Shown in pieces: positions 1 to 34,402 of a DNA stretch of 34,402 bases (the first letter of the stretch is position 1; every line of letters starts with the position of its first letter). The translations under genes were made by a program, and so were the position numbers. Where the stretch lies: NCBI GenBank assembly GCA_048884785.1, contig JBHLQM010000035.1, positions 1-34,402 on the forward strand. Reading direction: 5' to 3'. Source of the DNA: Candidatus Thorarchaeota archaeon (lineage in GTDB: Archaea; Asgardarchaeota; Thorarchaeia; Thorarchaeales; Thorarchaeaceae). The notes under the pieces were generated by a model. It ran no database searches, had not been told where the DNA came from, and saw nothing but the letters and a program-made list of their open reading frames with translations.

Positions 1-278
1 GTGAACAGGATGCCATCGTCAGTTATTTCATAGAATCCTCGTTTTGGATTGCTGATCATATCTGCCTCCAAGAGCTTAGTGAGGTGATGAGCCAGAGCGG
101 TTTTGCTTAATCCTATAACGCTCTGCAGTTCATCGAATGCTCTGGAGCCCTGAAAGAGGGACGAGAGCAGTTCCAATCTTGATTTATGAGAGATAGAAGA
201 GAGGAGGAATTCGATATCCTCATTGAAATTGTCGAGTATTTCAGATACTGCTCGTTTCTTCGCATTACTCATCGACAT
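1..278 (-). CDS. ArsR-type winged-helix transcriptional regulator, N-terminal part (runs off window start)
   Basis: Manual translation MSMSNAKKRAVSEILDNFNEDIEFLLSSISHKSRLELLSSLFQGSRAFDELQSVIGLSKTALAHHLTKLLEADMISNPKRGFYEITDDG; the R-L-x-L-L ... LS..ALAHHL..L ... Y.IT..G pattern is typical of ArsR/wHTH. Absent from the ORF track because there is no stop in the window; start may be 272. Confidence 0.8.
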   Translation of the reverse strand, partial: MSMSNAKKRAVSEILDNFNEDIEFLLSSISHKSRLELLSSLFQGSRAFDELQSVIGLSKTALAHHLTKLLEADMISNPKRGFYEITDDGILF

Positions 279-531
279 CACGAGGTATCAATGCATACAT
301 TTGTTATTAAATATTTTCCTGAACGTAAGTACTAATTTTACTGAATAAGCAAATTACCAAGAATGGATTGGCAAATCTATTCTTCTTTGCCGCTTTCTTG
401 TTTTGGCCATATCAGTAGCTGCCAATTCTTGAGCCCCCTTTTCGCTTCAGCCAACCTGTGAGTGATCCATCAATTTTGCCATTGCTTCATTTCTGTTTGC
501 GATATCTCTATACACTTGGTGAAAAAATCGC

Positions 532-3435
532 TCACTCAATGAACAGGGACACACGACCGGGTAGGGCAAACCGCGATTTATTCTGAGGATCATATTCAGG
601 CTTTGATGAGTCATGAACCACTGTTTGCAGACCGACTTCGGATGATATGTAGCTGGAAACATTTCTCAATGTGGCTAACTCTTCCTTGGATGATGAGGAG
701 TGGTCCCATAGACCGTTCTCTTTGGCAATACGATCAACCAGTATCTTCACTTCTTTTCCATATCTTCTGAATTCTTGGCTAGCCATTAGGTGTTTCATAA
801 TGTCTCCAACAATCATTGGTATCTTGGATTGACGGATACTATTCATTGCATTGAACATCCATTGCGGGGCAACGTAAACATGCACCCTAGAAACCTTCTT
901 GCCTTTCAACAGACGTACAATCTCCCTGATATCGTGAATTGTAGATTCAACCACTTGATGAGCGCTCTCAACAGATGAATCAATTAATGACTTATCAGCT
1001 CTTGGCCACTCAGCCAATGATACATATCCCTCTCGCTTCATTTTTGACCACATCTCCTCAGATGCATGAGGGGTCATTGGAGCGATCAATCGAGTCCAAA
1101 TGTCACAGATATAGGCCATTGTGCCGTTTCGCTCGGATTTTGGTACTTCAGTACGTTTTAGGTATTGATTGATTGCCCGAATCATTTCTGACGTAGCAAA
1201 GATTGCATAGTCTCGTATCCTTAGCTCCTCTAAATAGGTGGTACATTCTTGAACCATAGAATTTACTCTCGATAGAATCCAGCGAGTTGCCATAGTGGGC
1301 TTATCCTTCTTCTTGAAGACTACTGGCTCCTTGCCACCATACTTAGATACAATATCCATGAACTGAATCAGTCGATTTCTGACTGCAGGGACATCCTTTT
1401 CTCTCCAGTCCATCAGGCTACCAGGTTCCGCTGCAGAAATCGCATACATGCGGTACACATCTGCACCATATTTCTCAGGGATCTCGACTAGAGGTATTAT
1501 ATTGCCCTTGCTCTTGGACATCTTTCCACCCTCCATGATTAAATGCTCGTTCAGACTAATCTCCTGAATCCAGTGCTTCTCCGGGAAGATTGCTACATGG
1601 TGGAATATTGCAAAGCTTAGATGATTCGAGATGTGCGAAGGTGCGGTATGACGTTGGTCATTGGGGTACCAGTACAGGAATTCGCTGCGCATTGTTTTCA
1701 GCAGCTGAATATCAACATCAGTGGTGTTAGACACCTTCTCCGCAGTTCCGCCTCCTAGGAAGATGTACTCAAAGAACTCCGGCTTTAGTTGTGCAGGTTT
1801 CAGCTTGTTCTTAGTGATATGGTGGGCTATCGTATAGAATGCCATGTATATGGTAGAGTCTGATAGAGCTTCAATAATCCATTCAGGGTCAAAGGGTAGT
1901 TTTGTACCAATACCTCTCTTACGTGCGCAGGGCCGTTGTGCCAACCAATTGAAGGTTGCCTCGAATAGGTTCCTGAATAATTCCGGAACAATCTTCATGT
2001 TATTCAGAGCCTTCCAAGCTGCATCTTTCCATCCGGGGCTTAGATAGTCTAAGAACCATTGTCCAGCAAAGACTCCAACTTGAACATTTGTCCCGCATTT
2101 GCAAATCACGGGTCTTGTATCAGGTTCATAGAAGACGTCAGAAGCATTATTCCCGCTCAGCCATCTCACGACATCATCCTTTACGTCCTTTATCATTCTG
2201 CCAGAGAACTGCATACAGTTGTCTTTCATCACGCCCTCATAGAATTCGGCACGGTAGATCTCTTGAGTTGCATCCTCTAGCTTCTCATCATCTCTCTGCG
2301 ATTCTATGTTTCTACTCTCGACTGCATCCTTTCCGGGAAACTCGCTGTACCCCTTAACATCAATCATGCTAATCATCTTGATTCCACGAACATATTCTGG
2401 CGAGATTCCAAATTCCTTCAGGGGCTCAGGGTTTTCCCAGAGGTCTCTTAGAGCAATGTAATCGAATGGGGCGTGGCCTGGGACTGAGTATACAACGCCT
2501 GTCGCATTGTTGACATCAACAAAGTCAGCTGGCAGTATAGGGATTTCGTGGCCATCATGAACAGCGTGGAAGGTCTTTCCAATGATCTTGGCACCCGGAA
2601 ACTCCTCCAGTATCTTGACATCCTTTGCCTGTAGCTCCAGCTTTTTGACCGCCGCCTTCGAAACAATCCACTTTTCTCCGTTGACTAATGCCCAGACGTA
2701 TTTTGCAGTCGGATGAATCCACATGTTTGTGACTCCAAAGATAGTTTCCGGACGTAATGTTGCTGCAACTAGATATCCGTCTTCAAATTTCCACTTTATA
2801 GCAGTGAATTCTTTGATTTTGGCATATTCGCCTCTTAGGAGGTCATCCTCTCCAACAGGGTTCCCGCACTTTGGACAATACAGCAGGGGATAGTTGCCTT
2901 GTTTGATGTACCCTTTCTCCATGAACTTGTAGTATTGCCACTCGATGAATTTGTTGTATGTCTTATCTCCGGTTGTGAATTTTCGTCGCCAATCGATGCC
3001 ATATCCTAAAGCATCAAAGTCCTGAGAAATCGCTTTGGCAAAGAATGAAGCCGTAGTCCAAGGATCAGTGAATTTAGCCAATTGCGCATTGACCTCATCC
3101 TCAGTTTTGAAATAGAGGCGAAGGTCACGTTTGTATTGTTCAACAGCAGATTTGTCACCGCTCCGTAGCCTCTCAACCATCCCCAAGATCGGCGTGCCGG
3201 TCATATGGGATGCCATTGGAAACAGGACATTATACCCCTGCATCCTCCGAAATCTTGCGATCAAGTCACCGACTGTGTAGGTCCTACCATGGCCAATATG
3301 TAAAGCTCCATTTGTATAGGGGTAGGGAACCGTCAAGAAGAACTTCTTTCTCTTTGGATCAGGATCTGCCTCAAAGACCCTATCTTTCTTCCAGCGCTTC
3401 TGCCATTTCTTCTCATACTTGGCAAACTCACTCAT
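532..3435 (-). CDS. leuS: Leucyl-tRNA synthetase, archaeal/eukaryotic type
   Basis: HIGH and KMSKS class I motifs, PYPYTNG, editing-domain ATLRPET and ATGVVYSVPGHAPFD; 967 aa. Confidence 0.97.
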   Translation of the reverse strand: MSEFAKYEKKWQKRWKKDRVFEADPDPKRKKFFLTVPYPYTNGALHIGHGRTYTVGDLIARFRRMQGYNVLFPMASHMTGTPILGMVERLRSGDKSAVEQYKRDLRLYFKTEDEVNAQLAKFTDPWTTASFFAKAISQDFDALGYGIDWRRKFTTGDKTYNKFIEWQYYKFMEKGYIKQGNYPLLYCPKCGNPVGEDDLLRGEYAKIKEFTAIKWKFEDGYLVAATLRPETIFGVTNMWIHPTAKYVWALVNGEKWIVSKAAVKKLELQAKDVKILEEFPGAKIIGKTFHAVHDGHEIPILPADFVDVNNATGVVYSVPGHAPFDYIALRDLWENPEPLKEFGISPEYVRGIKMISMIDVKGYSEFPGKDAVESRNIESQRDDEKLEDATQEIYRAEFYEGVMKDNCMQFSGRMIKDVKDDVVRWLSGNNASDVFYEPDTRPVICKCGTNVQVGVFAGQWFLDYLSPGWKDAAWKALNNMKIVPELFRNLFEATFNWLAQRPCARKRGIGTKLPFDPEWIIEALSDSTIYMAFYTIAHHITKNKLKPAQLKPEFFEYIFLGGGTAEKVSNTTDVDIQLLKTMRSEFLYWYPNDQRHTAPSHISNHLSFAIFHHVAIFPEKHWIQEISLNEHLIMEGGKMSKSKGNIIPLVEIPEKYGADVYRMYAISAAEPGSLMDWREKDVPAVRNRLIQFMDIVSKYGGKEPVVFKKKDKPTMATRWILSRVNSMVQECTTYLEELRIRDYAIFATSEMIRAINQYLKRTEVPKSERNGTMAYICDIWTRLIAPMTPHASEEMWSKMKREGYVSLAEWPRADKSLIDSSVESAHQVVESTIHDIREIVRLLKGKKVSRVHVYVAPQWMFNAMNSIRQSKIPMIVGDIMKHLMASQEFRRYGKEVKILVDRIAKENGLWDHSSSSKEELATLRNVSSYISSEVGLQTVVHDSSKPEYDPQNKSRFALPGRVSLFIE

Positions 3436-3719
3436 CTTTTTTGACCTCGGCAGTAATGAAATTGATTAACGAGCCAGAGATGTGCTCCGCTATAAAGGAC
3501 TCGCAAAAGCAGTTTCTAATATTCGAGAACGCAATCCATCCTTGGCTCACTCTGAATCTGCAAAGCGTTTTTGTCTTATTAGAGCTATGGTCAATTAGTT
3601 TCAGCCATACCTGAGGGACAGCAAGATAAAATTCAGTATCCCGATAACTTGATTTTTAGATATGCTGTGCAGTTTTGTTTGATTAGGCAACAACTAACCG
3701 TTTATTCCCAGAGGGAAAG

Positions 3720-4385
3720 ATGTTGACCAAAAACTCTCCTGCAGATTGGATGATAGATGCAAATGATGCATTCATCGACATCCATCATGAACTAAGACCC
3801 TATGCTGAGGTAGTGTCGTTCTTCAGAAGGGTCGAGGAGGAGTTTAATGTGACGGAATATTGCAATGGAGCAAATTCTGGAGGGCGTTGGGTCTATCAGA
3901 TATATAGCAAGGAATTCATCACAGACATATCCGCAATTCTGAATCGCATCACAAAGTTATCTAGTTCCCCGGGCCCCATTCTTGAGGTCATGAGTGGAGA
4001 TGGTAAACTGGCTGAGTTTTTGCATTCTGGAATAGATATCGATATTATTGCCACAGATTCCAAGGAGAGCCGCGATAATATTGCATTTCCGAAATGGGTA
4101 GTGAAGGTAGATGCGATTTCTGCGATAGAACGATATTCCCCATCTGTGGTATTGATGTCATGGGAACCATTTTACTCCGATACGAGTAGCATAATTGTAG
4201 AGAGGGGGATTCCCTTGTTATGGATTGGAGACCCTTCAAGGTCTGCAGTAGGCTCCAGTCTTGAAACGAAACCACATTCAATCATCCATTCAGACTATTT
4301 ACTTGGGCGAAATGATAGTTTTGCTAAGAAGGAATATCGGACAGTTATCCGACTTTTCAATTTAGCAAAATGGAAAGAACAGTAA
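3720..4385 (+). CDS. Putative SAM-dependent methyltransferase-fold protein
   Basis: Motif I-like ILEVMSGDGKLA, acidic end of beta2 (IIATD), VKVDA, VLMSWEP. Confidence 0.55.
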   Translation: MLTKNSPADWMIDANDAFIDIHHELRPYAEVVSFFRRVEEEFNVTEYCNGANSGGRWVYQIYSKEFITDISAILNRITKLSSSPGPILEVMSGDGKLAEFLHSGIDIDIIATDSKESRDNIAFPKWVVKVDAISAIERYSPSVVLMSWEPFYSDTSSIIVERGIPLLWIGDPSRSAVGSSLETKPHSIIHSDYLLGRNDSFAKKEYRTVIRLFNLAKWKEQ

Positions 4386-4478
4386 AGGTCCTAGTTTATT
4401 GTAGCCCCAACCTGTGTTACACCTTTTCATATTCTTCTGCAGGGCATATCTAGTTACTAGAGGATAGAAGGGATATAT

Positions 4479-5414
4479 ATGGTAAAACCTAAAATCGATG
4501 CAATAGATATTGACCCAAAGACTGGTACAACACTCGGATTCTATCACTTTGGCAGTGACAGACCGAATATTCTGATTCTATCCGCTGTAGAGGGACACTC
4601 AGCAGGTTGTGTATATACTAGCTATCTTCTGATGCAGTACTTAGAAAACCTCAACCGGATCGATGGGTCAGTAACGGTACTTCCCGTAGCAAATCCCTTG
4701 GCATTTAGACTGGGAACCAGAGTTTCGCCTATTGATTCACAGGCACTCGATTCAGTCTTCCCAGGTAGTGAGTATGGAACAGTGACAGAGAGGATTGCGT
4801 GGGAGATATGGAGGAAAGCCTCTCAAGCGGATTATGTCATTCACCTTCGATCCAGCCCGCAATCATGTGTTAGCCACACAGTCGGACTTCATCGTGAGTA
4901 TATTCATGTCAGGAACTTGGCATCGCAAGTGGGACTGCAATATGTGGTCCAAAGTGGCGGACAGAGAGGAGTTCTAACAACGGAAACAGCTCATGAAGGA
5001 ATACCAGCAGTTACTATCGAATTGAGAGGGTACCGTGATCAGATAGAACCGCAAGCATCTGTGGAAGTGCGCGAAGCCATCCTGAATCTGATGCGCATCA
5101 AGGATATGATTCCAGGCGAGCGGATTGAGACTTCGAGTGTTTTTACGGGTAGAAGCCTTAATGTAAACTCAGGCTCCGAAGGGTTCTTCATTCCAAATGT
5201 GAATCTTGGGGATATCGTGAATCCAGAGTCCGTAATAGGCACGGTTGAGGGAGTTGAGTCCATTTATAGCCCCTACGAGGGAACAATCATCTCATTGAGT
5301 AGAATGAACTATGTCTTCGAAGGGGACAAAATTGCTAACATTGCGGCACCGCTGGTTGACCAGAGAGGACCACCTGAAGAGGAAAGTAGCCAGTCAGTTC
5401 GAAGGAAGTGGTAG
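4479..5414 (+). CDS. Succinylglutamate desuccinylase/aspartoacylase (M14-like) family protein with degenerate active site
   Basis: GSVTVLPVANPLAF, FPG...GT.TERIA, GIPAVTIEL and a C-terminal barrel-sandwich-like domain (IYSPYEGTI...VFEGD). Confidence 0.8.
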   Translation: MVKPKIDAIDIDPKTGTTLGFYHFGSDRPNILILSAVEGHSAGCVYTSYLLMQYLENLNRIDGSVTVLPVANPLAFRLGTRVSPIDSQALDSVFPGSEYGTVTERIAWEIWRKASQADYVIHLRSSPQSCVSHTVGLHREYIHVRNLASQVGLQYVVQSGGQRGVLTTETAHEGIPAVTIELRGYRDQIEPQASVEVREAILNLMRIKDMIPGERIETSSVFTGRSLNVNSGSEGFFIPNVNLGDIVNPESVIGTVEGVESIYSPYEGTIISLSRMNYVFEGDKIANIAAPLVDQRGPPEEESSQSVRRKW

Positions 5415-5415
5415 C

Positions 5416-5841
5416 ATGTGTGATGGTTGCAGTTGTGATTCATACTTAATGCGTACAAATGTAGGTGACAAGAAACTGAGAGACAAAGGACATCTCCTTC
5501 TCATTGGCAGTTGTCTGATGGAAAGGTTTCCTGAGATTGTTGAAGAGTATGCAAAATCGAGAGAGGAGAAAACCATCCTTCACATATGTCTGGAAGAAAC
5601 ACACATGAACATGGCGGGATTCAAAATTGCATCAATGGTGAGCTATGCAGGAATTGGTGCCATCTCAGTTCTCACCATCGAGGGCAGTCCACACTGTGTA
5701 CAATTACACTATCTTGCTGAAGATATCAAAAGGCACTTTATTCAGAAATTGAAGACCAACCATTTTGTTATAGAGAAGGGAGAAGTCTTGGAGGTGAGTC
5801 CCGAATCTGTAAAGAGATCAAGACATCTCTCCAAGATATGA
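5416..5841 (+). CDS. Small Cys-containing protein resembling the C-terminal domain of Fe-S cluster-binding oxidoreductases
   Basis: ATG at 5416 directly after the upstream TAG gives MCDGCSC...LLLIGSC...CLEE...EGSPHCVQLH. The ORF-track start (5311) overlaps the upstream gene and is unlikely. Confidence 0.6.
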   Translation: MCDGCSCDSYLMRTNVGDKKLRDKGHLLLIGSCLMERFPEIVEEYAKSREEKTILHICLEETHMNMAGFKIASMVSYAGIGAISVLTIEGSPHCVQLHYLAEDIKRHFIQKLKTNHFVIEKGEVLEVSPESVKRSRHLSKI

Positions 5842-5869
5842 CAGTCTATACCCTCTGATATATTGCGTG

Positions 5870-6457
5870 TCAAAGGCGACGAGACTTAGGTAGCAAAAAG
5901 CCTGCTCGTTTCCTATACTCAAGATATTCATCTCCATAGTGAAGAACGAGCTTGCGTTCCTCGAGATATGCACCAATAAGTGTGTAAATAATCAGAGATA
6001 GACTGAATACCGCAACTTGAGCGAAGGGATAGATTAGGACTAACCCAAATAGAAGGATAATTGTCGCCAGATATAATGGGTGACGCACCCGCGAATAAAT
6101 ACCATCTGTAATGAGTTCTGGACGACGATCAGTTCGCATATCCGCCACAGTGCTCACAGAGATTACCTTGGAGGCAGCCATAGATAGCCATAGACCTATC
6201 ACAATGAGAATACCCCCACCCAGAAAGAGAAACGGTTGGACCAAGGACGGAGTGAAAAGAAAATATAGCCAGTCCCAAAACCACATTGAGAGAAATGCCA
6301 AAGATATCGAAAGAATACTTGTGGCATTGAAGGTCTTCGCATACCCTTCTTTCCCCCAGCGGTCAATAATCTTCGATTTAACAGGCAAAGCAGAAACTCC
6401 GCTGTGTAAAATGCCGAAAATCGTCACAAACAGGATAATCAGAAAATACTCTATCAT
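5870..6457 (-). CDS. Isoprenylcysteine carboxyl methyltransferase/PEMT-family membrane methyltransferase (NnrU/MddA-like N-terminus)
   Basis: FGILHS, LITDGIYSRVRHPLY, LEERKL..YG.EY.EY; several TM helices; start taken at MIEYFL. Confidence 0.8.
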   Translation of the reverse strand: MIEYFLIILFVTIFGILHSGVSALPVKSKIIDRWGKEGYAKTFNATSILSISLAFLSMWFWDWLYFLFTPSLVQPFLFLGGGILIVIGLWLSMAASKVISVSTVADMRTDRRPELITDGIYSRVRHPLYLATIILLFGLVLIYPFAQVAVFSLSLIIYTLIGAYLEERKLVLHYGDEYLEYRKRAGFLLPKSRRL

Positions 6458-6564
6458 TGGGATAACCTCAATCAGTACACTGAAGTGTGTTGCTAAAATC
6501 TTATAAGGAAAACTATTGTTAATTTTATCATAGTTAATTCTATTCAATTGAAGGCTGTTTCAAA

Positions 6565-7131
6565 ATGGTTGAGTTACCAATGAATCCATTCGCTCCTATT
6601 GAAATGTGGAGCGATACAGTTGTCACCGTTAAAGACGGAGATGAGAAAAAGAATGTTGATGCCAAGCATTACCACGTACGATACGTTGTAGGCGAGGGAA
6701 CGACAAAGAGATATGTTGACCATGGAAGTGGCGTACATGAGATGAATGACCGTACCATCTACTATACACCAGCCGTCCATAAAATGATGGAAGAGCCTTT
6801 CCATTATGATGGTAGCAAAGTAGAGAGTATTGTTGGAGAACGCCACACAGAGAATACAAGGAATCTCGAGAGGATGGACTTCTGTGAGGATCACGAGATT
6901 GTAGAAGTTTCATTTCAGAGCCCAGGAGTTGAGTGTTGTGCCATGACCAGAGAAGAGGCTGATAAACACGGAGTTCCTCTCCAGTTTCAAGCAGGGTACC
7001 TCCTTGGTAGAAGTGATGGCATGATTAAGATAGCACTCTCAAAGACAGTACTTGACAATGGGTCATCCTACTACGAAGCAATCCACATTATACCTGAAAC
7101 CGTTGTGAAGAGTCTACAGTGTCTTGAATAG
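6565..7131 (+). CDS. Hypothetical protein (188 aa, beta-rich)
   Basis: Clean ORF divergent from the upstream gene, preceded by an AT-rich promoter-like region; no firmly recognised family. Confidence 0.7.
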   Translation: MVELPMNPFAPIEMWSDTVVTVKDGDEKKNVDAKHYHVRYVVGEGTTKRYVDHGSGVHEMNDRTIYYTPAVHKMMEEPFHYDGSKVESIVGERHTENTRNLERMDFCEDHEIVEVSFQSPGVECCAMTREEADKHGVPLQFQAGYLLGRSDGMIKIALSKTVLDNGSSYYEAIHIIPETVVKSLQCLE

Positions 7132-7566
7132 CCAGAATTGCTAAATTACTCAGCGTGGGCGCTCTTGATTCATCTCCCTGTTCCAGCCGCCCCTACATGG
7201 CTGGATTTTCCTTTTATTGACGAGCGCCCACCTGACCCATTTTTCTAATTATGAAGAATCTAACACATAACCAAAGGTGTATCATTGCAAATCATTTATT
7301 CGTAGTCGTCCTCACTCATGCACCAAATGACCCCGCTCATTCTCCCTAGGGTAGAATATCCCCCTCGGCACCAATATTCGTCAATGGTAGACTAGTTAGC
7401 GTTTTCAGTACATCCTATAATGACAGAGTAAAGCCAAAGGTCTTGCGTGTCAAAATGACTTTGAGTATGAAACTATATCAATCCAGTAAGTTGCTTCTTG
7501 TATGAGTTATGGATTTATTAGAATCGAATGGCACCCTCCATGTCATCGGTTTCGCGAGGTTGCATT

Positions 7567-8955
7567 ATGAGAGACAAGTTAAGGAAATTAATCAACAATA
7601 CACCATCTGGAGCTCATCTTGAAATCCGGTATCATCAGAGAAAAAGCTCACAGATTAGAGTGGATAAAGGTGAGATACATACTGCAAGCTCCGATGATTA
7701 TGGCGGAGTAGGCATCAGAGCATTAGTGAGAGGAGCTTGGGGATATGCAAGTACAAGTAACCTATCTTTGGATAGCCTCGAAGAAACAATGAATATTGCG
7801 ACCACTGCAGCAAGCAGACTAGCGTCCAGAGTGAAGGAGAAAATTCAGCTTGCTCCAATAACACCAATTACAGGAGAATTTACGAATCTTGGGAAAGACC
7901 CAATGAAGAATCATGATTTCGAGGAGAGAGTCAATCTTGTGATGAGTATCGACAAGATGCTACGTGATGGAGATAAGAGGATAAAGGGTTCAATGGTCAG
8001 ATTACTCGTTCCTTCAAATCACAGGATTATCATTAATTCTGACGGTACTGACGTTGAGATCAAAGATACGCGTCCTGATATCATGATAATACCTGTAGCA
8101 ACGGAAGGAAGCAAGATGGCTGAGCATATCGAAGCAGTTGGCATTACAGGGGGGTGGGAAATCTTTGAAAGAAAGACACCTGAGCAAATGGTCGAGAGAG
8201 CGATTAGAATATCAACGGGGCTTCTTGATGCACCGCTCGCAAAAGGGGGAAAGCACAGAGTCGTAATGGAACCAGGAATAACAGGATTAATCTGTCATGA
8301 GGCAATTGGACATACCGTGGAGGCCGATATTGCACATTCAGGTAGTGCTGCCAAAGGAATGATTGGGGAGAAAGTCGCTAGTGAGCATGTCACTATGATT
8401 GACAGTGGAGAGGAAAAAGCGGCTGGAGGTTGGTTGGTTGTAGATGACGCAGGGGTTCCAGCAAAAAGAACTACAATCATTGAGAAAGGTATACTGAAAT
8501 CATTTCTTCATAGCCGGTCTACGGCTTTCATAGATGGAGTTGAACCCACTGGTAATGAACGTGCGTTTGAATATGATGTGGAACCGATTATTAGAATGCG
8601 AAATACGTATCTGACACCCGGATCGTTCTCACGTGATGAACTAATTGAGGATATCAAAGAAGGCTATCTTTTGGCATCTCCAGGAGGTGGACAGGCAGAT
8701 AGTACTGCCGAATTCATGTTCTCCGTTCCTGAGGCCTATGAGATACGGAACGGCGAAGTCTTGGGACTTGTAAAGAATGTTACAATATCAGGGAATGCAT
8801 ATGAGGTCCTTTCATCTGTTGATGGAGTGTCAAAGGAATGGATGCTCGATATGGGATGGGGTTATTGTGGTAAGGGGCAAATAGCCAGAGTTGATGGCGG
8901 CGGTGGTCTGACACGAGCCACGGCCTTGGTTTCTGGTGAAGTAGGAGGTGCATGA
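7567..8955 (+). CDS. tldD: TldD metalloprotease subunit
   Basis: GVGIR, HEAIGH..EAD zinc motif, PTGN.RA, RMRNT, C-terminal CGK.Q ligand; SD-like GAGGT before ATG 7567. Confidence 0.92.
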   Translation: MRDKLRKLINNTPSGAHLEIRYHQRKSSQIRVDKGEIHTASSDDYGGVGIRALVRGAWGYASTSNLSLDSLEETMNIATTAASRLASRVKEKIQLAPITPITGEFTNLGKDPMKNHDFEERVNLVMSIDKMLRDGDKRIKGSMVRLLVPSNHRIIINSDGTDVEIKDTRPDIMIIPVATEGSKMAEHIEAVGITGGWEIFERKTPEQMVERAIRISTGLLDAPLAKGGKHRVVMEPGITGLICHEAIGHTVEADIAHSGSAAKGMIGEKVASEHVTMIDSGEEKAAGGWLVVDDAGVPAKRTTIIEKGILKSFLHSRSTAFIDGVEPTGNERAFEYDVEPIIRMRNTYLTPGSFSRDELIEDIKEGYLLASPGGGQADSTAEFMFSVPEAYEIRNGEVLGLVKNVTISGNAYEVLSSVDGVSKEWMLDMGWGYCGKGQIARVDGGGGLTRATALVSGEVGGA

Positions 8956-10311
8956 ATGACCAAGGATATTCTCTCTACATTGGCACCTATGATATCAATT
9001 GCCCAGAAAGAAGGAGCTGATGATGTAGAACTCTTTGGTCAGCTGTATCAAGATAGAGAGGTCAATATCGAATCTAATTCTCTAAAGACTTCCATCAGTG
9101 GAATTCAGGAAGGAGTAGGTATTAGAGTCATCATCAATAAATCAGTAGGCTTTACCGCTGTGAACTCACTGGCTAGAGATAGAATCTTGGATGGAATTCG
9201 TGATGCGATCTCAATTGCCAAAGTAACTCCTCCACAGGATTATCATGAATTCCCAGAGAGTGAAGAAACAAGACCAGTAAAGAATCTCTATGATGAAAAA
9301 ATTGTGTCATCAGATATTGGAACAATTACTGAATATGCAGCGGAGTTACTTGAAACCATGCAAGGGATCGATAAGCGATTGACCTTCAATAGCGGTTCCT
9401 TTCTCTCCAGAATTGAACGGCGAGCAATTGTGTCATCGAAAGGAATAGAGGCAAATGAAAGAAAAACAGGGATAAATTGGAGGGTCTTTGGTTGGGCAAT
9501 CGATGGTGACGATATTGGCTCTTTTGAATATGAATCCGACGCAGTGACATCATTGAAGGATTTAGATATTAGTAAAGGTATAGAAAACTTTGCAGCAAAA
9601 GCTTTAGCGAACCTAGGAGCAGTAAAGACAGAAGCATTCAAAGGACCAGCAATCTTTACACCCGAGGCAGTATCTGACCTCCTAACCATCGTTTGCTATG
9701 CAGCGACAGGAACTTCTATTCAAGCAGGAAATAGCTACTTGCAGGATAAGATAGGAGAGAGCGTTGCGATTGAGGACTTCAGCCTCATCGATAACGGAAC
9801 TCTACCAGGGGGTATCTTTAGCCGTTCTTTTGATAGAGAAGGTGTGCCCTCTCAACTTCTAAGAATAGTGGATTCTGGAGTTTTCAAAGGCGTGCTTCAT
9901 AGCGCTTTCACATCCAAGAAGGTTGGACTTTCATCAACAGGTAATGCTTCAGGTGGATTTAGAGTATCTCCATCAATATCAGGAACCAACCTAGAAGTGC
10001 AACCGGGTAATATGACCCTAGACGAAATGATACATGAAGTCAGACATGGTGTATATATCCAACGAATTAGTGCAGCCCCAGATTATACGACTGGAAATTT
10101 CTCAGGTGTAGTCAAAGGAGGGCGTCTCATTAAGGATGGAGAGATACGATCCACACTGAAAGAAATCACTGCAGTAGGTAACATCTTTGATTCACTCAAG
10201 GCAATCTCTGGAATGACGAAAGAACGGAAACACCTCAGAGATATGAGTGCACGTCTGGGAGTATGGCTAGTACCATTCATAAAAGTAGAAAATATTGACT
10301 TCGCGACATAG
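8956..10311 (+). CDS. pmbA: PmbA/TldE non-catalytic subunit
   Basis: GVGIR, FDREGVP, STGNA, TGNFS; no HExxxH; follows tldD with SD GGAGGTG. Confidence 0.9.
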   Translation: MTKDILSTLAPMISIAQKEGADDVELFGQLYQDREVNIESNSLKTSISGIQEGVGIRVIINKSVGFTAVNSLARDRILDGIRDAISIAKVTPPQDYHEFPESEETRPVKNLYDEKIVSSDIGTITEYAAELLETMQGIDKRLTFNSGSFLSRIERRAIVSSKGIEANERKTGINWRVFGWAIDGDDIGSFEYESDAVTSLKDLDISKGIENFAAKALANLGAVKTEAFKGPAIFTPEAVSDLLTIVCYAATGTSIQAGNSYLQDKIGESVAIEDFSLIDNGTLPGGIFSRSFDREGVPSQLLRIVDSGVFKGVLHSAFTSKKVGLSSTGNASGGFRVSPSISGTNLEVQPGNMTLDEMIHEVRHGVYIQRISAAPDYTTGNFSGVVKGGRLIKDGEIRSTLKEITAVGNIFDSLKAISGMTKERKHLRDMSARLGVWLVPFIKVENIDFAT

Positions 10312-10329
10312 TACAAATTATCTCATTGA

Positions 10330-10625
10330 TCTAAATTCAATGAGCCGACTGCTATGACTGGACGACTCTTGAGTCATTTGCGAGTAGTGAAGGCCATGCC
10401 ATGGTAAATGCTGTGGAATTAATGTCTGCGCCGGACATTCTGATGAGTCCGGGGTAATGCGGCGGACAGAAGTCGGGTCCCATCGGAGGAACGATGTTCT
10501 CATGAAGAGGGGCAAAGCTCATGACACTTCGAAGGCCACTGACTCGTCGGACGTTGGTGACAGCAGCCGTGAGAAGGATTGAACACAGAAGTATCTTGTT
10601 GATGTTCACTCATTAGACTTGTAGA
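10330..10625 (+). ncRNA. Putative structured non-coding RNA of unknown class (~290 nt)
   Basis: Intergenic tract, visibly GC-richer than its flanks, tiled by hairpins and closed by a long-range helix (AATGAG 10339-44 / CTCATT 10609-14). G-U pairs and a GUGA tetraloop favour the + strand. No family recognised. Confidence 0.5.
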
Positions 10626-10639
10626 ATTCGGGTCAGAGC

Positions 10640-10654
10640 CAAAGAATTATATAT
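10640..10654 (+). promoter_or_regulatory. BRE/TATA promoter of tfb
   Basis: Purine-rich CAAAGAA followed by TTATATAT about 115 nt upstream of the tfb ATG. Confidence 0.6.
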
Positions 10655-10768
10655 GCGAAAAATACCGCTTGCGGACGCATTTCCCCTCGCAATGCGGTTT
10701 TATCAGGAAATCTGCTGAAGCACATCTCCGGCTGTATAACGAGAGGATTGTACATAGGTGAAGAGAAA

Positions 10769-11710
10769 ATGGCGAAACCAGTCCGTGCGCTAAGTGACAG
10801 GCAAGGCGCTTTTGTTTGCTCCTCTTGTGGAGGCACCGATTTCTACGAAGATCAAACGCGCGGGGAGAGCATCTGCACCTCTTGTGGATGTGTTCTGACA
10901 GACCGCATTGTTGACTCAGGCCCTGAATGGAGAGCTTTTACGGCAGAAGAGAGAAACTCTCGAGCTCGTACAGGTTCCCCTATGACACTAACAATGGCAG
11001 ATAAGGGACTTGCAACGACCATTGGATGGAGTGACAAGGATGCCAATGGTAGAGCCATTGCAGCAAATAATCGTGCAGCAATATATCGAATGAGAAAATG
11101 GCAGATTAGAACTCTCGTTCACAGTTCTCAGCACAGAAATCTTAGTATTGCAATGAGTGAAATGGACCGGCTTACATCACAGCTCGGAGTACCGCATGAA
11201 ACCAAGGAAACTGCGGCTCTTATTTATAGAAAGGCACTTGGAAAGAGATTGGTCCGCGGTCGAAGCATCGAAGGCATGGTTGCAGCTTCAATTTATCTCT
11301 CATGTCGAATTCACAAGATACCAAGACAGCTCGATGAGATAGTAACTGAAGCTAAGGTGAATAGGAAAGAACTTGGTCAGTGCGTTAGACTGGTTCTAAG
11401 AAATGTAGCCATTAAGGTACCAATCCCATCCGCAAATGACCTCATGCCACGAATTTCTGCCGATCTTGCACTAGAGGGTAAGACTGTTCAATGTGCCATG
11501 AATATCATCAACGATGCACGAAATCGCGGTATAACTGCAGGAAAAGATCCTGGTGGTCTTGCGGCCGCAGCTTTGTACATTGCAGGTATTATTGAGAACG
11601 ATAGACGTACTCAACGCGAGATTGCTGAAGCAGCGAATGTGACTGAAGTAACAGTGCGAAATCGCTACAAGGATTTGGCAACGAGCCTCAAGATTACAAT
11701 TAGACCATAG
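10769..11710 (+). CDS. tfb: Transcription initiation factor IIB (TFB), copy 1
   Basis: Zn ribbon CSSC...CTSCG, B-reader GPEWRAF...RARTG, LVRGRSIE, VTEVTVRNRYK; SD AGGTGA before ATG 10769. Confidence 0.96.
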   Translation: MAKPVRALSDRQGAFVCSSCGGTDFYEDQTRGESICTSCGCVLTDRIVDSGPEWRAFTAEERNSRARTGSPMTLTMADKGLATTIGWSDKDANGRAIAANNRAAIYRMRKWQIRTLVHSSQHRNLSIAMSEMDRLTSQLGVPHETKETAALIYRKALGKRLVRGRSIEGMVAASIYLSCRIHKIPRQLDEIVTEAKVNRKELGQCVRLVLRNVAIKVPIPSANDLMPRISADLALEGKTVQCAMNIINDARNRGITAGKDPGGLAAAALYIAGIIENDRRTQREIAEAANVTEVTVRNRYKDLATSLKITIRP

Positions 11711-11728
11711 TGGGAGCGAACTCCCACT
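11709..11728 (+). terminator. Hairpin directly after the tfb stop (possible terminator or 3' stability element)
   Basis: AGTGGGAG-CGAA-CTCCCACT, perfect 8-bp stem followed by a pyrimidine-rich tract. Confidence 0.45.
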
Positions 11729-11785
11729 CCCCATTTTCATCTCCAAAAAGTCTTTTCAGAGCCTAATTACTTAAAGACAATTGGA

Positions 11786-12535
11786 ATGAGTCAATTTCTA
11801 CTAGTCCTGTGTGGGATTCCATCAAGCGGGAAGACATCCCTTGCAAGGGCAATACTCGAGCAGTTCTCCTCAAAAGATTGTATTGAATTAGTGAGCACTG
11901 ACTCATGGAGAGATGAACAATATTATTCTCAATTCGAACCTGAGAAAGAGAACGAAGTGAGAAGGAAGGCTCTGAAAATGACTCAAAGCCTGCTTCAGGA
12001 GGGCAAGTCGGTAATTCATGATGACACCAACTACTATGCGAGTATGCGTCATGAACTGTATAGTATAGCCATCAAAACACAGTGCCGGTTCGGTGTAGTA
12101 TATGTCAGCACACCACTCAAAAATGCGCTTGATTGGAATGCCGAGAGGGGGAATCCTGTCCCGCCAGAGGTGATTACTCGAATCTCACAACGATTTGATA
12201 CTCCAGGCAAGAAATATGCGTGGGATAGACCTGTTTTCTCCATCAATCTCGCAGAGCAGTCTATTAATGATTGTATGTCTTCATTAACTGAAATCATCGA
12301 AGAACTAAATCCAGTATCATCAGAAGTCAAGTCACAAATAGCAAAGCAAAACGAGATAGATATGTTGACACGAAAAGTCGTTGGAAAATTCCTGAAAAAG
12401 AAACCAAAATATCAGGGTCATCCCGAGGTTTCTCGAATCAGAAAGGATGTACTGCGCGAAGCAATTAGGAAAGGGATGTCTTCGAACGAAGCTGAAGATA
12501 TTCTTTTGAAACGGCTTGCAGGGATTAGGAATTAA
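11786..12535 (+). CDS. pstK: O-phosphoseryl-tRNA(Sec) kinase
   Basis: P-loop GIPSSGKT, DDTNYYASMR, FDTPGKKYAWDRP, short helical C-terminal domain; 249 aa, like methanococcal PSTK; abuts tRNA-Sec. Confidence 0.93.
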   Translation: MSQFLLVLCGIPSSGKTSLARAILEQFSSKDCIELVSTDSWRDEQYYSQFEPEKENEVRRKALKMTQSLLQEGKSVIHDDTNYYASMRHELYSIAIKTQCRFGVVYVSTPLKNALDWNAERGNPVPPEVITRISQRFDTPGKKYAWDRPVFSINLAEQSINDCMSSLTEIIEELNPVSSEVKSQIAKQNEIDMLTRKVVGKFLKKKPKYQGHPEVSRIRKDVLREAIRKGMSSNEAEDILLKRLAGIRN

Positions 12536-12546
12536 AAACATGGGAA

Positions 12547-12637
12547 TGGCGGCTCCTCAAGAGAATCGAACTCTAATCGCTTGCACGATCACGGGTTTGA
12601 AGCCCGCGGCCTGAGACCACCCACGCTATGAGGAGCC
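12547..12637 (-). tRNA. selC: tRNA-Sec (anticodon UCA), 91 nt, 9/4 fold, CCA encoded
   Basis: GGCUCCUCA UA GCGUGGG-UGGU-CUCAGGC CGCGGG-CU UCA AA-CCCGUG AUCGU-GCAA-GCGAU U AGAG-UUCGAUU-CUCU UGAGGAGCC G CCA: 9-bp acceptor stem, 7-position D stem, 6-bp anticodon stem, long variable arm, 4-bp T stem, G73. Confidence 0.97.
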
Positions 12638-12670
12638 ATTCTTCTGAATTAGGAGTGTGAATTATGGAAT

Positions 12671-12678
12671 TCTTAAAG
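12671..12678 (-). promoter_or_regulatory. Possible TATA box for tRNA-Sec
   Basis: CTTTAAGA on the minus strand about 35-40 nt upstream of the mature 5' end. Confidence 0.4.
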
Positions 12679-12686
12679 ATAGGGTT

Positions 12687-13334
12687 TTAGATGAAGTTCT
12701 GGATGACTTCCACCGTATCTCGTTTCCATTCAATGCTCTTTTTTGCTAGGGCCGTAGCTAAGTTCGCTGGCATCGATTCCTCCCGAGGGAGCTTCTCAAT
12801 ATTCGCCAGCCATCCACTCGTGCTTAGGGCGATTGGATGAATATCTTGACCTTCGGTAGCTTTGATCATCATCTCTCGACCATGTGCAACTTGGTAGTAG
12901 ATATCAGAGATTGATTTCTTTTTCAGAATCAAAAGAACAAGGCGATCCCAACAAGCCTTTGCAACCAATGCACGTCGTACTTTGCCTTGGTCATCAGTTT
13001 CTAGCACTCTATATTTGTCGAGAGATCCATTCAGAGAATTGGTAATCTCATCCAGCAATGAATGTACTTTGTCTTGGTCAGGTCCAGACACATCAATGCT
13101 AAGGGTGCCATCGGATTCCTTTACTACAACACCCACCTCCATGCTGTCACTATTGATATTTGCTGAAAATTTAGCTCTGCCTTCAAAACTAGCTCCTTCC
13201 GGCTCGGAATAATCTGCAAGATATACACCAGCCTTGGAGGCGACCGTATACCACGCCACACGGAACACCAATGCAGAGTCATCAACATAATCGATGACAC
13301 GCGTTAGCTTGGTTGATTCTCTACCTTCTACCAA
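12687..13334 (-). CDS. Hypothetical protein embedded in the Sec cluster
   Basis: 215-aa ORF with TTG start 17 nt after the SepSecS stop, preceded by GGAGG; alpha/beta N-terminal half and helical C-terminal half; no recognised family. Confidence 0.75.
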   Translation of the reverse strand: MVEGRESTKLTRVIDYVDDSALVFRVAWYTVASKAGVYLADYSEPEGASFEGRAKFSANINSDSMEVGVVVKESDGTLSIDVSGPDQDKVHSLLDEITNSLNGSLDKYRVLETDDQGKVRRALVAKACWDRLVLLILKKKSISDIYYQVAHGREMMIKATEGQDIHPIALSTSGWLANIEKLPREESMPANLATALAKKSIEWKRDTVEVIQNFI

Positions 13335-13351
13335 GGCATTTATTCCTCCAT

Positions 13352-14677
13352 TCAGGCACTTTTGGTATGAGATGTGATTTCCTTATAGAGTTTGGTTGTA
13401 GCTTTTTCAATGTCTTTTTTGCTCGTTCCGATAGCTGCGTTCATCACAATATAGTCGTGGGGATAGTCCTCGATGCATGATCCATATGACCCGGCCTTTA
13501 TTGCTCTGGGACCTGTTACTCTCCTGTTGTATAACCTACCGCCCAGTGAATTTGCATCAATATCATCTATTGTCATACCAACAGCAATCTGATTTTCCAC
13601 ATCCAGAACTCTTTGATTGGTTTTAGAAGCAATCTCTTCAATTGATTCTTGAAGAATTGATCTGCAGTGAACCTGTTCTTTCCTTAATTCCTCGTATCTG
13701 ATGCGACCTAACGAGAGAAGAGCCGCAAAAGTTTGCAGAACTGGAGCTGCACTCGCCCTACCAGCATATGTTTCTGATACAGCGTCAATCAATTCTGCAT
13801 TTGGAGAAACAATAATTGAAGATCCTACAGGCGCTAGGAAATTCTTGTCTCCGCTCTGAATTATGGCGTCAACACGTCCGGCATCTATTGCAGAGTATAT
13901 ACTCTTCATTATCTTCTCAGATTGCACTCCATATGCGTTGTTGATGACAAGGGGTTTTCCATACTCTTGACAGAGTTTCGCAATTTCCTTTATTGGGTCT
14001 GATGCTCTAGGTGGGAAGAATGTAGTTGTTGCGAGGACGGCATATCTTTTCTTAGAAGAAAGAGCAGATTCTAGCGCTCCAACATCAGCTTCAACGGTGT
14101 CCATATTAAGACATGTTGGAGTTTCAATCAAATCAAGACCAACTAATTCAATTCCCCGTCGTGGGGATTCGTGGTCGATCCGAGGATAAAGAACGCCAGA
14201 TATTTTTTCAAGCCGCCTTAAAGCAGCAAATGATAGACCTATGCTCATACCAGTTGAAACTGGCAGTATCAGCCCAGCCGCAACATTTCCCAATCCAAGT
14301 TTCCTGAACGCGTCTAAAGCAACTTGATTTGCCACCTGATACATTAGTGATGCTCCGGGAGCCTTTGGCTGAGGCGCTGTAACATGACCACTGCGACCAA
14401 TTCCATGATTGAATCCGGCTGCAAGGTTTCCAACATAGGGAGATGCAATTCGTCCCTCCCTTTCGCCAACCCGTGCGGCTTCCAGATCTTTGTCTGTATC
14501 GAGAGAGGATAATACCTTGAAGAACATCTCGAGCTGCAGGTCGGTAAAGCCAGCATCTGGGAATCTTCTTTGATGCAAAACATTTCGAATGGGACCGAGA
14601 AGAGACTCCAGAGTCGTTTCACTTCGTTTAATCATATTCTCAGGAATCAAATCCCTGAGAGCTTTATCTAAGTCCAA
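13352..14677 (-). CDS. spcS: O-phosphoseryl-tRNA(Sec) selenium transferase (SepSecS)
   Basis: GEREGR, HGIGRSG, QPKAPGAS, NNAYG, SGDKNF (PLP lysine), YAGRAS; TTG start at 14677 follows SD AGGAGG and overlaps the selB stop. Confidence 0.95.
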   Translation of the reverse strand: MDLDKALRDLIPENMIKRSETTLESLLGPIRNVLHQRRFPDAGFTDLQLEMFFKVLSSLDTDKDLEAARVGEREGRIASPYVGNLAAGFNHGIGRSGHVTAPQPKAPGASLMYQVANQVALDAFRKLGLGNVAAGLILPVSTGMSIGLSFAALRRLEKISGVLYPRIDHESPRRGIELVGLDLIETPTCLNMDTVEADVGALESALSSKKRYAVLATTTFFPPRASDPIKEIAKLCQEYGKPLVINNAYGVQSEKIMKSIYSAIDAGRVDAIIQSGDKNFLAPVGSSIIVSPNAELIDAVSETYAGRASAAPVLQTFAALLSLGRIRYEELRKEQVHCRSILQESIEEIASKTNQRVLDVENQIAVGMTIDDIDANSLGGRLYNRRVTGPRAIKAGSYGSCIEDYPHDYIVMNAAIGTSKKDIEKATTKLYKEITSHTKSA

Positions 14678-16061
14678 ACCTATACTCCTCCTCAACCAAT
14701 CTTATGTAGAACACCTCTTCCAAGTCAGACACAGATGTATCGAAAATGACGGATACAACTCCTCTTGTTCCAAATGTCTGCTTTATATCTCCTGATGCAC
14801 CGGAAGCGGCATATACAGTTTTACCTATCAATTTTTCAGCAGCTATCTTGCTTGATGCCAAACCTTCAACCAGAGTGTCATCTTCGCGAATTCTATACAC
14901 TTTCCCTCTTCTTGCTCGTCTGGCCAACAGCTTGATGCTAGAGGGAACTTCGATTATCTCGCCGGATCCAACAATTCGCATCTTGGTAGGTGGCAAATCT
15001 GATCTCATTAGAATTACATGCATTCCTACCTCTAGACCTAGGGGTCGCTGGAATAAAAGTGCCGCTTCGAAACTCTCTTCTCTTGTTGAGTCTTGGATAA
15101 TTCTATTCTCACCATCAACCATGTATGGAACAATTTCAGAAGTCACTGTTGGCATTCCTATGGTGGCATTCAAAACCATGCGCTTTGATATAGTTCCCTC
15201 ATACATTGGAACTCGCTTAATTCTGCAAAATGCAGATGTGGCTGTAGTCAAGGAGCTATTTCTGCAAACATAGTCCCCTCTCTTCAAATCAGCGCTGTTT
15301 ATTTCAGGGATGTTTATGCCCACTCTATCGCCCGCAGCTGCGTCGTTCTTTGTTTCACCAAAGACCTGAATGGATCGTATACGTGCCTTCTTGTTCAGTG
15401 GAACTACCTCAACAATGTCCTCGACACTAACTCTCCCTCGGAGGATGGTACCAGTGACAACTGTACCATAGCCTTTCTTGGAGAATGCGTGATCTAGCGG
15501 AAGTAGCAAGGAGCCAGAAGAGTCACGCTCACGAGGCTTTACTCGTTCTCGAAGGACACCTCTGAGCAGGTCGATTCCCTCACCGGTCTTGGATGATATC
15601 CTTACAATTGCAGAATCGTGATAGCCTGCGCTATTCATAACCGATCGCGCTTTGACTTCAACTTCATTGAGTTTGGATTCGCTAGCTAGGTCGCATTTTG
15701 TTATCGCAACAATCACGGTTTCAATTCCCAGAGACTTGAGTACAATGATATGTTCACCAGTCTGAATCTTTGGTCCTTCGTCTGCTGCTATTGTTAATAT
15801 CGCGGCATCAATGATGCCTGCGCCAGCAACTACACTTCGAATGAGATCTGCATGTCCGGGAGCATCTACAAGTGTCACCATGAAACCATCGAGGTTGAAC
15901 ATTGTGAAACCCAGATCAATTGTGATCCCTCTTTGCTGAGACTGAGGGTGTTTATCAAGACCTGCCGTAGAAACCTTTTCACTGAGCACTCTTGCCAGAG
16001 CAGTCTTTCCATGATCAATATGACCCATGAGTCCAATATGAACTGGAATCGGTCCCGACAT
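14664..16061 (-). CDS. selB: Selenocysteine-specific elongation factor, archaeal/eukaryotic type (aSelB/eEFSec)
   Basis: GHIDHGKT, RGITIDLGF, LVDAPGHADLIR, DHAF...GTVVTGT, AGDRVG; short beta-barrel domain IV (G.I..TFGTRG) rather than bacterial winged helices; alternative start 16091. Confidence 0.95.
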   Translation of the reverse strand: MSGPIPVHIGLMGHIDHGKTALARVLSEKVSTAGLDKHPQSQQRGITIDLGFTMFNLDGFMVTLVDAPGHADLIRSVVAGAGIIDAAILTIAADEGPKIQTGEHIIVLKSLGIETVIVAITKCDLASESKLNEVEVKARSVMNSAGYHDSAIVRISSKTGEGIDLLRGVLRERVKPRERDSSGSLLLPLDHAFSKKGYGTVVTGTILRGRVSVEDIVEVVPLNKKARIRSIQVFGETKNDAAAGDRVGINIPEINSADLKRGDYVCRNSSLTTATSAFCRIKRVPMYEGTISKRMVLNATIGMPTVTSEIVPYMVDGENRIIQDSTREESFEAALLFQRPLGLEVGMHVILMRSDLPPTKMRIVGSGEIIEVPSSIKLLARRARRGKVYRIREDDTLVEGLASSKIAAEKLIGKTVYAASGASGDIKQTFGTRGVVSVIFDTSVSDLEEVFYIRLVEEEYRFGLR

Positions 16062-16159
16062 CTCACTCAATTTGGAGATACTTGATATCATGTTAAAACC
16101 TTCGTCTTGAGTGGGACCAGTCAGAGTACTTTATTGGGCGCGGTGTTTCATATCATTAT

Positions 16160-16573
16160 ATGGTATCTAGATCACTGGAGAAGATGATTCTCATTGCAAT
16201 TGGATTAACAACAGTCGTCATCATCGGAGTGCCAGTACTGATCTATGCGATGGAAACACTGACAAATGCATCACAGCTTGAGATGGCTGAGAATTTTGCA
16301 GATAGCCTGCATAATGCTACCAACAGAGTGGACATGGGTCTGACTAACCACACATACATGCAGGTTTCTATTCCTCAGTATGTATCTGTAAGTGCATCAG
16401 GAAATACGCTTACGATTGCATTCACAAAAGACGGGGGGAACACATACTCCTGGTCAAATACCTACACACATCCAGTTTCATTGAGTGCGCCACCGGGCCC
16501 TGGGATATACACATTGACCATTGTGATTGAAGATGGAGAACTTCTAATAGTGTTCACACCCATGACAGTATGA
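16160..16573 (+). CDS. Small membrane-anchored/secreted protein, pilin-like architecture
   Basis: N-terminal hydrophobic helix, amphipathic helix, then Ser/Thr-rich beta strands; no clean class III signal peptide motif. Confidence 0.45.
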   Translation: MVSRSLEKMILIAIGLTTVVIIGVPVLIYAMETLTNASQLEMAENFADSLHNATNRVDMGLTNHTYMQVSIPQYVSVSASGNTLTIAFTKDGGNTYSWSNTYTHPVSLSAPPGPGIYTLTIVIEDGELLIVFTPMTV

Positions 16574-16652
16574 GTAGATTATCCAGCACAACGTTTTTAA
16601 TGCAGCCTATAGCTCTCGCCTCGAACAGCGCCAAAGGCGAGGACCGAATACA

Positions 16653-17714
16653 ATGGCCGAAGATGCGGATAGGTCAGAGTCGATAGAGCAGGATGAAGAA
16701 CAGTCCACCACATCGAATGAAACCGAAATGGCAGAGGATCTTCCAGAAGAGGTAAAGGAGCCCAAAGAACGAAAGATAACAAACCCCTTGGGCTTAATTC
16801 TAAATATCCGCATGCTTAGAAGAGTCATTCAAATCATCTTCTTTCTAGGAATTAATGGATACATTTTTGCCGCACTTTGGGGTCAGGATGCAATCACACA
16901 ATTTTGGGTGGGTTTTAGAGATTTATTGCCCACACTACCAATTATAGCTCCTCTTGAAGCAAGCTTTGGTGTGATTGCAGGTTCGTTTGATGTAATGCAG
17001 AGAGAATTCACCAGTGGGATATTCCCATTCTTTACAATAGGCGCGATGGTTATCATACTTACAATCTTAGGTCGATCAGCTTGTGGATGGGTATGCCCAA
17101 TTGGAACGATACAGGATTTTGCCTCATTGCCTAATCGCACAAAGATGAGGCCCTCTCCAAATACTGAGAAGGAACTCAGAAGACTGAAGGCCTATATTCT
17201 AGTGCTTGTTATGTTCTTTACAGTCTGGGTTTCCATCAGCATGGTTTTGGGAACATCAGAAGCCCTCAAGAGGGCGATGAACATCTTCGCTGATGCGGCA
17301 TTTGATCCCTTCAATCCTGCATACATTCTGTTCGTAATCTTGCCATCACAAGAATGGCCATCCAGTATTCAAAACATCTGGGTCCTAGGAACATGGCAGA
17401 CCATTGTGTGGCTCCAATTAGCATTCATCGTTCTGCTAGTACTTGTTTCCTTCTGGTTTCCCAGATGGTTTTGCAGATGGATATGTCCCGCAGCTTGGTT
17501 CTATGGATTATTTTCAAGGGACGCACTATTAGGAATTGGCAGAAATCCAGCCAGATGCACTCCTGACGTCTGCAATAGGTGTGAAGTCGTTTGCCCAATG
17601 AATATCAGGATTAGACGATTTCCGTATCAGCATGTACATAGTGCAGATTGTATCATGTGTCTGGATTGCAAGAGTCACTGTCCTAATAATGCAATAGAGG
17701 TCCGATTCCTGTAG
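16653..17714 (+). CDS. Membrane-bound 4Fe-4S protein, NapH/MauN/FixG-like
   Basis: GRSACGWVCPIG and RWFCRWICP motifs, TM helices, two C-terminal ferredoxin motifs (C..VCNRCEVVCP; CIMCLDCKSHCP). Confidence 0.85.
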   Translation: MAEDADRSESIEQDEEQSTTSNETEMAEDLPEEVKEPKERKITNPLGLILNIRMLRRVIQIIFFLGINGYIFAALWGQDAITQFWVGFRDLLPTLPIIAPLEASFGVIAGSFDVMQREFTSGIFPFFTIGAMVIILTILGRSACGWVCPIGTIQDFASLPNRTKMRPSPNTEKELRRLKAYILVLVMFFTVWVSISMVLGTSEALKRAMNIFADAAFDPFNPAYILFVILPSQEWPSSIQNIWVLGTWQTIVWLQLAFIVLLVLVSFWFPRWFCRWICPAAWFYGLFSRDALLGIGRNPARCTPDVCNRCEVVCPMNIRIRRFPYQHVHSADCIMCLDCKSHCPNNAIEVRFL

Positions 17715-17716
17715 AC

Positions 17717-18067
17717 TTAGTCCATAGATTCGATGTAGCCTGAGAAACTGTCATTGACTTGTGAGTAGAGCTTCATCAGTGCTATACCATACTCAGTCAC
17801 TCTGGCACCACCGCCACCCTCTTTGCCCCCTTTATAGGACTCGATCAGCTTTATACCCAAGGTTCTCTCAATCTTTCTAATCACGCCCCATGCATATCGA
17901 TAAGACATCTTGAGACTCTTAGCCGCATTAGTTATTGACCCGGTCTCTTTGATTTCCGACAATAGCGCATATGCCCCAGGACCGAAAACATAGACTCCTT
18001 CATGCTCAAGCCATAGCTTGAAGTTGGGTTGGAGCTTGGGGATTTCTTTCGATTCCTTATTGGCCAT
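17717..18067 (-). CDS. ModE N-terminal-type HTH regulator (stand-alone)
   Basis: FGPG..ALL..I.ETGSI..AA..L.MSYRYAW...GGKEGGGA.VT; no Mop domains. Confidence 0.85.
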   Translation of the reverse strand: MANKESKEIPKLQPNFKLWLEHEGVYVFGPGAYALLSEIKETGSITNAAKSLKMSYRYAWGVIRKIERTLGIKLIESYKGGKEGGGGARVTEYGIALMKLYSQVNDSFSGYIESMD

Positions 18068-18126
18068 CTCTATCTGCCACCTACAATGGGGGAAGTGAAG
18101 CTAGATATCAATGCGTACCGAGATGA

Positions 18127-18357
18127 TTAATGACCCCAGCGCATTCTCTCAGGCTTGGTGTCTTTCTTGTAGACTTTCTTTACTTTCTTATAATGGTCCT
18201 GACAAAGGTACGTTTTTCGCTTCCTTGCATCCTTCACTTTTAGCCCAGCCTCAGTCAGACTGGAGCCAATTCTTGAAGCCGCAAATGATTTCTTCGGAGG
18301 TTTGTCGCAGCCAACAATACTGCATGTTTTTTCACTTGAGCTATTCAACGTCGACAC
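18127..18357 (-). CDS. Small basic zinc-finger protein
   Basis: CSIVGC...YLCQDHY (C3H), Lys/Arg-rich; resembles a small conserved archaeal hypothetical family. Confidence 0.7.
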   Translation of the reverse strand: MSTLNSSSEKTCSIVGCDKPPKKSFAASRIGSSLTEAGLKVKDARKRKTYLCQDHYKKVKKVYKKDTKPERMRWGH

Positions 18358-18413
18358 TTCATTATTAGCTAAAACTGTACTTCACTTAACTATAACGGCT
18401 CACAATATTGGCG

Positions 18414-19409
18414 TTAGGTACCATGGGGTGTTAATACCGGACCTTCGGAGAAATCGAAAAGTACGAGTTCTTCATCTCCCAAGCGAATGCGCAGAGAGTC
18501 AGTTGAATCAACAATTCCTATTACCTCGGCCCTCATATGGTGACGCTCCACAATTGAGAAGACCCTCTCCAAATTCTCCGGAGGTGTTGATACCAAGAAT
18601 CCCATGGAGACAAACATCCGAATCCAATCATCAAAGATTATGGAGTCTGGACGTGTTTTCTCCACAGCATCCAGATCAATAACGCCACCTTTTCCGGAAT
18701 ACTCAACAAGCATACCTGCCGTACCGATTAGGCCTGCAACAGAAACGTCCTTGGATGCATTGAGGACTCTCTCCATAGCCAAACTGTTCATAACGGATAG
18801 GCGAGAGACCACTTCATCAGATGTTCTTTCCGTTACACAGTCCCATCCAAGCCTATAGCTCTCGCCGCGCTTTCCAGTTGAACAGAAGATAAGAACCAAG
18901 CTATCACCTTCCAATGCACCGCCTGCAGTTAGCATGTCTGCTCTCTTTACAGTCCCTGTGGATGACCCAACTACATAGGTGGATGAAGCAGTAGGATTGG
19001 TATGACCTCTTATTATTGGCACTCTGAATTTCCGAGAACCTTCAATCAAACCATTAAGCAATTCCTCTCCGATATTCGGCTCAGAGTATGACAACGCGGC
19101 GGCAAATGATGTCGGAGTGCCCCCAGCAGCGTATATATCCATGACATTTGCCAAAACAACATTGAAACCTGCTGCATGCGGATGATTGAGACAGAGCTCT
19201 TCAACTATGGAATCAGTGGTTAGAAGAATCATCTCATCAGAATTCGTTCCAATGGCAGCCGAATCTTCACCCAGCGAATGAGGAGTGTTGCCATTGAATG
19301 ACTCTTCGCGAAGTCTTCTAATAATGCTTGGAAGTACAAATTTCCGAGAAATACCTTCAAACTCAATTAGCAGCTTTTTAATTTCCTCAATCCGTCTCAA
19401 GAGAATCAC
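18414..19409 (-). CDS. AIR synthase-related (PurM/SelD/ThiL superfamily) protein, methanogenesis-marker-2/sll0787-like
   Basis: GEDSAAI, AG...VLANV.DIYA.GG.P, GHT, KDVS.AGLIGT..ML.E.SG. Confidence 0.8.
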   Translation of the reverse strand: MILLRRIEEIKKLLIEFEGISRKFVLPSIIRRLREESFNGNTPHSLGEDSAAIGTNSDEMILLTTDSIVEELCLNHPHAAGFNVVLANVMDIYAAGGTPTSFAAALSYSEPNIGEELLNGLIEGSRKFRVPIIRGHTNPTASSTYVVGSSTGTVKRADMLTAGGALEGDSLVLIFCSTGKRGESYRLGWDCVTERTSDEVVSRLSVMNSLAMERVLNASKDVSVAGLIGTAGMLVEYSGKGGVIDLDAVEKTRPDSIIFDDWIRMFVSMGFLVSTPPENLERVFSIVERHHMRAEVIGIVDSTDSLRIRLGDEELVLFDFSEGPVLTPHGT

Positions 19410-19430
19410 TCATCTGAGAGTGCGAATGAA

Positions 19431-19556
19431 TCACGGGCCGGTTAAGAAATCAATTGCGAACGCGGCCTGCCCTAGAAGGAGGCCAATCGCAAGCATTGAC
19501 ATTGCAACCATAAAGTAGATGAGTGCCCTCATCTCTGGTCTGACTTCTTCGAACAC
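19431..19556 (-). CDS. Putative 41-aa single-TM microprotein
   Basis: GTG start behind SD AGGTGA; MFEEVRPEMRALIYFMVAMSMLAIGLLLGQAAFAIDFLTGP*; fills the intergenic gap; below the ORF-track length cut-off. Confidence 0.55.
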   Translation of the reverse strand: MFEEVRPEMRALIYFMVAMSMLAIGLLLGQAAFAIDFLTGP

Positions 19557-19626
19557 CTTAGTCACCTTCGGTTAATTGCGAACAAAGTTGTGTTGCTTAT
19601 AGAGCTTGTGGGATGGATATAATATC

Positions 19627-19938
19627 TTAGGAATTCAGTTTTCCTCTGAGCTTCTTTTGATATTTCTCGGGGATTTGGGAGGGGTCGATGAAAGGCTCAT
19701 CCCTTTCCATCTCGGGAACAGGCTGGGGTTTAAGGCGGCCTTTACATTTGCCACCGTCAGCCATCCTTCGAGATTCACATCTGCTATATTGACACCAAGC
19801 CCCATCACAGACGTCTTCAAAAGAAGTACACCAACCCTCTTTCTTTCCACTTCGTTGTCGTATTCTCAAAGCACCACGATTCATGTTACACCTGAATGAC
19901 TCGCAGAATGGTGTGCAATCCGGGATTCCCTTTTCCAC
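19627..19938 (-). CDS. Cys-rich small hypothetical (metal-binding) protein
   Basis: CTPFCESFRC...WCTSFEDVCDGAWCQYSRC...GKC (8 Cys); SD GGAG before GTG. Confidence 0.7.
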   Translation of the reverse strand: MEKGIPDCTPFCESFRCNMNRGALRIRQRSGKKEGWCTSFEDVCDGAWCQYSRCESRRMADGGKCKGRLKPQPVPEMERDEPFIDPSQIPEKYQKKLRGKLNS

Positions 19939-19973
19939 CAGATCATCTCCTTTCTACCAGTATGATTACTTAG

Positions 19974-20801
19974 TCAAGTTTTTACTTTCTCACCCATTTT
20001 TATTATGACTTCCAGTGAATCCTTGCCGCCTTCAATTATTCCAATTGAATTAGTGACTTCCTTCAATTTTGCGTCGTAGGCGGTTTGGGAGATGTCGCCA
20101 ATCTTTAGCTTAGCATCAAGACGGCTTTTCTCCTTGCGAAGATTCTTAATTTCTGCATTCATAGCTTTAAGCCATTGCTTCGACAATCTTAGAGAACTCT
20201 TGACATCTTTCCTGAAGGATTTTATCCGAAGCAGTATCTTATTCTTCTCTTCTTCGTAGACCGATTCTTCAATCTTCTTTTCTACTTCCTCAAGCTTCTT
20301 GAGCTTCTGAGTTTGTTTCTCGAGACTCGTAATTGCTCTTTTCAGGGGGATTTCTCCTTGAACTCCCCTTAGCTCACTTCGACGCACCTTAGTCTGTTCG
20401 AATTGTTTTCGAAGATTCTCAGCGCGGGCCACAAGCATATCTTTGTCTGCATGCTTTAGGTCAAGGGCTTGACGAGTCGAACTGATTTCTTGAATCAACC
20501 GGTCGAGTTCCAAGTCTAGTGTTCTAAGTTCTGAGGCTGCAAAAAGTATTGCCATTGATTCCTGGTCCATTCCCCTAATTATGAAATGAAAATCAGGAAG
20601 AATAACATTCGGCGATGGTTTCTCTGCATCTTCCTCAATATCAACAAGATCTTCGAGAGCAGAATCTAATGCTATATCACCCTCATCCTTCCCTGCGTCA
20701 GCAGTGATGTCTTCGTGCAATGGTTTGCCACAAAGTTTGCAGAACCGACCCTCTGGCACTTCAAGCCCACAGGACGGACATGCGACAAGGTCGTCGGACA
20801 A
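19974..20801 (-). CDS. Zinc-ribbon plus long coiled-coil protein with CdvA-like C-terminus
   Basis: CPSCG...FCKLCG, acidic linker, coiled coils with KKIEESVYEE and KIGDISQTAY; TTG start behind GGAGAGG (alternative ATG 20846). Confidence 0.6.
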   Translation of the reverse strand: MSDDLVACPSCGLEVPEGRFCKLCGKPLHEDITADAGKDEGDIALDSALEDLVDIEEDAEKPSPNVILPDFHFIIRGMDQESMAILFAASELRTLDLELDRLIQEISSTRQALDLKHADKDMLVARAENLRKQFEQTKVRRSELRGVQGEIPLKRAITSLEKQTQKLKKLEEVEKKIEESVYEEEKNKILLRIKSFRKDVKSSLRLSKQWLKAMNAEIKNLRKEKSRLDAKLKIGDISQTAYDAKLKEVTNSIGIIEGGKDSLEVIIKMGEKVKT

Positions 20802-20860
20802 AGAATCCCTCTCCAAATATCCAGAGTATTGACGGCATCGCACCATTCATTGTTAGAACA

Positions 20861-21181
20861 CTATTTCAATGATGCAAGTCTGCTGGCAACCTGATCGAGC
20901 TTATCCTTTGATGTAACAATGGACTCGGCTCCGTATGTCGGCAAGACTTTCAACTCCTCAACTAGAAGGGCAATTGCCTTGACCGCGTCTATCTCCTTAC
21001 GATCAAGTGAGCCATCAGGAAATGTAAGTGAAGCCTCCAACCATTTTGCTTTGGTATCATCTGCAGGAAATAGACAGTAAATATAATCATCATTACTACA
21101 GATGAAAGAAGGCGTGTTCTCCCAGGCTTTAGCTAGTAATGCACCAAAGGTCTTCGCGTTTTCAGCCTTATTAGCCATCAA
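20861..21181 (-). CDS. Hypothetical protein
   Basis: 106-aa ORF with SD GGTGA and a TATA-like element upstream; co-oriented with the downstream genes. Confidence 0.7.
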   Translation of the reverse strand: MMANKAENAKTFGALLAKAWENTPSFICSNDDYIYCLFPADDTKAKWLEASLTFPDGSLDRKEIDAVKAIALLVEELKVLPTYGAESIVTSKDKLDQVASRLASLK

Positions 21182-21279
21182 GTATCACCATTGTCGGCTA
21201 GATGAGATAATGGGCAATCTGCATCCCAGCCTTAAGACCTTTTCTCAGTTAAAGCCTTAGAAACTTTCGATAGTACGAA

Positions 21280-21843
21280 TCAAGGCTTGTGCCATACAAA
21301 AGAATAGTAGACTATTTCCCCGGTGTCACGTACAGTGGCAATTATGAATTTCTTTTTTACACTCGTGGCTAGTCGACCTGCACGGACTATATCTAGCGGG
21401 TCCACTCCTTTTCTCTGTGGAATTATATGAATCAATAAGGGTGCATGGTCTTTGCCTGGACCTCGTTCATAGACTGCAAAGTCTGTTCCGAATTTCAATC
21501 CCGGGCGAACAATATAGCCTTTCTCTCGGAGATGCTTATACACCATGAATCGTTCATAGAAATCCTCCGAGATCTCTTTTCCTCTTTCAATAATGTCTTC
21601 CTTTGTTAGAGGTTTTGACTTCTTTGCATCGACGACCACCAATAGCCCTACATGAATCAGATAGGCACATTCTGTCAATGACAACTCCAACGGTTTCTCA
21701 AAATCGGGACTCTTTGGTTTTCTAATTCCAACAGGTTGTCCAAAATAGCCATTTGCGTAGAGCGCACTCCCTTCTGCGGAATTCCAGACTATCGCCCTGT
21801 CAATGAGTAGTTCAGCATGAGCAGGTTCCATTCTGGTTGACAA
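21280..21843 (-). CDS. endA: tRNA-splicing endonuclease, catalytic subunit
   Basis: LSL.E..YL, VY..LR.KGY.VR.GLKFGTDFAVY..GP..DHA, R.GRLATSVKK (Tyr/His/Lys catalytic triad). Confidence 0.93.
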   Translation of the reverse strand: MSTRMEPAHAELLIDRAIVWNSAEGSALYANGYFGQPVGIRKPKSPDFEKPLELSLTECAYLIHVGLLVVVDAKKSKPLTKEDIIERGKEISEDFYERFMVYKHLREKGYIVRPGLKFGTDFAVYERGPGKDHAPLLIHIIPQRKGVDPLDIVRAGRLATSVKKKFIIATVRDTGEIVYYSFVWHKP

Positions 21844-21858
21844 CTCTGGTGCACCTTA

Positions 21859-22521
21859 TTATGTGTTCAGTGTCAAGGATAAGCTGCGAATTGTAATAGC
21901 GGCATCCTCACTGAAGTTGGCCATATCTTCCATCATGTTGAGAAAATCCCTGAATCTAAGCAATGTCGCAATATCGGTCTCAGCAGGGTACAGGAGAGAA
22001 AAGATATCTCTCATTAGAACGTCAATCCTTTTCTCAATCCTACAGATTTCGTCGGCCTTCTTCATCGAGGTTTCCATATTTATTGAGAGAAATCTAACAG
22101 CCTCTCTTTGTTCAGTAATTATTTCCATGAATGCAGGTCCTACTTCTTTTAGCTTGTTTTTCAAATCGCCTGTCGATGTCCAGGATTCAATACTTGTAGC
22201 TAGATGATACGCTGCAATTTCCGAGCCATCGACGAGCTTGTCATTGTAGTGAACCAATCGCACTAGGTCTTCGCGCTGCATCAGAGTGTGTGCTTTGGCA
22301 AGTTCAGCTAGGATATGTCGCTTTAGTTCGTCGCCTTTCTCTTCAAGTTGTGTAATCTTCTTGAGCTCTTCAGCATCCATCTTCTTGTTTGACTCGAGCC
22401 ACTCAGATAATCCATTTACAACTATTCTAGTCGCAGACATAGCGATTCGAAAGTGTTCCTCTAACATTTGAGTGATGTTGCCAAGCTCGGATGCTAGGAA
22501 ACGACCATTATCCAAGACCAT
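21859..22521 (-). CDS. DUF47 / PhoU-like phosphate transport regulator
   Basis: Two E..[GI]D helical repeats (LEEKGDELKR, IEKRID), REDL, EDMAN.SEDAA. Confidence 0.85.
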   Translation of the reverse strand: MVLDNGRFLASELGNITQMLEEHFRIAMSATRIVVNGLSEWLESNKKMDAEELKKITQLEEKGDELKRHILAELAKAHTLMQREDLVRLVHYNDKLVDGSEIAAYHLATSIESWTSTGDLKNKLKEVGPAFMEIITEQREAVRFLSINMETSMKKADEICRIEKRIDVLMRDIFSLLYPAETDIATLLRFRDFLNMMEDMANFSEDAAITIRSLSLTLNT

Positions 22522-22597
22522 TTCTTTCCCTCTCAACAATCCGATGTCGTTTGTGGAGTAGATTTAAGTCTATGGTACCACGCTCCGAGGTGGAGGA

Positions 22598-23395
22598 ATG
22601 ACCATGGAACCATGGCAAATCATTGTTGCTTTGATACAGGGACTTGTGGAGTGGCTACCGATTAGTAGTGAAGGACAAGCGATCCTATTCGTTTACAATT
22701 TCTCCTCAGTTACTCCAGAGGACCTGATAACATTGGTTGTTTGGTTGCATTTAGGTACCGCACTTGCAGTAGTCGCGAGATATCCTCGTACCATAGTTGA
22801 TGTTTTGTCACTGCGTGATAGAAAACTATTCAGATTACTCTTGATAGCAACAGTATGTACAGCGATCACTGCAATACCACTCTATTATGTACTCAAGAGC
22901 AGTCTGGTCATCCTTGAGAGCGCCGAGATACTCAACATAATTGTCGGAGTGCTTCTGCTGATAACTGCAGTGATATTGTACTTACCCACACGCAGTTCAC
23001 AAGAAGATATCAAGACCGTTGATATTTCAGAGAAAATCGCGGTACTCTCCGGACTCGTCCAAGGGTTTTCTGTGCTCCCTGGTCTAAGTAGGTCAGGTTT
23101 GACTGTATCTGCATTGCTCATGCAGCGAGTGAATAAAGAAACGGCACTTCGGTTTAGCTTTTTGATGAGTGTTCCTGCGGTTGTGGGGATTTTTGCAGTT
23201 GAAATACTATCCAATGATGCGGCATTGCTATCTGTCAATCCTCTTGATGTTCTCCTGATGGGAATAATTGTTTTCATCACAGGATTGCTTTCGATGGAGT
23301 TTCTTCTTCGGATAGCAAGAAAGGTTAGCTTTTGGAAGCTATGTTTACTGCTTGCCTTAGTTGCAATTCTGTTTGGTATTCCTTCGCTACTGTGA
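22598..23395 (+). CDS. uppP: Undecaprenyl/polyprenyl-diphosphate phosphatase (UppP/BacA family)
   Basis: QGLVEWLPISSEG, HLGT, PGLSRSG.T, FSFLMSVPA. Confidence 0.92.
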   Translation: MTMEPWQIIVALIQGLVEWLPISSEGQAILFVYNFSSVTPEDLITLVVWLHLGTALAVVARYPRTIVDVLSLRDRKLFRLLLIATVCTAITAIPLYYVLKSSLVILESAEILNIIVGVLLLITAVILYLPTRSSQEDIKTVDISEKIAVLSGLVQGFSVLPGLSRSGLTVSALLMQRVNKETALRFSFLMSVPAVVGIFAVEILSNDAALLSVNPLDVLLMGIIVFITGLLSMEFLLRIARKVSFWKLCLLLALVAILFGIPSLL

Positions 23396-24109
23396 CCGCT
23401 TCTGGAATAGGATGGCGATAGGGGCATTGGCATCTCGCCATTCCTTAAGCTTACCCTCGTAATCAAGCGGAATAGGATGTCTTCCATGATTTCCAATTAT
23501 GATAAACAATGTATCCTCTCTTGCCTGTCTTAATAGAACTTTTATCCAATTGTCAGTGCGTCTGACAATTTTTTCAAGCAGTGTCTTAGGAGGTGTCCTG
23601 TGACCATATTGTGCATATAGACTCTCAAAATCCAAAAAATGTAGAAGCATCAGTTCACTACGAAATACATGTTTCGTTGATTCAATATACGTATTCATAT
23701 CATCGCGCGCATTCACCGTATATCCAGCTTTGAAGCCCAAAGCATCCATGTCATCTTCACGGCATATGACTCGGACAAATTTGCCAAAGTCTTTTACATA
23801 GTCAAAGAGATGAAATCCTCCAATTGATGACGCAGAAAGAATTCGCTTGGTTAGAGGAATGGCATACGGGTCGTCGGTTTCGATGAGGGCAACAGCCTCA
23901 AGATTTCTAATGAGGGCTTCGGGTTTATATACAACGGCTTCGAAAAGGCCAAAATTATCAAGAATGACCATGACCACTGCACGAGGGGTGAATTTGCCTA
24001 CTAGTTCTGCATTTGGCTCAGGGATTCCTATTGGAGGTTCAATGCCCAGTAGTTTCAGAATAGTGGCGGGCATCTCCATTGCAGAAGTTCGGATTTGTGG
24101 GAATGACAT
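23387..24109 (-). CDS. Alkaline-phosphatase-superfamily-like protein, short and degenerate
   Basis: PATIL..LG, VVMVILDNFG, LFIIIGNHG resemble the AlkP core strands; several metal ligands are altered. Confidence 0.5.
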   Translation of the reverse strand: MSFPQIRTSAMEMPATILKLLGIEPPIGIPEPNAELVGKFTPRAVVMVILDNFGLFEAVVYKPEALIRNLEAVALIETDDPYAIPLTKRILSASSIGGFHLFDYVKDFGKFVRVICREDDMDALGFKAGYTVNARDDMNTYIESTKHVFRSELMLLHFLDFESLYAQYGHRTPPKTLLEKIVRRTDNWIKVLLRQAREDTLFIIIGNHGRHPIPLDYEGKLKEWRDANAPIAILFQKRSQ

Positions 24110-24266
24110 GCAAGTAGCCTTCCATCAGTTCTTCATATTTAGGTTATCTATCTGCACACAGAATGACTAAACTCTCCTCCAGTCATATAACTCAAGCCTA
24201 CATGAAGGTTCTTAGTCTCAAGGAAGGATTAATAGACCATCGATATGCCCAGCTATTTGACACTTC

Positions 24267-25229
24267 ATGATGACCCTCAAAGAAATTATAGATAGTACGA
24301 CAATAAAATTCATACTGAGTGGAGGCAAGGGTGGTGTAGGAAAAACCAGTTGCGCTGGAGCTCTTGCCATTCTATCAGCACAAAGAGGTCTACGTACTCT
24401 TGTTCTATCAACAGACCCGGCACATAGCCTTAGTGATAGTTTTGAACAGGATCTCTCTGGCGGCGATCCAGTCTTGATTCAGGGATTTGATAATCTCTGG
24501 GGAATGGAGATAGATACAGAGAAAGGTATGAAAGAGTTCCAAAAGAACCTTGGCGAAGGTGCTGCAGGTCCAGATTTGCAAATGGCATCATCTCTTCTTG
24601 GCGATGTTAGTGGCATGGCACCACCTGGTTCTGATGAGGCGATGGCATTTGGAAAGATATTGGAATTCATAGAAGACTCCTCTTATGATAGAGTTATCTT
24701 TGATACCGCACCAACTGGTCATACACTGAAACTACTTGAATTGCCAGACTTGTTGGATAGTTGGCTGGGCAAAATTCTAACACTTCGCCAAAGATTGGGC
24801 TCCATGATGTCTGGGTTTCGTGCTATGCTTGGTGGCGCACAGGAAGAAGAAAATGCATGGCAAGTCCTGCAAAATACCAAGGAAAAGATTAGAGCAGCAA
24901 GGATTGAACTCTCTGACCCAGATACCACACAGTTTGTAGTGGTTACAATCGCAGAAGCCATGTCTGTATTTGAAACCCAGAGACTTTTGGGTAGTCTAAA
25001 TGCCTGGCACATACCGGCTACTAATATTATTATCAATCAGCTAATTCCTGAGAATCCTGATTGCAGATTCTGTTCCTCAAGAAGAAAGATGCAGCAGGAG
25101 AATATTGTGGACATTCGAGACCTCTTTAATGACCTTAACTTGACTGAGATTCCTTTATTCGACAAAGAAATTAGAGGAATACCCGGTCTTGCTGCTCTCG
25201 GTAATATTCTGATGGGAGAAGGAGCCTAG
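24267..25229 (+). CDS. ArsA/Get3 (TRC40) family ATPase, Get3-like
   Basis: GGKGGVGKT, STDPAHSLSD, PG.DE, FDTAPTGHTL, Met-rich insert (LGSMMSGFRAMLGG), C-terminal CRFC. Confidence 0.9.
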   Translation: MMTLKEIIDSTTIKFILSGGKGGVGKTSCAGALAILSAQRGLRTLVLSTDPAHSLSDSFEQDLSGGDPVLIQGFDNLWGMEIDTEKGMKEFQKNLGEGAAGPDLQMASSLLGDVSGMAPPGSDEAMAFGKILEFIEDSSYDRVIFDTAPTGHTLKLLELPDLLDSWLGKILTLRQRLGSMMSGFRAMLGGAQEEENAWQVLQNTKEKIRAARIELSDPDTTQFVVVTIAEAMSVFETQRLLGSLNAWHIPATNIIINQLIPENPDCRFCSSRRKMQQENIVDIRDLFNDLNLTEIPLFDKEIRGIPGLAALGNILMGEGA

Positions 25230-25232
25230 AAC

Positions 25233-25331
25233 ATGCGACGAATATGGCGACAGAGAATAATATCCCTTTTTTTCATAATATTATTCCTTGCATCATTGGC
25301 GGCAGCCGCTTATCTAATATCCAAGGGATAG
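25233..25331 (+). CDS. Putative 32-aa single-TM (tail-anchor-like) microprotein
   Basis: MRRIWRQRIISLFFIILFLASLAAAAYLISKG*; ATG 3 nt after the Get3-like stop with GGAG upstream; fills the gap to the convergent rpoP. Confidence 0.6.
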   Translation: MRRIWRQRIISLFFIILFLASLAAAAYLISKG

Positions 25332-25336
25332 AACCA

Positions 25337-25480
25337 TTAGACGCCCTTGACCCTCTTTACAACGGGGGGTCTAATCTTGTAGAGAATTCGACCTCCACAG
25401 AATGGGCATTTGACTCCTGGTAGTGTCTTAAGACCCTCTGGAGTTACTACGGTTTTGCAAGCATGACATACATAGACCAT
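25337..25480 (-). CDS. rpoP: DNA-directed RNA polymerase subunit P (Rpo12)
   Basis: MVYVCHAC...KCPFCGGRILYK.RPPVVKRVK; 47 aa from ATG 25480. Confidence 0.92.
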   Translation of the reverse strand: MVYVCHACKTVVTPEGLKTLPGVKCPFCGGRILYKIRPPVVKRVKGV

Positions 25481-25571
25481 GGAGGCTACCTCTTTGTTAT
25501 TGGGCGATTGAACAACTTCAACCGCGATGTAAGCCATAAGAAGTTTTTCTTTGAGCAGCTATCTTTGTTTC

Positions 25572-27164
25572 TCACTCCTCAGACCTAATGACCTCTCCTA
25601 GGAGAAGGCCAGGGCTCAGCACCTCAACCACCTCGATATCTAGAAGCGTCCCTGCTGTCCATCCTCCTTTGACTGTCATCAATGGTCCTTCGCCTAATGG
25701 ATATAATATGGTGTAGCCATGCCTTTCCCATGAGGGTTCAGCTGCGATTCCTCTTATATGTTGGCCAACATAGTCGACCTTCTTCTCTCGATTTATTCTA
25801 GCAGCCTCGATGCGCAGAGGCTCAGAAAGCGGATCGGTGGGACTGGGAGATGGATGTTCAGCAAATGCAGAATCAGGAAGAGGACGAAACCCATAGAGAA
25901 TAATTCTTTCCGCCCCTGCTTCTGCCACTAGTCGCATGATTCTTTTGGATTCTTCAACTGTTTGTTCGGTTTCGCCAGGTAAGCCATAAATAAAGTACAC
26001 AAAAGGCGTCATACCATATTTGCGTGCGAGCCGAACAGATCTAACAACGTCCTCGGGAGTTCCGCATTTGCCAATCTGTTTTGAGTGTATCTCAGAACCA
26101 GTTTCAAGACCGATATTGGGAGATGATGCACCAATGACATCAGAGAGACGTTTGGCAACTTCTTCGGTGAATAGACAAGCTTTCATGTTTTCAATTGAGA
26201 GATAGGCTTCCTTTGATGCAATTTGTATGAGATTCTGAATTCTTTCAACTAGAGCTACAATTGCATCAATATTTGCAACAGGAATACATGGTGATGTCAG
26301 GGGTTCTGATCCGCGAAAGTAATCAAGAAAATCAGGGGCTTCTAAAACAACCCTTCTCACGCCTAATTCAAGGAGCTCTTCAACTTCCTGAACAATGGAA
26401 TCTGTTTCACGACTACGAGGAGGTCCCCAGACTGTGGGAACGCTGCAGAATCCGCATCCCGGATTTATTTCCTCAGGGCAAATTGTACGCTGAAATGAAT
26501 CTTCAGATGTACAATTGCTGCAATCTGTGCATTCACGGCCGTCAGGAAGAGGGAGAGTTGTTCGCCCATAATTGGAACATCCTCTTATCACCTCAACATA
26601 CACCTTACTTGCTTGATATGCTGGATAATCTACAATACGAGTTGTCGAAGGGAAGAATCGCTTCCAAAGTGTGCGCGATAGGAGTGGGGCACGTACCGGA
26701 GTCACTTTAGGAATAGCGCCTTCGAAAAATCCAATCCCCTGGACTACCGAGAGATCAATATCCTCATCTAGATAGTTTTTTTTGATTAGTTCTGTCAGCG
26801 TTTCCTCTCCTTCACCCCATACAAGAACATCAGGTTTCACTGACTTTAGAATCGGAATGGTATCAGATGCAATAGGTCCACCAAGAATTATCCGACCCGA
26901 GCGATTGTGTTTTCTCCAAATTAATACAATCTGTTTCACGATCGGCAGGTCCATAGTCATTCCGCTGATGGCAACATGGCTAAACCTTCGAATCATGCGA
27001 GGTGATTTGATAATAGACTCTGACCGAACTATCCTGCAAGAGAGTTTCTGAGATTCAAAAATCCCTGCTACGGCTCTAGGTCCACAACCAATTGAATCGC
27101 GGGAACTCAGCCGCTTTCCGATACCAGCACTTAATGCATCAACAATAATGATAGGATCTGTCAT
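25572..27164 (-). CDS. Radical SAM protein with B12-binding-like N-terminal domain and TRAM-like C-terminus
   Basis: ILGGP, GEGE, EVIRGC...GCGFC, IGLETGS, YFIYGLPGET. Confidence 0.85.
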   Translation of the reverse strand: MTDPIIIVDALSAGIGKRLSSRDSIGCGPRAVAGIFESQKLSCRIVRSESIIKSPRMIRRFSHVAISGMTMDLPIVKQIVLIWRKHNRSGRIILGGPIASDTIPILKSVKPDVLVWGEGEETLTELIKKNYLDEDIDLSVVQGIGFFEGAIPKVTPVRAPLLSRTLWKRFFPSTTRIVDYPAYQASKVYVEVIRGCSNYGRTTLPLPDGRECTDCSNCTSEDSFQRTICPEEINPGCGFCSVPTVWGPPRSRETDSIVQEVEELLELGVRRVVLEAPDFLDYFRGSEPLTSPCIPVANIDAIVALVERIQNLIQIASKEAYLSIENMKACLFTEEVAKRLSDVIGASSPNIGLETGSEIHSKQIGKCGTPEDVVRSVRLARKYGMTPFVYFIYGLPGETEQTVEESKRIMRLVAEAGAERIILYGFRPLPDSAFAEHPSPSPTDPLSEPLRIEAARINREKKVDYVGQHIRGIAAEPSWERHGYTILYPLGEGPLMTVKGGWTAGTLLDIEVVEVLSPGLLLGEVIRSEE

Positions 27165-27306
27165 ACTCTACAATTATCGAATGATGCCTTCTCTCTTTAC
27201 TCTTATTAATGGGCCTAAAAGACTCCAAGACACAACTTATATGGGGCATCGCAAACATAATTTACCTAGCAAAGTGCTAAACTAACATTAAGGAGTAAGT
27301 AACTTA

Positions 27307-27648
27307 GTGTCTGATGAAGGCGGAATATGTTCAAACTGTGGCCTCCCTGTAGACCTATGTGTCTGCGAAACAATCGCGCAGGAAGAGACCCGAATTACTG
27401 TGAATATCGAACGACGAAAGTGGGGCCGACTCTATACCGTTATAGAAGGGTTCGACAAGAATATCGACTTGGCGGAATTGTCCTCCAAATTGAAGAGCAA
27501 ACTGGCATGTGGTGGTGCTGCAAAGCACGGTCATGTAGAACTTCAGGGTGATCATCGGGGTGTCATCGTTGATGTACTCACGAAACTCGGCTTTCCAGCC
27601 GATCAAGTTGTCGTAGACTGGAGTTTCACTGCAGGAAGAAATAGGTAA
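27307..27648 (+). CDS. Translation initiation factor aIF1 (SUI1)
   Basis: CSNCGLP.DLCVC N-terminal motif, LKSKLACGG, ELQGDH. Confidence 0.93.
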   Translation: MSDEGGICSNCGLPVDLCVCETIAQEETRITVNIERRKWGRLYTVIEGFDKNIDLAELSSKLKSKLACGGAAKHGHVELQGDHRGVIVDVLTKLGFPADQVVVDWSFTAGRNR

Positions 27649-27702
27649 GGTAAAGGTAGACGGACAAATTGGTCTGTCTAATTCTTTACTATTCATTCAG
27701 AG

Positions 27703-28668
27703 TTATGACATAGACAGAGTGTCAATTCCTAGACGCTTCACAATCTCCTTGTAGCGATTTCTAACTGTCACCTCTGTTACACGGGCAACTTCAGCAATCT
27801 CTCTTTGAGTTCTTCGCTCATCTAGCATTATTGATGCTACGTATATCGCAGCTGCGGCCAAACCAAGTGGATCGCGTCCAATTGTAAGTCCAATGTCACG
27901 ACTTTGTTTGAGAATTTCAACGGTTCTCAATTGCACAGTACTAGAAAGAGAGAGTTCCGTCGCAAAACGAGATATGTAATCAATTGGATTTGACAAAGGT
28001 ATCTGAACTGTTAGCTTTCTCAGTAGTAGACGATAGCACTGTCCTAGCTTCTTTTTGTCAACTCTCGAGGCATCAGCAACCTCATCAAGAGGTCGTGGTT
28101 TCTGACGTATCCGACAAGCTGCGTATAGGGTGGCCGCGACCATAGCCTCGATTGACCGTCCTCTAACAAGCTTCTTCATAATGGATTTTCGGTAGAGAAG
28201 CGCGGCGAGCTCTCGAATGGGTTTCGGAATCCCTAGCTGTGAAGAGAGTCGCTCAAGTTCAGACATTGCCTGTGCGAGATTTCTATCTAGAGAGCTATGA
28301 ACACGTGACCGTATCTGCCACTTTCGTAGACGATAGATCTCTGAACGACGGGTTGGGGTTAGTTTCTTTCCTGACATATCCCTATCCCGCCAGTCAATAA
28401 TCGTAGAGAGTCCTTTATCATGCACAGTGTATCTCATGGGGGCTCCAACCCTACTTCGAGCATCTGATTCCTCAGAACTAAAAGCCCTCCACTCAGCACC
28501 AGTATCTATTCTATGGTCTGATAAAACAAGACCACATTCAGAACATACCTTCTCGCCACGAGTCAAATCCTCGACTAGGGATGCCGAACCACATTCTGAA
28601 CATGTGGTAGTCAGCTCGGTCGTCTTGGACGACCCCTTCCTAGGTGATGCTCCATCCAACTGATCCAC
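27703..28668 (-). CDS. tfb: Transcription initiation factor IIB (TFB), copy 2
   Basis: CSECG...CSECG, GAEWRAF...RSRVG, HDKGLST.I, RNLAQA.SEL.R, VTEVTVRNRYKE; SD GGAGG before GTG. Confidence 0.96.
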   Translation of the reverse strand: MDQLDGASPRKGSSKTTELTTTCSECGSASLVEDLTRGEKVCSECGLVLSDHRIDTGAEWRAFSSEESDARSRVGAPMRYTVHDKGLSTIIDWRDRDMSGKKLTPTRRSEIYRLRKWQIRSRVHSSLDRNLAQAMSELERLSSQLGIPKPIRELAALLYRKSIMKKLVRGRSIEAMVAATLYAACRIRQKPRPLDEVADASRVDKKKLGQCYRLLLRKLTVQIPLSNPIDYISRFATELSLSSTVQLRTVEILKQSRDIGLTIGRDPLGLAAAAIYVASIMLDERRTQREIAEVARVTEVTVRNRYKEIVKRLGIDTLSMS

Positions 28669-28866
28669 GAATGTGCCTCCTAACCCTTCGAGCTAGGTTA
28701 TGCCTGCCAGTAATCATGGAACAGTCATAGATATAGAAGACAGTCTCCCAAGCCCACTTTTATTTAAAATGAGAATATGCTTTTAATGATTGTGGGAAAA
28801 CGAATTTTACATCGTCAGGTCACGAACCACAATGAAACATGATTGCCAACATCTTGGCGGACTCAG

Positions 28867-29799
28867 CTACGTAGTCTGAATGCGACCGCCCTTAGCGACA
28901 ATTACAGTATGTTCGTGTTGAGCAACAAACTCTCCCTTCTCTTCTGCAAGGATGTGATGGGCCAGCAATGCTCCGCTGTGAGATAGCTCACGAATAGCCA
29001 TCTTCATTGTGGCATGATTCATCCTCTCTGCCAGCCAGCGTTCCGCAAATGGGAACTCACCATAATCTTTCCTTGCAATTCCGAGGAACTGCTTTGTGCC
29101 TTTGAATCGAACCGGAACTCTCATTGGTAAGAGCTGAAAGATTAAAGGATTGGGGAGGTCAGTCACATTCCCGGATCCTGTCGATGCGAATGTTTCAACC
29201 GCGTACACTTCACCCTCTTCTATGAGAATCTCTGATTTGCCTGCGATGCATGGAACCTGCTTTTCCGCGTGAAGCTCATACTCATTCATTTGATGCCCTG
29301 AGAGCTGTTTGATTGGCCTGTATCCTGCATTTGTAATTGTATCCTCGATTAGGGCACCTATAGTATTGAGTTTCGCACCCGGACGCATCATCTTGATGGC
29401 AAGTGTTGTTGCTTCTTCTGCTGCTTTTACAAGCCCTTCGTGATCCGGGTTGAGTGCAACTGTGAATGCTGAGTCAGAGATGCAGCCATCAATATGTGCG
29501 CCTACATCAACAGTAACAAGGTCTCCTTCAGCTATAACAGTTTCATCGTTAAGCGGTGATGTATAGTGAGCTGCAACATTGTTTAGTGCGACATTGCATG
29601 GAAAGGCGATTCCTGTTGCGTTCTCAAGAATATAGTTCTCGGCTGTAGTAACTATATCAAGTAGCTTTGCTCCTGGCTGCACCATTGGACGAACGAGCTT
29701 CAAGGCATCTCGCGCTACAACTCCTGCACGTTTCCATTTTTCCCAGGGGTCACTCGAATCTTCCTTTGGTTGTTCGTCTTTTGGTTTTTCTTTGGGCAT
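28867..29799 (-). CDS. map: Methionine aminopeptidase type II
   Basis: AFPCN..N..AAHYT, D.GAHIDG..SD.A, GH, E.FAS.G, AQ.EHT; SD AGGTGA favours the MPKEK start. Confidence 0.95.
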   Translation of the reverse strand: MPKEKPKDEQPKEDSSDPWEKWKRAGVVARDALKLVRPMVQPGAKLLDIVTTAENYILENATGIAFPCNVALNNVAAHYTSPLNDETVIAEGDLVTVDVGAHIDGCISDSAFTVALNPDHEGLVKAAEEATTLAIKMMRPGAKLNTIGALIEDTITNAGYRPIKQLSGHQMNEYELHAEKQVPCIAGKSEILIEEGEVYAVETFASTGSGNVTDLPNPLIFQLLPMRVPVRFKGTKQFLGIARKDYGEFPFAERWLAERMNHATMKMAIRELSHSGALLAHHILAEEKGEFVAQHEHTVIVAKGGRIQTT

Positions 29800-29886
29800 T
29801 ATTTTCACCTTGCACTGATGTTCGCTGGTCATTGCATGTACACATAAAATTGACGGAATGTCTTTGCGCAGAGATTGGAGTGTCTA

Positions 29887-30282
29887 TTATGAGAGAGTCT
29901 GCGCAATTTGCCTTGCGATTTTGCTGAGCATGAAGAAAAGATATCCTAGATTGACCTTGCGGTTAGTGAGAACCGCCAGAATTGCGTCATCGCCTGCGCC
30001 ACCAATGATGACATACCCGTTATCACCTTCGATGAGCATGCGGACCAAAGGGCCTCTCCTGAGTTCTTTGAAGACTTTTGCGGTTGCCATCTGTATCTGA
30101 GTTGTTCGCCCTGCAATTACTTCTTCGTCCGGAATAACGCCTGCGACCTCATTTGATGGATAATGAGAACAGATAGTGAGACCCTGAGACCTCGATATAA
30201 TGAGGCTCGCTTGGATGTTATTCTGGGAGGCTCTACTTAGATCTTCAAGCAGTCCAGTTAGTATCTCGGTCTTTGAGGACAC
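29887..30282 (-). CDS. Roadblock/LC7 (MglB/LAMTOR-like) domain protein
   Basis: I.ASLII...GL.I, EL.RG.L....IEG..GY, AIL.VL......NLG; 131 aa. Confidence 0.88.
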   Translation of the reverse strand: MSSKTEILTGLLEDLSRASQNNIQASLIISRSQGLTICSHYPSNEVAGVIPDEEVIAGRTTQIQMATAKVFKELRRGPLVRMLIEGDNGYVIIGGAGDDAILAVLTNRKVNLGYLFFMLSKIARQIAQTLS

Positions 30283-30366
30283 GATGCGATTCCTCCCTGA
30301 GCAGGGTTATTCTCAGTCTTGGTTGACTAGTATTTAAACATTGATTAGATACAATAATTCTTGATA

Positions 30367-31140
30367 CTATATACGTTTAGCCCCAGCAGCCTTTAATCCT
30401 TCAACTCTCTTCTTGAGGCCTGCACCATTATCTTTTAGAGCTGTTTTTTCTACATACGTGCCTTGAACAATGATGGATGCACCAGCCTCCACGCCTCTCA
30501 CTACTTCTTCCACTGAATTGAATCCACCCCCAGCAATAATAGGAACCTCGCAGAATTGAGTTATGAGAGATATCATAGGACTGGGAACTCCTCCGCCCTC
30601 GGCCCCGCTTCCAGCTTCTAAGTATACAAGTTTGAATCCCATCAACTCAGCAGCAAGAGCGTACATGAGTGGAATCTTAGGCTTATCACGTGGGAAGGGT
30701 TTGGCATCTCCCACCCAAGAAGCTGTCTTCCCCGGCTCTACCATGAGATATGCCATGGAAATTGTTTCAATTTGACTCATCTTGATACCTGGCGCCCCCA
30801 ATGCCTGAGCTCCAACAATCCAGTATGGGTTTGTGCTATTCAATAGGCTCATGAAGAACATTGCATCTGCATGTGCTGAGATACCAGTTATGTTGCCAGG
30901 AAAGAGGATTGTAGGAATTTCAACTGCATCACTCATGGCCTTAACTGATTCGTCTATATAGCCAAAGATTGTGCTGCCGCCAATCATTATTGCATCGCTG
31001 CCCGACTTCTCGGCAATCACGGCAGTCTTGACAACTTCTTCAAGATTTGTTGAAAGGGGATCTGGGTCTAGAAGGGTGAAATGAAGTGCTCCATCACTCG
31101 CCAATTTGTTGGTTATATAATCCCATACTTTTCCGGGCAT
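30367..31140 (-). CDS. Geranylgeranylglyceryl phosphate synthase
   Basis: HFTLLDPD, DAIMIGGS, ILFPG, SLLNS.NPYWI, YLEAGSGA. Confidence 0.93.
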   Translation of the reverse strand: MPGKVWDYITNKLASDGALHFTLLDPDPLSTNLEEVVKTAVIAEKSGSDAIMIGGSTIFGYIDESVKAMSDAVEIPTILFPGNITGISAHADAMFFMSLLNSTNPYWIVGAQALGAPGIKMSQIETISMAYLMVEPGKTASWVGDAKPFPRDKPKIPLMYALAAELMGFKLVYLEAGSGAEGGGVPSPMISLITQFCEVPIIAGGGFNSVEEVVRGVEAGASIIVQGTYVEKTALKDNGAGLKKRVEGLKAAGAKRI

Positions 31141-31225
31141 TGGATGTCCCTCACGGAATCGCAGAAGCGAAACTCGGGTTTTTTACGCTTTTGGTGATAT
31201 CACCCGCCTGCATAAAGCTACTGAT

Positions 31226-31843
31226 TCAAAGACCTGGAAAGAATCGACCCGTTCTCTTCATGTATTCCCTATAAGCTCCCCCAAAGTGATTGAGCAAATG
31301 CTCTTCTTCAATTACCGCAACTTTGTTGTAGCCCCAAAAACCGACTAAGGTTACTAGACTAACTAATGAGGGTAATAGAATCCATAGACCAATAAAACAG
31401 AGAAAGTACGAAGAATATGAGGGGTGTCTTATTTTTGAATAGGGACCTGAGGTGATTAAGCGTTGTTCTTCAGTCATTGCCCAAGAGGTTGCCATCTCAT
31501 GACGAACATATCGAGACCAACCATGAAGGAAGATTCCACAAGACAAGAACACAAGACCAATGAGCCAGATGTAGGGTAAATCGAGGATTGTGAAGAAGAA
31601 ACCCATGCTTGGATTCATTATTTGAAAAATCCACGCAAGTGGAATCAGTCCAACTAGTAGAAATGACAATAGGGTAGATACGGCAACAGCCACCATGGCA
31701 GAACGAGAGATGTGTACTGATGGCTCTCTGAAGTTCGCCGCTTGTGTTAATTGTGTCTTCTTATAGTCCATATAGAGATGTAAGGCGACATCAATCCCAG
31801 CAAGAGTCCCGACAATGGGGCCTGCTATTGATAAATCGACCAT
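31226..31843 (-). CDS. Isoprenylcysteine carboxyl methyltransferase (Ste14/ICMT) family membrane protein
   Basis: LITSGPYSKIRHPSY, EEEHL..FG..Y.EY..RTGRFFP. Confidence 0.85.
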   Translation of the reverse strand: MVDLSIAGPIVGTLAGIDVALHLYMDYKKTQLTQAANFREPSVHISRSAMVAVAVSTLLSFLLVGLIPLAWIFQIMNPSMGFFFTILDLPYIWLIGLVFLSCGIFLHGWSRYVRHEMATSWAMTEEQRLITSGPYSKIRHPSYSSYFLCFIGLWILLPSLVSLVTLVGFWGYNKVAVIEEEHLLNHFGGAYREYMKRTGRFFPGL

Positions 31844-32053
31844 ATCTTACTAAGGAGAACCACGAGATATCTATCTTTCCAGAAGTTCATCAAGAGTCAT
31901 ACTTGACCTCAAAAGGAAGCTCCAATCATTGCTTCGTCACCATAGTGGGAATAATACCGGGCTTCTCAACCTTTATTACCCATTCTGTTTGTCCTTGGAG
32001 AATGGGCTACTTGCGAAATTTGTGCTCACAGGAAATGCAAGGATTGAATCCCG

Positions 32054-34402
32054 ATGACAACAGGCGACCCAGTGCCAGAGAGTAAGGCAGAGTCAGAAAC
32101 AACATCTACAGTTGATGCAGTCAGAATTGGCGTTTTCCCATGCAAATGTGGCAAGAACATTGGCGCGGTTGTAGATATCGATGCTGTTGCGGAATATGCA
32201 AGGACACTGCCGAATGTGGTACATGTTCAGGTAAATACATACACATGTGCGGATCCAGGACAGAAAGAGATTCAGCAAGCGATTCGTGAGCACGGACTAA
32301 ATAGGATTGTAGTTGCATCTTGCAGCCCAACGATGCATGAAAACACATTTCGGAAAACCGTCAAGGTGGCGGGTCTCAACCCCTATCTTTGTGTTATGAC
32401 TAATATCCGAGAACATGTATCATGGGTGCATCGTGATGAACCAGAAGCAGCCACAGAAAAGGCGAAAGAGCTCATTGCCATGTCAGTCGCCCAAGTCCAG
32501 ACACTTGAAGCCCAGCCTGAATTGGATGTTCCTGTTACTCAGGCTGCCATGATTGTGGGGGCAGGAGTTGCTGGCATGCAGGCAGCCCTCGACCTTGGTG
32601 ATATGGGATACAAGGTTTACCTCATCGAGAAGCAACCCACTATAGGTGGAATCATGGCCATACTTGACAAAGTGTTTCCGCAGAATGATTGTAGTATCTG
32701 CATCCTAGGCCCAAAAATGGTCGATGTAATTCAACATCCAAACATCAAGGTCCTTTCTATGGCTGAGGTTCAAGAGGTCTCCGGATATGTTGGCAACTTC
32801 TCTATTAAAGTGAAACAGAAAGCACGTTATGTGGACCCGAACGCTTGTACAGCCTGTGCAGAATGTATTGATGTGTGTCCTGTTGATGTGCCAAGCCGCG
32901 TCGACCAGGATTTGACCTGGCGAAAAGCGATTTACATCCCTTTTCCTCAAGCTGTTCCATCGTCATATCTCATAGACACTGATGCCTGCTTGGGCATGGA
33001 CCTTCTTAGGTGTGGTAAATGCTATGAAAAATGTGAACAGAAGGCAGTAGTTCCAGAAGATAAGGAAAGATTCATTGAGTTTAATGTGGGAGTCATTATT
33101 CTTGCAACCGGCTTCAAGCCAGCCTCTCCAGAAAAGATGCCACGACTTGGCTGGGGAAGGTATCCAAATGTTATTACAACACTTGAATTTGAGCGGTTAA
33201 TCAATGCAGCAGGACCGACGGAAGGAAAGCTAGTATGTCCGTCAAGCCTTCAAAAACCAAAGTCTGTAGCCATAGTTCAATGTGTTGGCTCACGTGATAT
33301 ATCATCACGGTCAGGGTGCTCTAACTTCTGTTGTGCAGAATCTGTGAAGTGTGCTTTACTCATTAAGGAGCATTATCCTGAAACTGAAGTTGTCATATAT
33401 TATCAGGATCTCCGCATGCATGGCAAGTACTTTGAAGATCAATATCTAAAGGCAAGAGAGGAAGGCGTGAAATTCATACGAGGACGAGTAGGGGAAATCC
33501 AAGAGTATCCTCATACAAAACATCTCAGAGTTAGTGTGGAAGACACTACACATAACAAACTTCTGATGACCGATTTTGATATGGTTATTCTATCAATGGG
33601 TGCAGAAGGAACTGCAGGGAATCTTCCTTTGCCAATTTCTGTTACATCGGATTCATTCTATATCGAGTCGCATCCCAAGCTTCGTCCTGTTGACACAAGC
33701 TCTGCGGGAGTTTTCATCTGCGGTGGTGCAGAGTCTCCAAAGGACATTCGGGACTCGGTGATCCAAGCCAGTGCTGCTGCTGGTAGGGCAGCCATTATAC
33801 TTCAAAGAGGACGATATCCAATCGAGGCGCTTAGTGCCAAAATTATGCAGGATCTGTGCTCAAGATGCGGGACCTGTGTTCAGAGATGTCCCTATGGTGC
33901 AATCACTCAGGATGGGACTGGTAAATACACCGTCATGGGAGCTCTTTGTCAGGCATGTGGTACTTGCGCAGGTGACTGTCCGAAAGATGCGATATACATG
34001 CCGAACTTCACAAATGAGCAAATGTTTGCACAGATTGATACTGCTCTCAAAGAGAATCCCGAAGAAAAAATTGTTGCCTTTGCGTGTGCTTTCTGTTCCT
34101 ACCGAGGCTCAGACCTAGCTGGGGTTTCTCGTATGCAGTATCCAACAAATGCACGAGTCATACGTGCAATGTGTTCAGGAAGGTATTCAACAAAATTCGC
34201 GCAGAAAGCCTTCGAGCTGGGAGCTGGAGCAGTACTATATTCTGGTTGTCATCTGCCTGCCGACTGCCATTTCCAGACAGGAAACGTCTGGATGGCAAAA
34301 AGGGAACCAAGGATTCGAGCGTGGATGAAGAGAAATGATATTGCAGATGAGAGGTTCAGAGTGGAATGGGTGTCTGCGGGGGAGGGCAAGAAGTGGCAGG
34401 GA
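32054..34402 (+). CDS. hdrA: Heterodisulfide reductase subunit A fused to an MvhD [2Fe-2S] domain (runs off window end)
   Basis: Manual translation, open from ATG 32054 to the end: RIGVFPCKCGKNI, ASCSP..HE, NIREH, GAGVAG, DKVFPQNDCSIC, ferredoxin motifs, LEFER, QCVGSRD..CSNFCC, HPKLRPVD, then MvhD motifs FACAFCSY.G.DLAG, MCSGR, GCH...CHF, WVSAGEG. Not in the ORF track. Confidence 0.95.
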   Translation, partial: MTTGDPVPESKAESETTSTVDAVRIGVFPCKCGKNIGAVVDIDAVAEYARTLPNVVHVQVNTYTCADPGQKEIQQAIREHGLNRIVVASCSPTMHENTFRKTVKVAGLNPYLCVMTNIREHVSWVHRDEPEAATEKAKELIAMSVAQVQTLEAQPELDVPVTQAAMIVGAGVAGMQAALDLGDMGYKVYLIEKQPTIGGIMAILDKVFPQNDCSICILGPKMVDVIQHPNIKVLSMAEVQEVSGYVGNFSIKVKQKARYVDPNACTACAECIDVCPVDVPSRVDQDLTWRKAIYIPFPQAVPSSYLIDTDACLGMDLLRCGKCYEKCEQKAVVPEDKERFIEFNVGVIILATGFKPASPEKMPRLGWGRYPNVITTLEFERLINAAGPTEGKLVCPSSLQKPKSVAIVQCVGSRDISSRSGCSNFCCAESVKCALLIKEHYPETEVVIYYQDLRMHGKYFEDQYLKAREEGVKFIRGRVGEIQEYPHTKHLRVSVEDTTHNKLLMTDFDMVILSMGAEGTAGNLPLPISVTSDSFYIESHPKLRPVDTSSAGVFICGGAESPKDIRDSVIQASAAAGRAAIILQRGRYPIEALSAKIMQDLCSRCGTCVQRCPYGAITQDGTGKYTVMGALCQACGTCAGDCPKDAIYMPNFTNEQMFAQIDTALKENPEEKIVAFACAFCSYRGSDLAGVSRMQYPTNARVIRAMCSGRYSTKFAQKAFELGAGAVLYSGCHLPADCHFQTGNVWMAKREPRIRAWMKRNDIADERFRVEWVSAGEGKKWQG

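Follow-up and report, generated by a model that had tools for sequence, protein, structure and literature searches.

What occupies the gap between pmbA and tfb in this Thorarchaeota contig, and does it encode an RNA? The window analyzed here is the whole 34,402-nt stretch of that contig. A preliminary description, made from the sequence alone, had placed between these two genes a large, highly structured RNA, possibly a new large archaeal noncoding RNA (ncRNA), and had called for a search of Rfam, a comparison of its fold with shuffled sequences, a search for covariation among homologues, and an inspection of the minus strand for a codon pattern. We found the gap as described and both neighbors correctly named: pmbA occupies positions 8956–10311 (PF19289, 8.8e-57), and tfb begins with an ATG at 10770 (TFIIB match, 6.9e-37). 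The Sec cluster also lies nearby, with tRNA-Sec at 12547–12637 together with SepSecS and SelB.

A search of positions 10250–10800 against Rfam matched zero families at the gathering threshold and none at E ≤ 10 with relaxed filters. When the window region was searched together with a full copy of the repeat family described below, only chance-level rows were returned (SAM riboswitch, E 1.2; snoZ163, E 5.5), and the full copy itself had no match even at E ≤ 1. Folded as a single sequence, the plus strand reached −91.4 kcal/mol with a z-score of −0.53, 26 of 100 dinucleotide shuffles being equally good, and the minus strand gave a z-score of −1.90; neither value is significant against the shuffles. 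The statement that nearly the whole gap folds is thus not evidence on its own. Since the single-sequence fold is at chance level, the evidence for RNA structure at 10340–10636 comes from homologues only.

We therefore describe the homologues, which were sought in the DNA of 40 related genomes; G000 denotes the assembly containing the window. BLAST matched 10340–10636 to more than 30 copies in relatives. Positions 10344–10612 are multi-copy, at 68–81% identity, in six of them (G001, G003, G006, G009, G011, and G013), and the last ~58 nt of the right end occur in additional genomes. The relatives holding copies are Candidatus Thorarchaeota MAGs. Within G000, the same search returned a single full match, the window copy. 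A profile built without the window matched 10344–10616 in nhmmer with an E-value of 4.6e-65, which excludes an alignment artefact as the source of the family homology.

In most copies, homology extends upstream into an ORF carrying a CxxC...CxxC zinc finger and an NADxNGAxNIG motif. This ORF of the relatives matches PF07282 (5.9e-15), scores 101.3 bits against NF040570 guided_TnpB (cut-off 100), and has Cas12f/TnpB relatives in the PDB; its RuvC-II glutamate is replaced by glycine. In the relatives, the repeated stretch shares its strand with tnpB, overlaps the 3′ part of that gene, and continues as far as the element's right end. This is the place at which the omega RNA (reRNA) is encoded in TnpB systems. 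The tnpB–omega RNA segment common to all copies is ~1.87 kb long, which is also the length of tnpB-only copies, and copies that keep the partner gene described below exceed it. The common segment starts with GTAKGAGTTCA and ends ~25 nt past the TnpB stop, at ...GTTCACTCAC-AATTGTAAGAAATAGGTT. The right-end boundary is sharp, the flanks of the copies differing after ...AGGT(T/C), and among 10 insertions no clear consensus target motif was found 5′ of the left end. On the strength of these alignments, the homology of 10340–10636 to the omega-RNA end of such elements is almost certain.

Two of the relatives also hold mini-elements of ~480 nt, in which the full omega RNA stands between the left end (GTAKGAGTTCA...) and the right end and tnpB is missing. 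Such elements are stand-alone omega RNAs that have been mobilised, found at the following loci:

L002, L004, L027, L029, L030, L032, and L038, in G003 and G006: mini-elements

Beside 11 of ~17 full copies, in relatives only, lies a gene divergent from tnpB that encodes a protein of ~1,695 aa, for example at these loci:

L091:264–5354 (+), in G011: partner gene of ~1,695 aa
L092:6749–11830 (−), in G009: partner gene of ~1,695 aa

Its 56 homologues are all Thorarchaeota "hypothetical" proteins, several per MAG. Searches of Pfam, NCBIfam, PADLOC, the PDB (by sequence and profile), and the ESM Atlas (by features) returned nothing for this protein, and Foldseek was weak, with E about 0.3. A Cas1 fold was revealed only by VIA re-alignment of a structure model covering the first 530 residues (pLDDT 72): residues 3–250 aligned to the Cas1 catalytic domain with a Z of 12.8 and an rmsd of 3.8 over 175 aligned residues. 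The top 28 rows were all Cas1 or casposase entries, the next, unrelated row having a Z of 5.7. The N-terminal ~250 aa of the partner are thus predicted to be Cas1-like. Residues 336–507 carry a D...ExK motif (D396...E418xK420) with a weak resemblance to PD-(D/E)xK nucleases (Z 4–5.7), and the remaining ~1,100 aa had no match.

RNAalifold, applied to an alignment of 21 copies, gave a consensus of 71 pairs in 12 helices, in which 49 pairs show compensatory double changes. With this structure fixed, 93.9% of cells pair, compared with 32–46% after the 3′ partners were slid by 1–3 columns, and 0 of 500 shuffles reached the observed pairing values. Several pairs are predominantly G-U, which assigns the RNA to the tnpB strand; the plus-strand G-U bias first noticed in the window's own letters is therefore a real property of the family. 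The conserved features fall in the window as follows:

10348–10388 (+): helices 2 and 3, ACTGC/GTAGT (10348–52/10384–88) enclosing a hairpin (10360–67/10372–79)
10398–10404 (+): 3′ arm of helix 1, GCCATGG; the truncation removed the matching 5′ arm
10411–10588 (+): helix 4, long-range, CTGTG (10411–15) with CACAG (10584–88)
10604–10612 (+): GTTCACTCA motif, conserved loop of the right-end hairpin, sequence read directly

Across the family, compensatory changes affect 5 of 5 pairs in helix 2 and 6 of 7 in helix 3. Helix 4 is almost invariant in sequence among the 21 copies, three of its five pairs never varying, and it encloses the core multi-helix domain of helices 5–12, each of which is 88–100% paired with 2–8 covarying pairs. 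The GTTCACTCA motif and the right-end hairpin, a covarying stem of 10–13 bp, are each present in most copies. The variable stretch preceding GTTCACTCA is the 5′ arm of this hairpin, and the two arms covary around the conserved loop (e.g., L057:3190–3250).

The helices drawn in the preliminary description coincide with this consensus only in part, and most of them are not the conserved ones. Both ACTGC/GTAGT and GTTG/CAGC (10553–56/10561–64) agree with covariation-supported helices, and a hairpin drawn at 10360–79 roughly matches the conserved one. The 3′ arm TGAG was also recognized correctly as an arm, but its true partner is CTCA at 10518–21 and not the one drawn. The remaining proposals CCATGGT/GCTGTGG, AATGTCTG/CGGACATT, GTCCG/CGGAC, and CATCG/CGATG contradict conserved pairings.

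In most copies no stop interrupts the TnpB frame over ~400 nt of omega RNA; the frame ends inside the right-end hairpin (e.g., L055:1501–3231). Diversity by codon position is 0.203/0.205/0.202 in the RNA part (last 270 nt), compared with 0.16/0.13/0.42–0.51 in the TnpB core. This absence of codon periodicity indicates selection on the RNA and not on the TnpB protein tail, and the extension of the frame through the omega RNA appears to be tolerated rather than selected. It also bears out the earlier view that the ORFs in the region are noise, as they show no protein constraint. Judged from the family alignment, 10340–10636 is the descendant of a real, large, highly structured plus-strand RNA that has no Rfam family.

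The window copy itself is incomplete, and its limits are as follows:

10312–10339 (+): 3′ flank of pmbA, outside the element; the sequence 3′ of pmbA at another locus in G005 is 85% identical
10340–10636 (+): what is left of a Cas1-TnpB element, namely its 5′-truncated omega RNA (reRNA) scaffold and its right end
10631–10636 (+): last conserved right-end bases, GGGTCA, where conservation among copies stops

Homology to the family starts at 10340–10344, inside helix 1. Five of the seven pairs of this helix are broken in the window, the relatives' 5′ arm CCGTGGC being replaced by junction sequence. Also missing are tnpB, the left end, and the helices that lie farther upstream, with ~150 nt of 5′ RNA gone in all; a search for left-end homology at 10250–10345 found none. 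Homology of the 28-nt pmbA flank to G005 ends at 10339. Two further elements of the preliminary description, a "terminal helix" AATGAG/CTCATT and a switch-like "competing hairpin" CTCATTGA/TCAATGAG, straddle this junction between the conserved pmbA flank and the remnant, and both are therefore accidental. At the other side, the boundary lies at 10636, with host tfb-upstream homology from 10637–10640.

The window copy keeps 60 of the 71 consensus pairs, compared with 64–70 in the other copies except the most divergent, L011, which keeps 52. Leaving helix 1 aside, 58 of 64 interior pairs are intact. No right-end hairpin forms in this copy, which sits on a long terminal branch (0.239). Nine substitutions occur in it alone, and of the five in paired columns three keep the pair; given these and the mostly intact interior, neutral decay of the interior is not demonstrated. 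Because the left end and the 5′ RNA are missing, the window copy is, by its sequence, a broken copy and not a mobilisable mini-element. We consider it very probable that 10340–10636 (+) is a decayed, 5′-truncated orphan omega RNA with the right end of a Thorarchaeota Cas1-TnpB transposon family, and probable, to a slightly lesser degree, that it is inert in G000. Most likely, the remnant is at most transcribed passively as a 3′ tail of pmbA.

Two further 5′-truncated right-end fragments of the same omega-RNA family are present in G000, at C16:14429–14546 and C25:42296–42355 (nhmmer, 4.4e-15 and 1.4e-6, respectively). The C25 fragment ends ...ATTCGGGTCAGA, as the window copy does. The retention of these other right-end fragments means that the 3′-end pattern could have a functional reason. 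That they and the orphan fragment are kept for a function without a full TnpB, such as influencing tfb or pmbA expression, nevertheless strikes us as very unlikely.

Among the other explanations, the one that survives best is a functional stand-alone omega RNA, used in trans by a TnpB that is unassembled or extrachromosomal, with a guide matching the DNA upstream of tfb. Most interior helices of the window copy are intact, relatives carry the mobilised ~480-nt mini-elements, and stand-alone omega RNAs working in trans have been documented (PMC10691335). However, searches of G000 detected no TnpB, whatever the family: those with the family protein, PF07282, NF040570, PF01385, and tblastn found none, and a TnpB-family HMM run on all G000 ORFs found no related protein even at E ≤ 10. 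The same family protein query finds 4–16 copies in five relatives. The Cas1-like partner was likewise not found in G000. TnpB may have been missed, because this assembly comprises 158 contigs at 91% completeness and repeated elements are often unassembled in draft genomes. The window copy has nonetheless lost the left end, the 5′ helices, and the right-end hairpin beside the guide position; 5′-trimmed omega RNAs can still function in other TnpB systems. On balance, a trans-acting role seems improbable.

A second alternative is that the remnant was exapted by the host, serving either tldD-pmbA, as a structure in the 3′ UTR, or the tfb promoter ~10 nt downstream, as a cis element. Its position fits this idea: the pmbA stop is 28 nt before it, and the TATA-like box of tfb follows directly. 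The setting is as follows:

7240–10636 (+): 3.4-kb block consisting of 290 nt, tldD, pmbA, and the remnant, missing at this site in G001–G005
10637–10700 (+): tfb promoter region and conserved leader, with a TATA-like TTATATAT at 10647–54; by analogy, the would-be guide position of the omega RNA

Comparison with five congeners (G001–G005) argues against exaptation, as the remnant is missing from the tfb upstream region in all five and from the pmbA 3′ flank in G005. Identity to G002, G004, and G005 is 77–79% over ~760 nt from 10640 into tfb, and the tfb upstream block alone is also found in G001 and G003. In this block of the congeners, a conserved word, ACCGCTTGCGG, comes after the TATA-like TTATATAT and may be an operator or leader element. 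A metagenome scan with an 18-mer spanning the right-end/tfb junction gave 17 exact matches, none of them homologous beyond the word itself, so the scan supplied no orthologous copy in which selection could be gauged. With no orthologue showing selection and no TnpB-related protein for the remnant to serve in G000, we regard exaptation as a very slight possibility.

The same comparison bears on the setting of the remnant beside tfb. In G001–G005, an 85-nt element (window 7153–7235) lies 30–135 nt from the tfb-upstream block, compared with 3.4 kb in G000, where tldD occupies 7528–8955; in G005, tldD-pmbA is on another contig, at 71% identity. The right end of the element is thus also the right breakpoint of a rearrangement. 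We rejected the idea that tldD-pmbA was cargo inside the element, as no left end was found at the left edge of the block (7200–7560).

The 85-nt element is itself a conserved plus-strand hairpin, followed by a T-run, whose large internal loop does not vary; it lies just 3′ of the ORF at 6565–7131. It is single-copy in all seven genomes of the genus and in two genomes of a second genus, compensatory changes affect 10 of its 22 pairs, and a match in Rfam was not found. Of the two, this element and not the remnant at 10340–10636 is the stronger candidate for a host ncRNA that has not been described.

A new housekeeping-type large archaeal ncRNA, the third alternative, would account for the missing Rfam match, the size of ~300 nt, and the strong family covariation. 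In the relatives, however, the sequence is multi-copy, TnpB-linked, and mobile; the family is patchy within the genus, three of six congeners being without it, and the locus is not conserved. The preliminary description had rightly set aside SRP and RNase P RNA: neither model matched in the region, and both RNAs were located elsewhere in G000, SRP RNA at C19:35561–35871 (+) (RF01857, 91.3 bits) and RNase P RNA at C48:6076–6411 (RF00373, 162 bits). We therefore give the housekeeping explanation hardly any weight, and what was proposed as a possibly new large archaeal ncRNA is instead the omega-RNA and right-end part of a TnpB mobile element. The SRP RNA of G000 spans the whole archaeal model, yet its score falls just short of the 96.5 that Rfam sets for gathering, and annotation with default settings would pass it over.

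Finally, the idea of a minus-strand gene for a small protein (10352–10609, 85 aa) can be dismissed almost entirely: the ORF exists and the minus strand is open in some relatives too, but it has no Pfam match, substitutions show no three-base periodicity or other codon pattern, and the compensatory pairs that are G-U on the plus strand would become A-C when read from the opposite one.

We thus return to a decayed omega RNA and right end as the preferred reading. In intact elements, the RNA would be transcribed with or from the 3′ end of tnpB and fold into a multi-helix scaffold bound by TnpB. As its 3′ guide it would carry the sequence immediately beyond the right end, and the nuclease would cut sites that had lost the element. 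This guide mechanism is established in other TnpB systems, and we infer by analogy that it operates in the Thorarchaeota family as well. In G000, such an element would have lost tnpB with its Cas1-like partner, its left end, and the 5′-most third of the RNA, leaving a remnant at the breakpoint of the rearrangement that presumably placed tldD-pmbA beside the tfb promoter.

Read in this way, what looked like a new large archaeal ncRNA is explained as transposon debris, and a false lead is set aside. As modest by-products, the analysis provides a covariation-supported 12-helix fold for the omega RNA of Asgard Cas1-TnpB elements; it accounts for the "hypervariable" stretch before GTTCACTCA as one arm of a hairpin; and it identifies an element end that marks a 3.4-kb rearrangement beside the tfb promoter. 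None of these opens a long-standing question.

Omega RNAs (reRNAs) of TnpB, the OMEGA systems exemplified by ISDra2, have been known as a kind since 2021 (Altae-Tran et al. 2021 and Karvelis et al. 2021, as cited in PMC10691335). Like them, the family described here overlaps the 3′ end of tnpB and reaches the right end of the element in the relatives, and it has a conserved multi-helix scaffold with conservation dropping at the would-be guide start. Its scaffold is long, ~400 nt in full copies, and lies wholly inside the open, unconstrained extension of the TnpB frame; its sequence resembles none of the described omega RNAs, and Rfam has no model for it. The window copy differs from an omega RNA in lacking tnpB, the left end, and the 5′ scaffold. 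It resembles stand-alone omega RNAs and mini-elements (cf. MITEs/PATEs) in being without tnpB, but unlike the mini-elements it has neither the left end (GTAKGAGTTCA...) nor ~150 nt of 5′ RNA. The sotRNAs of haloarchaeal IS200/IS605 elements (RF02656/RF02657), which overlap the tnpB 3′ end in sense and are now read as omega RNAs (PMC12558985), differ from the family in phylum and transposon type, and no Rfam match to them was found.

The closest known systems are the Asgard Cas1 (aCas1)-associated TnpB loci, catalogued in 2023 by Altae-Tran et al. as groups Cas1H-Asgard-1 and -2 (PMC10691335), where Makarova et al. 2020 is cited. Their downstream region has been described as containing a conserved GTTCACTCA behind a variable stretch that was suggested as a possible guide (PMC10691335). 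The family shares with them an Asgard host (Thorarchaeota), GTTCACTCA downstream of tnpB after a variable stretch, and a divergent partner with a predicted Cas1-like fold. The change of the RuvC-II glutamate to glycine in the relatives' TnpB is likewise that of the "rearranged" groups in PMC10691335. In our alignment, the stretch before GTTCACTCA is a covarying hairpin arm and not an evident guide, and the window holds a fragment only. By motif, partner fold, and RuvC-II change, rather than by tree placement, the family matches the Asgard aCas1-TnpB loci.
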